The translations under genes were made by a program, and so were the position numbers. Below, piece after piece: positions 1 to 64,000 of a DNA stretch of 64,000 bases. Under the pieces are notes generated by a model, which saw only the letters and a program-made list of their open reading frames with translations, made no database searches and was not told the DNA's origin. The stretch spans positions 640,001-704,000 of the forward strand of contig CAWGMA010000003.1 in the NCBI GenBank assembly GCA_963823555.1. The letters are read 5' to 3'. Each line of letters begins with the position of its first letter. Position 1 is the first letter of the stretch. This DNA comes from Candidatus Eiseniibacteriota bacterium. Its GTDB lineage: Bacteria; Eisenbacteria; RBG-16-71-46; CAVPCR01.

Positions 1-1
1 C

Positions 2-2083
2 CACCAGTCGACCCCCGACGTCGTAGAGCCGCAACTCAGGCACAACCCCTGCTCCCATCCACTCGATCGTCCCCACACCCCGCAGCGGGTTCGGCAGCAC
101 TCGCAGGAGCGGGCTAATCCTCGGCGCTCCTTCATCCGCAATGCCGATCGGTGCCGCACACGCCACCGGGTGAGCCCCGATCAGCCCGCACCCTACCGGG
201 GAATGCGCGGGGGCGCAGGGCGAGGTTTCCGCCAGCGTGTAGTCTCCAGCCACCGCATTGCAGAAGAGCGGGTCGGCAGAGAAGCAACCGTTGATTCCCA
301 GCTGATCCGCGATGCACCCGGTCCAGTCGCCCCCTGCGTTCCCATAGATATTGGTGCAGGACAGCACCGGTGGTACTGCTTGACAGCGGATGGCCTCCCC
401 CCCCGCTCCAAAGGCAATGATCGAGTTCTCAATCGATACCGGTAGCCCCGAGATCACTCCCCCCCCAAGGGGCGCCCCGTTCCCGACCAATGTGCATCTG
501 GAGAACATCACATGAAGGGATGTGGCGGGTCCCGTTACGGCGACCCCTCCCCCAGTGCTGCCAGCTGTGTTTTGCTCAAAGGTACAGCCACTAACAGATG
601 CACTCCGATCGTTGTACATAAAAACTCCGCCGCCTTCACTAGCGTAGTTTCCGGAGAACCAGCTGTCTTCGATCACAAGTTCCTGGAATGTGATCCAGTA
701 CAGCCCCCCTCCCCGGCGGCTTGCCGAATTGCGATGGAATTCGCAATGGATGACAGCAGCCCCCGGCACAGCGCCACCCGACGGAATGCACCCGCCTCCA
801 TCGAGGAAGGCGTAGTTTTGGTCAAAGCGGCAGTCAGTTATTTCCTTTCCACCCCACAGCCCTCCTCCAGACAGGGCGCTATTGCCCTCGAAGACACAAT
901 CGCGCAGGCGACCACTGCAGTTTGCCCCCCCGCCGACATGATCAGCGTGATTGTTCACGAACTCGCAACGCTCGACAAGCGCGTCGCGAGAGCCGATCGA
1001 CATTCCTCCGCCCGCCGCACCGCTGTTCTCTGTACCAAGCGAGCGGTTCGAAACGAATCTGCTGTCTGCAATGTATGGTTCGATATTCAATTGCTCAAAG
1101 GCCAAGAAGTGAATACCTCCGCCACCCGCGTACGTGGATGCAGGCACAGACAGCGTCGCGTTGTCTTCGAATGTGCATCCCGTAACCCTGAACGACTCCA
1201 CTCTCTCTGCTCGTATCCCCCCACCACTCCAATCCGCTGCATTCTGTCTGAACGTGCAGTCATTAACGCTAGCGGTTCCACCGAGGAGGTACATCCCTGC
1301 ACCCTCTTTGCCCCTGTTCTCCACAAAGCTACATCGTTCGACCGTGAGATCGCAGCCTGAGGAATAGACTCCCCCAGCTCTATTGACCGGTATGTTGGCC
1401 ACGAAGCTGCAGTCGGACAAGGTCGCCGACGCCCCAAGCGTCACATATACCGCCGCCCCGATACTCGCAACGTTCTGAGAAAACGAACAACCCGCAGCAT
1501 CAACGATCGCGCTCTCCGCGTACAGGCCACCGCCCCAGTTGTCGGCCGCGTTGCCTGCGAACTCGCAGTCGACGAGTGCCACGCTTGATGAAACAAAAAC
1601 CCCGCCACCCGCGTTCGCATGGTTCGACTCGAAGCGGCACTCGACTAGCATCGGCGTGGCCGCCCCCTCAATCAGTACCGCCCCTCCAAAGGTCCCTTGC
1701 GCAGACCCACTCCGGATCGTGAAGCCGCTGACCAGCGCCGCCTCCCCGGAGTGGAAGTGAATCCCTCTCCCCAGCCCCTGGCAATCTATGACCGTCATCA
1801 TTGCTCCACTCGAAGAGAGGAGAACGAGGTCCTTGCCGAGGAAATCCAGGTTGCGATTGCCGGGTCCGGTGTAGGTGCCCGAGGCAACGAGGACGGTGTC
1901 GCCGGAGGATGCGGCGCTCAGTCCAGCTTGGATTGTCGGCTCAACAGAGGGGACATGGATTACCCCAGCCCCAGCCGACTTGGCAATCCCCAAGGCGACG
2001 ACGACAGAGAGACGTAGCACCTGCTTTGTGAAAGACAACTGCTCGCCTGATCTAGGCAGTTGCAGGCCTGATGAGTACGGCAT
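2..2083 (-). CDS. Secreted right-handed beta-helix repeat protein with C-terminal FlgD-Ig/T9SS-like domain (3' end runs off window)
   Basis: Not in the ORF track because there is no stop in the window. Manual translation from ATG 2083 (or GTG 2020) gives hydrophobic VLRLSVVVALGIAKSAGAG, then HVPSVEPTIQAGLSAASSGDTVLVASGTY, many GGG/CxFxxN repeats, SPCAPAHSPVGCGLIGA, and LRVLPNP...LRLYDVGGRLV at the edge. Confidence 0.85.
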   Translation of the reverse strand, partial: MPYSSGLQLPRSGEQLSFTKQVLRLSVVVALGIAKSAGAGVIHVPSVEPTIQAGLSAASSGDTVLVASGTYTGPGNRNLDFLGKDLVLLSSSGAMMTVIDCQGLGRGIHFHSGEAALVSGFTIRSGSAQGTFGGAVLIEGAATPMLVECRFESNHANAGGGVFVSSSVALVDCEFAGNAADNWGGGLYAESAIVDAAGCSFSQNVASIGAAVYVTLGASATLSDCSFVANIPVNRAGGVYSSGCDLTVERCSFVENRGKEGAGMYLLGGTASVNDCTFRQNAADWSGGGIRAERVESFRVTGCTFEDNATLSVPASTYAGGGGIHFLAFEQLNIEPYIADSRFVSNRSLGTENSGAAGGGMSIGSRDALVERCEFVNNHADHVGGGANCSGRLRDCVFEGNSALSGGGLWGGKEITDCRFDQNYAFLDGGGCIPSGGAVPGAAVIHCEFHRNSASRRGGGLYWITFQELVIEDSWFSGNYASEGGGVFMYNDRSASVSGCTFEQNTAGSTGGGVAVTGPATSLHVMFSRCTLVGNGAPLGGGVISGLPVSIENSIIAFGAGGEAIRCQAVPPVLSCTNIYGNAGGDWTGCIADQLGINGCFSADPLFCNAVAGDYTLAETSPCAPAHSPVGCGLIGAHPVACAAPIGIADEGAPRISPLLRVLPNPLRGVGTIEWMGAGVVPELRLYDVGGRLV

Positions 2084-2092
2084 GGCGGATCC

Positions 2093-2479
2093 CTATGGTG
2101 CGCACGTCTCACAGACTGTAATGCACCCTCCACTTTCGGCGGTAACGGGATAGTAGCCAGACAAATCACTTCCAGTTGCCACGATATCACAGGTGAATTG
2201 GTAGTTCACGCCACAACCGGTTCCTGCGTAGAACTCGACATCGGTGTAGAGGTTGTCGAGAGCGAAGCTAGAGCAAGAACCCGCGCTGATTGAGGTAGGA
2301 CACGAAGTAACCCGGATGGACCAGCTGGTCGTTATGCTTGCATTGTCCCCACAGGGCGGGTCGCTCACGGGATCGTAGATCCTCAAGTACACGTTCGCGC
2401 ATTCTGGCTGTGCCGTGCACACGCCGTAGCTCAGTCCCACCATTGCCACGAGCATCACGAAAAGGACACTTGCCTTCAT
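2093..2479 (-). CDS. Small secreted Cys-rich protein (128 aa, 10 Cys)
   Basis: GGAGGTGG RBS before ATG 2479, signal peptide MKASVLFVMLVAMVGLSYG, ends GCITVCETCAP. Confidence 0.8.
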   Translation of the reverse strand: MKASVLFVMLVAMVGLSYGVCTAQPECANVYLRIYDPVSDPPCGDNASITTSWSIRVTSCPTSISAGSCSSFALDNLYTDVEFYAGTGCGVNYQFTCDIVATGSDLSGYYPVTAESGGCITVCETCAP

Positions 2480-2536
2480 GATCCACCTCCCGCTGGACTC
2501 CAGTTGCTCGTCGGGCCTCATCGTCGGGCGGCTTGG

Positions 2537-2667
2537 CGCCGGGACCTGCGTGGGTCGCCGGGCGGTGAGGTCTGGCCTGGTCCCAGCTCGCGATTGAGCC
2601 GGCGGCCACGCTTTCCAGAGTGCTCCTGCGATCGACCCAGAAGCAAGCGGAGAATCTGCGGGCGGTG
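2537..2667 (-). promoter_or_regulatory. Conserved leader/promoter, copy A
   Basis: Aligns by eye with 5669-5796, sharing an identical 19-bp core GGCGGTGAGGTCTGGCCTG. The minus strand has a TTGCTT-N18-CACTCT candidate promoter. Confidence 0.65.
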
Positions 2668-2812
2668 GCAATTACGATAAGAGGTTATCCAGGTTGCTGT
2701 TACATGAGAAGCTGAGATTTCGTCCGGCGCGCCGACGCGGATGGCAGGGGCAGGGTTCTGCAGCCTTGACCCGCCGTCCCCCCGAGGCACCATTGGCTCC
2801 GAGGACCAACCC

Positions 2813-3251
2813 ATGCCCCACCTTTCCCCTACCACCCTAACCGCCGCCGAGCAGCGTAGCCTGCTGGTTGCGACGGCTGCACGCCCCCGCGGCCACACCA
2901 TCTTCTCGCTGGCCCTCAGCACCGGCCTGAGACTGGGCGAGATCGTTGGCCTCAACGTCGGTGACGTGTACCACCCCGACGGCACGCCTCGCACTCGTGT
3001 TCACTTGCGCCGCGAGATCGCGAAGGGCGGGCGAGCTGGCGACGTGTTCCTACCCGACGCGCTGGTCGAGAAGCTTGCGCGGTTCTGGCTCTACAAACAG
3101 GCGCGCCACGAGCGTCTCGATGCCTCATCCCCGCTCTTCTGCAAACCAGGGGCGACGCCGCATCTCACGGCGCCGGGTGCAGGTGCTCTTCCGGGCTTGG
3201 CAAACCGTCGCCGGGTTCTCGCGGCTTTATCCCTTCCACGCCTTGCGCCAT
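2813..3251 (+). pseudogene. Short tyrosine recombinase, frameshifted and 3'-truncated
   Basis: TGLRLGEIVGL (box I Arg) and IAKGG in one frame, FHALRH (HxxR) in another. There is an extra A at ~3143, and no catalytic Tyr segment follows. Confidence 0.85.
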
Positions 3252-3356
3252 TATGCCGCGCTCCGGATTATGCCGCGGAGACTTGGAAAGTGCTTGTTTG
3301 GCAAGCAGTTAACGCTGCGGAGCTGCACGACGACGCGGCATAAGCCTAACGTCTCC

Positions 3357-3788
3357 TCACCTGGTCGCAGTGCCAGAGGAGGAGGAGACATGAGAGGAGG
3401 ATTTCGCTTCGGCCCGGCTGTGGGCCACCGTCCACGCCGCGGTCGCTAAGGAGATGGCATGCAGCAGGCCGGACCGGACGTGCCGCGTCCAGCCTTTCGG
3501 CAGCAGCGCGACGGGCTGCGAGATGTGAAAGGACACCATCCTGCGCCTCCCGTGAATTCCCCTGCGGGACCGACCGCTCACACAGGATAACATCCTTCTG
3601 CGCAACACGTTCCACCGCCGTGGCGGGGCCCCGAGATTCGGTGGACCAGTTCAGTGACACGCGAGTGGACATCATCCTGCGCCTCCCGGAATTCAACCGC
3701 GAGATCGTTCACTCGCACAGGATAACATCCACCACATTAACAGGTTCGACCACTGAAGCGCGGCGCCGAGATTCGCTGGACTAGTTCA
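3357..3788 (-). mobile_element. Two tandem left-end remnants of an unclassified DDE element ('element E') with transposase N-terminal fragment
   Basis: The reverse complement of ~3715-3788 is near-identical to 17103-17175. Peptide VSFHISQPVALLPKGWTRHVRSGLLHAISLA matches the 17206 ORF. Confidence 0.8.
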
Positions 3789-3826
3789 GGCAGCACGATC
3801 GACTGTTGGACAGCGCGAGTTTCATA

Positions 3827-5266
3827 CTAGCGTACTCGGACAACCGGGAGCACGCTTTCGCGGCGTCCAACGCGCGCCCTGAGGAAGTATACGCCAGGAG
3901 GCACGGCATGGCCTTCCGCGTCAACTCCAGACCATTGCCACCGATGGGCCCCCGGAGAACCGGCGCACGCCACGACAGTCGCTACGCGTCTCCCCTGCGG
4001 ATCAAAGACGGCGATTTCGATCGTGTCCGCATGTTCCATTGCCAGCTCGATTGAAATCGAAGATCTGAATGGACTCGGGAACGCGGTGAGGCGGAGTGGT
4101 GCAGAAAGAGATCCAGCGTCATTGATTCCGATGAGCGGACAGGGCCCCACCGCTCCGATGAGTCCACATCCCGGCGGGGAGTTCTCTGGAAGAAGCGGCG
4201 ATCCCGGGAGCAGACAGAACGAGCCAAAGGGTAGATCGTAGCAACCTCCGATCCCATACAGCGGATCCTCGGAGATGTTACCTTCCACTCCGATGGCATC
4301 CTCGCAGGTGCCGATGATATTCGCGGGTGTGTTCCCGGCTAGGTTGTTGCATTCAAGAGCAATCGTCCCGGGCGAAAAGACGCACTCCAGTCCATATCCA
4401 TCGTTATCCGTAATGCAGTTATTTCGAAACGCGAGCGTTTGCCCTGCTCCTGGGCTAAGCACGACGGTAGCCGTTGGCGGATCGCTGAGACTCCGGTTAA
4501 CAACGAAGGTGTTACCCTCGATGAGCGAAGACGGGCCGCTTGCGGAGCCGATGAGTGCTCCCGCAGCATGCTTTGCCCAATTGCAGACGATGAGGTTCTC
4601 TCGCATTACAGCCGTATAGGCGTAGATGCCACCGCCGCTGTTGGAGGCGGTCGTCAAGAAGGTGTTGGCGAATATCTCGTTGCGCTCAAGGACAAGCTCG
4701 GATCCTTGTGACATCTGATAGATCCCCACTCCGCTCCCGTTCAACGACTCGATCGAATTCGCATAGATCTTGTTGTCCGTGAGCCGCGCCACTGAGGCAA
4801 CACAGACGCCCGCTCCTCCTCCTCCGGCGAGAGGCCCTGGCTCGAGTCGGTTGTCTGTAATCCAGTTGTTCCTAAGAAGCGGACCAGGATAGGATCCGGA
4901 GCCCACATATATTCCACCTCCCAGACGCCCAAAGGGCCGTGTCAGCCCCGATCCCCCCCGGATCGTGAATCCATCGATGACCGTGCCCGGTCCTGGGCTG
5001 AAGACACGTAACGTGGTGATGTCCTCTCCGGAGCCGTCGATGATCGTCTGCTCCGGACCTGCAAAGCTCTTGAGAACAAGATCGACCGCGATTATGGGAT
5101 TTTCCAGATAGACTCCCGGATGCACAAGAACCGTATCACCCGGTGCAGATGCATCAACGGCCGCCTGGATTGTGGCATACTGAGTAGGGACCACCCTCGT
5201 TCCGCCAAGAACGGTCCGGCTGCCAAGCAAGCAGCACGATAGAAGAAGGACAGATCGCCAGTGCAT
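3827..5266 (-). CDS. Secreted right-handed beta-helix repeat protein with FlgD-Ig/T9SS-like C-terminal domain
   Basis: Signal peptide from ATG 5266, VPTQYATIQAAVDASAPGDTVLVHPGVY, GCGLIGA, and AFPSPF...FDPQGRRV...WSG...PGVYFLR tail. Confidence 0.88.
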   Translation of the reverse strand: MHWRSVLLLSCCLLGSRTVLGGTRVVPTQYATIQAAVDASAPGDTVLVHPGVYLENPIIAVDLVLKSFAGPEQTIIDGSGEDITTLRVFSPGPGTVIDGFTIRGGSGLTRPFGRLGGGIYVGSGSYPGPLLRNNWITDNRLEPGPLAGGGGAGVCVASVARLTDNKIYANSIESLNGSGVGIYQMSQGSELVLERNEIFANTFLTTASNSGGGIYAYTAVMRENLIVCNWAKHAAGALIGSASGPSSLIEGNTFVVNRSLSDPPTATVVLSPGAGQTLAFRNNCITDNDGYGLECVFSPGTIALECNNLAGNTPANIIGTCEDAIGVEGNISEDPLYGIGGCYDLPFGSFCLLPGSPLLPENSPPGCGLIGAVGPCPLIGINDAGSLSAPLRLTAFPSPFRSSISIELAMEHADTIEIAVFDPQGRRVATVVACAGSPGAHRWQWSGVDAEGHAVPPGVYFLRARVGRRESVLPVVRVR

Positions 5267-5277
5267 GCTACTTCTAG

Positions 5278-5619
5278 CTATGGGCTGCACTTGCAGAGTT
5301 CGATGCAGTTGCCGTTCACGCTGTCGACCCGATATATGGCATTGACCTCCAGGCTGACCGCATGAATCGTAGGCCCCGCACACTCGCTTTGCTGTGTGCA
5401 GGTAGAGGCCGTACACGTGGAGTACTGGTTCAGGAAGGTATTATTGCAGGCACTTGTGTTCACTGACATGTCGAATGACACGATGTGGAGGTACTGGTAG
5501 AGAGAGGGGACGGTGCCGGACTGAACATAGGCTGGTTTGAGATCACAGTCCGGATCGGCGTAGGCGAGGGGGAAGGCCACAATGAGTGCGAGGACGGCGA
5601 AGCAAAGGACGATCTTCAT
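5278..5619 (-). CDS. Small secreted Cys-rich protein (113 aa)
   Basis: AAGGAG RBS, signal peptide ending AYA, 8 Cys in the mature part, ends NCIELCKCSP. Confidence 0.8.
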   Translation of the reverse strand: MKIVLCFAVLALIVAFPLAYADPDCDLKPAYVQSGTVPSLYQYLHIVSFDMSVNTSACNNTFLNQYSTCTASTCTQQSECAGPTIHAVSLEVNAIYRVDSVNGNCIELCKCSP

Positions 5620-5668
5620 GACGACTCCTTACGCTGGCATGCTGGCAACTCGCCAGACCAATCACTAA

Positions 5669-5796
5669 CGCCGGGACCTCGTGGGGTCGCCAGGCGGTGA
5701 GGTCTGGCCTGATCCCAGGCTCCTATGAGCCGTAGAACCGAGTTCAAGGATGCTCCCCGGATCGCCCAGAAACAAGCGAAACATCAGCGGGAGGTG
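5669..5796 (-). promoter_or_regulatory. Conserved leader/promoter, copy B
   Basis: Homologous to 2537-2667. TTGTTT-N17-CATCCT candidate promoter on the minus strand. Confidence 0.65.
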
Positions 5797-5801
5797 AGAC
5801 T

Positions 5802-7202
5802 GGAGTGAGTGCTAGCCTTCGTTGAAAAGTAGACGGCTCCAGGTAGGATGTGCCGGTTCGCTTCCAAACGATCGGTACACCCAGAACCAGGAGCCGGTGA
5901 TGAGAAGAGTAGTCCGGAAGAAGGCTGGACGGAAGTCCCAAGTGTCGGTGGCGGCTGAGGCGGCGATCTTGGATCTCGACGCGCGTGTCGCCATGATCCA
6001 GGCGTTGATCCCCCTCGGCCTGGAGAAGATCGGAGAAGAGCTCAAGGGATCGGTCGAGGAGCTGGTCGGGCCGCGGTACCAGCGGACCGGAGAAGATCGG
6101 CGCTACTACCGCTGGGGATCGGGACAGGGATCGGTATACTTGGCGGACCAGAAGGTTCGGGTGCGGGTACCTCGCGTGCGGGACGTTCACGCGAACGAGG
6201 AGATTCGATTGCCGGTCTACGAGCGGTTGCAGGAGCCGCACGCAGGAGATCGGCAGCTGCTCGGGCGACTGCTGCGCGGGTTGGGATGCCGGAACTACGC
6301 CGAGACGGCGGCGCTGGTGCCCGAGGTGTTCGGCCTCTCGGCTTCGACGGTGTCGCGGCGTTTCATCCGGGCCAGCGGCCAGAAACTCCAGGAACTCATG
6401 GAGCGCGATCTTTCGGGGTACGACATCGTCGGATTGTTCTTGGACGGGAAGGCGTTCGCCGACGATGAGATCGTGATCGCCGTCGGCATCACGATTACCG
6501 GGGATAAGGTCATCCTCGGTCTGATCCAAACGGCGAGCGAGAACACGGCAGTGTGCCGTGAGTTCCTCGCGTCGCTGGTAGAGCGCGGGCTTCATTTCGA
6601 TCACGGGCTGTACTGCGTGGTTGACGGAGCGAAGGGGCTTCACCGAGCGGTCGAGACGGTGTTCGCAGGGTGCGTGGTGATCCAGAGGTGCCGGTGGCAC
6701 AAGCGGGAGAACGTGCTCGCCTACCTGCCGATCAGTCAACGGCCCGTCATGCGGCGAAAGCTCCAGGCGGCGTACCAGCAACCGACGTACGAGAAGGCGA
6801 AGGCGGCGCTGAAACGCGTACGAAGTGAGCTTGCCCTCATGAACCAATCGGCCGCTCGCAGTCTGGATGAAGGTCTCGAGGAGACGTTGACGCTCCACCG
6901 CCTGGGGCTGGCGAAGGAACTCGGCATCTCTTTCTCGACCACAAACGTGATCGAGTCGATCCTGGGCCACGTCGGCCGGTTGACCGATCATATCGATCGC
7001 TACCGGAACAGCGATCAGAAACAGCGCTGGGTTGGAACGGCGCTGACAACGATCGAACCGCGGTTGCGGCGGGTGCGGGGCAAGCACCATCTTCGGGCTC
7101 TTCGCGAAGCGATTCAGAGGGAGCTCGGCATCAGCAAGCGTCAGGCGGTGGCTTGACATGGACGAGAGCCGTCACTTTTCAACGAGAAATGGCATTGACT
7201 CC
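5802..7202 (+). mobile_element. IS256-family insertion sequence
   Basis: Imperfect terminal IRs GGAGTGAGTGCTAGCCTTCGTTGAAAAGTAGACGGCTC and GGAGTCAATGCCATTTCTCGTTGAAAAGTGACGGCTC enclose a transposase. No target duplication. Confidence 0.9.
5900..7156 (+). CDS. IS256 (mutator-type) transposase
   Basis: VPRVRD, LFLDG, VVDGAKGL, QRCRWHKREN and STTNVIES motifs. Confidence 0.92.
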   Translation: MRRVVRKKAGRKSQVSVAAEAAILDLDARVAMIQALIPLGLEKIGEELKGSVEELVGPRYQRTGEDRRYYRWGSGQGSVYLADQKVRVRVPRVRDVHANEEIRLPVYERLQEPHAGDRQLLGRLLRGLGCRNYAETAALVPEVFGLSASTVSRRFIRASGQKLQELMERDLSGYDIVGLFLDGKAFADDEIVIAVGITITGDKVILGLIQTASENTAVCREFLASLVERGLHFDHGLYCVVDGAKGLHRAVETVFAGCVVIQRCRWHKRENVLAYLPISQRPVMRRKLQAAYQQPTYEKAKAALKRVRSELALMNQSAARSLDEGLEETLTLHRLGLAKELGISFSTTNVIESILGHVGRLTDHIDRYRNSDQKQRWVGTALTTIEPRLRRVRGKHHLRALREAIQRELGISKRQAVA

Positions 7203-7685
7203 GGTCTTGTGCTTGAGGAAAGCACCGTGAAACGAATGGCTGAGCTTGGTGTTCTTAACTCTCCCCAGTTGTTCCTGCCCTTGCAGCCGACTGCGGACAA
7301 TCCGGTGTTTCAGGATCCGATCCAGCAGGCAAAGCTGAAGATTGTCGCTGATGGAACACGCAATGCGATCGCCCTGGCAAAGAAGCATAAGCTCACCATC
7401 CTCTGGGGGACGGACGTCTTTTTTGGCAGCGCTCCCTTCAATGCCTTCACCCAGGAATTTGCCTATTGCGACGAGTTCTTTACCCCCACCAAACAGCTCA
7501 AACAAATAACGGGTAACAATGGAAAAGTCCTCGCGCTTTCTGGACTCAAAAATCCTTATCCCGGGGCTGAACTGGGCGTGATCAAGGAAGGCGCATTTGC
7601 GGATAGCATCTTGGTCAACGGTGACCCGACCAAGGACATTCGCTTGCTGATGGATGCAGGGAAGAACATCGATCTCAGTCCCTGA
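7203..7685 (+). pseudogene. C-terminal fragment of metal-dependent amidohydrolase
   Basis: WGTD and GVIKEGAFADSILVNGDP motifs. Begins exactly at the IS256 right end. Confidence 0.8.
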
Positions 7686-8486
7686 TTCGCAGGCGTTTAT
7701 CGAGTGTGCCGCCGGGAGAATCCGTGGCAATTCTCCCGGCGGTCCGGTTATCGAGGCCCCTGATGTTCAACCACGAAGGGCCAACAGAGAGAAGCCGTGA
7801 CCGAACCTCCGGGTGAATCTTGCCACCGGACGAGGACCGGGGCCATAGCCAACGCCAACCCCCCAGGCAGGGCGTCGCGGTTGGTCTTGACGCGGATCGC
7901 GGGCGAATTGGCGTTGCGCCACTCCATCACTTCCTCGGCGGAGATTTCACGGAACTCTCTGTTTCACACGGACTTCCCACTGCTGAACGGGTTGCAGGCA
8001 TGATCGGCACGGATGGCCCTGCGGTAGAGGGGCTGGAGAACAATGTCCGTGTAGCCTGCCAGAAGATCCGATTGTCCCCCCAAAGACCTTGTTCGATCCG
8101 GCGACTGAATGCTACTCTCCCGGCGGTGGAGTCGAAATCGCCGGGTGCGAACCGGGCTGTATTGGCCGTGGGGGCAACGGACTCCTTGCCGACTCGTCGT
8201 CGGCAGGGGACGCCGCGAATTGGCTCACGGCCGAGGGCTGGACGAACGCATTCTATGCTTCCCCGGTGGATTGTGGCGGTGGCGTGCCCGATTCACGGCC
8301 AGAGTCAGCGGGCATGGAGGGGGGCGGTCAAGCGCCTCTCCTCTGATGAATTCGATGCCGTGTTCCTGGACGGTGCTCTTTGGAAGCGCGGCAACATCGG
8401 TCAGGGCATCCATATCGATCCCGGGCGCGAGAGAAGTGCTCGACAAGAAGTAGTAATCACGACCCTAAAAAAGCGGAGGTATACGG

Positions 8487-10106
8487 TTGAAAACGATATT
8501 TCTAACGGTCCTCGCATGCGCTTGCTTTGCCATCAATGCCGCAGCACAGGACTACGATGTCGTGATCAACAACGGCAGGGTCATAGACCCGGAAACCATG
8601 TATGACGATGTGGCCAATGTCGGTATCAAGGACGGCCGTATTGCCACGATTACCAAAGAGAAGATTACTGGTAGCGAAACCATCAATGCGAAAGGCATGG
8701 TGGTGGCGCCCGGTTTCATCGACACCCATTTCCACTTTCAAATGCCGGTCGGCTATTCCCTCGGGTTGCGCGATGGCTTGACCAGCAGCATGGATTTCGA
8801 GATGGGCTGTGCGGGATCCTATATCGACGACTGGTATAAAGCGCGCACCGGTGTGACCCAGGCCAACTATGGAATCGCGGTCAGTCACGAGTTTGCCCGC
8901 GCGATGTTCATCGACGGTTCAGACGGCGCCGATTACCTGGTAAACGGCCCCATAGCCGCTTACACAACCCGGGCGAAAACAGGCTGGAGCCAAACACGTC
9001 CAACCCTGGAACAGGGTAACGCAATTCTCCAAGAGATTGACAAGGGCCTACAGGCTGGTGCCGTGGGAATCGGCAGCACCGTGGGCTACATGAGAGAGGG
9101 CGTCTCTTCACGCGAGATGTTCGAAGTGCAGAAAGTCGGCGCACGGTATGGCCGACCGACCGGCGCACATACACGCTATACGCTCGGCAACGACACGCAA
9201 GAGAATAACGGCGCGCAGGAACTCATTGCCAACGCCGTGGCTCTTGGCGCCCCGGCGATCGTCGAGCACTTCAACAACCCTGGTTGGCGCCTAGCACACG
9301 AAATGGTTATTGGGCTTCAGGAACAGGGCCACAACATCTGGGGTGAAGTCTATCCCTACGCCGCGGGTTCCACCACGATCAATGCTTCGTTCCTGGTGCC
9401 TGAGATCTGGATCGACGTAATGGGTAAACGCTATGAAGATACCATGCTGGATCCGGTCACGGGTGAGTACTATACCTTGGAGACCTACAAGGCCACCGTC
9501 GCATCCGAACCGACCAGGCCGATCGTCATATTCAAGATGCCCGCCGAAGACCAGGCGAAGTGGCTGACGCTGAAGGGCGTGACCATGGCCAGCGATGCGG
9601 TTGGTGCCAAGCCGTACGACGCCCCGTGGGATTACCCGATGGAAAAGCTGGGCGGCACCCATCCGCGGACGGCTGGCGCCCGAGGTGCTACGATTCGCCT
9701 AGGTCGGGAAAACAACATCCCGATGATGCAGCTGATGTCGATCCTCAGCTACAACGCAGCCAAGCATATGGGCGATACGGGGCTGAAGTTCATGCAAGAG
9801 CGCGGCCGCATCCAGACCGGCATGGTTGCCGATATCGTCGTCTTTGACCCCGAAACCTTCACGGACAATTCAACCTACGAAAATGGCGCTATCCCTTCAA
9901 CGGGCATGAAGGCCGTGGTCGTCAACGGTCAGATCGTTGTGCGCGACGATGTGCAGCTTCCTGTCTTCCCCGGTCAGCCGATCCGGTTTGAACCCGAAGA
10001 CAGGCCGCGCTTCGTGCCGATCTCGGAAGAGGCATGGAACGCCGAATTCTCGACCGGTATGCCTAGTGAATTCACGGGCGCCTTCCCTGTGGACGGCGAA
10101 CACTGA
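8487..10106 (+). CDS. Secreted amidohydrolase, N-acyl-D-amino-acid deacylase-like
   Basis: GGAGG RBS with TTG start, signal peptide, APGFIDTHFH, YPYAAGST, ASD, HPR, ADIVVFDP. Confidence 0.88.
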   Translation: MKTIFLTVLACACFAINAAAQDYDVVINNGRVIDPETMYDDVANVGIKDGRIATITKEKITGSETINAKGMVVAPGFIDTHFHFQMPVGYSLGLRDGLTSSMDFEMGCAGSYIDDWYKARTGVTQANYGIAVSHEFARAMFIDGSDGADYLVNGPIAAYTTRAKTGWSQTRPTLEQGNAILQEIDKGLQAGAVGIGSTVGYMREGVSSREMFEVQKVGARYGRPTGAHTRYTLGNDTQENNGAQELIANAVALGAPAIVEHFNNPGWRLAHEMVIGLQEQGHNIWGEVYPYAAGSTTINASFLVPEIWIDVMGKRYEDTMLDPVTGEYYTLETYKATVASEPTRPIVIFKMPAEDQAKWLTLKGVTMASDAVGAKPYDAPWDYPMEKLGGTHPRTAGARGATIRLGRENNIPMMQLMSILSYNAAKHMGDTGLKFMQERGRIQTGMVADIVVFDPETFTDNSTYENGAIPSTGMKAVVVNGQIVVRDDVQLPVFPGQPIRFEPEDRPRFVPISEEAWNAEFSTGMPSEFTGAFPVDGEH

Positions 10107-10184
10107 TCGTGACATTCCCGGCCGACGGGGCGAAGAAAGTGGCATCAGGGAGTAACTCTATTTTTGAAGGCTCAGGAGCAACAT

Positions 10185-11084
10185 ATGCAAGCGAAATCCA
10201 ATCTTAGCCATCTGATCACAATCTGTGTCTTCTCTGCTTTGAGTGTTACCGCTCTTGCTCAAGACCAGGCAGAAGAGAGTATCGAGCTAAGCACCACACC
10301 CTTGATAAAGCAGGCGGCGACAGCCGACGACATTGCCAGGGAGTTGGCGAATCCGAACACTGTGCTTGGGTCATTGAACTTCAATTTCGACTACTTTACG
10401 TATAAAGGTGACCTGCCGGGTGCATCTGATCAGAGCGCAACTCGCCTGACCTTTCAACCCGTCTTGCCCTATCCGATCAGCAAGGGTACCAACTTTTACC
10501 TGCGGCCCGCAGTGCCGATTGTGATTGCGCAAGACGTGCCGGCAATAGGCGGATTCAAGAATAAAGGTGTCGAACTTGGGGATATTTCTTTTGATGCCGC
10601 GTTGGGCAAAAGTCTTCCAGGTGGCTATGTTGTGGTCGGTGGTGTTGTGGGTACCTTGCCCACGGCAACAGACGACGCACTGGGGCTGGACCAGTGGTTG
10701 CTGGGCCCTGAGGTCGCTTTTGCAAAGGTTTTCAAATGGGGTGTGCTCGGACTGCTCGTCTCGCATCAGTGGGACGTCGCTGGCGAGGACAGTTTTTCAA
10801 CGAGTATTACCGGTGGACAGTATTTCTACACGTATAACCTCAGCAATGGCTGGCAAATCAGTTCGTCACCAACCTTTTCTTACAACCACGAGGCGGACAG
10901 TGGACAGCGCTGGACGGTTCCGGTTGGTTTCGGTGTGTCCAAGACCACAATCCTTGGTGGCCAGCCCTGGAAGTTCGGTCTCCAATACTGGCAATACGTC
11001 AAGCAGGCGGATGCTTTCGGGCAGGATTGGGAGGTGCGTTTCACCGTAACCCCGGTAGTCTCCTTGCCATGGGGTAAGAATTAG
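10185..11084 (+). CDS. Putative outer-membrane beta-barrel protein
   Basis: AGGAG RBS, signal peptide, ARELANP, alternating aromatic beta-strand pattern. Confidence 0.7.
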   Translation: MQAKSNLSHLITICVFSALSVTALAQDQAEESIELSTTPLIKQAATADDIARELANPNTVLGSLNFNFDYFTYKGDLPGASDQSATRLTFQPVLPYPISKGTNFYLRPAVPIVIAQDVPAIGGFKNKGVELGDISFDAALGKSLPGGYVVVGGVVGTLPTATDDALGLDQWLLGPEVAFAKVFKWGVLGLLVSHQWDVAGEDSFSTSITGGQYFYTYNLSNGWQISSSPTFSYNHEADSGQRWTVPVGFGVSKTTILGGQPWKFGLQYWQYVKQADAFGQDWEVRFTVTPVVSLPWGKN

Positions 11085-11222
11085 CAGTGGCCAATGCCTG
11101 GACAGAAGGAAAGCGAAAAGATGCAGTTGATTAGAAATGTTTGTTCAGGACCTGGCAGCAAATCCTTGCCGCCGATGAAACTTTCCCGGCCATGTATCTG
11201 GCCTTTGGATTGGAGGATAGAA

Positions 11223-12846
11223 ATGAAACGACTAACGGCGCTTTTGCGCGTATTGGTACCTACCCTGGTTTTGGCCACATCGGCATTGGCCGCCGATTAC
11301 GATGTCGTGATCAACAACGGCCGGGTCATGGACCCCGAGACCAACTTTGATGGCGTGCGCAATGTGGGGATCAAGGATGGCAAAATTGTTGTGATCACCG
11401 AGGACGCGATCAAGGGTAAGGAGACCATCGACGCCAGGGGTCACGTCGTAGCCCCGGGCTTTATTGATGGGCACCAGCACGCGACTGACCCGTTCAGTCG
11501 CAAGGTGAATTTGCGTGATGGCTTGACCACCGGGATGGACTTCGAAGCAGGCGCCGGTGATATCGCTAAATGGTATGCAGAGGCCGAGGGTAAAACCCAG
11601 AGCCAACTACGGTATGGTCGTGCTCGCAACTCTTGCCCGTGTAGCGGTGCTGGACGGTCCTGAAATAGCGGCTGGTGCTAATGACATGGGCGGCCTGTTC
11701 CCTATGGTGGGTGCCGCCGCCGCAAAGGCTGAGAAAGAAGGACGCAAGCCAGGCTGGACTGCCACCTTGCCCAATAAAGAGCAGATGACCAAGATCATGA
11801 GTATCGTCGATGAAGGCCTTCGCCAAGGCGCCTTGGGCGTGGGCATTCCAGTCGGCTATATGACCACGGGCGTGACCCAGTACGAATTGTATAAATACCA
11901 GGAGTTGGCATCAAAATACGGTCGTGTTTCGAATGCGCATGTACGCTTTGCGGGTGTCAGACCTCCCACCGAGGGACAATTGGGTGTTCAGGAAATGCTG
12001 GCCAATGCCATGGTTTTGGATGCACCTTTCCTGGCTTCACACCTGAACAGCAACATGGACTGGGAGTACACGATCCCGCTCATCAACGACGCAAGAGAAA
12101 AACGCGGGGCCAAAGTATGGGGTGAGGTTTACCCGTATGCGGCCGGCTCTACCGTTGCTTCGACAGATATTCTCACAGAGTCGAGCATGGCTCAGATGAA
12201 TATAACCTATTCGAACGTCGCCAACCTTGACGGCACGCGTTGGGACAAGGCGATGTATGAGGACGTTCGCAAGAATGATCCGGGCAGAACGATTTTGATT
12301 TTCAACAACTCCCCTGAGGACATCGCTAAATGGATGGCTCAGCCGGGAGTTGTCGTCGTCTCAGACGGCATGGCTATCCAGGATGAAAAAGGCGAATACT
12401 ACCCTTGGGATTCACCTTATGAAGGCAAGTCAATCCACCCGCGTAGCGCAGGTACCCGCGCCAAGGTGCTGCGCATGGTGCGTGAAGATAAGAACATGCC
12501 TTTGATGGAAGCCATTTCCAAGATGAGCTACCTGCACGCCAAGTATTTTGACGAGTTGGGCGGCATCAGCCAGTTCAGGACCAAGGGACGGGTGCAGGTG
12601 GGTGCTGACGCCGACATCGTCGTCTTCAACCCGGATACGGTCACTGACAACAGCACTTACAAGCCCGGCGAGGGAGCGCTGCCCTCTACCGGCATACCCT
12701 TTGTGTTGGTGAACGGTGTGGTGGTCGTCAAGGATTCCAAAGTTCAGAAGGTCTTTCCGGGTAAACCGATTCGCTTCCCGGTACTGCCCACCGGCCGCCT
12801 GGACCAGATATCGATCGAACCCAGGGAGTTTGATCCCAACCAGTGA
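11223..12846 (+). pseudogene. Second D-aminoacylase-like amidohydrolase with a single frameshift (~11600), possibly a sequencing error
   Basis: The N-terminal part (DYDVVINNGRV, IDGHQH) and C-terminal part (NYG..., YPYAAGST, HPR) are in different frames. Collinear with 8487-10106. Confidence 0.8.
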
Positions 12847-12897
12847 GCAGCGTATTCGAGACAGCAGAGTTCCAAGCTGATGCAAAGGCCTGCCGCG

Positions 12898-13020
12898 ATG
12901 GCCGAAGAGGACCGGCTGGTGGGCGTGCAGCAGTTCGGTCAAATGTTCGTGGTCGCCATGATCATCGTCGCTGGTGTCATGGTCGGCTACACCATCGTTC
13001 GTCCTAAACAGGGCGTGTGA
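12898..13020 (+). CDS. Small single-TM peptide or membrane-protein remnant (40 aa)
   Basis: MAEEDRLVGVQQFGQMFVVAMIIVAGVMVGYTIVRPKQGV*, with a paralogous stretch at 14371-14448. Confidence 0.4.
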   Translation: MAEEDRLVGVQQFGQMFVVAMIIVAGVMVGYTIVRPKQGV

Positions 13021-13075
13021 ACCCGCAAGCAGTGCGCTGCGGACGAGTTCCGTCGGACGCCAGGAGGAAAGACAA

Positions 13076-14335
13076 GTGAGGGTGATTCGATCAGTTCTGC
13101 TTTTCGTATTCGTGCTGGCCCTGCCGGCTGCGGTACTCGCGGAAACGCAGACTGCGTCAACTCCAGACGACCCCCGAATCGATCCGCTGGACAACCGTTC
13201 GGTGGACATGACGGGCGACGACCTGGCGGTTGATTCCTTCGATCACTCCTGGCCGCTGGCTGGGTCTCGCGCCCGCATGGCGATTCGCGGATACGTCAAG
13301 CTCGACTACATCCAGGACTTCGACGGGGCCTATGATCGGTTCCAGTTTCTGGTGGCGGCCATCCCGGTCTCCGGCGACGGCCGACCGGAGCAGTCGGGCT
13401 ACATGAACATGTTCGCCCGGGAAAGCCGGATCAATTTCGACATCCGGTCGTTCACCGAGAACGGTACTCCGCTGCAGGTCTTTCTGGAGATCGATTTCTG
13501 GAACCTGGGGGACACGCCGTTCTACGCCACACCGCGGCTCCGGCACTTCTATGGAGTGTTCGGCCCCTTGCTGGCAGGGCGTACCTGGGGCACGCTGACC
13601 GACGTCTATTCCCTGGCTACGACTATCGACTTCGCGGTGGGCGACGCAATCTCGGGAGCACGTCGTCCCCAGATCCGTTACGAGCACCCGCTCGCCAACG
13701 GGTTCAAAGCCGCCGTCGCCCTGGAGATGCTCGAGTTCACGGACATCGACAACGTCGACGATCAGCCAGGTCAGGGGAGCCAGCAGTTCCCGTTGCTGGC
13801 GGCCCGCATTACGCGCGCCACGAACCGGGGGCGGGCCATGCTGGGTGCGTCGGTGTACCAGCTACGGTGGGACGGGTACGGGACGGACCCCGATGCAACG
13901 TCGGTGGCCTTCGGTGCGCTCTGCAGCGGCCGCCTGGGCCTGGGGCAGCGGGACTACTTCGTGTGGAACACATCGGCGGGGAACGGCTGGGCCAGCAACA
14001 TCGCGACCGAGATCGGATCGGGATCCGCCGCGGTCCTGATGCCCGAAGGCACGCTCGATCTCCTGTTCTCGTGGAACGCGCAGGTGGGTGTCTCGCACTA
14101 TCTGTCCGAGTTGTTGGCGTTGAACCTGTCGGTGGCGTGGGCCTCCGTGGAGAAGTCGGACCTCAGGTCCCAATACAGCCTCCGGGAGGGCGGTACGGCG
14201 CACGCCAATGTGATCTGGTCACCATTCAAGTCGGTGAACACCGGCGTGGAGTACATTTTCGGCCTGCATCGCAACTACGACGGATCCGATGGCAGTGCAA
14301 ACCGCGTCCAGGGGATGATCAAGTTCATCTTCTGA
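13076..14335 (+). CDS. DcaP-family outer-membrane porin
   Basis: AGGAGG RBS, signal peptide, GYVKLDYIQD, ARESR, PRLRHFYG, LAGRTWGT, terminal KFIF. Confidence 0.85.
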   Translation: MRVIRSVLLFVFVLALPAAVLAETQTASTPDDPRIDPLDNRSVDMTGDDLAVDSFDHSWPLAGSRARMAIRGYVKLDYIQDFDGAYDRFQFLVAAIPVSGDGRPEQSGYMNMFARESRINFDIRSFTENGTPLQVFLEIDFWNLGDTPFYATPRLRHFYGVFGPLLAGRTWGTLTDVYSLATTIDFAVGDAISGARRPQIRYEHPLANGFKAAVALEMLEFTDIDNVDDQPGQGSQQFPLLAARITRATNRGRAMLGASVYQLRWDGYGTDPDATSVAFGALCSGRLGLGQRDYFVWNTSAGNGWASNIATEIGSGSAAVLMPEGTLDLLFSWNAQVGVSHYLSELLALNLSVAWASVEKSDLRSQYSLREGGTAHANVIWSPFKSVNTGVEYIFGLHRNYDGSDGSANRVQGMIKFIF

Positions 14336-14451
14336 TGCGATGACGGAATGATTGACCAGAAATCCGTCGGGCCGCGATGGCCGAAGGGGACCTGCTGGTG
14401 GGAGCACAGCAGTTTGGTCAAATGTTCGTGGTTGCCCTGACCATCGTCATC

Positions 14452-15838
14452 TGTCCGTCCCGAAAACTCCGTATCGCAGGTCCGTTGCACATTTGGGGGG
14501 CCTGATCGACCCAGGGAATGCTGGTTGGCAGCATGATCGTGGTGGGATCCGAAGAACGCGAGTGCTGGGAGTCGCTGCGTGTCGCGCGTTCAGGACGCGC
14601 TTGACCAGCGGCGGCAAGCGAAGTGCAGGCGTGATGGACAGGCGATGGCGGCGGCTACGCGGCGCGCCGCTCGTAGTGGTGATGTAACCCGCCCACCTCC
14701 GGGATCTCGACCACTGCCCCCAAGGCCTGGACAGCTCGCCCCTCCGGAGCGTCCATGTCGAGTGCCTGGTGCGTGCGCCAGCCGTGGTAGTAGCGGAAGT
14801 AGCTCCGGAGAATGCCTATCAGGTGCCGTTTGTTCATCACGATGACGTGGTCGAGGCACTCGCGGCGGATGGTGCCGATCAGCCGCTCGACGTACGGGTT
14901 CTGCCAGGGACTACGCGGCGCGGTAATGATCTGCTCCATCCCCAAACCACGAACTCGCCGTTGAAAGTCTTCGCCGTAGATGTGATCGCGGTCGCGGAGA
15001 AGATAGCGTGTCGGGTGGACGTAGGGGAAAACCTCAACAACCTGCTGGCCGGTCCATCGTGCTGAGGGAGTGGCGGTGACATGGAAGTGAAGAACCCGGC
15101 GCCGATCGTGCGCGAGGATGAGGAAGACGAAGAGCACCTGGAACTTGACCGTCGGCACGACGAAGAAGTCAGTCGAGATCATGTCCGCAGCGTGAGTGCG
15201 AAGGAAGGTCATCCAGGTGGGGGAGGCAGGTCCCCGGCGGCGAACCATGTACTTCTCGACCGTCGACTTGGGGATCTCGATGCCGATCTTGGCGAGTTCA
15301 CCGACGATCTTCGGGGCTCCCCACAGCGGATTGGCCGCCGATAGCCGCCGAATGAGAGCGCGTACTTCCTTTGCTACCGGGGGTCGTCCGGGCTTGCCCA
15401 GACCGGCAGAGCCGCGTCCAGTGGTCGCGGAATCGACGGCGTTGCCAGGCGATGACCGTTCTTGGCTTCACGATGACGAGCCCTTCCCGCCAAGCCGGCC
15501 AGAACCGGGCGAGCCAGGCCCAGAGGAGGCGGTCGGCGGGTTTGAGTCGCGGCCGCTTCACGGATCGCTGGCAGACGGCGAGTTGGTGCCGGAGGGCGAG
15601 GATCTCGATTTGCATCGAGGCCCGGGAGCGAAGGCCGGCGCCGAGGAACGCGAAGAGGGCCACGAAGATAGGGGGCATGAGGCGAGCGATCCGTCCAAGG
15701 TCTGCGGGGAGGGCGGGTAGCCTACAACGCCGGCAGGCAGCGATCGAGCCGGGGTGTCCCTGCGGGAAGGCGCCTGACGGCGAGGTCGATCGGGCGTATG
15801 CTTGAAGGAGGCTGGCAACGGGGTTTTCGGGAGGCACA
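14452..15838 (-). mobile_element. IS481-like element (TGT...ACA ends)
   Basis: IRs TGTCCGTCCCGAAAACTCCGT and TGTGCCTCCCGAAAACCCCGT bracket an integrase-core gene. The family assignment is tentative. Confidence 0.8.
14655..15678 (-). pseudogene. Integrase-core (rve) transposase, frameshift at ~15400
   Basis: EILALRHQL N-terminus in one frame, and TDFF, LLRDRD, SPWQNPYVER, GGLHHHY in another. Confidence 0.85.
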
Positions 15839-15887
15839 AATGATCTCCTGATCAGCGAAATGAACATCCTGGCGGGTGACTGCTGAA

Positions 15888-17096
15888 ATGTGCAGCAGCT
15901 ACAAAGTTGCGATGGCCATGGCTTCTTTGGTGGTCGCCGGCGCCGCCCAGGGCAGCACCTGGACTGTCCCCGATGAATTCGTGACCATCCAGGCGGCCGT
16001 GGACTTCGCCGCAAGCGGCGATACGGTGCTCGTTCGCCCCGGAACCTACGTCGAGACCGTTCTTCTCCTCGGCAAGTCGCTGCGGATCGCTTCCCTGGCG
16101 GGTCCCGCCACGACGATCATCGACGGCAGCGCCCCGACGCGACCGGACACGCTAAGTGTCTTGTGCGCGATCGGCCCACTCGAGCTTGATCTCGAGGGCT
16201 TCACCATCCGCAACGGCCTGGAAGGAACGACGATCGAGGGTGGTGGCGGCGACTCCGGGGGAGGAATCGCTCTCTACGGCGTGGACGGCAGGCTCAAAGA
16301 CTGCGTTGTCGAGCACAACTTCTGTCCTGGCTCGGGCGGTGGCATCTACCTCGTGGGCTCCTCGGTCACGATCGCTGACTGCACCATTCGGGACAACGAG
16401 TGCTTCTCGAACGGCGGCGGTATCGACGCGGTCGTCTGCTCGCCGACGATCGAGCGGTGCATCGTGGCGAACAACGGCACCGAGTCGACCAACTCGGGTG
16501 GGGGAATCGGAGTCTACTTCGGGTCGCCGGTGATCCGTGACTGCGAGATCACCGGCAACCGCGGTCGCTCTGGATCGGGTCTCGGGTTCGAGGCCACTTC
16601 GAGCCCGACCATCACGCGATGCCTGATCGCAGGGAACAGCAACGGGGTCGACAACCAGTCCGTGGGCGGCGGCATCTCGGTCGGCGAGGGCAACGCTCGC
16701 ATCGAGCAGTGCACCATCGTTGGAAACCGGGGCTACCTGGGGGCGGGCGTCCATGCGAGCGCACCCACAAGCGCGAGGGTCACGCGGTCGATCGTTGCCT
16801 TCAACCTGGGCGGACCAGGAGTATCGTGCCCGGGCACGGTCACCTTCGAGTGCTGTGACGTGTTCGGCAACGAGGACAGCGACGACATCTGTGGAACCGA
16901 CCTCGGCAGCAACTTCTCCCTCGACCCCTTCTTCTGTGCGGACTACTCGATCGCCGAGTCCTCGCCCTGTGCGCCCGCCAACGCGCCGGTTGGGTGCGGG
17001 CTGATCGGGGCCCGCGATGTGGGCTGTACTGGGGCAATCGAAGCCAGCACCTGGGGCCGCATCAAGGCGCGATTGTCCGTCCCGAAAACTCCGTAG
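15888..17096 (+). CDS. Secreted right-handed beta-helix protein with TWG tail (last codons come from an IS end)
   Basis: VPDEFVTIQAAVDFAASGDTVLVRPGTY, GGGI repeats, SPCAPANAPVGCGLIGA, AIEASTWGRIKAR. Start codon uncertain. Confidence 0.88.
   Translation: MCSSYKVAMAMASLVVAGAAQGSTWTVPDEFVTIQAAVDFAASGDTVLVRPGTYVETVLLLGKSLRIASLAGPATTIIDGSAPTRPDTLSVLCAIGPLELDLEGFTIRNGLEGTTIEGGGGDSGGGIALYGVDGRLKDCVVEHNFCPGSGGGIYLVGSSVTIADCTIRDNECFSNGGGIDAVVCSPTIERCIVANNGTESTNSGGGIGVYFGSPVIRDCEITGNRGRSGSGLGFEATSSPTITRCLIAGNSNGVDNQSVGGGISVGEGNARIEQCTIVGNRGYLGAGVHASAPTSARVTRSIVAFNLGGPGVSCPGTVTFECCDVFGNEDSDDICGTDLGSNFSLDPFFCADYSIAESSPCAPANAPVGCGLIGARDVGCTGAIEASTWGRIKARLSVPKTP
17074..17095 (+). repeat. Isolated IS481-like end
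   Basis: TGTCCGTCCCGAAAACTCCGTA is identical to 14452-14473. Confidence 0.85.
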
Positions 17097-17391
17097 CGCG
17101 GGTGAACTAGTCCAGCGAATCTCGGCGCCGCGCTTCAGTGGTCGAAGCTGTTAATGTGGTGGATGTTATCCTGTCCTGTGAGCGGGATTTCCCGGGAGGC
17201 GCAGGATGATGTCCTTTCAAGTTTCGCAGCCTGTCGCGCTGCCGAAAGGGTGGACGCGGTACGTCCGCTCCGCCCTGCTCCAGGCCATCTCCCTGGCGGC
17301 TACGGCATGGATCCTCGCCCGGAGCCGGGCGGTCACGAGCCGCCATGAGCGGGAGCGCCTCCAAGCCGGACTCGACCGCGCGCAGACCGAG

Positions 17392-18771
17392 GGTAGTTCC
17401 CCCCGATTTCTGGACAGCTTGTTAAGGTGTACCCGCAAGCGCTACGGAGGGCAGGATGAAGCGCAAGCGGTACAGTCCCGAGCTTAAGGCCAAGGTCGCC
17501 GTCGAGGCTATCCACGGGCTGAAGACGGCCAGCGAGATCGCCCGCCGGTACCAGGTCCATCCCAACCTGGTCGGCTTGTGGAAGCGGCAGGCCCTGGAGT
17601 CGCTGCCCGCGCTGTTCTCCCGGAAGGGGGACCACAGCCACGAGGACCAGGAGCAGCTGGCCCGGGAGCTTTACCAGCGGATCGGCGAGCTCGAGATGGA
17701 ACTGGAGTGGCTCAAAAAAAACGATGGGAGCTTCCGCTCCGGGAGAAGCGGAAGATGATCGAGCTCGGCCACCCCCAGCTCTCGATCCAGCGCCAGTGCG
17801 CTTTGCTCGGGCTTCCCCGGTCGAGCTTTTACTACGAGCCGGCCGCCGAGAGCGCGTTCAACCTGGAGCTGATGCGGCGGATTGACGAGCAATACTTACG
17901 GACCCCGTTCTTCGGGAGTCCGAAGATGACGGGGTGGCTGCGGCGACAAGGCTACGCGGTCAATCCCAAGCGGATTGCGCGGCTGATGCGACTGATGGGT
18001 CTGCAGGCGATTGCCCCGGGGCCGCACACGAGCCAGAAGCACCCCGAGCACCCGATCTACCCGTATCTGCTGCACGGCTTGGCGATTGTGCGGCCGAATC
18101 AGGTCTGGGCAACCGATATCACGTACATCCGGATGGCGTACGGATTCCTCTACCTGGTGGCGATCATGGACTGGTTCAGCCGCTTCGTGCTGTCGTGGCG
18201 GTTGTCGAACACGTTGGATGTGGGCTTCTGCCTCGAGGCGTTGGAGGAAGCGCTCGGGTTCGGCCGCCCCGAGATCTTCAACTCCGATCAGGGGGCGCAG
18301 TTCACGAGCGGCGACTTCACCGGGGCGCTGAAGCAGCAAGGCATCCAGGTCAGCATGGACGGCCGCCGGCGAGCGGTGGACAACATCTTCGTCGAGCGCC
18401 TGTGGCGGTCGGTCAAGTACGAGGAGGTCTACCTCAAGGACTACCAGGACGGGAACGAGGCCTTCGCGGGCCTGGGCGCCTACTTCGGCTTCTACAACAC
18501 CGAGCGGCCGCACCAGGCTCTGAACTACCGGACGCCCCAGGAGGTTCACTGGGGATGAAAAAGGGGGGATACTACGGGTCGGGTCAACCCGAGAACGTGG
18601 CTCCTGGAGCCTCTATGGAAGTCGATTTTCCGACGGTCCCCGCGGAGGGGACGAAACCCGAGCCGACGGCGGATCCGGGCACGGTGCCCGGGCAACCCCG
18701 GCGGCTCACGCACCCCGCGGTCTACACCTTAAGAAGACCGGAAAACTGTCCAAAGGATGGGGGAAGCTGCC
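17392..18771 (+). mobile_element. IS3-family element with 3-bp target duplication (GAG)
   Basis: 26-bp imperfect IRs GGTAGTTCCCCCCGATTTCTGGACAG and GGCAGCTTCCCCCATCCTTTGGACAG. GAG at 17389-17391 and 18772-18774. Confidence 0.9.
17456..18558 (+). CDS. IS3 transposase OrfAB (programmed -1 frameshift)
   Basis: OrfA HTH at 17456-17758, A8 slippery run at 17714-17721, OrfB in the -1 frame with WATDITY, NSDQGAQF, DNIFVERLWRSVKYE. Confidence 0.92.
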
Positions 18772-20080
18772 GAGATCGCGCTCCTGAAGGAGGAGCTGCG
18801 GATCAAGGATGAACGTTGGAGCCGGTTGTCCTCGCGCCGGCGGCCGCACTACACGGCGATCGAACGGCTGCGGATTCTCGAACTCAAAGCGGCTCGCGGC
18901 TGGTCGCGGGAGCAAGCAGCGCGGATCTTCCTGCTCGACGAGCAGACGGTGCGGGTGCTCTGGTGCGGCTTGCCGATCCGGTGAACAAGTTCCCGGAGTT
19001 CGTGCGCTACCTGGTGAAGGAGCTCAAAGCGCTGGTCCCGGCCATGGGGAAGGTGCGTATCGCGCAGGTGCTGGCGCGGGCGGGGCTGCACCTGGGCGCC
19101 ACCACCGTCGGGCGGATCCTCAAGGAGCCAGAGCCGTTGCCAGGGGAAGCAGCGGGGTTCGTAGAGACAGAGGTCGTCGAGACGCGCGTGATGGCCACGC
19201 ATCCTGATGAGATCTGGCACGTTGACCTCACCACCGTGCCGACGGCGGCGGGGTTCTGGGTGCCGTGGCTGCCGTTCACCTGGCCGCAGGCCTGGCCGTT
19301 CTGCTGGTGGGTGGCGGTGGTGATCGATCACTTCTCGCGGGCGGTGGTCGGCTTTGCCGTCTTCTCTCGCCCTCCGACCTCGGCGGAAGTCCAGCGCTCA
19401 CTTGGCCTGGCGATCCGCCGCGCCGGTCATCGCCCGCGGTACGTGATCAGCGACCAGGGGCGGCAGTTTCGCTGCAAGTCCTTCCGGCGCTGGTGCCGGC
19501 GACGGGGCATTCGTCCCCGCTTCGGTGCCGTCGGTGAGTACGGCAGCCTCGCCGTCATCGAGCGGTTCATGCGCTCGCTGAAGGCGGAGTGCACGCGGCA
19601 GATCCTGGTTCCGCTGCGGCTGGACGCAGTACGGCGAGAGATCGCGCTGTACGTCGTCTGGCACAATCTGCACCGACCGAGCCGGGCCTTGGGCGGCCGG
19701 ACGCCGTGGGAAGTGTACGCGGAACTGCCCCCGGCGAACGCGCGACCACGGCACGAACCCCGGGCGGGGTGGCCAGCCGAGGCGCCCTGCGCGGCCCCGC
19801 AGACCGCGATCCGCGGCCAGTGCAGCACGAGACTCGCTCTTGTCGTCGGCTACCTGGAAGGCCGGAGGCACCTGCCGGTGGTAGCGCTGCATGAAGCGGC
19901 GTGATCGCGGGTGACGAAGACTCACCCAGGATTCTGCAGCCAGCGGCGTCAGTTGCGCAGCCCTGATGCCCTGATGGCCAACTGCGCGCTTGACATTGGC
20001 CTATGCGGCCCAACTTCTCGCGGCGCTGGCAAGCCGAATCGGGGTTCTGAAGGCGGCGCTGAAATCGGTGGACGAGTTCA

Positions 20081-20272
20081 CAGGATAACATCCGTCGGTG
20101 CCTCAGGTTCCGCCAACCGGAGCGGGGCGCCGAGATTCGGTGGACCAATATGGGCGTCGGCCAACCCAGCCAGCGAAGGTGGCCAGGAAGGGGCGAAAGC
20201 GGATGGAGTCAAGCATCCGACGAGGCTATCAGCCGGCTTCCTGACAGCACGATCGACTTTTCGGATAGGACG
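20081..20272 (-). mobile_element. Stacked remnants: element E left end plus the end and N-terminus of a second integrase-core element
   Basis: CAGGATAACATCC...GAGATTCGGTGGACCAATAT. 20158-20190 is the reverse complement of 22544-22576. CAGCACGATCGACT is shared with 3791-3804. Confidence 0.7.
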
Positions 20273-20307
20273 CGATCGCTGCCACGGAGACAATTGCCAT
20301 TAAAGCG

Positions 20308-20466
20308 CTAGGAGTTGTCGCGCTGCGCCGTCGAGCCCTTGCGGAAAGCGAGGAGTGCCTTCCGCATCGCAACTGACACCCTGAGCTTCTCCGCCCAGGG
20401 CTTCGCCCTCCGGGCGCGCTGCCACGCGGCTTGACGCTCGAGTAGTCGACGGATCTCGGGTCTCAT
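20308..20466 (-). CDS. Small basic helical protein (52 aa), candidate partner of the adjacent nucleotidyltransferase
   Basis: ATGA overlap with the upstream stop. MRPEIRRLLERQAAWQRARRAKPWAEKLR. Confidence 0.65.
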   Translation of the reverse strand: MRPEIRRLLERQAAWQRARRAKPWAEKLRVSVAMRKALLAFRKGSTAQRDNS

Positions 20467-20966
20467 GCGAAGCGTTCCATAAAGGACTCCCACTTCTTCG
20501 AGAGCCCGTGCGCGTTCGCGAGAGCCCCGATCTGGGAATGGGTGACGGCGCCAGCCTCAACGAGCGCCAGGATGCGGGCGAAGTCCTTGGCCCGACCCAC
20601 ACTGAGTGCGATGACCGCAAGGTAGTCGGCTCGCACGACACGTAGCGGAGCGCCCTCCATGTCAGCGCTCTCAGCGTGTTCGATGGCGGCGTCTGTAAGG
20701 CGGTCAATGCTCGGTATGAACTGGACCGGCCAGTCCCCCACACGGATCGCCTCTCCCTCCGGCTCGTAGCCTCGATCCGCGCAGAATCGGTAGATGGGGC
20801 TTAGCACATCGAGGGCGTCTGGTTCGGGAACGGTCACAAGAACATCCGCGTCCATCGTGGCCACGGCCTCGGTATATCTCATCTGAGCGACAGCCCCGAA
20901 CACCGCGTAGTTCGTCACTACACCTGCGTCAACGAGGTCGTTCAGGAGTTCAGCCACACGCTTCAT
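20463..20966 (-). CDS. Nucleotidyltransferase-fold protein (AbiEii-like)
   Basis: FGAVA...ATMDADV (GxxA...TxDxD) and GRAKD motifs. GGAGG RBS. Confidence 0.65.
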   Translation of the reverse strand: MKRVAELLNDLVDAGVVTNYAVFGAVAQMRYTEAVATMDADVLVTVPEPDALDVLSPIYRFCADRGYEPEGEAIRVGDWPVQFIPSIDRLTDAAIEHAESADMEGAPLRVVRADYLAVIALSVGRAKDFARILALVEAGAVTHSQIGALANAHGLSKKWESFMERFA

Positions 20967-21096
20967 CGGGCGCAGTGTACCTCCGCAACTGCCGAGCTTC
21001 AAGGTGACTGGGACTGCCATGACCCGGCCTGGCGGGTTTCTAGCCCTGATCATTCATGAAGGGCGGCCACAAACTTCAGCGAGTGTCTGCCCTCCT

Positions 21097-21290
21097 ATAT
21101 TGGTCCACCGAATCTCGGCGTCGCGTCTTGGCGGTTGAACGTGTTGCAGCGAAGGATGTTATCCTTCGCTCGTGGATGCCGTGGCCGGAGCCGTGCGGCG
21201 ACGAGCCGCCATCAGCGGGAACGGCTACAGGGGGAACTCGACCGTGCTCACACCGAGATCGCGCTCCTCAAGGAGGAGTTACGGATCAAG
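21097..21290 (+). mobile_element. Internally deleted element E left-end remnant
   Basis: ATATTGGTCCACCGAATCTCGGCG...GGATGTTATCCT, then codons TEIALLKEELRIK at ~21252-21290. Confidence 0.8.
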
Positions 21291-22463
21291 CGACGCCCAT
21301 GAGATTGGGCTGGCCGGCGCCGGCTGGGCGGCACGGCCGGACGGTCCCAGCACTCTCTTCCGGAACCCGGCCGGGATGAGCGAGCTCGATGGGGGCTTCT
21401 CCTCGTGAAAGCACAGATGCTCTACGGGGATCTCGGCTTCGATCCCGACGAGAGAACCACGGTGGATGGGAACGACGGCGGCAACCCGATCGGTGCTTTC
21501 CCGGGAGGAAGCTTCTATTACACCCGACGCCATGATTCCGGCCTCGGGTACGGGGTCGGCGTTCTTTCCTACTTCGGCTCGGCACAGGAGTACGAGTCGG
21601 GATGGGTCGGGCGCTACTACATCCAGGAAGCCACCTTGCTCGGCCTCACCGCCATGCCCGCTGTGAGCTATGCGCTCAACGACCGGTTCAGCTTCGGTGC
21701 CGGGCTCAACGTCATGTACGGTGTGTTCGATACGACGGTCAAGCTCCGGAGCCCATCGAGCGAGGCCGATGCCGAGCTGACGGTCGATAGTTCCGACACC
21801 GGGGTTGGGGCCAACATCGGCATCATGTTCGAGACCGATGAGGAGACGCGCGTTGGCGTTACCTACCTGTCGCCGGTGAATCTCGATTTCGAATCCACAC
21901 CTGAGTTCGATGGGCTGGGGCCAGTTCTTGAGGGGGTGCTGACACGGCACGGAGTGTTCGGGGCGCCACTCGACGTGGACATGAAGGTGCCGCAAACGGT
22001 AATGACGAGCGTGCACAGCAATGTGAGCGAGAGCTGGGCGCTCATGTTCAACTTCGGGTGGCAAGACTGGGATCGGTTCGGCAAGGTGGGGATATCGCTC
22101 GGCGACACGCTCGCCAGCGTGACCGCCGATCGGCGGTACCGCGATACCTGGCACTTGGCCGTGGGCGCCGAGGCTGAGGTCAACCCGAAGCTCCAGCTGA
22201 CGACCGGCTTTTCCTACGACACATCAGCGGTGAGCGATGGCGACCGCACCCTCGACTTCGCCGTCGGCGAGAGCTATCGGTTTGCCGGTGGGGGGCGGTT
22301 CGCGCTCCGGCCGAGCCTGGTTCTCGGACTCGGATATGCGTTCATCTGGTCGGGGGATCTGCCGGTCGACCAGTTCCGAGGCCCGCTGGCAGGCCGCGTG
22401 TCCGGGGAATTCGCCGACACGATGCTGCACTTCTTCGGCGCGAGCCTCGAGTGGAAGCTATAG
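21291..22463 (+). pseudogene. OmpP1/FadL-family outer-membrane transporter, 5'-truncated and frameshifted
   Basis: GLAGAGWAARPDGPSTLFRNPAGM is out of frame with the barrel body (21405-22463). No signal peptide. Confidence 0.78.
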
Positions 22464-22484
22464 GCGCAGAGGATGCTACGTTGG

Positions 22485-22920
22485 TGTACTGATCCAGCGA
22501 ATATCGAGACGCGGCACGCCCGGTCCGGTCTGCTGCAGGCCATCTTCCTGGCCACCTTCGCTGGCTGGGTTGGCCGTCTGGCCTGGCATCGCACGCTCAT
22601 CGCGGCAAAGTGGACCTATCCTCGACAGCGGGTTGGTCGGCCCGGCGTCATAAAGGAGATCCGCGAGCTGGTGGTCAGGATGGCGGAGGAGAACCCGATC
22701 TGGAGGCATGCGAGGATCCCGGGTGCGCTGAAACACCTGGGCCATCGTGTGGCTTGCAGCACGATCGCCAGGATGTTGAAAGAACATGGCATCAAGCCGT
22801 CGCCCGAGCGGCCGATGGGGTGGGCGACGTTGATCCGTGAGCATGCCACCGCCATTGCGGCGGCGGACTTCTTCACGACCGAGGTATGGACGGCTCGTGG
22901 TCTGGTCCGGTACTACACGG
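22485..22920 (+). mobile_element. Element E end remnant fused to an integrase-core transposase fragment
   Basis: TGTACTGATCCAGCGAATATCG end variant, then GRPGVIKEIRELVVRMAEENP...AAADFFTTEV. Confidence 0.72.
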
Positions 22921-22970
22921 GGAAGACGGTACGTTCCCCGGAGCTGTGATCGCTGTACATGGCCCGTTAG

Positions 22971-25187
<2,217 letters not shown>

Positions 25188-25502
25188 TGTCCGGAGAGGA
25201 CCCAGAGCGAGGCGAGCATCAACCGGCGCATGGCGGATCTCCGAGGTTATCGTGAAGAGCCGAGGTGATGACCCTCCGAGATTACACCCGCTCGGGTGAA
25301 CCGGCAGGGGGCTGACCGGAGGCGCGGGCTCCCGGTCCCGGTGGCTGAACGTGTTGCAGGAGGGGCCGGATGATGTCCGGGCGCTTCCCCTCCGTCCACG
25401 CAGGGCGCCGCACGGCAGCCGTAGGAGCAACGCCTGTCACTGGATAGGGACAGGGAGCCAGAGCCGAGAATCGCTGGACCAGCGCAGAACATCTTATCTA
25501 AT

Positions 25503-27950
25503 CTACGACCCGTCCATCGGTGCCGACGATGGGAATGTGGGTCGGAGCTGCGGCCTGAACTCGGTGGCCCTGTTCAGTTGCGACAACGCCAGGAACGCCA
25601 CGGCGTAAATCGAGAGTCCCAGGATCAGAGTCGCGTGAAACCCGATGAAGATCGAAAGCGCGGTCGATACCAGGCCGCCGATCAGCGTGAAGAGACCATT
25701 CATCGCCCAAGCCCACGCCACGGAGCCGGGGGGCATACGCTCGATCGACAGGATGCCGAGAGGGAAAGGCATGCCGAGAACGAAGCCGAGAGGGAAGATG
25801 AGGGCGAAGGATACGCCGACTCGGAGAGGGAGGGGCTGTGACAGAAAGAGCTCGATCACGAACGGGTAGGAGAGGGCCATCGCGCCGCCGAAGACGGCGA
25901 TTCCCACGAAGGGCCAGGTCCACCGGTGATCGGGGCGAATGCCGATCCGTGACGATGCGATACTGCCGAGGCCGGCCGCGACGAGCATGGTCAGGAGGAC
26001 CGTCGAGATCGCGTAGAGCGGGAATCCGACGAGCTTCATGAAGATCTGGATGAGTACCAGCTCGATGATGATGAAGCCGGCGCCCAGGGAAGAGAAATAG
26101 ACAAGCGTCGGGGCTCGCCGCGCCCAGGTCGCCCTTCCCACCTCCGAGAAGCGGAGCGGCAGCAAGAGGAATGCGAAGGCGAAGGTCAGCGAAACCACGC
26201 CGGTCACGATCAGATGGATTACGTCCATCGGCACGAACTTGCGCGTGCGGGCATTCAGCACCCAGGCCGTGGCGTCGTGCAGGAAGAGCTCCGGATCGGC
26301 CTCGACCTTCCCGAGGTGGCGCCGCAGGAAGTTGAAATAGGGCTGATCGTCGGTGGGCGGCTCCACGCGGTAGGACATGCGGTCGGCTAGCTCCTCCGGA
26401 AAAGCCCCCGAGTAGAAGTCCGAAGACAGGGAGCTTCGTTCCGGGTGCAGCGGGTTCTCGACAAGCACTTGCGGTGTCTTGGAGAGCGCAGCCAGCCGGG
26501 TCAGCTCGTCGAGCTCCGTCTGATGCCACAGCGACATCTTGATCAAGAGCGTCGGCAGGTTGTCGCGGCCGGCTGGCCTCCGCAGTACGACGACGTGTCG
26601 CTGAAGGTCGCGCCGCCCCATCTCTTTCCAGGCCTGCGCGGCCGTAGTCAGCATTCGTGGAAAGACATGGTGGTTGATGTGGAGGATGCCGTCGTCGTTC
26701 AGGTGCTCGAAGTACTCGCGGTAGGCTTCGACGGTCTGCAGATAGTGCGGTGACATGGCTCCCGACCCGCCACCGACGCTGGAGCTCGTGTGGTTGCTGA
26801 AGATCTGGATGATGTCGTAGAGCTGGTCCGTGCCGCGCAGAAAGCTCCGCCCCTCTGCCCGGATGCATCGCACTCGCGGATCCAGGAACAGAGCGCCCGT
26901 ATAGTCGGAGTACTCGTTGCGGGCAAGATCGATCACCGCACCGACCATCTCCACTGCGTCGACCGACGCGGCGCCGTACGTCAGTGCGGCCTTGGTCTCC
27001 TGGCCTCCGGCGCTGCCTATGATCAGCACCGACTGATCGCTATCGCGCTTCAGGTAGTGTGAGGCAATGACGCCCGAGAACCAGAAGTGACGATCGATCG
27101 GATCGACTCCACTCTCGATCCGTTGTCGCAGGCCGGCGAAGTCGCCGTCGAACTCGTAGTAGTTGCTGCTTTGCTGTCCGCCATCGTACGCGATGTGCTT
27201 GCGGTGCTTGCCCTTCACGTCCAGAACATCGATCTTCGAAATCGGATCCCAGCGCGTCAGCTCGATCATCCCCTTGGCGCGCATTCTGGATACCGCCCTC
27301 TTGTCGACGTGCTCGCGGAACGCGAAGTAGTCTGGCATGCGAAGAACCGGCATGACGGCGAGCGCGACGGCTCCCACGACCGCGGCGACTGCCCAGGCGC
27401 GATTTCCCGCGAACAGGGCCGAGGCGAGCAGCCCAAGGGCGGCAACACCGAAGAGCAATCCGCCGGGGCCGATCGGCTTGATCAGCGGAATCAGGAGCAC
27501 GCAACCGACGCCAGCACCCACCAAATCGAAGAAGTAGAGCGATTGGATCCGGGAAGTGAAGACCGAGAAGAGCGCGGTGAATACCAGACCGGCGAGGAAG
27601 AAGGGAACGGCGAGTGCCAGGTACATCCCCAGGAAGTAGACGGCCTGCGCCCCGGGCGCTGCCGTGATTTCGTCGTAGTTGAATGGAAGAAGATTGAGGA
27701 GCGGACGGAGGGCCAGTGTGGACAGGGCGAAGCCGAGCGTGAGAGACGCGAGCGTGCGGCGGATGTGCGGCGGGTGAAAGGGCCGGAGGGCGCCGTAGAT
27801 CCCCGCCAGCCCGATGCTGAACATGGCGCAGGTGATGACCATGTAGGCCATGTTCGGCGCCAGGATCACGTCGAACGCTCGCGTCAGAACCAGCTCCATC
27901 ACGAGCACCGCCATCGCCACGAGGAAGATGCCGAGATAGATGCTTCTCAA
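25503..27950 (-). CDS. Polytopic membrane protein with central spermidine-synthase-like SAM-binding domain
   Basis: N- and C-terminal TM bundles. VLIIGSAGGQE, DAVE, EGRSFL, YDII, GMPFPLG. Confidence 0.8.
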   Translation of the reverse strand: MRSIYLGIFLVAMAVLVMELVLTRAFDVILAPNMAYMVITCAMFSIGLAGIYGALRPFHPPHIRRTLASLTLGFALSTLALRPLLNLLPFNYDEITAAPGAQAVYFLGMYLALAVPFFLAGLVFTALFSVFTSRIQSLYFFDLVGAGVGCVLLIPLIKPIGPGGLLFGVAALGLLASALFAGNRAWAVAAVVGAVALAVMPVLRMPDYFAFREHVDKRAVSRMRAKGMIELTRWDPISKIDVLDVKGKHRKHIAYDGGQQSSNYYEFDGDFAGLRQRIESGVDPIDRHFWFSGVIASHYLKRDSDQSVLIIGSAGGQETKAALTYGAASVDAVEMVGAVIDLARNEYSDYTGALFLDPRVRCIRAEGRSFLRGTDQLYDIIQIFSNHTSSSVGGGSGAMSPHYLQTVEAYREYFEHLNDDGILHINHHVFPRMLTTAAQAWKEMGRRDLQRHVVVLRRPAGRDNLPTLLIKMSLWHQTELDELTRLAALSKTPQVLVENPLHPERSSLSSDFYSGAFPEELADRMSYRVEPPTDDQPYFNFLRRHLGKVEADPELFLHDATAWVLNARTRKFVPMDVIHLIVTGVVSLTFAFAFLLLPLRFSEVGRATWARRAPTLVYFSSLGAGFIIIELVLIQIFMKLVGFPLYAISTVLLTMLVAAGLGSIASSRIGIRPDHRWTWPFVGIAVFGGAMALSYPFVIELFLSQPLPLRVGVSFALIFPLGFVLGMPFPLGILSIERMPPGSVAWAWAMNGLFTLIGGLVSTALSIFIGFHATLILGLSIYAVAFLALSQLNRATEFRPQLRPTFPSSAPMDGS

Positions 27951-28215
27951 GTAGGGTCCGCTCCTTTGCAGAGAGATCAGCGAGCGTGTGTCCTGGTATC
28001 GGCTCTTGAACGCATACTCTCTTGAGCCGCTTTCGGCTATCCACCCCGCGACTAGAGCGCCCCGGGTCCGTCGTTGTCAAGCCATTAGCGAGTCGTCGCA
28101 CGGGGTCCGTGTAGTGCGATCGTGCTCAGATACTATCACCGCGGGGCGGCGTCAACAGCGGGAATGCAGGTCGGAGCGACCAATTCCGGCAGCGCACGGT
28201 TGTCCGAAAGCTCGA

Positions 28216-28840
28216 TCACTTGAGCATGGTCAGCGTCCCGCTCGCCGCATCCACCGGCGTCCGTAGCTCGTAGAGAAAGAGACCGGAGCCCACCTGATGT
28301 CCTGCATCGTCGCGCCCGTCCCAGGTCACCTCGATCGGCGCGCCGCCGACATCGAAGAGGCGATCTTGCAACAGCGTGCGGATCAGCCGTCCCGTGGCAT
28401 CGAAGACCCGCAAGCTGACCGGCTGCCGGACGCCGTATTCGAAGCGGATCGTGGTCGAGGGACTGGCTGGATTGGGCCGTACAGCAAGGAGCCAGATGCC
28501 CGCTTCGACCACGGGGAGGCGCCGACACCGGTGGTGCCGCCGCTATCGATTGCGATTCCCAGGCGGTAGGCGCCGAGGCCGGGGTCCGTGCGCAACGTCG
28601 ATGCACCCAGCACCGTCGTGGAGCCGATCGAGAGCAACGCGGGTCTGATCTCGGGCACGGCCAGGGCCGCGACCGGAACGCCGGCCGGATCGAGCACCGA
28701 GCCGTCAGGTGCGATCCTGGCGCCGTAGATGTCGGTTCATCTATCGAAGTAGATCTCGGCGTTGCGCTTGTCCTCCCAGACGACGACGAATTCCTCACCG
28801 TTCCAGCTCACCGCCGGCCGCAGCTGCTTCTCGGGCGCCG
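28216..28840 (-). pseudogene. 3' remnant of a secreted protein with FlgD-type C-terminal domain
   Basis: PAVSWNGEEFVVVWED and DIYGARI, in-frame stop at 28737-28739, frameshift at ~28513, then RPNP...FDATGRLIR...WDGRD. Confidence 0.75.
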
Positions 28841-28848
28841 AGGAGATC

Positions 28849-29139
28849 GTGAATATCGGAATCCACCACATCATCAACGACGCGCAGAAGTGGGAGCAAG
28901 GTGTGCAGAGCGTGATGCGCCAGGTCGAAGGAGGCGCTCTCCCTGCAGGAATGAAGCCTGTTATCTTCATTCCTGCCGTCAACCAGAAGACTACCTTCTG
29001 CGTCTGGGAAGCCGATTCCATCGACACCGTCAAGAAGTTCATCGACCGTGAGACAGGCACCGCCGCTCGCAACGAGTACTTTGAAGTGGACACGAAGAAC
29101 GCGCTGGGCTTGCCGGAAGTCGCCGTGGGGAAGAGGTAG
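28849..29139 (+). CDS. Small hypothetical protein, probable ferredoxin-like alpha/beta fold
   Basis: GAGGAG RBS with GTG start, FCVWEADSIDTV motif. Confidence 0.7.
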   Translation: MNIGIHHIINDAQKWEQGVQSVMRQVEGGALPAGMKPVIFIPAVNQKTTFCVWEADSIDTVKKFIDRETGTAARNEYFEVDTKNALGLPEVAVGKR

Positions 29140-29442
29140 AGCTGAAGGAGTGTGGACGGCGCGAGTAAGCGTTTTTAGCGCGCATCGAAGCTGATTTATG
29201 AAGCGGCGGAGAACGAGCTCCGCCGCTTCTTCTGTGCCTACGGCGTGGGCATTGGTCCGCCGATTCTCGATAGACCCTTCTGCGCACAGTACCGTTACCA
29301 CCGGCGGGCACCGTGAAAGGCGCTGATTCCATTTTCGAGGGCATCGTTCTACAATCGTTGTAGGAATGGAGGGAGAGGCGCGCCTCGGCCCTTTCCCTGC
29401 CTGATCCGCAACGGCCGCCTGCCCAGGATTCTGGAGTCGCCC

Positions 29443-31032
29443 ATGCAACCGCCGCGTTTCTCCTACTGCCGCGGTCTCCGGAGCCCGGCCTCCTGGCTGC
29501 CGGTGGTCGCCCTTTTCTCTTGGTCCTTACCGGCGGGTAGTTACCTGCAAGGCGTCGCGACCTCGGCCGAGATGGCACAGGCGATTCAGCCGGAGACCTA
29601 CTCGGCGGTCCTTCCCACCGGGTTCCGTAAGGGGCCCTATCTGATCTATCCCGGCGATCCATCAACCATGGAGATCCTCTGGCAGGCCTACGGGACAACC
29701 CTCTGCACCCTCGAATGGGGCAGGGACCCCCATCATTCGGAGGGCACGGTCGAAACGGCCGAGTACGGCGACGACCATCAGCACTCGTTCCTGATCAGGG
29801 ACCTTGCACCAGGGACTCGTTACTACTACCGCGTGACTCTTGGCGAGGAAACCTATGCCGCCTCTTTCATCGCGGCACCGGATGACAATGCCACTTCCAT
29901 CAAGTTCATGCTGCACGGCGATACGCAGGCGAACGCCGCGAGCCATGACTCCATCTGCGCGGCGATTATCGATGAATATCTCGCCGATCCCGCCTATCAG
30001 TCCCTGATTCTGGGCCTGGGCGACCTGTCCAATTTCGGCCGACTGGAATCGGACTGGGATCAGTACCTCTTCAATCCAGCGCATTCGCACATCCGCGAGC
30101 GACTGGCCAACATCCCCTTCAACACTTGCATCGGCAACCACGAGCTCTATGAAAGCGCGACCACCTACGATCTCGACGCCCCCTTATTCAAAAAGTACTT
30201 CCCGTACCCGTTCGTGGCCGATCGCTACTGGTCCTTCGACTACGGGCCTGCCCACATCATCGTCGCCGACCTCTATCCCTGGTACTACGACCCCGGGTTG
30301 CCCAGCCTGATTCCGCCCGGCTTCATCTCGCCGGAGCAGGCGGAGTGGATCGAAAACGATCTAGCCTTGACGGACAGGACCTGGAAGTTCGTGATCATCC
30401 ACGAACCGGGCTGGTCTGCCGGCCCCCATCCCAACAACCCTTCGGTTCAAGACACGCTACATCCGCTCTGCGAACTCCGGGGGATCGATATCGTCTTCGC
30501 CGGTCACAACCACTACTATGCTCGGGCCGATGTAGATGGCATCCGCTACCTGACGACGAGCGGCGGAGCCCGCCTCTACTGGCCGGCGTCGGGGAGCCCC
30601 CATATCGTAACCAGCAGCCGCGACCATACGTACTGCAAGATCGAAATCAGCGGATCGGTGCTCAATATCTGGGCGGTGACGCTGGACGGCGAAATCATCG
30701 ACCAGTTCACCATCGTCAAGAACACCGCGGTGAATGCCGACCCGCCGCCGGCGCCCGCACTCCGGCTCGACCAGAATCGCCCCAACCCGTTTGTGCTGAA
30801 CACGGCGATCACCTTCGATCTTCCCGAACCGTCGCCCGCAGCCTTGCGCATCTACGATGTTGGAGGGCATCTGGCAAGAACTCTGGTCGAGGCCTGGCTG
30901 GATGCCGACACCTATCGCATCGAGTGGGACGGGCTCGACTCCCGGGGGCGTCGCCTGGCCCCGGGAGTCTATTGGTACCAGCTCACCACTCCGCGGCACA
31001 GGACAGCGAAGAAGCTCATCATTAGCCCGTAG
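29443..31032 (+). CDS. Purple-acid-phosphatase-type metallophosphoesterase with FN3-like and FlgD-type domains
   Basis: GDTQ, GD, GNHE, HEP and GHNH metal motifs. QNRPNPF...WDG tail. Confidence 0.9.
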   Translation: MQPPRFSYCRGLRSPASWLPVVALFSWSLPAGSYLQGVATSAEMAQAIQPETYSAVLPTGFRKGPYLIYPGDPSTMEILWQAYGTTLCTLEWGRDPHHSEGTVETAEYGDDHQHSFLIRDLAPGTRYYYRVTLGEETYAASFIAAPDDNATSIKFMLHGDTQANAASHDSICAAIIDEYLADPAYQSLILGLGDLSNFGRLESDWDQYLFNPAHSHIRERLANIPFNTCIGNHELYESATTYDLDAPLFKKYFPYPFVADRYWSFDYGPAHIIVADLYPWYYDPGLPSLIPPGFISPEQAEWIENDLALTDRTWKFVIIHEPGWSAGPHPNNPSVQDTLHPLCELRGIDIVFAGHNHYYARADVDGIRYLTTSGGARLYWPASGSPHIVTSSRDHTYCKIEISGSVLNIWAVTLDGEIIDQFTIVKNTAVNADPPPAPALRLDQNRPNPFVLNTAITFDLPEPSPAALRIYDVGGHLARTLVEAWLDADTYRIEWDGLDSRGRRLAPGVYWYQLTTPRHRTAKKLIISP

Positions 31033-31117
31033 GTGGAGCGAATCCGAGAGTCGAGCCTGCGGGCCGCCGACCGAGTTCTCGGTGCTCCGGGGTTCGGAAG
31101 CCGACCTTTCTCCTGGC

Positions 31118-31157
31118 TTGACATACCTAGGACTACCATGTATAGTGCCTCATGGTA
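31118..31157 (+). promoter_or_regulatory. Sigma70 promoter with overlapping palindromic operator
   Basis: TTGACA-N17-TATAGT, with TACCATG-N10-CATGGTA spanning the -10 box. Confidence 0.8.
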
Positions 31158-31173
31158 TGAGAAGGGTGCTGTC

Positions 31174-31524
31174 ATGAACATCCAGAAGGATCTTGTCGCC
31201 GCCTCCGCCACACCGCTGGTGCTGGCCATCCTCAGCGAGGGGGAGAGCTACGGATACGCCATCATCAAACGGGTTGGCGAATTGTCCGGGGGCGAGCTGC
31301 AATGGACGGACGGCATGATCTATCCGCTCCTGCATCGCCTCGAACGCAACGGCTTCATCAAGGCGGTCTGGGGACAATCGGAAACGGGCAGGCGGCGCAA
31401 GTACTACCGGCTGACACGCGCGGGGACGGCGCAACTCGCCCGTCAGCGTCGTCAGTGGCAAGTAGTCGACCTCGCGCTGCGGGGCATCTGGCTCACCGCG
31501 GCCGACTCGCCATCGCGGCCTTGA
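31174..31524 (+). CDS. PadR-family transcriptional regulator
   Basis: ESYGYAI, GMIYPLLHRLE, RRKYYRLT. Confidence 0.92.
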   Translation: MNIQKDLVAASATPLVLAILSEGESYGYAIIKRVGELSGGELQWTDGMIYPLLHRLERNGFIKAVWGQSETGRRRKYYRLTRAGTAQLARQRRQWQVVDLALRGIWLTAADSPSRP

Positions 31525-31549
31525 GGATCCGCAACTGGAGAGAGACACA

Positions 31550-32917
31550 GTGACCGAAGACGGAGCGCTGGAAGAGCGAATCGGTGAGTGGCGCAGTTAC
31601 TTTCGCCGGCGGCAGGCCATGCACTCCGCCGACGTCGAGGAGCTCGAGGACCATCTTCGCAGCCAGGTCGAGGCGTTGAGCGAAGCAGGCCTCGATCAGG
31701 ACGAAGCGTTCGTCGTCGCGGTCAAGCGCCTGGGCAATCTCGATTCGGTATCGCGTGAGTTCGCGAGCGAGTACTCGGAACGTCTCTGGAAGCAGCTCGG
31801 CGTCGCGCCGGAGGGCGACGCCTCATCATCAGTGGCGCGCCGCGAGGCCCGCGTCGCCGTCGTCCTGGCGATCGCGGCTGGCGCTGCAATCAAGCTTCCG
31901 GAGCTGCTTGGGATGCGCATCGACGAGTCGCAGGAAGACTCGTTGTTCTATCTGCGCAACATGAGCCTCCTGGTGCTGCCGTTCCTCGCCGGATTCTTCG
32001 CCCTCAAACGCCGACTGGACACCAGGGGATGGCTTTGTCTGGCGCTTCCGTTCGTGGCGGCGGCGATGATCATGAACCTGTCGCCTTTCCAGATGGGAGG
32101 TCAAACTCAGGTGCTGGCCGCGATCCACCTTCCCATCGCGTTGTGGTTTGCCGTCGGGTTCGCATATGCCGCAAGCCGATGGCGCAATCACGATCAACGT
32201 ATGAACTACGTGCGTTTCTCCGGCGAGTGGTTCATCTATTACGCGCTCATTGCACTTGGCGGCGGCGTCCTGGTGTTGTTCACGGTCTTCATTTTCGACG
32301 CTATCGGCTTGAATGCGGAGCCCTTTGCCGCACGCTGGATCATCATGTGCGGAGCCGCCGGTGCGGTCGTTGTTGCTGCCTGGCTAGTCGAGGCCAAGCA
32401 GAGCGTCATCGAGAACATGGCGCCTGTGCTCACGGTGCTCTTCACGCCGCTCTTCACGGTGCTGCTTGTCGTCTTCGTGGCAGCCATGATCTGGACCGGA
32501 AACGCGATCGATGTCGGGCGCGAGGTGCTCATCGGCTTCGACCTGCTCCTCGTGCTCGTCTTGTGCCTGTTGCTCTACGCAATCTCCGCGCGTGATCCGC
32601 AGTCGCCGCCCAGCCGCTTCGACCGACTCCAGCTTCTGCTGGTACTTTGCGCTCTAATCGTCGATGTCTTGGCTCTGTGGGCAATGGCTGCACGCATCTC
32701 CGAGTTTGGTGTCAGCCCCAACAAGACCGCGGCTCTCGGACTGAACCTGCTGCTGCTCGTGAACCTGGCCTGGTCGGGCGTGCTCTACGCACGATTCCTC
32801 ACCAATCGCTCGTCGTTCTCTGCACTGGAGCGCTGGCAAACATCGTATCTTCCGACATTCGCAGCCTGGGCATGGATCGTGGTGGCGCTCTTCCCGGTGA
32901 TCTTCAGCTACCGGTAG
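31550..32917 (+). CDS. PadR-associated membrane protein with permease-prefix domain
   Basis: EELEDHL...EAFVVAVKRLG N-terminus followed by many TM segments. Confidence 0.82.
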   Translation: MTEDGALEERIGEWRSYFRRRQAMHSADVEELEDHLRSQVEALSEAGLDQDEAFVVAVKRLGNLDSVSREFASEYSERLWKQLGVAPEGDASSSVARREARVAVVLAIAAGAAIKLPELLGMRIDESQEDSLFYLRNMSLLVLPFLAGFFALKRRLDTRGWLCLALPFVAAAMIMNLSPFQMGGQTQVLAAIHLPIALWFAVGFAYAASRWRNHDQRMNYVRFSGEWFIYYALIALGGGVLVLFTVFIFDAIGLNAEPFAARWIIMCGAAGAVVVAAWLVEAKQSVIENMAPVLTVLFTPLFTVLLVVFVAAMIWTGNAIDVGREVLIGFDLLLVLVLCLLLYAISARDPQSPPSRFDRLQLLLVLCALIVDVLALWAMAARISEFGVSPNKTAALGLNLLLLVNLAWSGVLYARFLTNRSSFSALERWQTSYLPTFAAWAWIVVALFPVIFSYR

Positions 32918-33270
32918 CTGACGCGGAAACCGCTGCGACCGGGGGTACGAAATACCTTGGAGATGGAGAGCGAGCCCGTAGTATCCGAAGGTTTGATATT
33001 GCTGTCAGACCGCTGCGCGCTTCTGCGTCCCGGTAGCGGAGCTCCCGCTTGCGGGACGCGGATCGCGGCCACGAAACCTCGACAGTCAGCTGGTCATGAA
33101 CGAGCACCTTCTCCACTGTCTGATGGAGAAGAGGCTGTTTTTTGGAGGGGCCCCTGGCCTGGCATCGGAGGCTGCCATCCGCTCTCGCCTGGACGCTGAC
33201 ACGGCGCCGCCGCCGCGTGACCGCAACAGCGCCGCCGGCCGTCCGCAGCCGTGCTACCATCCCCTCAGCC

Positions 33271-34803
33271 ATGTCGCCGACGGCCATCAAGTCCCGCTCC
33301 CGCCTGCAGTGGATCGGCCTCATCACCGCGCCGCTGCTCGCGCTCGCTGTATACGTCGCTCTGCCGGTCTCGTACGAGACGGCGGACGGCACGGCGCCGC
33401 TGACGCACGCCGCGCGCGCCACTACGGCGACGGCGGCATGGATGGCCGTGTGGTGGATGACAGAGGCCATTCCGGTATTCGCCACGGCGCTCCTGCCGAT
33501 CGCGGTGCTGCCCATGGCTGGGGCGGTGAGCATCCGCGACACGGCCGCGCCCTACGCGCACGAGCTGATCTTCCTCTTCATGGGCGGGTTCATCATTGCG
33601 GTCGCCATGGAGCGCTGGGGTCTTCACCGTCGCTTTGCCTATCGCACGCTGCAGCTCGTTGGCACGCGTACCTCCGCCGTCGTGGCAGGCTTCATGGCCA
33701 TCACGGCATTTACCAGCATGTGGGTGTCGAACACGGCGACCGTTATCATGATGCTGCCCATCGCCCTCAGCGTGATCGACCTGGTGCTCAAGCAGACAGG
33801 CCAGTCGCTTCGCGACACGGACGAGTTTGGCGAGGGGGCCGGCCATAACTTCGCGCTGTGCCTCCTGCTCGGGATTGCCTATGCGGCCTCGATCGGCGGC
33901 ATAGGAACGCTCATCGGGACGCCACCCAATCTGTTCCTCGCCTCGTACGTCGAAAGCAATCTCGGCATCGAAATCAGCTTCGTGCGCTGGATGGGGGTAG
34001 GCATTCCACTCGTGCTCGTGTTTCTGCCGGTGACGTGGTGGTTGCTCACCAAGGTGCTCTACCCGATCAAGGTGCCGCGCATCGAAGGAGGAGGAGCGCT
34101 AACGCGCGAAGCATACGTCGAGCTCGGCGCGATGAAGCGGGGGGAGTGGGCCGTGCTCATCGTGTTCCTGCTCACAGCGGCCGCGTGGATCTCACGGCCG
34201 TTACTGGTGAAAGTGAGCGTACTGGGTGCGTACCCACTGTCCGGGCTAACCGACGCGGGCATCGCTATCACGGCGGCACTCGTGCTGTTCGTCATCCCTG
34301 TCGACATCAAGAGACGCGAATTCGTGATGGACTGGGAGCACACCGCGCGCCTGCCGTGGGGTGTGCTGCTGCTGTTCGGCGGTGGGCTCAGTCTCGCCGC
34401 GGCGATCAAGAGCACCGGCGTCGGCGAATTTCTCGGGCACCAGGTGGCCACTTTCGCCGGAGCGCCGTCGCTGGTGATCGTATTGCTCATCGTGACCGTG
34501 ATGATCTTCCTCACCGAGTTGACCAGCAACACCGCCACTACTGCGACGCTGGTTCCCATTCTTGCCGCCCTCGCGCCCGGGCTCGGACTGAATCCGTTCT
34601 TTCTCATTGTGCCGGCCACCATGGCTGCTAGCTGTGCTTTCATGCTGCCGGTGGCGACGCCTCCCAACGCCATCGTGTTTGGCTCGGGCTACGTGCGCAT
34701 CGGACAGATGGTGCGGGCGGGGCTTTGGCTCAATCTCATTGGCATCGTCCTCATCACCGTGATCATGTATGCCGTCGCGCAGGTGGTTCTTCCGATGCGG
34801 TGA
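33271..34803 (+). CDS. SLC13/DASS family Na+/anion symporter
   Basis: WWMTEAIP, SMWVSNTAT, GTLIGTPPN, TELTSNTAT, FMLPVATPPNAIV. Confidence 0.93.
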   Translation: MSPTAIKSRSRLQWIGLITAPLLALAVYVALPVSYETADGTAPLTHAARATTATAAWMAVWWMTEAIPVFATALLPIAVLPMAGAVSIRDTAAPYAHELIFLFMGGFIIAVAMERWGLHRRFAYRTLQLVGTRTSAVVAGFMAITAFTSMWVSNTATVIMMLPIALSVIDLVLKQTGQSLRDTDEFGEGAGHNFALCLLLGIAYAASIGGIGTLIGTPPNLFLASYVESNLGIEISFVRWMGVGIPLVLVFLPVTWWLLTKVLYPIKVPRIEGGGALTREAYVELGAMKRGEWAVLIVFLLTAAAWISRPLLVKVSVLGAYPLSGLTDAGIAITAALVLFVIPVDIKRREFVMDWEHTARLPWGVLLLFGGGLSLAAAIKSTGVGEFLGHQVATFAGAPSLVIVLLIVTVMIFLTELTSNTATTATLVPILAALAPGLGLNPFFLIVPATMAASCAFMLPVATPPNAIVFGSGYVRIGQMVRAGLWLNLIGIVLITVIMYAVAQVVLPMR

Positions 34804-34844
34804 CCGAACCCGCCCGCTGGGCAGTCGCGATGTGAAGGCTGCGT

Positions 34845-35265
34845 ACGATTCGCCAGTTCCGCGGACCATGGGACCATCACCCTCGCCGTATTCAACGGCA
34901 TGATCAACGCCGGTGTCACGAACCAGGTCACGGGTGCCCAGGTCTGGCGTAGTTCTACCGGGGACAACAACACCTGGGAACAGGTCGCCCCGACCCTACC
35001 TGGAACCATTCCGGCCAGCATTACCGGGTTTGCCGAGTTCGAAGGCGGGCTGTATGCCGCGGTCGAGCTTGAGGAGGATTTGCCGGCGCAAGTCTGGTTC
35101 AGCGACGGCGGCGCCTGGGAGATCGTAATGGGACGGTTTCGGTGATGCCAACACCGTCTCACCGGCGGCATGGCGATGTTCTTGGGGGGTCTTCATGTTG
35201 GCGCGGGAAACACCACCGTCGCGGCCCACCTCTGGCGCAGCCCTGACGGTAGTGTCTGGACACGG
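34845..35265 (+). pseudogene. Internal fragment of a beta-propeller-like protein
   Basis: Repeated AQVWRS/AQVWFS/AHLWRS units across a frameshift at ~35130. No clear start. Confidence 0.5.
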
Positions 35266-35315
35266 GCAATCGCCGCAGCATCCATCTCACCGCACAGACC
35301 TAGGTGGTTGAGCTG

Positions 35316-36197
35316 CTACCGCGATTGGCTGGGGGCCGTGGCGGTCGGCAACGGGGCGAACCCCGCTGCCGCGGCAACCTGCTGGCCCTCCGGGCCAGTG
35401 ATCCATTCGAGGTACGCGGCAACCGCTCCCGTGGGTTTTCCATTCGTGTAGCAATAGAGACTGCGGGCCAGCGGATAAGTGTCGGCATAGATGACCGCAA
35501 GGTCCAGGGACTGTCCGTCGGCCGTGACTGGAGAGATCGCCGGTGCGTCTTTGCTCTCTTTCAGCTTGAGGACCCTGATGCCATTGCTCTTCAGAAAGTG
35601 GGTGGCCGCGCCGTACCCGATGGCAGCTGGCTCGACGCTTAGCGCACTGTCAATGGCGGCAGGACTGGGCATGGCGCGACAGTCAGGCGCGAACTCCCGA
35701 TTGCCCAGCGCATGTTCCTGGAAGAAGCCGCCGGCGGGGTTTGGCGCATAGCCGTAGCGCAAGATTCCATCGTTGGATCCACCGAGGTCTTGCCAGTTGT
35801 TGATGGCGCCCGTGTAGATCGCCTTCAGCTGTTTCATCGTGAGCTCAGCGAGTGGGTTATCCTTGTGCACCACGACGGCCAGAGCGCTCATCGCCACCTT
35901 GTGTTCCACGGGCTCGACCCCCGCTTTGCGAGCAGCCTCTGACTCCACGGGTCGAATCAGGCGGCTAGAGTTGGCGATATCGGTGGTTCCGGCGATGAGC
36001 ACGGCGTGCCCGGTGCCGGAGCCGCCTCCGTTCACCTGGATGTCCACATCGGGGTGAGCGGCCATGTATACCTCGGCCCAGCGCTGCGACAGCGGCAACA
36101 TGGTGTTCGAGCCCACGACGGTAATCTGCTCGGCGCAGACAGGTGTAGCGCATGCGATTCCAGCGATGGCAAGGGCAGCAAGGACTCGACGTAGCAT
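35316..36197 (-). CDS. pstS: Phosphate-binding protein, PstS family
   Basis: Signal peptide, GSNTM, GGGSGTG, DIANSSR, YPLARSLY. Confidence 0.85.
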   Translation of the reverse strand: MLRRVLAALAIAGIACATPVCAEQITVVGSNTMLPLSQRWAEVYMAAHPDVDIQVNGGGSGTGHAVLIAGTTDIANSSRLIRPVESEAARKAGVEPVEHKVAMSALAVVVHKDNPLAELTMKQLKAIYTGAINNWQDLGGSNDGILRYGYAPNPAGGFFQEHALGNREFAPDCRAMPSPAAIDSALSVEPAAIGYGAATHFLKSNGIRVLKLKESKDAPAISPVTADGQSLDLAVIYADTYPLARSLYCYTNGKPTGAVAAYLEWITGPEGQQVAAAAGFAPLPTATAPSQSR

Positions 36198-36394
36198 CTC
36201 TTGATTTCCCTCCGCGCCGTCCGCTCGCTCCCGGGCAAGGCTCTCTCCGCCGAAGCGCCGCGCGACCCGCCGGGAGTTGGGACTCCGGATCCTACCGCAG
36301 CCGGCCGGGGCTGTGGTAGGATAAGTTGTCACTTGGTATCTCGGTCTTTCTCGGGATCTGTCACGCGATGATTCATTTCTGTTCACTACCTCTT

Positions 36395-38341
36395 ATGCAG
36401 CGTCCTCCGATCGGTCTCGGTCGCCGCCGGCCCCGGGTAGCGGCACCCGCCCTTCTCGCTGTCCTGGTCTTGGCGACCGGAACGGCCTCCGCACAGGGTG
36501 TTGCAACCGATCAAGGGAGCAGGCCCCCGATCTTCGGGGGCCAGTACGCTGATCTCTCGCCCCGGCAGCAGGCGCTGGTCGACGACTGGTTTAGGCGCTT
36601 CAACGAGGAGCAGGACACCAGCCTGGATGCCAAGGTGGCCTACGACCAGATTCCGATCTCGGTACGAACCACCTTCGAGGCGGTTACGCATGCGCTCTCA
36701 AACTCAACGCTGACCAGCCAGGCCGGAGATTCCCTTGGTGCTGCGGTCGATCTCGTCGAAAAGGTCGATCATGTGAAGGGTAGGCTGCCCGGTGCGCGCG
36801 GAGACCTGCAGTTCCGGATCTACGTGCAGCTCAAGGATGGAGCGCTCGCCACGCTGAATGAATGCCGGGAGTTCACGCGCTGCCACGACAATACCGTGTT
36901 TCACAAGAGCTATCCGCTCAACTACAGACAAGGGAAAGGTGCTCCTTCGATCCAGATCTCGATGACCCGCGACGGCCGGCATGCCGATATCGATGTCGAC
37001 TATCGCTCGTCGTTCTTCGCCGTTGCTCTTTTCGATGGCCACCTCACATCCGCGAACTCCGACGTGCGCGCAGGAAACAACGTCGACCGTCACAACGGTA
37101 GGTGGACCGGGCTCACCAACTGGTGGCGGAACCTCTTTGGATTTCCGCGGGCGAATGAAGGTGAAGCGGAGGACATCCAGCAAGGGGACCCGTTCGGGGC
37201 GACCCAGCTTCCTCCTTTCGGCAAGGGCCACATCGAGGATGCCGTTCACGACTATCTAGTCACGTGGCTCATCGCGGGGGAGCCGTGGCGCGCGCTGGCC
37301 TACGCGTCCGAGCAGGCGTTCGATTGCCTGCCGGAGGAGGAGCCCGGACTGGTTGTTGACCGAACGGCGGCACTGTCCCGCAAGTCGAGGGACATGGAAG
37401 TGGCGAGCGAGGCCCTGGGGCAAGTCGAGAACCTGAGCGATGTGGTCGCCCCCATGGACATTCGGGACTCCCGCTTGCAGCACGTGAAGCAGCGCTATCA
37501 CGATCTCTTCAACCTCAATGAGATCCCGGAAGGTGTGGCGGATTATCAGTGCGACGGTCAAGAGACCGGCAAGGAAACGCAGAGCAGAGAAAGGGTGGGC
37601 TACGCCAGGACCAAGAGCGGGCGCTACGTCGCTTCGTTCGTTCTTCATAGCAAAGGTCGCCGCGGCTTCCCGGTCCAGCAGGTCTGGTTCAAGGATGCCG
37701 GCATCTGGCGCATCGAGTCGTTTCTCCTCCAGGCGGATCCGAGTTGGGCGGCGATCCCGGACGTACGTCCGGCAATCGAGCAGAGCGATGACGACATCCT
37801 GCGTGTGCCTGGTGATCCAGCCATGGTCCAGGCGGCTACCGAGTTCCTTGAGGCCTGGTTCATCCGGCGCGACATGGAAGCGGTCCTGACCTATCTCGCG
37901 GACGAGAGCCTCAGCTGCGCGAACCTGGATCTGCCGCCAGGGGAGGCGCCACTGTCAGTGCCTGCCGATCTGCGTGTGCGGATTCAAGGCGGGATGGAGC
38001 GGGTGGCCGCCGGCGTTGGGCAACCGGCGGTGCTCGAGGAATGCCTGGAGAGCGTCGCTCCGGTCAGTGCGGCAACCCGCCTGGTGATGCATCCGCACGC
38101 CGGTGCCTTCGCGCTCCTGGCGCTGCCGAATCACGTCGGTGTGACCATGGACTGCGAGCGCGAGTGGGAGGATGCCGACAGCGCGGCACCTGTGGAGGGA
38201 GACGAAAACTACGGGAATCACTACCTCACCGTGTTCCACTGCCGGCCCATTTCGGGAGAGCAACCGGCGGTGTTCAAGCTGCACTGGGCCCGTGAGAACG
38301 GTGAGTGGCGGGTCATGGCTTTCCACACCCTCGTAGACTGA
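36395..38341 (+). CDS. Secreted hypothetical protein with duplicated C-terminal domain
   Basis: Long open frame, signal peptide ending ASA, internal repeat. Start uncertain. Confidence 0.75.
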   Translation: MQRPPIGLGRRRPRVAAPALLAVLVLATGTASAQGVATDQGSRPPIFGGQYADLSPRQQALVDDWFRRFNEEQDTSLDAKVAYDQIPISVRTTFEAVTHALSNSTLTSQAGDSLGAAVDLVEKVDHVKGRLPGARGDLQFRIYVQLKDGALATLNECREFTRCHDNTVFHKSYPLNYRQGKGAPSIQISMTRDGRHADIDVDYRSSFFAVALFDGHLTSANSDVRAGNNVDRHNGRWTGLTNWWRNLFGFPRANEGEAEDIQQGDPFGATQLPPFGKGHIEDAVHDYLVTWLIAGEPWRALAYASEQAFDCLPEEEPGLVVDRTAALSRKSRDMEVASEALGQVENLSDVVAPMDIRDSRLQHVKQRYHDLFNLNEIPEGVADYQCDGQETGKETQSRERVGYARTKSGRYVASFVLHSKGRRGFPVQQVWFKDAGIWRIESFLLQADPSWAAIPDVRPAIEQSDDDILRVPGDPAMVQAATEFLEAWFIRRDMEAVLTYLADESLSCANLDLPPGEAPLSVPADLRVRIQGGMERVAAGVGQPAVLEECLESVAPVSAATRLVMHPHAGAFALLALPNHVGVTMDCEREWEDADSAAPVEGDENYGNHYLTVFHCRPISGEQPAVFKLHWARENGEWRVMAFHTLVD

Positions 38342-38548
38342 TGGGCGCTACGCTACTCCTCGTTTCCTTTCCCTTGGTATCCGAAGGCTGGATGGTAGGC
38401 TAGGCTCCACGTGTGTGCGAGCTCGCACACTATGAGCGCCCAAACAATGACAAACGTCACCGAAGACCCCGATGAGTCCGTGGTGATCAGCGTCTCACCA
38501 GGGTGGTGCCTCCCCGGTTGACGCTTCTACGCTGATCTCACTGTCCGC

Positions 38549-38790
38549 AATGGGATTCCACGTCGCCATCGTTGTCTTCGGGCTCTTGGGAGTGGTCTGT
38601 CTCTCACCCTCGAAAGCGCAATCGCCTGAATCCCCATCATTCTGGGGAGCTTCAACCCCGGAAGAAGAGGGCCTTGATTCCAGCATGTTGGCCACATGCT
38701 GCAGAGGATTCAATCCGAGCGACTGAACATCCGCAGCGTTCTCATTGTCAGAAACGATAGGTTGGTGCTGGAGAGCTATACTCGGGAGGG
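38549..38790 (+). pseudogene. N-terminal remnant of a beta-lactamase-family serine hydrolase
   Basis: STPEEEGLDS, then in a shifted frame IRSVLIVRNDRLVLESY. The remainder is absent. Confidence 0.55.
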
Positions 38791-39055
38791 AAGTACCTGC
38801 TCGAGGACAACGAGCTTGGCTTCTCTGATGTCACGCCATGGTTCGAACGGCCGGATGTCTCTCGTCTCCAGATCAAGTCTGAAGATGGGGTCCTCGAACT
38901 CGTGATCGGGATGGACGGTGTGTACCGAACCTCGAAACCCGCTTCGACGCGCGAATGAGGTTCATGGATGACCGCCTGGCATCTCTGTTCATCTGGCAGC
39001 CGCTCGACAGGCGTGTGGCTGTGAGGGGTGCTCGCGAGTGGCTCTATTTCCCCTC

Positions 39056-39104
39056 TTGACAGGTAACCGCTGCATTACCTATTATAGGTAACCGATGGGT
39101 TACT
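39056..39104 (+). promoter_or_regulatory. Sigma70 promoter with two palindromic operators
   Basis: TTGACA-N18-TATTAT, with GGTAACCGCTGCATTACC and GGTAACCGATGGGTTACT. Confidence 0.78.
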
Positions 39105-39427
39105 CAACTGGCATAACCGCCTATGAAAGCGACGGTTTCGCCGCCCTCGCCGATCCTACCAGACGGCGGATCATCGCCCTTCTCGCCGAGCGCGATCGGA
39201 CCGTGAAGGAGATCGCCGAGCACTTCTCCGTCTCCCGGCCGGCGATCAGCAAGCACCTGCAGGTTTTGCGCAGGGCCGGGCTCGTGGCCGAGACGAAGCG
39301 GGGGCGCGAGCGCGTCCAGCGCTTCGAAGGATCAGCCCTGCAATCGGTCGGCGATTGGATCCGCCACTATGAGGCGTTCTGGCAGGAGCGCCTGGCCACC
39401 CTCAAGCAACTCGTGGAGGATGACTGA
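39095..39427 (+). CDS. ArsR/SmtB-family regulator
   Basis: FAALADPTRRRI, SRPAISKHLQVLRRAGLV. Confidence 0.92.
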   Translation: MGYSTGITAYESDGFAALADPTRRRIIALLAERDRTVKEIAEHFSVSRPAISKHLQVLRRAGLVAETKRGRERVQRFEGSALQSVGDWIRHYEAFWQERLATLKQLVEDD

Positions 39428-40884
39428 TGAAGGGCGTGCACATGAACATCGACCTCAAGGCCCCGGTCGCGAAGGTGTGGGAGTATCTCACCGATCCCGA
39501 GAAACTGGCCGCCTGGCTCATGGCGAGCGACCTCACCGCGGAGGTCGGCGCACATTTCACCTTCACCGCCTCCCCCTCGGGCACCTGGGACGGACGCCTG
39601 CACTGCAAGGTGATGGATCTCGTCGAGCGCGAGCGCCTCTCCTTTTCCTGGAGCGCCAACGACATCGGCGCCGAGACGCTCGTCACCTTCCAGCTCGAGG
39701 AGATCGCTTCCGGGACGCGCTTGACGCTCACCCACACGGGCTTCGAGGGGGCGCTCCCGGGGGCCGAGGGTCGGCATGCGGCAGGCTGGACGAATGCGCT
39801 GAAAATGCTCGAGACGACGTTGTGCGGCCCGCGAACCGGGTATGACTGGAGCGTGTTCGAGATCACGCGCCACATCGCGGCGCCGCTCCCGGATCTGTTC
39901 GCCCTGTGGGCCACGCCGGCGGGGCTCAAACGCTTCTGGGCCGAGACTGTCGCCTGCACCGCTCCCGATGGCACCGTTCGTGCTGCCACCGACACCTTCC
40001 GCCACGGGGATCGCATCGCCCTCACTTTCTCCACGGGAGCGTCGACGGAGCTCGAGATCATCAACATCGAGCGCGATCGTTTCATCACCTTCACATTCGG
40101 TCGGGACTACGGCTGGGTGCGCGTGGGTCTGTCCCGGGACGGGGACCGCGCGCGGGTGGTCCTGCGCCAGTTCGGCATGCCGATCGACGGCGAGGCCCCC
40201 TGGGAGATCCACGCCAACGCTCGCGGGTGGTGGATCTTCAACCTGATGAATCTCGAGTCGGTCCTCCTCCACGCGCATGATCTCCGGGTGCGCGAGGCCG
40301 CGGCGGAGAATGCCTTGGGCGCGCGATATCTCCCAGGGGATGAAACCGCCGCGCAGCCACATGATTGGACGTCGTTCGACGTCCATCTCTATATCGATGC
40401 CCGGCCCGGTGATGTTCTCTCCCGATGGCGAACCGCCGCCGGCATCGAGAGCTTCTTCGTCCGCGAGGCGTGCTTCACCGACGCGTCGGGCGTGAGGCGC
40501 TCGCCGACCGCCGAGGCCGAGGAGGGAGACGCGTATCAGTGGGACGGCATTCACAACTTCCGGATGACGGGGCGCGTCCTAGACTCCTCTGCAGACCAGG
40601 TTGTCTTCACCTTCGGCGATCGGTATCGGGTGACCGTGAGCGCGTCGGGACACGGTACGGGCACTCTCCTTCATCTACGGCAGAGCGGCATGCGCGACGA
40701 TCCGGAGGACCGGGTGCAAGGATCTCTCAACTGCCGATCCTGCTGGATCTACTTCCTGACCGCACTGAAGGGGAAGATCGAACGCGGCATCGATCTGCGT
40801 GACCTGCGCCCGGAGACGGCTGACTCGATCTCGGTGGGCTACAATCTCGCCCGAGATACGCCGCCGCCCGCGTCGCGCATGTGA
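39427..40884 (+). CDS. Triple SRPBCC/AHSA1-domain protein
   Basis: Three units begin APVAKVWEYLTDPEKLAAW, APLPDLFALWATPAGLKRFW and ARPGDVLSRWRTAAGIESFF. Confidence 0.85.
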   Translation: MKGVHMNIDLKAPVAKVWEYLTDPEKLAAWLMASDLTAEVGAHFTFTASPSGTWDGRLHCKVMDLVERERLSFSWSANDIGAETLVTFQLEEIASGTRLTLTHTGFEGALPGAEGRHAAGWTNALKMLETTLCGPRTGYDWSVFEITRHIAAPLPDLFALWATPAGLKRFWAETVACTAPDGTVRAATDTFRHGDRIALTFSTGASTELEIINIERDRFITFTFGRDYGWVRVGLSRDGDRARVVLRQFGMPIDGEAPWEIHANARGWWIFNLMNLESVLLHAHDLRVREAAAENALGARYLPGDETAAQPHDWTSFDVHLYIDARPGDVLSRWRTAAGIESFFVREACFTDASGVRRSPTAEAEEGDAYQWDGIHNFRMTGRVLDSSADQVVFTFGDRYRVTVSASGHGTGTLLHLRQSGMRDDPEDRVQGSLNCRSCWIYFLTALKGKIERGIDLRDLRPETADSISVGYNLARDTPPPASRM

Positions 40885-40945
40885 TATTCTTGAATCCTAG
40901 ATTCCGGTGGCGGGCGGTCCCCCAGGCCGAGATCACCGCTTGGAG

Positions 40946-42577
40946 ATGCTATTGAAAGTCCTGGTCATATGTGTCCTTGTGGCAGCGCTTGCTCTGACCG
41001 CACCGCTGGCCGGCGCGCAGGAGCTCCAGAATGTGATCCTGATGATCGCTGACGGCTGGGGATACAATCAGATTGCCGCGACGAAGTACTGGTATGGGTC
41101 GGCGCAGGCTTACGAGGCCTTCCCGGTGCGCCTGGGCATGAGCACGTACTCATGGAATACGTTACAGGTGGATCCGGAAGGATATGACCCATCTCTCGCA
41201 TGGTCCGACTGGGAGTACATGCTGTTGCGGGCTACAGACTCGGCCGCGGCCGCCAGCGCGATGTCAACCGGCGTGAAGTGTCGGAACGCACAGATCAACA
41301 CGCATCCAGATGATGGACAGCCCTTGTTCATGTTTCGGCAGCTGGCGGAGCAGCTTGGCAAGTCGACCGGGGTGGTCACCAGCGTGCAGTGGAGTCACGC
41401 GACACCAGCGGCTTTTGGCGCCCACAACCCATCTCGTGACAACTATGTTGCGATTGCGCAGGAGATGGTCAGCTCGAGTGGCCTCGAGGTCATCATGGGG
41501 GCGGGCAACCCTTTCTACGATGACAACGGCGTCTACACGACTCCATCGGGAGAGAGCAGCTATCGCTACGTTGGCGGCTCGGCTCTCTGGGACGATCTTG
41601 TCGGCGGCGCAACTCCATATACCCTGGTCCAGACTCGCGCGGAGTTCCAGGCGCTGATGACCGGTCCAGCTCCGGCCCGCGTGTGCGGGACGGCACAGGT
41701 TCGTGAGACTCTTCAGCAGTCACGCACCCCGACTGAAGTGGCCAATTCCATGACCCCACCATATACTGTGCCGCAAATCGAGACGGTGCCCACGCTGGCG
41801 GAGATGAGCCGTGGTACGCTCAATGTGCTCGACGACAATCCGTTGGGATTCTTTCTGATGATTGAAGGCGGCGCAGTGGATTGGGCCTGTCACGACAATC
41901 AGGGAGGGCGACTCATCGAGGAGATGACGGATTTTACTCAGGCGGTCGAGGCTGTCATCGCCTGGGTGGAAACGAATAGCAGCTGGAATGAGACGATGGT
42001 GATCGTGACTGGCGATCATGAATGCGGATATCTTTGGGCCCCGGGTTCGGGCCTGCCCGCACAGTTCAACCCGATTGTCGATCATGGCGCCGGTCAGATG
42101 CCGGGGATGCGTTACTTCAGCGGGGACCACGCCAACAGTCTGATTCCATTCTTCGCAAAGGGCAGTGGGAGCGGGTGGTTTTCTGGATTCGCCGACCAGG
42201 TGGATCCGGTGCGCGGTTCCTATGTGGACAATGCCGAGATAGCTGACGTTGTATTCGGTCTCTTGGACCATACTCTGGCGGTGACCGAGCCGGTCGTCTC
42301 TGGCGCTGACGGCAGGGCGTATGCTCTATATCAGAATCACCCCAATCCATTCAATCCCGCTACCAGGGTCATTTACAGCATGAAGGAGACCGGGCGCGTG
42401 AGTCTACGGGTATTCAGTCCTGGTGGACGGCAGGTCGCAACGCTCGTGAACGGCATGGCAGGCCGTGGAGTCCACGCGGCTGATTTCGATGGGAGGAATC
42501 TGCCGTCAGGCCTGTACATCTGTCAGATGGAAGTAGGCGACTTCAAGGCGCAGCAGAAGATGCTATTGATGAAATAG
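40946..42577 (+). CDS. Alkaline phosphatase (PhoA-type) with T9SS/FlgD-like C-terminal domain
   Basis: ILMIADG, TDSAAAA (catalytic Ser), HATPA, EGGAVDWACH, TGDHE. QNHPNPFNP tail. Confidence 0.92.
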   Translation: MLLKVLVICVLVAALALTAPLAGAQELQNVILMIADGWGYNQIAATKYWYGSAQAYEAFPVRLGMSTYSWNTLQVDPEGYDPSLAWSDWEYMLLRATDSAAAASAMSTGVKCRNAQINTHPDDGQPLFMFRQLAEQLGKSTGVVTSVQWSHATPAAFGAHNPSRDNYVAIAQEMVSSSGLEVIMGAGNPFYDDNGVYTTPSGESSYRYVGGSALWDDLVGGATPYTLVQTRAEFQALMTGPAPARVCGTAQVRETLQQSRTPTEVANSMTPPYTVPQIETVPTLAEMSRGTLNVLDDNPLGFFLMIEGGAVDWACHDNQGGRLIEEMTDFTQAVEAVIAWVETNSSWNETMVIVTGDHECGYLWAPGSGLPAQFNPIVDHGAGQMPGMRYFSGDHANSLIPFFAKGSGSGWFSGFADQVDPVRGSYVDNAEIADVVFGLLDHTLAVTEPVVSGADGRAYALYQNHPNPFNPATRVIYSMKETGRVSLRVFSPGGRQVATLVNGMAGRGVHAADFDGRNLPSGLYICQMEVGDFKAQQKMLLMK

Positions 42578-42702
42578 CTGCTGTGTCCCCGACCGTGGCC
42601 GCCGGATGGCTGGACCCGGCGCGCAGCGCCGACCACAGGGTTGCCCCCCATGGTCGGCGCCCTGGCCTCGAAGTCGCTGTCAGCGAACTCCGTTCTGTTC
42701 CT

Positions 42703-45700
42703 CTACTTCGTCATCACCAGCTTGCGGTGCTCGCTGAGACCATCCGCCTTGAGCTGCGCATAGTAGACCGCCGATGGCAGCCGCCGCCCACCCTCATCGC
42801 GGCCATCCCATGCCGCCGCGTGCCAGCCCGCCTCCTGCCACACATCATCGAGGAGCAGGCGCACCAGGCGGCCCTGGGTGTCGTGTACGGCGAGTCGCAC
42901 GTGCCCCGCCCGCGGTAGCGTGTAGCTGAACGTCGTGGCTGGGTTGAACGGGTTGGGCTGGACCTGAAGAGCAAGCCCGGCTCCAGGCGCTCCGGTTCCC
43001 GGAGCGGGGCTCTGCTCCTCCACCCCCGTGCCGCCGCCCGCCAGGCGCAGGTCCATCTCCTGGAGCCCATTGTCAGGCAGCGTCAGCCATGGCGAGCGAG
43101 GGCAGAAGGGATCGCCCGTGAGGAACCGCAGGCGCCAGTGATAGCGCTCGCCGGAAATCAGCCCGGATGCCGTTTCCGTGAGCAGAACGAAGCTGCCTCC
43201 GGTGCTCAGGGGCGTACCAGTATCCGCCCAGTTGCCAAGCACCGTTCCGGCGCCATCGAAGGGCGTGCCGTAGAGCTCGATCTCGTACTCCATCCGCACC
43301 TGTCCGCGTCCCATCGGGGTGCGCCCGCGTGCGCCCAGGGCGAAGCCGCTCTCGGTGTTGGACATTCCGAGGGCGGCGATCGGTGACGACAGGTCGCTGT
43401 GCCACTGAACGGGGGTGCGAGGCAGTCCACGGCTTTCGTTGCCAAAGAAGAGGTAGGCGCGTCCCTCTTCGTCCAGCCCGTGGTGGTAGTAACGGGCTCC
43501 GGCCAGCACGTCGGAGAATCCATCGCCATTCGCATCGCCGCCTGCGGCAACTGCGTACCCTAGCTCTGCATTGTTCTGATCACCTTCGATGATCCAGTTG
43601 GCGACGCTGGACGTCAGCCCTGAACTGGAGCCCAGCCAAACGCCGATGGCGCCCGCCCCCGGTTCGCCGGGACTATCATGCAGCGGCGCGCCAGCCAGAA
43701 CGTCGCTGTAGCCGTCATTGTTGACGTCCCCAGCCGACGATACTGCGGCGCCAAGCCAGGCCGCCTCCTCGACCAGCGCGGAGCTCCAGTCGGCCCCGGA
43801 TGGATCATGGCTGACGGGTGGCGAGGCATCGCCATACCAGACGAACACCTTTCCGCCATAGGCAGCGGGGTTGTCGTAGCCGGGCGCTCCGATCAGCACA
43901 TCGCTGAAACCGTCACCATTGACATCGCCGGCTCCCGCCACCGCATAGCCCATCATCGCATGGTTCAGATTGCCGTCGACGTACCACCACGGCGCGCCTG
44001 TCTCGATACCGGTCGGCGTACCGATGAACAGGCTGGCGCGTCCCTCCCAGTTCTCGGGAATATCAGCCCGCGGCGCGCCGATCACCACGTCGCTCAGGCC
44101 ATCACCGTTCACGTCGCCGGCTGAAGCGATGCCGTAGCCGAACTGCGACTCCGCATAGTCGCCATCCTTGAACCAGTTGCTTGAGATGGGTGGTCCCAGG
44201 GAGGATCCGTAATAGCCGAAGACGGCGCCATCCTCGGTCTGGTCGTGCGTGTAGGTGGGCGCGCCCACCAGGACGTCGGCGTAGCCGTCACCGTTCACGT
44301 CTCCTGCTCCCGCCACGGCACGGCCGAAGTCGGCGCCCTCCTGGCCGCCGTAGGCGCTCCAGGAGGCAGTGGACGGGTTACCGTTGGGAATGCCGCCGGG
44401 TAGGCTCAGCCAGATGAAGGCCGCTCCCTCCGCGGTGAATGTGTGCGTGTAGTCGCTGGCGCCGGCGATGACATCGGTATATCCGTTGCCGTCGACATCT
44501 CCTGCCTTCGCCACAGAGATGCCCAACCTGGCGCCAGCCTGATTACTCTCGGCAAACCAGATGGGCAGCGCCGTGAGGCCGAGCCGCGATCCGAGGAAGA
44601 CGAACACGACTCCCTCGTCCGTCTGGCCGTTGTCGTAGAAGGGAGCGCCGACCGCGACATCGGAGAAACCGTCGCCGTTGACGTCCCCGATGCCTGCGAG
44701 GGACCAGCCGAAGCGCGCCTCGACCTGCTCGCTCTCGATGACCCAGCCCGGCTGCCAGCGCGGGCCGTAGGAGCCGCCGAGGTAACAGAAGGCCAGGCCC
44801 TCATCGATCTGAGGATGATCGTAGAGATCGGAGCCGACGAGCAGGTCGCTGTAGCCATCGCCGTTCACATCGCCTGCGGTCGCCACCGAGATCCCGAAAT
44901 GGGCCTCGGCCTGGTCGGATTCCTTGATCCAGATCGGGGAAGTCGACAGACCAGCCCACGATCCAAGGTGGACCCATGCGCGACCCTCCTCGGACTGGCC
45001 ATTGGTGTGCTGTGGCGCGCCGATCAAGATATCCGCGTAACCGTCGCCATTGGCGTCGCCTGCGGTCGCCACCGACATGCCGTACTGAGAACCGGCCTGT
45101 GTGCCATCGAGAACGACGGCAGGTTCGGGGAGGACACCGGTTTCCGATCCCGGATAGAGGAGCACGCGTCCCTCGGCGCCGCCGACCGTGTAGTACGGAG
45201 CACCGACCAAAACGTCGCTGTAGCCGTCCCCGTCGACGTCACCGGCGGTCGAGACGCAATGAGCAAACCAGGAATCGACGCCGTCGTCATAAGCGGACCA
45301 CATCTCGCCGCCGAGACCTCCCGGAGAGCCGTGGTAGACCTTGGCGTAGCCCGGATCGTTCGTAATCCAGATGTCCGGCTCGTTGCCGATGATGGCATCG
45401 GCATAGCCGTCGCCGTTGACGTCACCGGCGGTGGCGACGCAGTGCCCGAAATGGTCCCACTGGCGCTCGCCGTGGGCCGACCAGGCGATCGAGTGCGAGA
45501 GCCCCCCAGCCCCCCCGTGGAATACATAGGCCATGCCATCCTGGGAGAGGCTGAAGTCGTGTAGATCAGCTCCGATGATCACGTCGTCGTAGCCGTCGCC
45601 GTTGACATCGCCGGCGGTGGCCACCGAGACGCCGAAATCAGCGCCTACCTGCTCGCCTTCCTCAATCCAGTCGGCGCTTCCGATGATGCCGTCTTCCGAT

Positions 45701-46866
45701 CCGTAGTAGACATAGGCGCGGCCGCAATCCGCCAGGTCACCATCGTAGAACTTGGCACCGATGATGATGTCGTCGTAGCCGTCGCCGTTCACATCGCCGG
45801 CGGTGGCCACTGACCAACCGAAGAAGGCGTTCTGCTGATTGCTTTCATTGTGCCAGGCGGAGCTCGTTGATAATCCGGCGGATGAACCCATGTAGACGCG
45901 GGCACAGCCCTCGAAGAAGGATCCGCCATCATACCAGGGAGCTCCCACGATGACATCGCTGAAGCCGTCGCCGTCGACGTCGCCCGCGGTCGCCACGGAG
46001 TGACCGTAGAGCGAGCCGGCGAAGTTGATCTCGCCTGTCCAGCTCGGTACGCTGAGGATGGGGTCGATGGTGATTGGGTAGCGAGCGAACTCGTCATCGA
46101 TGCTGAGGCGAATCCCGGAATCGGTGAGCTCGAGCGCGCAGACGAGTTCCTCCCCCGACGCATCGTAGGCGTGCAGGTCGGCATAACGCAGCAGGCAGGG
46201 GGCGACGATGTCGTCGGCTCTTGACCGGTCGTCGTTCACCGCCTCGTAGTCGATGCCGCTCCCGTCATCGGTGAGTCGCCCCTCGAGATGGCTCACCACC
46301 ACGCCGTCGATGATGACGGGGCCGACGCCAGCGGGTCGGGTGTCGATCGTGAACCCCTGCTCCACTCCGGCCGGACCGTTCCCGTACCACTCGACCAGAC
46401 CCGCGTGACGATAGGTGACGCGGATGGCGTCAAGGCAGGGATCGACGGGAGGAAGCGGCGCCAGCGCCTGAGGGCGTCCCCAGGCTGCCGTGTGCCAGGA
46501 CCAGTTCCAGTCATCGCTTCCGGGCTCGCGTGGTTCAACCGCGATGCCGCCGGTCCGGAAGTAGGTGCGCAGGTTATGAGCGCGGTTGGGGGCCTGGAGG
46601 CCCGCATGGCTCTCGCTGGGGTGGTACTCGGCCTCCGTTAACCCTCGTATCACAAGTTCCCACCATGAGTCGTCGGCGCCAGCTGGGAGTTTCGACGAGT
46701 CAGACTTGGAGAGGGCGATGGCTGGTAGCGGATTGCCGGGTTGAACCCTGTCCGATCCCGACATGGGAAGCGAAGCCAGCAACACGAAGCCAGCGACGAT
46801 GAGTAACGTGGTGGCCGATATCCAGGCGCCGGGAGTGCAGTGTGGGAAGCTCGACTGGGGACGCAT
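42703..46866 (-). CDS. Large secreted FG-GAP (integrin-alpha-like) repeat protein with FlgD-type domain
   Basis: 14 GD[VA][ND]xDG-type repeats counted. PNPFNP...WDGRD tail. GGAGGTGG RBS. Confidence 0.93.
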   Translation of the reverse strand: MRPQSSFPHCTPGAWISATTLLIVAGFVLLASLPMSGSDRVQPGNPLPAIALSKSDSSKLPAGADDSWWELVIRGLTEAEYHPSESHAGLQAPNRAHNLRTYFRTGGIAVEPREPGSDDWNWSWHTAAWGRPQALAPLPPVDPCLDAIRVTYRHAGLVEWYGNGPAGVEQGFTIDTRPAGVGPVIIDGVVVSHLEGRLTDDGSGIDYEAVNDDRSRADDIVAPCLLRYADLHAYDASGEELVCALELTDSGIRLSIDDEFARYPITIDPILSVPSWTGEINFAGSLYGHSVATAGDVDGDGFSDVIVGAPWYDGGSFFEGCARVYMGSSAGLSTSSAWHNESNQQNAFFGWSVATAGDVNGDGYDDIIIGAKFYDGDLADCGRAYVYYGSEDGIIGSADWIEEGEQVGADFGVSVATAGDVNGDGYDDVIIGADLHDFSLSQDGMAYVFHGGAGGLSHSIAWSAHGERQWDHFGHCVATAGDVNGDGYADAIIGNEPDIWITNDPGYAKVYHGSPGGLGGEMWSAYDDGVDSWFAHCVSTAGDVDGDGYSDVLVGAPYYTVGGAEGRVLLYPGSETGVLPEPAVVLDGTQAGSQYGMSVATAGDANGDGYADILIGAPQHTNGQSEEGRAWVHLGSWAGLSTSPIWIKESDQAEAHFGISVATAGDVNGDGYSDLLVGSDLYDHPQIDEGLAFCYLGGSYGPRWQPGWVIESEQVEARFGWSLAGIGDVNGDGFSDVAVGAPFYDNGQTDEGVVFVFLGSRLGLTALPIWFAESNQAGARLGISVAKAGDVDGNGYTDVIAGASDYTHTFTAEGAAFIWLSLPGGIPNGNPSTASWSAYGGQEGADFGRAVAGAGDVNGDGYADVLVGAPTYTHDQTEDGAVFGYYGSSLGPPISSNWFKDGDYAESQFGYGIASAGDVNGDGLSDVVIGAPRADIPENWEGRASLFIGTPTGIETGAPWWYVDGNLNHAMMGYAVAGAGDVNGDGFSDVLIGAPGYDNPAAYGGKVFVWYGDASPPVSHDPSGADWSSALVEEAAWLGAAVSSAGDVNNDGYSDVLAGAPLHDSPGEPGAGAIGVWLGSSSGLTSSVANWIIEGDQNNAELGYAVAAGGDANGDGFSDVLAGARYYHHGLDEEGRAYLFFGNESRGLPRTPVQWHSDLSSPIAALGMSNTESGFALGARGRTPMGRGQVRMEYEIELYGTPFDGAGTVLGNWADTGTPLSTGGSFVLLTETASGLISGERYHWRLRFLTGDPFCPRSPWLTLPDNGLQEMDLRLAGGGTGVEEQSPAPGTGAPGAGLALQVQPNPFNPATTFSYTLPRAGHVRLAVHDTQGRLVRLLLDDVWQEAGWHAAAWDGRDEGGRRLPSAVYYAQLKADGLSEHRKLVMTK

Positions 46867-47124
46867 AGCTCCACCTCCATGATCGAAGCTCAAGCTGGCT
46901 GCGTCAGAGGGAAAGCCTGCCGACGGAGCTCAGTTCGTCCAGAAAGTAGCGAGCGCTTGGGACCGCTTCCACTTGCCGAACGGTCCTCCAGGCATGATAT
47001 CAATGAAGACACCTGTTCTCAGCTGCAAGCGACACGTGTGAATCTACAATTCTCATTGCAGATACGTCATGTGTCAGCACAACAGAGTCCTGGAAGGAGC
47101 GGCCGGCAGCGTACTCAACATGCC

Positions 47125-48039
47125 TCACCGGGCGCAGGCGAAGTCCTCGAAGAGCCGCATCAATGCCACGGCGCTCTCTGCTGAGATCTCTATCTCATAG
47201 CGTTCGCAGGCGGATGGACTTCGCACGGCCCCGTACCAGAGCTCGTCGCAATATCGTATCTGATGCTCCACTTCGTATGGGGAGCCGCGACCACCTCGGT
47301 CAGTGTTCCAAGAGCGTAGTTCACCGCACTCGTATCTCGACCGGCATCGTAGCCCGCGTTGCGGGCGGCCGCAGCGGCGAAACGCTCTGCGGATCGGCGC
47401 GGGCTCGACCACCGCCACCTCGGACCGCCCCGTTCATAGCGGTGAGAGCGCGGGCATAGGGCATGTTGGTCATGGCCTTGCCCGGCAGGCTCTCGCCGAT
47501 ATGGCACGCGAGGCGTCCGTCCAGCCACTCGATCGCGGCACAGTCCCGTCCGCGTCGGCGATCAGGAAGTGAACTGGAGGCGCCGAATCCTCGATCCGCA
47601 CCCTCGAGTCAACCCCGATGGCTTCCTCGACGTTGCCGCAGGTATCCAGCACATACTGGGCCCATGTGTGCCGATGGTGAGAGGCACTCGCTCGTCGGGC
47701 TCAGGTAACTCGGATGCCAGTAGTTCCATCGAGCCACCAGGCCGGCTTCGTTCATGCCACCAAAGGCGAACTCATGCTCCGCGAGGTTGAATATGACGCT
47801 GCCGTACTAGGAGACCCATCTTGCCGTCTCCCCAGTCGTGTTCTGCTGGAAGCCCTCTTTGGCGATTCCCGGGGGGTGATGCACAGCAGCCCGTCGCCGG
47901 GGATGAAGAGATCGAGGTTGGCCTCGAAGATCGGACCATCAGGTGTGTCCAGACAGAACGTCGTGCAGGCGTGGCAGATGCTATCCAGCGAGTAGCTCGA
48001 TGGAAGAATGCAGAATGCTGGGATGGCGAGTACGCGCAT
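47125..48039 (-). pseudogene. Degraded choloylglycine hydrolase / linear amide C-N hydrolase
   Basis: Signal-like N-terminus then A-CTTF (Ntn Cys). GMNEAGL, QYVLDTCGNVEEA and HFLIADADG lie in different frames. Confidence 0.7.
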
Positions 48040-48265
48040 GATCGCCCTCCGCTTCGCTGATCTTGCGGAGCTGCGCGGAGCTCTCACGCGCATGCTTTGA
48101 CCAGCAGAAATACATACTCGCAGAAGGATCTTGACCGGCCAGGCGACCGAGGTGACGCTTGCGCAAGGTCGTGGTATGCTCGACAGACATCCGGCGCGGC
48201 TTCGGCGCCAGGCAGGCACGGAAGCTGCCGCAACCAGACGAGCGCCCACCATGAGGAGGTCCCCG

Positions 48266-49075
48266 ATGAACCCCCGACGGATCGCATTCCTCGGAGCTCT
48301 CATTGTCGCACTAACGAGTCTCTCAGTAACGGCTTACGCGAGCGGCGTGCTCTTCGACAACGGTGTCATGGTTGCCAACCTCGATCCCGGCAACCTCGCC
48401 AATCGCGGCTGTGGCGTTGCCTTCGATGGCACCTACTACTGGGCGGGTGAGGCCGGTACCTCGAGCGGCAACACGCTCAATCAGTACGATGCCGGCGGCG
48501 CCCTTCTGAATGCCTACCAGAGCGGTGTCGATCATCGTAGCATCTTCACTGATGGCGCCAACGATCTCTATGGGATGCGGTTTGGGGCCGGCGAACTCGT
48601 ACGTTACATGGGCGGTGTCCCGTCGCCCGTTTACACCCTGAATCCGAACTCACCCGACAGCCAGTCCGAACACGGGCTACGCACTTCGAACAACTCCCTC
48701 TACGGCAATGATGCCGGCACGATCTACGTCTACGACTTCGCTACCGGAATGCGCACGTCTTCGTTCAGCCTGTCCGGATACGCGGCAACCTATCCGGCCG
48801 ACGTTCAGCTTGCGGTTGCCAACGGGGCTGCCGACTACCTCCTGACCTACGATGACGCCGGCAATGTGGCGGCCTGGGACTTCGCCGGCAACCAGGTTGG
48901 CCTGTGTGCGATCGGCCTCAACACGTTCGATCAGATCTTCTCGTTCAGCTTCGCGAACGGGCTCGTCTGGATCGAAACGGCACGGAACAGCACCTGGAAC
49001 GGGTACGACATCGGGCTCGGCATGGCGACGGCCGTTGAGCCCACCACCTGGGGGGCGATCAAGGCCCGATTCTAG
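48266..49075 (+). CDS. Secreted beta-rich protein with TWG tail
   Basis: GAGGAGG RBS, signal peptide, ends AVEPTTWGAIKARF. Confidence 0.85.
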   Translation: MNPRRIAFLGALIVALTSLSVTAYASGVLFDNGVMVANLDPGNLANRGCGVAFDGTYYWAGEAGTSSGNTLNQYDAGGALLNAYQSGVDHRSIFTDGANDLYGMRFGAGELVRYMGGVPSPVYTLNPNSPDSQSEHGLRTSNNSLYGNDAGTIYVYDFATGMRTSSFSLSGYAATYPADVQLAVANGAADYLLTYDDAGNVAAWDFAGNQVGLCAIGLNTFDQIFSFSFANGLVWIETARNSTWNGYDIGLGMATAVEPTTWGAIKARF

Positions 49076-49254
49076 GGGGCTGCGGCAGCCCGCATCCTCG
49101 ATGCGGTCGCCGGCAGCAGGTACTGAAAGTCTGTCATTGACGTGCGGCCCCGGCGGAAGGCTCCGCCGGGGCCCCGTGCTTATGAGAGACATGACAATTG
49201 TCTCCGCCAACCTTCGTGTGTATGGTCAGAGGAGTACCCCAGCAGGAGGACTCA

Positions 49255-50028
49255 ATGGATAGGAAGACCGTCATCCCGGCTCTGGTCGTCTTGCTGCTCG
49301 TTGCAGCCGTAGTCGTTTATTACCAGTTCTTCCGAGATCGAGAGCAGGCGGGAGTGACGACGACCGAGGAGTTCGCCGGCATCGAGCACGAGCCCGTGGC
49401 GGAAGGACGGAAGATCGAGTACATCGATGTCGAGCTGGACAAGAGCGACGAGCTGGTTCGTAGGCTCGCCGGAGGACTGTCGTCGCGCCCGGAGCTGGCC
49501 CGCTGGTTGCTTTCAGAGCAGCTGATCAGGAGCTTCGTCGCCGCGGCGGAGAACATCGCCGCCGGCCACAGTCCCCGCGCCCAGGTCCCGTTCTTCACGC
49601 CGAATGGGCCTTTTGCCGTCATCGAGGAGGACGGGGAGACCTTCGCCGATCCCGGGAGCTTCCGGCGCTATGACCTCTTTGCCGATGTCTTCACCTCGCT
49701 GGACACCGAGGGAACCATCACCTTGTACCGGCAGCTGACGCCGGCTATCAGCGAAGCCTACAAGGAGCTCGGTCATGCGGACGGTCGCTTCCATCCGACG
49801 CTGGAGCGGGCCATCGCAGAGCTCCTGCGAGTGCCGGTGGTGGAGGAGAGGATCTGGCTCGAGCCGCAGCTTGTCACTTACGAGCTGGTCGATCCTGGGC
49901 TGGAGGGCCTGAGCGCAGCGCAGAAGCACCTCCTTCGCATGGGGCCGGACAACGTGCGGTCGATCCAGGCCAAGCTCCGGGAGATCAGCCAGCACCCGGA
50001 CTTCCGAGCGGCCAGCGTTCGGCCGTAA
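49255..50028 (+). CDS. DUF3014-like protein
   Basis: N-terminal TM, SFRRYD, EAYKELG, LEGLSAAQKHLLRMGPDN. Confidence 0.85.
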   Translation: MDRKTVIPALVVLLLVAAVVVYYQFFRDREQAGVTTTEEFAGIEHEPVAEGRKIEYIDVELDKSDELVRRLAGGLSSRPELARWLLSEQLIRSFVAAAENIAAGHSPRAQVPFFTPNGPFAVIEEDGETFADPGSFRRYDLFADVFTSLDTEGTITLYRQLTPAISEAYKELGHADGRFHPTLERAIAELLRVPVVEERIWLEPQLVTYELVDPGLEGLSAAQKHLLRMGPDNVRSIQAKLREISQHPDFRAASVRP

Positions 50029-50091
50029 GGGCGGCGGGAACCCGATCTTCAGATCATGCGTCCTGCTGTCCCTGCGGGATGAGATCGAAAA

Positions 50092-50129
50092 CGAAGATCC
50101 CCAGCCGGCGGGCCGGCTGGGGATCCTCG
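50092..50129 (-). terminator. Intrinsic terminator
   Basis: GATCCCCAGCCGGC/GCCGGCTGGGGATC stem with a T-rich tail on the minus strand, between convergent genes. Confidence 0.75.
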
Positions 50130-50161
50130 TGTCGTTCGCTGCTGCGAATCGAGCGGGCCGA

Positions 50162-50971
50162 TTACCTGTTGTAGAGGCCCTTGATGTGCCCCCAAGTGGT
50201 CGGCTCGGTCGACGTCGCGCCGCCGCCGGTCCATGCCGCTGCCGAAAAGGTCCCGCTCCCGGTGAACGGGGAGGGAAGGGTTCCGACCTGGGAACCCGTG
50301 GCGGCATCGAAGATGTAGAAGTTGGCCTGCGTGGTGTTGGGACCGTCGGTCACGTAGTAGGCCAGGCCGGCGTTCATCGCGAGCCCGTCGATGTCGGTCT
50401 CGCCCGCCGGGTAGGGGGCGAGGAAGGTCGTCGACTGGGCCACCGTGTCGATCTCGTAGAGGCCGCGACCGGTCGATGGGGCGTCGGTCAGGCCATAGAG
50501 GTTCCCGTTGGTGGCGTCAACATCGAGACCGCCGAAATCGAACGTGCTCGGATAGACGTAGACCTGAGTGGCAATGAGCGTGACAGGATCGATCTCGTAG
50601 ACCGCCTCGGTCGCGATGTTCCGGGTGCCGAGGAGCATCCCATTGCGGAAACCCAGGGCGACGAAATTGACGGTCGCCGAGTTGAACATCATCGTCCCGA
50701 GCGTGGTCGGGGTCAGGCCACCCATGCTGAAAGGCGAGCTGTAGAGCGTTGACCCGTTGTTCCAGTAGAGGGTATTCGTGGTGCCGTCGTACGCCATGCC
50801 CCAGGGCTTGGCGTCAGACGTGCTCGCCGCGTAGAGCGATGTAGCGACACCGGTGTTGACGTCGACGTACCAGATGGTGGCGGTACCCGACTGGTCGTTG
50901 CCGACAACCAACTGGGCCTGCGCGCTGGTCGTAATGAGCGCCAAGGCCGCGGTCAGCAATATCCACTTCAT
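50162..50971 (-). CDS. Secreted beta-propeller-like protein with TWG tail
   Basis: Signal peptide ending AQA, YEID repeats, ends STEPTTWGHIKGLYNR. Confidence 0.87.
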   Translation of the reverse strand: MKWILLTAALALITTSAQAQLVVGNDQSGTATIWYVDVNTGVATSLYAASTSDAKPWGMAYDGTTNTLYWNNGSTLYSSPFSMGGLTPTTLGTMMFNSATVNFVALGFRNGMLLGTRNIATEAVYEIDPVTLIATQVYVYPSTFDFGGLDVDATNGNLYGLTDAPSTGRGLYEIDTVAQSTTFLAPYPAGETDIDGLAMNAGLAYYVTDGPNTTQANFYIFDAATGSQVGTLPSPFTGSGTFSAAAWTGGGATSTEPTTWGHIKGLYNR

Positions 50972-51212
50972 TGAGGCATTCCTCCCGTTGCTGATGTCTG
51001 GCAGAACCAAGCTGCGATCGACACGCGGTGGTGGCCGTTCCTTACCACCGGCGCCAATTCTCTACGAAACAACATCTTAGCAGAAATCCAGGTCGACGTC
51101 AATCAGCCCGCCTGAATCGTGTGGGCAATCAGGATGGTCCATGGTCGCCGGCTGCTAGAATCCTGCCCGCGGACCGCGACAACAACGCCGTTACCCTTCT
51201 AGGGAGGACATC

Positions 51213-51845
51213 ATGCGCAAGTCAGTTACCATCCTCGCGCTCATCATGTTGGTTGCGGCCGGCGCCCAGGCCGACGTCGTCATGGTCGAGGCGAGAGGGC
51301 AAGTCTTTTTCAATTCCATTCCGACCCCGCCGCTGGGCAACATCAGCTCGGGGGAGCAAGTTGTGATGTCGTTCACCGTCGATTCGAACAACTTCGTTGA
51401 AGGTATCCCAGGTGATACGCGCGGCTATGAGATCGATCAGCCATCGTTCTCGCTCGGGTTCTCGTCCGGCCTGGACATGGGGTTGATCAGTCCGTTCCCG
51501 GCGGGGCAGACGCCCTATTTCACGCTCGTCGAGGGGTTCCCGGTCAGCGACGGATTCTTCGTGTCCACGAGCCCGATCTCGCCGGGCGGTGTTCCCCTGG
51601 CCCAGGATCCTCACAACTTCAATCTGGATCTCGGTTATGTAGGCAGCACGCTCGGGTCGCTGGACATCCTGGACGCGCAGGGGACCTACGACTTCACCGG
51701 GCTGACCAGGTTCGCCTTCAACATCTGGCGGGTTTTCCCGGACAACGTGGTCCTGGACATCGACTTCGCGCAGATGAGCATCACGGCCGAACTGCTCGCG
51801 GTCGATCCATCGAGCTGGGGTGCGGTGAAAGTGCTGTTCAAGTAA
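51213..51845 (+). CDS. Secreted protein with SWG tail
   Basis: GGAGG RBS, signal peptide ending AQA, ends AVDPSSWGAVKVLFK. Confidence 0.87.
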   Translation: MRKSVTILALIMLVAAGAQADVVMVEARGQVFFNSIPTPPLGNISSGEQVVMSFTVDSNNFVEGIPGDTRGYEIDQPSFSLGFSSGLDMGLISPFPAGQTPYFTLVEGFPVSDGFFVSTSPISPGGVPLAQDPHNFNLDLGYVGSTLGSLDILDAQGTYDFTGLTRFAFNIWRVFPDNVVLDIDFAQMSITAELLAVDPSSWGAVKVLFK

Positions 51846-51872
51846 AGGCGATCCCTTCGCTCTCTTGCTCCC

Positions 51873-51905
51873 AGGACCCGGGTCTTGCCCCGGGTCCTTT
51901 CGTTT
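51873..51905 (+). terminator. Intrinsic terminator
   Basis: AGGACCCGGG/CCCGGGTCCT stem followed by TTCGTTT. Confidence 0.7.
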
Positions 51906-51943
51906 GGGGCCGGACGAAGGGGGTGGGCTTCACGGCTGGCGAC

Positions 51944-53242
51944 CTACCCCGTCAGCCAGTCGCACAGCTGATCGATCGCTGTGAGCACGTTGCGACAGTG
52001 GTTCTCGAGGAAGGACTGGCCGAGGGCTCGATCGGCGGGTGTCACCTCGGCAGCGGCCAGCGCGTGCGCTCCATCGAAATCGACGTAGGCCAGGCGCGCG
52101 GTCAACTCGTCGCTTCGCCGACCGAAGGCGCTCCCGGGGAGCATGGCCACGCCCGTGTCCTGGAAGATCGCCTCGCAAAGGCTCAGACTATCCCGCACTC
52201 CACGCTGGGCAAGCTTGTCGCGGAAGGGGGCAAAGTCAGGGAAGAGGTAGAAGGCTCCCTTCGGTTTCTCGATGTCAAGGCCGATGTCGTTCAGCCGGCG
52301 GGTGATCCAGCGGGCAAGAGCTGCGAGAACGCGGCGCGAGTTCCAGAGATAGCGCTCGATGGATATGCCACCCTGGAAGGCCCTGACTGCTGCGTACTGG
52401 ATCGGGGCGCTGGTTGTCGTGTAGGTCTCGCTGGCGGCGGTGGCCATCGACTCGAGGAGCCAGTTCAGGATCGGTGGAAAGGCGAAAGCGCCTAGCCGCC
52501 AGCCACCGGCCCCGCACCACTTGCTGAGCCCGGTCGAGATGATGGTCCCCTCGGGGTAGAAGCGAGCGATCGATACGTGCTGGCCCTTGTGGTGTAGACC
52601 ACCATAGATCTCGTCGGAGAGCAGGACGACGCGGTGTTGCCGCGCCACTCGGGCCAGGTCTTGTAGCTCATCCGCCTTGTAGGTGCCGCCGGTAGGATTG
52701 CTGGGATAGTTGAGGACGACGATCCGCGGCCGGCCCCGGTCCTGTTCGCAGTGCTTGGCGAGCTGATCCGGAGTCAGGCGCCAGCCGCTGGTCCTCTCGG
52801 TGTGAAGCCATTTCACCTGGCGGCCGATGATGTGCGCCTGAGGCGCGTAGGAAACCCAGGCGGGCGTGGGGATGACGATGTCTCCGTAATAGACAAGCTG
52901 TAGCAGGAACATCAGCTCTTTCGAACCGGGTCCCACCAGGACCTGATCACCGCTCAGGCAAACTCCCTGCATGCGGCAATGGTAGTCGGCGATGGCCAGC
53001 CGAAGTGCCTCGAGCCCCTTGACCGGAAGGTAGGCCTTCTGATGGGCGTTGGCCTTGAGCTCTTCAACCACCGGCTGCGGCACCGGGAAGGGGGATTGCC
53101 CGAGACCGAGCTTGTAGACCTGTTTTCCCTCTTTGCGCAAGCGGTCGCAGCGCTCGTTGATGGCGACCGTGGCCGACGGCAGCAGCCCGCGCACGTTGAG
53201 GTTGAGATTGACGTCGAGGGCCTTTGCTCGGACCTGTCCCAT
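51944..53242 (-). CDS. Class I/II PLP-dependent aminotransferase
   Basis: NYPSNPTG, SDEIY, GLSKWCGAGGWRLG. Confidence 0.93.
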   Translation of the reverse strand: MGQVRAKALDVNLNLNVRGLLPSATVAINERCDRLRKEGKQVYKLGLGQSPFPVPQPVVEELKANAHQKAYLPVKGLEALRLAIADYHCRMQGVCLSGDQVLVGPGSKELMFLLQLVYYGDIVIPTPAWVSYAPQAHIIGRQVKWLHTERTSGWRLTPDQLAKHCEQDRGRPRIVVLNYPSNPTGGTYKADELQDLARVARQHRVVLLSDEIYGGLHHKGQHVSIARFYPEGTIISTGLSKWCGAGGWRLGAFAFPPILNWLLESMATAASETYTTTSAPIQYAAVRAFQGGISIERYLWNSRRVLAALARWITRRLNDIGLDIEKPKGAFYLFPDFAPFRDKLAQRGVRDSLSLCEAIFQDTGVAMLPGSAFGRRSDELTARLAYVDFDGAHALAAAEVTPADRALGQSFLENHCRNVLTAIDQLCDWLTG

Positions 53243-53344
53243 GAGGTTACGACTCCCGCTTGGAATCCGAGAACTGAGCTCGGCTCTGCTTTCCCCGAGC
53301 CGCTGACTCCTTTGATTCAGCTTAGCACACTCGCATGTCGGGCT

Positions 53345-53728
53345 TTAGATCCAACCCAGGCGTTTCAGCGCGCCATAGACCAGGTAAACGCCGACCATGC
53401 AGACGAAGATGCCGAACAGCAGACGAAGGTGTGCCCCCTTCATCTGGTTGGCTGCGTAGGCACCTACCCAGGCCCCGGCGAACATGCTAGCGGCAACGAT
53501 GATCGCAGCGCGGACATCCACGTTGCCGTGACGGTAATACTCGATCGCCGCGGCGAGCCCGATGGGTGGCAGCAGCACGGCGAGGCTCGTTCCCGTCGCT
53601 CGGTGCTGAGAGAAGCCGGCCCAGTAGATGAGAGCGGGGACGATGACAAGCCCGCCGCCCACGCCGAACAAACCGGCGAAGGAGCCGCCGGCCAGGCCGA
53701 TGATCACGAAGATCCACCACGCTGGCAT
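53345..53728 (-). CDS. Half-size TauE/SafE-family membrane protein
   Basis: GLFGVGGGLVIVP, ATGTSLA. Confidence 0.85.
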   Translation of the reverse strand: MPAWWIFVIIGLAGGSFAGLFGVGGGLVIVPALIYWAGFSQHRATGTSLAVLLPPIGLAAAIEYYRHGNVDVRAAIIVAASMFAGAWVGAYAANQMKGAHLRLLFGIFVCMVGVYLVYGALKRLGWI

Positions 53729-54037
53729 GCCATCCACCTTTCGTCTTGTGGAGTTCTCCTCGTCTCGTGAAGTCTCTCCGGCTAGCGGCCGGTCCCCTGT
53801 GCCCCGTGCGGTGGGCGGCCAGCGCCGGCGAGCGCGCCAGGGTCGACAGCAGGGAAACCGACGGGATCTTACCAGTGCCCGAGACCGCCTCGAAGCGGGT
53901 TGTCTCCTCCTTCCAGGGTCTTGTCGAGTGATCGGGGGAGGCTTTATGATCCCCCCCGTCCCGAAGCTGCGACCCGGTGGCTTGGCCGATCCCGCCGTTT
54001 CATCGGGTCGTTCACGTCACGATCAGGAGGTGTCCCG

Positions 54038-54550
54038 GTGTTGAAGTTGATCACCATTGCAGCCTGTGTATTGGCGGTTACGGCCGGAATGGCCTGGGCA
54101 GGAGACATGACGTCTCCCCATGGCAAGATGACGTCGGAGCAGATGCAGGCCATGAAGGCGAGCATGATGAAGTGCTCCGTATGCAAGCACATGGCGGTAC
54201 ACATGGACGAGCTGGGTCCAGTGATGACCATGGAAGTGGCCAAGCTGAACGACGGTATGGCCATGATGCACAACATCACCGACCCGGCCAAGATCGCCGT
54301 CTTTCGTGCGGCCGGCAAGGAGACGAGCGCAGCCGGCATGGCTTGCATGGCCATGACGGACGAGCAGGCCAAGGCCGAGCTCTGCGAGTTCTGCCAGGAG
54401 ATCCGCTCGGTCGTGAAGTCGGGTGCTACCATGAGCATGGGTGACACCAAGATGGGCGACATCATGGTGTTCACCTCCTCCGATCCGACCGTTCAAGCCA
54501 AGATTGCCGCCCTCGGCACCAAGTGCGAGATGATGGCAGGGGCGATGTAA
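54038..54550 (+). CDS. Secreted Met/Cys-rich protein, possible metal binder
   Basis: AGGAGG RBS, signal peptide ending AWA, CSVCKH and CEFC, very Met-rich. Confidence 0.75.
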   Translation: MLKLITIAACVLAVTAGMAWAGDMTSPHGKMTSEQMQAMKASMMKCSVCKHMAVHMDELGPVMTMEVAKLNDGMAMMHNITDPAKIAVFRAAGKETSAAGMACMAMTDEQAKAELCEFCQEIRSVVKSGATMSMGDTKMGDIMVFTSSDPTVQAKIAALGTKCEMMAGAM

Positions 54551-54585
54551 ACCGCGTCGATTCTGCCGCACCGCACTGGAAACAC

Positions 54586-54613
54586 GAGGCCCTCCACGAT
54601 CGTGGAGGGCCTC
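54586..54613. terminator. Perfect 28-bp palindrome between convergent genes
   Basis: GAGGCCCTCCACGATCGTGGAGGGCCTC. No strong U-tract. Confidence 0.6.
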
Positions 54614-54672
54614 ATCGCATGGCGCTGAGATCCCGTCGACGGAATGTGTGAGACGGGCCGGATTCGAACCGG

Positions 54673-56076
54673 CTACTCCCACTCCACGTGGCCGAAGACC
54701 GCGAGCTTTCGCCGCCGAACCGGGCGATCACCCCAGGCCGGTGCGTTGTGGTTCCGGCTGATCTCCTGCATCGCTTCCGAGAAGAAGAAGTCCTCCTCGC
54801 CAAAGGCCGGGATCAGATCGGTCAACCAGGAGGCATTGGGGTCGAACTTGGCGAAGAAGGGAGTCCCGACCCATTTGGGGTCGCGTGCCTGCACGAACTT
54901 GAGGACAAAGACCTTCTCGCCGCGGATCGTGGCGGTTCCTTCCACGAGCACCTTGCCGGGGGTGGCGGACATCGACGGGCCGCGTACGGTGCGGGCGAGA
55001 CCGGACACCCGGCGGTAGGCCCGGTTGAAGATCTCGATCGCCCGGGCAAGCGGCACCTTGAAATAGTCTTTCGGCCCCGTGTCTCGCTCGACGAACATGT
55101 AGTAGGGGACCGCTCCCAGATGCACCTGTGTCCGCCATAGATCGGCCCAGGCGTGGCTGGAGTCATTGACATGGCGCACCAGAGGCGCCTGGCATCTCAC
55201 AACGGCCCCGGTCATCTGGATGCGGCGCACGGCCGCCTGCGCTTCCGGTGTCTCGAGCTCGCGCGGATGGCTGTAGTGCGCCATGAGCGCCACATGCCGG
55301 CCAGCGCGCCTGACTTCCTCGAAGAGCCGCAACAGGTCGTCGGCGTCCGGATCGGTGAGGAAACGGTAGGGCCAGAACGCGGGCGCCTTGGTCCCGATCC
55401 GGATGCTGACGATATGTTCCAGCTCGGGGGCGAGAAGCGGTTCGATGTAGCGGCGCAGCAGCCGCGTCTTCATGATCATGGGGTCGCCGCCGGTGAATAG
55501 AACGCTGTTCACCTCCGGGTGCTCTCGCAAGTAGTGCACCAGCGTCTCGGCCTCCCGGTTGGCGAACTTGAGTTCATCGATGCCGACGAACTGCGCCCAG
55601 CGGAAGCAGTACGTGCAATAGGAGTGGCACGTCTGTCCCTGGCTCGGGAAGAAGAGCACCGTTTCCCGATACTTGTGCTGCATCCCCGGGATCGGCGTGC
55701 CGTCGATGCGAGGTACGTTCAGCTCCATCTGCCCGGCCGGGTGTGGGTTCATCTTCTGCTGGATGCGGTGAGCGACGAGCTTGAGAGTCTTCTCCGGAGC
55801 TCGCCTCTTGAGGAGATTGTAGAGGCGCCGGAAATCGCTTGCCTCGAGCATGCCCACCTGGGGAAACGTGAGCTGATACATGGGATCATCAGGCACGTTG
55901 TGCCAGTCGATGAGTCTCTCGACGACGTAGCTGTTGACGCGGAAGGGGAGCACAGCCGAAACCGCTTTCATCCCGAGAATCTCATCCTGCGTGAGCTGGT
56001 TGAGATGCGGGATGTTGTCGATGTCCTTGCGGCTGAAAGCGCGGAACTTGCGGGGGGGGATTCTGAGCCTGAGCAT
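54673..56076 (-). CDS. KamA-family radical SAM protein (lysine 2,3-aminomutase-like)
   Basis: QHKYRETVL, CHSYCTYCFR, FTGGDP, RIGTK, PYY. Confidence 0.9.
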   Translation of the reverse strand: MLRLRIPPRKFRAFSRKDIDNIPHLNQLTQDEILGMKAVSAVLPFRVNSYVVERLIDWHNVPDDPMYQLTFPQVGMLEASDFRRLYNLLKRRAPEKTLKLVAHRIQQKMNPHPAGQMELNVPRIDGTPIPGMQHKYRETVLFFPSQGQTCHSYCTYCFRWAQFVGIDELKFANREAETLVHYLREHPEVNSVLFTGGDPMIMKTRLLRRYIEPLLAPELEHIVSIRIGTKAPAFWPYRFLTDPDADDLLRLFEEVRRAGRHVALMAHYSHPRELETPEAQAAVRRIQMTGAVVRCQAPLVRHVNDSSHAWADLWRTQVHLGAVPYYMFVERDTGPKDYFKVPLARAIEIFNRAYRRVSGLARTVRGPSMSATPGKVLVEGTATIRGEKVFVLKFVQARDPKWVGTPFFAKFDPNASWLTDLIPAFGEEDFFFSEAMQEISRNHNAPAWGDRPVRRRKLAVFGHVEWE

Positions 56077-56228
56077 GAGCCCTCCTTCGTGCGGGGGGAT
56101 CGCTGGGAACCGCCCGGCGCTCGGACCGCCCCACCTGACAACGATAGCGGACGATTTCTCGCCTAGCGTACGAATTCCCACCGGTTCCGTCGACCCCGGA
56201 TGCCGCCGCCCGCTCGCCCCGAATTGGC

Positions 56229-59200
56229 TCAAGCAGTGGGAGCCGAGCCCCCCTCCGCAATCGCGAGATCGATCGCCTGCTCGAGACTCATCCGGCGGCC
56301 GCGCTCCCACTCCACGGCAAATGCCCGGTCTCCCAGAGCGCTTTGCGCCTGCGCGGTGGCGTTCTCCACCTCGGCGCGCTGGGCCGGCGGAGTGGGCGAT
56401 TCGATCTCGGCGCGTAGCGTGGCCACGGTGCCGAGGATCTGAGCCGCTCGTTCCCAGGAACCTTCCCGGGCTGCGAGAAGCCCGATCAGCTCGAGAGATT
56501 CGGCAATGTTGAGCCGGTCGCCAAGCCGCTTCTGGATGGCCAGACTCTGGGCGTAGAAGGCCCGGGCCCGGCCGAGCCGCCCCTCTTGCGCGTCGATGGC
56601 CGCAAGGCAGCGCAGGGATTCGGCGATGCCCATGGGGTCGTCGCGCTGACGGCGGTTGGCCAGGCTCTCTTCGTGCCGGTCGCGGGCCTGTTCGAGATCC
56701 CCCATGCGCTCGGCGACCATCCCCAGTGCGTTCAACGAATCGGCGATGCCCATGAGATCGCCTACCTCGCGCCGGAGCGCGAGACTTTCCTCGTTGAATG
56801 CACGCGAGTCTTCGAACTGACCCATCCGGAAGCAGAGTTCGGCGAGGTTATGAAGGGACACCGCCTGGTAGCGTAGATTGCCCTCTGCTCGCCGCAGGGC
56901 GAGACTCTCCTCGTACATGGCGCGACTTCGCGCGAACTCTCCTCGTTCCTGCGCCACAGCACCGAGGTTGTTGAGCGACTGCGATATACCCATGCGGTCG
57001 CCGAGCTCACGCCGGATGTCGAGGCTCTCCTGGTTCAGGGACCAGGCCTCATCGAGGTCGCCCTGCCAGAGCGCGATCCATCCGGTCCAGGCCAAGGCTT
57101 GAGCGCGTGCCGCATCTCTCGTCTCCGCCCCGGGGAGACCGAGGATCTCCTTCATGAGCGTGCGGCCCTCGGTCCAGCGCCCGCGTCCGTACCAGTAGCG
57201 ACCCAGCGCCGCTGCGATCTTGATGGCTGTCAGTACATCTCGATCCGGCCCGGAGCCACAGGCGCCGACGATGGCTGCGCGCAGGTTGTCGTGTTCAACC
57301 TCGAGCCGCTGGGACCATGCGTGCTGTTCAGGCCCGACCAGATGGCCTGAGGACGCCGCCGCCATGGTCTCGAAGTACCGCCGGTGTCGCTTCCGTATCT
57401 CACTCCATTCGTCGCTTTCCTGGAGGCGTTCGCGGGCGTACTCACGGATCGTCTCCAGCGCTCGGTATCGCGGCTGACCGGTGCGCCGGCTGCCATGGAC
57501 ATCGCGCTCAACCAGGGATTTCTCGACGAGTTGCGAATGCAGGTCGAGCACCTCCCAGGGTTCAATGCCGTTGTTGCCGCACACTTCCTCGACGGCTTCC
57601 AGCGTCCATCCGCCGGCGAACACGGCCAAGCGCCTGAGCAGGATGCGCTCCTTGCCAGAAAGATGGTCGAAGCTCCAGTCGATGAGAGCGCGCAAGGTCT
57701 GGTGGCGGGGCATTGCGGTCCGGCTCCCCGTGGTGAGGAAGTTGAACCGGTCATCGAGACGTCTGGCGATCTCAGCCGGTGCCAGCGCCTTCACGCGGGC
57801 CGCGGCCAGCTCGAGGGCGAGCGGGATGCCGTCGAGACGCCGGCAGATCTGCGCGAGCGCGGGAGCGTTCTCCCGGGTCAGCGTGAAGCCGATGTCTGCC
57901 GCGCGCGCCCGGTCGAGAAACAGACGGATCGATTCCACCCGCTCCAGCCGCTCGAGAGGAGGCAAAGCCGCCGACTCGGGAGTGTCCAGAGGTCGGAGCT
58001 GGAAGAGGGATTCCCCCCCGATACCAAGTCGCTCGCGACTCGAGGCGAGAATGCGCACGCGCGGGCAACTCTGCACCAGGGCCTCCGCCAGGCGGGCGCT
58101 TGCTTCCAGCAGGTGTTCGCAGTTGTCGAGAACCAGCAACAGCTCCCGGTTCTTGAGGTGGAGTCTGAGCGTATCGCGGAGCGAGCGGCGAGAATCCTCG
58201 CGCACGCCAAGGGCATCGGCCACCGCATGCTGCACCTGATCAGGCTCGGTGATCGGCGCGAGCTCGACCAGCCACACGCCATCCGGGAAGCGTGGGAGCA
58301 GGCGACGCCCAACCTCGATGGCGATTCGTGTCTTCCCGCATCCGCCGGGGCCGACCACAGTGACGAGCCGGTCCTTCTCGAGGTGGCGCTTGAGCTGGGC
58401 CATGGAGTGCTCGCGGCCGACGAAGCTCGTGAGCTGAAGCGGGAGATTGGTGGGTGGTCCTGTCGTCCCGTCGGCTGAAAGCGCTGCCGCCATCGGCTGG
58501 CTCTGGTTCGCGATCTCGTCTTCCAGGACCTGGCGCACGCGCGCCATGGACTCGAGCCGGGCATCGAGCTCCTTCTCCAGGCAGTCGGCGAGCAGGCGGC
58601 GGATCCCTTCTGGAGTGCGATCTGGCAGCGCGCTCCAGTCCGGTTGGCGTTCGAGCGTTGCGGCGATCTGATCGAACAGCGACCGGCTGGGAAAGGTGAG
58701 CTGCGCCGTGATCATCTCGTACAGCACACAGCCAAAGGCCCAGATGTCGCTGCGGTGGTCAATCTCGTCTCCCCTGAGTTGCTCCGGACTCATGTAGCCC
58801 GGTGAGCCCTGGATCCGCGCATCCATCGTGGCATCGTCGGGGTGCGGTTCCAGCCCGCGGACCCCGCTCGCGCCGGCGCGCGCCAGGCCGAAGTCGAGCA
58901 GCTTGACCTTCTCCTCCGGGGTGATCTTGATGTTCTTCGGTTTGAGATCGAGGTGGATGACGCCGGCTGCGTGAGCAGCTTCGAGGGCATGGGCGATCTG
59001 ATGGGCGTAGGCGAGCACGTCTGCCAGGGGCAAGGGCCCCATGGCGATGCGCTGAGCCAGGGTTTCGCCTGGCACAAACTCCATGGTCAAGTAATGGAGG
59101 TCGTCGGCATGTTCCAGCGAATAGATGGTGGCGATGTTCGGATGGTTGATGGCGGCGAGGAGCCTGGCTTCACGCTCGAAACGGGCAAGTCTGTCGGGAT

Positions 59201-59423
59201 CGGCGGCGAGCCTGGCCGGCAAGACCTTGATGGCGATCTGCCGCCGGAGGCGGGGATCCTCGCCGGCATAGACAACGCCCATGCCGCCGCGACCGAGGAG
59301 GCGCGTCACGGGGTAGGAACCGACATGCTTCGGGAGCGGGGCATCGTCCCTGGCGCCCGGCGGCAAGAACTCGCTCTCGTCGCTTGGGCCGCGTGTGTCA
59401 GGGCTGTCTTGCGAGGACATCAT
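56229..59423 (-). CDS. Ser/Thr kinase - STAND/NB-ARC-like ATPase - TPR protein
   Basis: GRGGMG, HLDLKPKN, DFG, then GPGGCGKT, LDNCEH, LDGIPLALELAA, then TPR-like repeats. Confidence 0.93.
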   Translation of the reverse strand: MMSSQDSPDTRGPSDESEFLPPGARDDAPLPKHVGSYPVTRLLGRGGMGVVYAGEDPRLRRQIAIKVLPARLAADPDRLARFEREARLLAAINHPNIATIYSLEHADDLHYLTMEFVPGETLAQRIAMGPLPLADVLAYAHQIAHALEAAHAAGVIHLDLKPKNIKITPEEKVKLLDFGLARAGASGVRGLEPHPDDATMDARIQGSPGYMSPEQLRGDEIDHRSDIWAFGCVLYEMITAQLTFPSRSLFDQIAATLERQPDWSALPDRTPEGIRRLLADCLEKELDARLESMARVRQVLEDEIANQSQPMAAALSADGTTGPPTNLPLQLTSFVGREHSMAQLKRHLEKDRLVTVVGPGGCGKTRIAIEVGRRLLPRFPDGVWLVELAPITEPDQVQHAVADALGVREDSRRSLRDTLRLHLKNRELLLVLDNCEHLLEASARLAEALVQSCPRVRILASSRERLGIGGESLFQLRPLDTPESAALPPLERLERVESIRLFLDRARAADIGFTLTRENAPALAQICRRLDGIPLALELAAARVKALAPAEIARRLDDRFNFLTTGSRTAMPRHQTLRALIDWSFDHLSGKERILLRRLAVFAGGWTLEAVEEVCGNNGIEPWEVLDLHSQLVEKSLVERDVHGSRRTGQPRYRALETIREYARERLQESDEWSEIRKRHRRYFETMAAASSGHLVGPEQHAWSQRLEVEHDNLRAAIVGACGSGPDRDVLTAIKIAAALGRYWYGRGRWTEGRTLMKEILGLPGAETRDAARAQALAWTGWIALWQGDLDEAWSLNQESLDIRRELGDRMGISQSLNNLGAVAQERGEFARSRAMYEESLALRRAEGNLRYQAVSLHNLAELCFRMGQFEDSRAFNEESLALRREVGDLMGIADSLNALGMVAERMGDLEQARDRHEESLANRRQRDDPMGIAESLRCLAAIDAQEGRLGRARAFYAQSLAIQKRLGDRLNIAESLELIGLLAAREGSWERAAQILGTVATLRAEIESPTPPAQRAEVENATAQAQSALGDRAFAVEWERGRRMSLEQAIDLAIAEGGSAPTA

Positions 59424-59682
59424 CCGCTGCTCCTCAGCCTGCTGTGGTCGATGATCGGAGTATACCGTCTATTCCGCGCAGCCGACCATCGCACGCGCCG
59501 GCGGCCAGATCCGCGCGGCTCGTGTGTCTCCTGGCGAGCGGCCCGACAAGGGTCGACTGCCGGTGCATGGCATGCTAGGATAATGCCTTGCGGTAGCTCG
59601 GATGCTCTGTGGCTGATCGCCGGACATTGGTCCCCGTCAGGGCCGCTTCGTGTCCCGGCTTTCGGTTGTAGGGGAGGACTCC

Positions 59683-62220
59683 ATGGCCGATTCACGAGCC
59701 TCCACGGACTCCCGCTCGCTCGCCGATCCGTCCCAGGAATCTACCAAGGCAGCCGGCAGAGCGATCGGGCGTTACCATGTCGCCGAGTCGCTCGGCACCG
59801 GAGGCATGGGGGAGGTGTTTCGCGCCTACGACCCCGTGCTCGACAGGGATGTCGCGCTCAAGCACTGCAAGCTGGCGGATAGTGAAACGACGGAGAGCCT
59901 CCTGCGCGAGGCGCGGCTCGCATCCCAGCTACAGCATGCCTCGGTCGTCTCGATCTACGATGTCTTCGAGTACCAGGGTGAGCCCGTCATTGTGCAGGAG
60001 TTCATCCGTGGTCACCCCCTGAGCGAGCGCATTCGTTCCGGCCAACCCTTCTCTCTCGCTGCATTCTTCACCGTCGCCGAGGAATGTGCATCGGCGCTGG
60101 CCGCAGCGGAGGCTCGGGACATCGTGCACTGCGATCTCAAGCCGGACAACATCCTCCTCGACACCGATGGTCACGGGCACATTCTCGATTTCGGCATTGC
60201 CCGGACCCTCCGGTGCGCAGAACCACGGGACGAGATGGAGGAGTCGCTTCGTTTCGCCGGCACTCCCGCCTACATGGCCCCGGAGCGGATCCGGGGTGAC
60301 GACCCGACGCCGGCGGCGGACATCTTCTCGCTCGGTGTCGTCTTCTACGAGATGCTGACGGGCGATCACCCCTTTCGCCAGAAGACCTTGAGGGCGACCA
60401 TCGATAGTGTCCTCGACTCGACACCGATTGCACCGAAGAACCGGCGGCGATCCATTCCGCGCGGCCTCGATCGGGTCGTGATGAAGATGCTCGCCAAGGA
60501 GCCCGCCCTGCGGTATCAGAGCGCAGCCGATCTGGTGCGGGACATCCAGGGTGTTCGCGACAAGTATGTGCGACGGCGACGCGAACGGCTCGAGGGCGCG
60601 GCGGTCCTGGGGGCGCTGGCTACCGCGGTGATCATCTACCTCATTACCCGGCCGCCCTCTGTTGAAGGGCTGAACCTGCTCGTACAGGATTTCGCGACCC
60701 AGTCCCCGGATTCCACTGCCGAGTTCTTTGCCGCCGGGCTGAGCGAGGCCATCGCCATCCACCTCCTCGACATCGAGGGTCTCAACATCCTCGATCCCCG
60801 CACCGAGATCAGGCCGGACCTCAAGCTGGAGGGCCGGGTGCTCCAGGAGGGCGAACTCATACGTATCCACTATCGCGTTCAGGACTCGGCTCGCGGCAAT
60901 ACGATCGCCGGCGATGTCATCGAAGGTCCCCTGGACGCGCTCTTCGCTCTCGAGGACCGCGTCACTCTCAGCATTGGCCGTGCCCTTAGCAGGAAGTACG
61001 GGTTGCATCAGGAAGCCGTGGAATTCTCGCAACCGACCCCTGATATCGATGCCTACAGCGAGTACTTGAGGGGGCGCGGTTACATGCTCCGTTTCGAGGA
61101 CGAGGGAAAGGTCGATCGCGCCATCCAGCACTTCGAGAAGGCGCTGGCGATCGATCCGCACTTTGCGCTGGCCATGGCTGGCCTGGGAGACGCGTTCTGG
61201 AAGCGCTACGAGGCAAGTCACGACACGGCCTGGACGCGGCGTGCGGAATCCATCTCCTTGACTGCCGCCGCTGAGGATTCGAGTCTGGCGGAGGTCCATG
61301 TCACCCTTGGCACCATCTATCAGGGCACAGGGCGTGATGAGATGGCGGCAGCCGAATTCCAGCGCGCCATTGCGGCCGACCCCAAGAACGAGGCGGCCTA
61401 TCGGGGGCTGGCGCGCTATCAGGAATCGCGGGGTGATCTGGCTGCCGCTGAAGAGACCTATCGCAAGGCCATCGATGCGCGGCCCTACTACTGGGCAGCT
61501 CACAACGATCTCGGTGTCTTCTACTTCCGCCAGGGCCGATTTGCCGACGCGCGTGGTGCTTTTGAGCGGGTTGTGGAGCTCACCGAAGACAACGCGCGGG
61601 GATATGCCAATCTCGGTGGCATGAACGCTCTGCTCGGTCAGGATTCACTGGCAGTCGCGGCCTATGAGAAGTCGATTGAGATCAAACCTAATTTCGCCGC
61701 CTATACGAATCTCGCCACGTTCTACCGGAGCCGGACGCGCTTTGCCGAGGCCGCCGCAACCTATGGGAAGGCGCTGGCCATCAACCCAAATCACTATGAG
61801 ATCTGGGGTGATCTGGGTGCCGTCTGTAGCCAGATCCCGGGGCGGGAGGCGGAGAGCGACAGCGCACTGGCGCGAGCCATTGAACTCGGCCGGGTCCAGA
61901 TCGGGGTCAATCCTGAGGATCCCTTCCTGCTCGTGCGGATAGCGCAGTACGAAGTGGCGCTGGGGCACGAGGACGAGGGTATGCAGCTGGCGGCGAAAGC
62001 CCTCGCCCTGGCACCCGATCAGCCCGAGGTGCTGTGGTATGCGGCGGGCGTCTTCGAGGGGGCCGGCGATCGGGATCGTGCCCTGTCAACGTTGCGTGAT
62101 GCACTCGAGGCGGGGTATCCCGCCGATGCAATGCGCCAGGAGACCTCTCTCGCGGAACTGCTCGCGGATCCGCGTTTCGAGAAGATCGTCAGGGAGGTTG
62201 AAGTCATCCAGGAGAGATGA
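59683..62220 (+). CDS. Ser/Thr kinase with TM segment and TPR repeats
   Basis: GTGGMG, HCDLKPDN, DFG, YMAPE, hydrophobic AAVLGALATAVIIYLI, TPR-like repeats. Confidence 0.93.
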   Translation: MADSRASTDSRSLADPSQESTKAAGRAIGRYHVAESLGTGGMGEVFRAYDPVLDRDVALKHCKLADSETTESLLREARLASQLQHASVVSIYDVFEYQGEPVIVQEFIRGHPLSERIRSGQPFSLAAFFTVAEECASALAAAEARDIVHCDLKPDNILLDTDGHGHILDFGIARTLRCAEPRDEMEESLRFAGTPAYMAPERIRGDDPTPAADIFSLGVVFYEMLTGDHPFRQKTLRATIDSVLDSTPIAPKNRRRSIPRGLDRVVMKMLAKEPALRYQSAADLVRDIQGVRDKYVRRRRERLEGAAVLGALATAVIIYLITRPPSVEGLNLLVQDFATQSPDSTAEFFAAGLSEAIAIHLLDIEGLNILDPRTEIRPDLKLEGRVLQEGELIRIHYRVQDSARGNTIAGDVIEGPLDALFALEDRVTLSIGRALSRKYGLHQEAVEFSQPTPDIDAYSEYLRGRGYMLRFEDEGKVDRAIQHFEKALAIDPHFALAMAGLGDAFWKRYEASHDTAWTRRAESISLTAAAEDSSLAEVHVTLGTIYQGTGRDEMAAAEFQRAIAADPKNEAAYRGLARYQESRGDLAAAEETYRKAIDARPYYWAAHNDLGVFYFRQGRFADARGAFERVVELTEDNARGYANLGGMNALLGQDSLAVAAYEKSIEIKPNFAAYTNLATFYRSRTRFAEAAATYGKALAINPNHYEIWGDLGAVCSQIPGREAESDSALARAIELGRVQIGVNPEDPFLLVRIAQYEVALGHEDEGMQLAAKALALAPDQPEVLWYAAGVFEGAGDRDRALSTLRDALEAGYPADAMRQETSLAELLADPRFEKIVREVEVIQER

Positions 62221-62312
62221 AGCACCATGGTGCTCTGTGACCTTCTTCAGGCCAGAGCACCGAGCTCAGCAGCAGGACAGAGATGATCTCTACAATTCGA
62301 GAGGAGGGCGGC

Positions 62313-62597
62313 ATGGTGACCAAGCTCTACGAGATCGTCGTCACCGGGACGCATGTGACGATCACTCCGGATGTGCACGATCTTGGGATCGATGACCAGG
62401 TGCAGTGGTCGATCGACGACGGAACCGGTACCGTGACGTTCGTATCGCGAGGGGTTGTCGACTTTCTCAATGACATTGTGACGCCGGAAAGCCGGGCTGC
62501 GGGGATTGCGATGATCCCCGGGGAGCACAAGTTTGCCGTGAACGTCTGGCTCAGAGGACAGATCAAGACAGTCTACGGGACCTTGATCATCACCTGA
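62313..62597 (+). CDS. Small beta-rich hypothetical protein
   Basis: GAGGAGG RBS, 94-aa frame, followed by a hairpin. Confidence 0.65.
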   Translation: MVTKLYEIVVTGTHVTITPDVHDLGIDDQVQWSIDDGTGTVTFVSRGVVDFLNDIVTPESRAAGIAMIPGEHKFAVNVWLRGQIKTVYGTLIIT

Positions 62598-62639
62598 GTG
62601 CGCTCAACGGCGGCGCACCGGATCCAGACCCATGCGACG

Positions 62640-62670
62640 GAGCCCCTGCCAGCGTGACTGGCAGGGGCTC
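62640..62670. terminator. Hairpin between convergent genes
   Basis: GAGCCCCTGCCAG/CTGGCAGGGGCTC 13-bp stem. Confidence 0.65.
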
Positions 62671-62718
62671 ATGACCTTTCGGCTGCTCGGGAACCACAGC
62701 GAAATCGCCAGGGCTTGC

Positions 62719-63441
62719 TTACTGGAAGATGGCCTTCAAGGCTCCCCAGGTGCCGCTCTCGACCGGGGTGGAGCAGTCGCTGTCGGCCGTGTCGTAGGCG
62801 TTATCCCCATCGTTGTCGAGGCCCTCGGGATCCCCAGCAAAGTCCTCGCTCGTGTTCGCGTTGCAGGCATCATCGGGCATGGCCGGGTGACCGGTGCCCG
62901 GATTGGCGTAGAAGCTCGGCAGGACATTCTCGCCCACGGGCGTGTAGCTTGCTGGGTTGGCATCGAGATGGCATTCGGCGCAGATCGTTGCTCCCGTATT
63001 GTAGTGATGCTGTCTGAGGCCGGCACCGTATCCGGTGCGTCCGGCGCCGACTTCTGGATTGCCGGCGACGTTGTCCTCCGCCCGGCCATGGCAGCCGACG
63101 CAGCCGATCGCGTCCAGGCCGCTGCCGCCGTCCGACGAATTCAAGATCACCGGGAACGTGTCTCCACCGCCATGACAGGTGTTGCAGTCGCTGTTCAGCA
63201 TGGTGGTCCGGTGCAGGTTGTGGAGATTCCCCCAGTTCATGCCGTCGGTGGCAGAGATGTATGAAGTCGCTCGGAAGTTGCCATGGCAGGCGCCGCAGTT
63301 GGTCGCGTCCCCGCCGTTCTGCGAGTACTGCCTGTAGGCAAGCCCTGGCTGACTCCAAAGGCAGAGAGTGGCGAGGGTGATAAGGCCAGTCGTGATGACC
63401 ACGAGGGATCGGGTTCCCGGGATCGAGTACCTCTTGTCCAT
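62719..63441 (-). CDS. Secreted tetraheme cytochrome c with TWG tail
   Basis: CGACH, CNTCH, CVGCH, CAECH. DNDGD Ca-binding-like motif. Ends PVESGTWGALKAIFQ. Confidence 0.88.
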   Translation of the reverse strand: MDKRYSIPGTRSLVVITTGLITLATLCLWSQPGLAYRQYSQNGGDATNCGACHGNFRATSYISATDGMNWGNLHNLHRTTMLNSDCNTCHGGGDTFPVILNSSDGGSGLDAIGCVGCHGRAEDNVAGNPEVGAGRTGYGAGLRQHHYNTGATICAECHLDANPASYTPVGENVLPSFYANPGTGHPAMPDDACNANTSEDFAGDPEGLDNDGDNAYDTADSDCSTPVESGTWGALKAIFQ

Positions 63442-63829
63442 TCCGCTTCCTCCGTCGAGCAAAAGGGGCCAAGGAGCCGTGACTCAGAGCAGCAACATGG
63501 CACCGGTCTTCACGATGTCGCCCGCGCTGCAATGGGACCCATACGCCACGATCGCGTCTCCCGCTCAGATTATCAGGCAACTCCATCCTGGACAATGGCT
63601 TTGTCGATTTGGCAAGGGTACTTCCCGCCGCGCCGAGACCGCACCGGGGCCATCCGACGGGTGAAGTGAACTCCCAGGACTCGATGGGGTACCAAAAGTC
63701 ATTGAAATCGGTGCTAGAGTCGCTATCGTCCTCTGGGGTGGCCAACCGCGCAGCCAGCTTTTTGGGGAACCCCCGGATGCTTCTCCTGCAGCTCCGATCG
63801 CGGCAGTGTCCTCCAGGAAGCGAGGCCCG

Positions 63830-64000
63830 GTGAATATCCTCCTCTACAGCCCGGACAATGGGGTCACACGCAATTACATGCCCCACCTCTGGATGTTTTT
63901 GCTCCAGTCCCTTACCCCCCCTGAACACCCCGTTCATCTCGTTGACGCCAATGCCACACCGCTTTCCGAGGATGGATTTGCAGCCTATATCCGCGTGCAT
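63830..64000 (+). CDS. N-terminus of a probable B12-binding radical SAM protein (partial)
   Basis: Manual translation MNILLYSPDNGVTRNYMPHLWMFLLQSLTPPEHPVHLVDAN, open to the window end. Confidence 0.6.
   Translation, partial: MNILLYSPDNGVTRNYMPHLWMFLLQSLTPPEHPVHLVDANATPLSEDGFAAYIRVH

Follow-up and report, generated by a model that had tools for sequence, protein, structure and literature searches.

The T9SS type A CTD (TIGR04183/PF18962 Por_Secre_tail; of the FlgD_ig PF13860 type in the genome considered here) is a C-terminal beta-sandwich of 70-100 residues that is carried by Sec-exported proteins of unrelated folds. In one report (PMC4560394), the determined PorU cut sites correspond to X/(GSA)(VLI), for example T/ATEQI, D/SVEDI and N/GVEDI. 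Another report states that secretion in P. gingivalis depends on the CTD being folded as a beta-sandwich and on its L(beta3beta4) loop, and that the targeting signal of HBP35 is held by its last 22 residues (PMC11285876). CTDs as short as 40-51 aa occur in Prevotella intermedia, a species with PorK/M/N; these short CTDs have three strands, retain motifs B, D and E, show Ile at +2 after the cut and are still cleaved and glycosylated, indicating that a T9SS signal can shrink (PMC11969387).

Two further systems are relevant for comparison. The PEP-CTERM/exosortase system (TIGR02595, PF07589; PF09721) uses a short C-terminal signal on many small exported proteins, with a transmembrane helix and an Arg cluster, and a putative PorU2/PorV2 sorting system is represented by the NCBIfam models NF052324 and NF052325. 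Here we describe a C-terminal peptide, the TWG tail, that resembles the CTD and PEP-CTERM signals in its position and its passengers and is covered by no model of either.

A short C-terminal tail on small exported proteins

A preliminary description of the window (the whole 64,000-nt stretch of DNA analysed) had named five proteins with a TWG motif; the motif is present in all of them, and the positions given there are the gene starts. The five are a right-handed beta-helix protein of 402 aa (15888..17096, + strand; tail 17031-17096) that has paralogues with a FlgD-Ig/T9SS CTD; an exported protein of 269 aa with no family match (48266..49075, + strand; tail 49028-49075, …TAVEPTTWGAIKARF); another exported protein of 269 aa (50162..50971, - strand; tail 50162-50215), most close homologues of which carry PEP-CTERM; an exported all-beta protein of 210 aa (51213..51845, + strand; tail 51795-51845), with homologues bearing TWG or PEP-CTERM; and a multiheme cytochrome c-like protein of 240 aa with four CxxCH heme motifs (62719..63441, - strand; tail 62719-62769). 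In the AlphaFold model of the 51213 protein the tail is unpacked, and Foldseek with this model returned no significant match. The bodies of the five proteins are unrelated, as had been claimed, with no mutual BLAST match at E<=1e-6, and a simple heuristic finds a signal-peptide-like N-terminus in 5/5. The motif was said to lie at or near the stop, and the Trp is indeed 7-13 residues before it. The proposed consensus, [VIT][ED]xx[ST]WGx[IVL]Kxx[FY], describes all five up to its final position, where [FY] is true for only four because the 15888 protein has Leu there, together with a short extension (…KARLSVPKTP). An FG-GAP repeat protein of the window (42703..46893, - strand) has no TWG tail and instead ends in a FlgD-Ig/T9SS-type CTD after a T-G-V-E-E joint; it served as the seed of the genome CTD census.

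Across the genome, 108 reading frames terminate in T[AP]VEP[AST]TWGxIKxx[YF]R (~15 residues), a count that takes in 8 short fragments and a few duplicates between contig ends and therefore represents ~100 distinct genes. The tail is a terminal element. A six-frame search of the whole genome with the original consensus gave 86 matches <=40 residues from a stop and 0 internal ones, and a PSSM trained on the terminal copies gave 108 terminal matches and one internal match at >=25 bits, where the last 31 residues represent only 8% of the positions in called genes. Shuffled proteomes (n=5) yielded 0 PSSM matches, with a top score of 16.1. A second internal copy scores 18.4 bits, under the 25-bit mark, and both internal copies belong to proteins that also have a terminal tail. 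A few tail-bearing proteins are lipoprotein-like; two duplicated lipoprotein-like proteins have an internal tail copy after each unit, and one paralogue has no tail.

Signal-peptide-like starts, scored by a simple heuristic, were found for 68/100 tail proteins when the best start was taken and 79/100 when the best three were, compared with 373 or 531 among 2401 size-matched genes without the tail (16-22%); the same heuristic gave 136-162/253 for CTD proteins. The co-occurrence of tail and signal peptide, for which a test had been advised, is borne out. The tail is present in 145/151 genomes of the host phylum. None of the 45 tail-bearing proteins searched has a Pfam or NCBIfam match in the tail, a PDB sequence search with the tail gave 0 matches at E<=10, and a protein atlas search matched nothing usable.

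AlphaFold models place the tail apart from the folded body as a short helix (pLDDT ~45-70), and it has a net charge of ~+2 with an aromatic residue near the free C-terminus. The tail had been interpreted as an amphipathic export or anchoring signal. Export or anchoring is supported by the terminal position, the signal peptides, the detachment from the body in AlphaFold models and the exchange with CTD and PEP-CTERM described below; its amphipathic character is weakly supported, since the helix has a hydrophobic moment (0.29) no higher than that of other C-termini (0.33 +/- 0.18). Collectively, the tail is very probably a sorting signal.

Exchange with CTD and PEP-CTERM signals

The TWG tail and the FlgD-Ig/T9SS CTD never occur on one protein (0 among 108 tail and 253 CTD proteins), and the possibility that the tail serves as a joint ahead of a CTD was rejected, as 0/253 CTD proteins show it. 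A CTD-bearing paralogue exists for 38/108 tail bodies, and in 25 of these (8/69 body clusters) the joint marks the end of the shared body in both partners. The first residues of the tail are T-[AP]-V-E; a comparable joint, [TSVIP][AGP][VI]x, is found in 92/183 CTD linkers, versus 13-25/183 control windows. Like the type A CTD, the tail lies at the C-terminus of Sec-exported proteins whose folds are unrelated, is found in genomes with SprA, PorV and PorU, is exchanged on the same bodies and ends in basic residues, with a conserved Lys 4-7 residues before this end. Its joint, a small residue followed by Val/Ile and an acidic residue, may correspond to a PorU cut site.

The differences from the CTD are equally clear. 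The tail has ~15 residues, invariant Trp-Gly, frequent Pro at the joint and no HMM match to TIGR04183, PF18962 or PF13860; it lacks a folded 40-100-residue beta-sandwich bearing motifs B, D and E as well as the L(beta3beta4) loop, and AlphaFold predicts a helix rather than strands. In this it also departs from the short P. intermedia CTDs, having neither motif B nor motif D. Tail passengers are small, the longest being 496 aa, whereas CTD proteins have a median of 633 aa and reach 2170 aa. At the joint, V/I is kept in 96/108 tails, where the preceding residue is A in 45, P in 38, S in 3, T in 3 and G in 2. The putative P1' site is thus Pro in 38/96 tails and Gly in only 2, as against 87 G, 61 A and 39 P for CTD joints, and a joint so rich in Pro and poor in Gly would fit poorly with cleavage by PorU.

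Two window proteins have homologues, at 60-80% identity, in which PEP-CTERM and the tail replace one another. Among the 120 homologues listed for the 50162 protein, 82 have PEP-like ends, 18 have TWG and 20 end otherwise; for the 51213 protein, the 120 listed comprise 74 TWG, 31 PEP-like and 15 that a regex put under 'other', although the majority of these look like PEP variants. In a quick tree of the 50162 family, which retained 114/120 rows after trimming dropped 6/18 TWG rows, a single origin of TWG is possible. The two signals share passenger families and the Glu-Pro-Ser/Ala/Thr sequence. Descent of the tail from PEP-CTERM through this common EP[AST] was considered and rejected: PEP tails score below 0 on the tail PSSM, reaching at most -8 bits. 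Unlike PEP-CTERM, the tail has no transmembrane helix, no Arg cluster and no model match; in the window tails only 7-13 residues follow the Trp, and neither TIGR02595 nor PF07589 matches. The genome-wide TIGR02595 search also found none, although this search was equally silent in control genomes. For LPXTG, neither the motif nor a TM segment is present in the tail, and for GlyGly-CTERM both a TM segment and an NCBIfam match are lacking. The earlier statement that the tail is not LPXTG, PEP-CTERM or GlyGly-CTERM is therefore upheld.

Exosortases are present in 108/151 genomes of the host phylum. In the genome studied, PF09721 gave 0 matches and two custom exosortase profiles gave 0 matches at E<=5, and exosortase was likewise not found in phylum genomes G137 and G083 or in six f9 genomes, which bear 23 to at least 56 tails. 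A divergent exosortase, although found in some members of the phylum, was accordingly set aside as the tail reader.

T9SS genes and a single-copy Fn3-like carrier

The genome encodes SprA and PorU, both over cut-off, and six PorV-family genes over cut-off among seven paralogues examined. No match to GldL, GldM or GldN was obtained with custom profiles in this 92.5% complete genome, and GldK has only partial matches under cut-off. There is a second PorU-like (C25) protein, both PorU-type proteins having the His/Cys dyad, and one PorV paralogue has PorV2 as its best model, features reminiscent of the PorU2/PorV2 system. However, both proteins fall far under the NF052324 and NF052325 cut-offs, and across the phylum the presence of the second PorU does not follow the number of tails. 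It was rejected as a dedicated reader: it is found at E<=1e-30 in 25/32 f7 genomes with 0-4 tails and in 0/12 f15 genomes with up to at least 57 tails, where a miss means not found with the query used.

A new finding of this analysis is a single-copy, exported Fn3-like protein of ~132 aa with the near-invariant end TWGSIKAMFR, referred to here as the carrier. It is found in Ignavibacteria, Calditrichaceae and Rhodothermales; the 20/50 named genomes that have it all belong to these groups, to 'Bacteroidetes' or to unnamed bacteria. It is also present in 102/114 genomes of another phylum, and in the host phylum there are just partial-domain matches in 3/151 genomes. Phylogenetic profiling against T9SS genes, which the preliminary description had advised for the tail, placed the carrier in 43/64 SprA-positive, GldM-negative genomes, 0/31 with both genes and 0/26 without SprA (121 genomes in all), a profile that follows taxonomy and in which related genomes are not independent. 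That description knew of no characterised machinery; the profile suggests a T9SS that lacks the GldLM/PorLM motor. The other 21 SprA-positive, GldM-negative genomes have no carrier, so a motorless T9SS can do without one; the four that were checked all have many PorV paralogues.

The Fn3-like domain of the carrier is the domain that precedes the CTD in other proteins. Its end decamer is near-invariant across phyla while body identity drops to ~30%. The link between cargo and carrier tails lies in the last ten residues, over which 79/108 cargo tails are identical to the carrier tail at 6-8 positions; carrier tails score a median of only 16 bits on the cargo PSSM, and a carrier-tail model detected no cargo tails at E<=0.001 in five genomes. 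Among ~60 carrier loci, no T9SS genes were conserved neighbors; the neighboring genes encode MATE, SpoIID, Maf, PyrR, adenylate kinase and M23-like proteins. Complex prediction for the PorU-adjacent PorV and the carrier of genome G344 scored 0.01, which is evidence in neither direction, Foldseek gave generic Fn3/Ig matches, and an atlas search gave only 'hypothetical protein' clusters. The carrier is probably the ancestral bearer of the tail and a resident part of the motorless T9SS, and it seems that the host phylum no longer has this protein and has distributed the tail among ~100 small passengers.

Readings of the tail and their significance

Since the tail replaces known surface-sorting signals and ends a carrier found only beside a motorless T9SS, it is likely a minimal address label for export by that system. 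Reading by a motorless T9SS is reasonably probable, and sequence comparison inclines us, with some reserve, to the fuller interpretation that the tail, a C-terminal peptide that can move between small exported proteins, acts as the minimal sorting signal of SprA/PorV/PorU lineages that lack GldLM/PorLM. A passenger would be exported by Sec across the inner membrane and fold in the periplasm, after which its WGxIKxxF end would bind to the T9SS module of the outer membrane in a conserved pocket, for which SprA, a barrel of the PorV family and a further adaptor are the candidates. The protein would then be handed over to the surface, where cleavage of the T|AVE joint by a transpeptidase of the PorU type may attach the body to a surface glycolipid. 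This cut and glycolipid link are the weakest step and are proposed only tentatively.

The Pro at the putative cut site in 38/96 tails, the predicted helix, the near-invariance of the decamer over bodies of ~30% identity and the internal copies per unit in the duplicated lipoprotein-like proteins, with their tailless paralogue, would all suit an uncleaved docking peptide. Such a peptide would bind a conserved envelope protein, either a periplasmic-side T9SS part or a surface scaffold, and would hold the passenger there, without transpeptidation and perhaps without crossing of the outer membrane. We regard this as an unlikely but serious competitor, as the tail swaps one for one with two cleaved surface-anchoring signals on the same bodies and is strictly terminal (<=1 residue from the C-terminus in 150/150 listed representatives).

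That the passengers are typical PEP-CTERM cargo, and that most genomes of the phylum have exosortases, would be explained if the reader were a divergent exosortase, an archaeosortase or a rhomboid-type protease, or if the tail inserted itself into the membrane surface, the SprA link then reflecting shared ancestry. This is improbable given the missing TM segment, the ordinary hydrophobic moment, the failure of PEP tails to score on the tail PSSM, the tail-bearing genomes in which no exosortase was found and the lack of a carrier in the 26 genomes without SprA in the same phylum sample. Least probable is that a periplasmic C-terminal protease or chaperone, of the Prc/CtpA or PDZ type, recognises the tail as a tag, which would then govern turnover or folding and not location; the free C-terminus, the aromatic residue near it, the charge of ~+2 and the uniformly small passengers are compatible with such a tag, but extensions of up to ~20 residues are tolerated, and the CTD/PEP-CTERM exchange and the SprA-positive restriction would be left unexplained.

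With regard to the sorting-signal reading, a broader and more speculative proposal is that the motorless T9SS of several FCB-related groups has its own address, TWGxIKxxF, normally on one small, conserved Fn3-like carrier that takes part, so far unrecognised, in the translocon cycle and does the job of the PorKLMN motor in Bacteroidia, and that the host phylum made the peptide a second cargo signal, turning horizontally acquired PEP-CTERM proteins into T9SS substrates. A literature search on the passage of folded proteins through SprA without a PorLM/GldLM motor found no paper. The carrier, which tracks SprA and avoids GldM, is a single knockout target, and the groups that bear it have cultured members, including Rhodothermus, Ignavibacterium, Melioribacter and Caldithrix. 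If the reading is true, a tag of 15 residues for export or anchoring would have value in protein display and could readily be modelled as a new HMM, and among known signals that take folded proteins across the outer membrane TWGxIKxxF would be the shortest. For these uncultured phyla, the tail flags ~100 mostly unannotated proteins per genome, a multiheme cytochrome among them, as probable surface proteins.

The TWG tail in the genome

All five TWG motifs of the window are present as the preliminary description gave them, its numbers being gene starts, and the bodies in front of them are indeed unrelated (one beta-helix, one four-heme cytochrome-like protein and three without any family). Elsewhere in the window, an aminotransferase-like gene by eye (51944-53242, minus strand) has its closest relatives, 58-69% identical, scattered across many phyla. 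Across the genome (4.62 Mb, 92.5% complete) a PSSM built from 95 terminal copies finds the tail, with consensus T[AP]VEP[AST]TWGx[IV]Kxx[YF]R, at the end of 108 reading frames, including about eight fragments and a few duplicates between contig ends. A similar count (109) came from an HMM of 45 tails. The PSSM places two copies internally, both within proteins that also end in the tail. Because its training used terminal copies, position was retested with the originally proposed pattern, which matched 86 times near a stop and never internally; shuffled proteomes gave no tail match. The suggested co-occurrence with signal peptides also held: by a home-made gene caller and a heuristic, 68 of 100 tail proteins look exported from the best start and 79 of 100 from the best three, against 373 and 531 of 2401 other genes. 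The passengers form 69 clusters and are small, 496 aa at most. Three neighbouring lipoprotein-like proteins on contig C1 (1650359-1653512) all carry the tail, two of them with a duplicated domain and a TWG copy after each unit, and a paralogue on contig C2 (173417-174361) stops just short of it.

Within the phylum the cargo-type model matches 145 of 151 genomes, with 1 to at least 57 copies each, counted among at most 59 scored candidates per genome. In genomes of family f7 with only 1-4 tails, the tail persists on a single secreted protein that is conserved and, by eye, lamin-tail-like (loci L174-L178). Among 50 named genomes of other groups, searched out of 80, many matches occur only in a Candidatus Krumholzibacteriia bin (26), and three Ignavibacteria have single weak ones. 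No existing family model covers the tail, with neither Pfam nor NCBIfam matching it in 45 proteins scanned; full-text searches, lying outside most subscription papers and all supplements, yielded no description of the tail or of the carrier protein considered below. The two hits for 'TWG motif' were papers on splicing. The tail is real and uncatalogued, and very probably a form of C-terminal protein sorting.

Exchange with known sorting signals

The tail belongs to neither the type A CTD family nor the PEP-CTERM family, whose defining features it fails, but it probably works in a like way. A FlgD-Ig/T9SS-type C-terminal domain (CTD) ends 253 proteins of this genome, none of which also has the tail, while 38 tail-bearing bodies have a CTD-bearing paralogue; in 25 such cases the common part ends on both sides at the joint, the short stretch that opens the tail or precedes the CTD. 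Among the best 120 homologues of the 50162 window protein, 82 have a PEP-CTERM-like end and 18 a TWG end; homologues of the 51213 protein divide into 74 TWG, 31 PEP-like and 15 other ends, the last mostly PEP variants. The tail takes the place of known sorting signals on the same bodies. In an AlphaFold model of the 51213 protein the body is of high confidence; the tail is unpacked, at a pLDDT of about 45, and its last residues form a short helix. Given the swaps and the unpacked tail, the tail is a separate module and no part of a fold.

A single-copy carrier and its probable link to a motorless T9SS

The weak Ignavibacteria matches are one protein, with a signal peptide, an Fn3-like domain that precedes CTDs in other proteins, and the ending TWGSIKAMFR. 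Of the 50 named genomes, 20 have a single copy of this carrier: twelve are Ignavibacteria, three Calditrichaceae, one is from Rhodothermales, two bear the label Bacteroidetes and two are other bacteria. In another phylum 102 genomes out of 114 encode it at full length; it was not found in the 151 genomes searched of the present phylum. Over 60 sequences the W, G, K and F of its tail are invariant and body identity is about 30%; Pfam matched none of 29 carrier tails. A 30-position tail profile, run against 1.84 billion representatives, matched 450 clusters; each of the 150 matches listed reaches to one residue or less from the C-terminus. Cargo tails of the genome studied here share 6-8 of 10 positions with the carrier decamer in 79 of 108 cases. 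Since the sequences differ upstream of the decamer, homology of the two tails is likely, short of proven. In 9 of 36 loci the carrier's neighbour is pyrR or pyrB/C. In the genome studied here, a single-domain tail-bearing protein (C1:377798-378346, cohesin-like by eye) lies directly upstream of pyrR-pyrB-pyrC; this shared neighbourhood suggests that it may be the carrier's positional counterpart.

In a sample of 121 genomes from one phylum, lineage-structured and thus offering only a few independent contrasts, the carrier occurs in 43 of the 64 genomes that have SprA but lack GldM, in none of 31 with GldM and in none of 26 without SprA. Whole-protein and tail-only models pick the identical 43 genomes. 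The carrier is not universal in SprA-positive, GldM-negative genomes, as 21 are without it. The genome studied here fits the SprA-present, GldM-absent pattern: it encodes SprA, PorU adjoining PorV, additional paralogues of PorV and also a second PorU-like protein, and GldL, GldM and GldN were not found at its 92.5% completeness. Its two PorU-type C25 proteins, among about 20 C25-family matches, each have a His/Cys dyad (C1:349495-353904 and C1:701034-705347). The second adjoins a GWxTD-domain lipoprotein. As a reader of the tail, the second PorU-like protein was rejected, as it does not track tail number across the phylum. At C1:705584-715022, exported genes without annotation come after porU-porV, along with a gene for a protein of 1151 aa that weakly matches SprA and a gene of the Omp85 family; these are candidate new parts of a motorless T9SS (SprA/PorV/PorU without GldLM/PorLM). 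One operon (C1:1791949-1803133) combines genes for TPR proteins, ExbB/TolQ, two ExbD-like proteins and TonB with a PorV-family gene that carries a fused Ig-like domain; it might offer a T9SS lacking GldLM an alternative source of energy.

Recognition of the tail and its meaning

Our preferred reading is recognition of the tail by a putative motorless T9SS module, with cleavage uncertain. The start of the tail partly resembles a PorU cut site: determined sites follow X/(GSA)(VLI) (PMC4560394), and a similar joint precedes 92 of 183 CTDs of this genome versus 13-25 in control windows. Its Lys, which in most copies stands 5-6 residues before a basic C-terminus, recalls the conserved lysine of the last CTD strand (PMC11285876), and shortened CTDs are functional in P. 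intermedia (PMC11969387). Several features speak against a simple mini-CTD: the tail has neither beta-sandwich nor motif B, is predicted helical, and has Pro at the putative cut position in 38 of 96 copies. The main rival reading, an uncleaved docking peptide, is less likely. Exosortase is not required for the tail; Pfam and two custom profiles found none in this genome. A short, divergent exosortase/archaeosortase-like family, seen in 13 of 14 such loci from the phylum (L158-L171), was likewise not found here.

Two tail-bearing proteins with CxxCH motifs are encoded in the genome, one with two motifs at C2:452442-453368 and one with four in the window (62719-63441, minus strand). If the tail serves surface display, the window protein would be an extracellular multiheme cytochrome.
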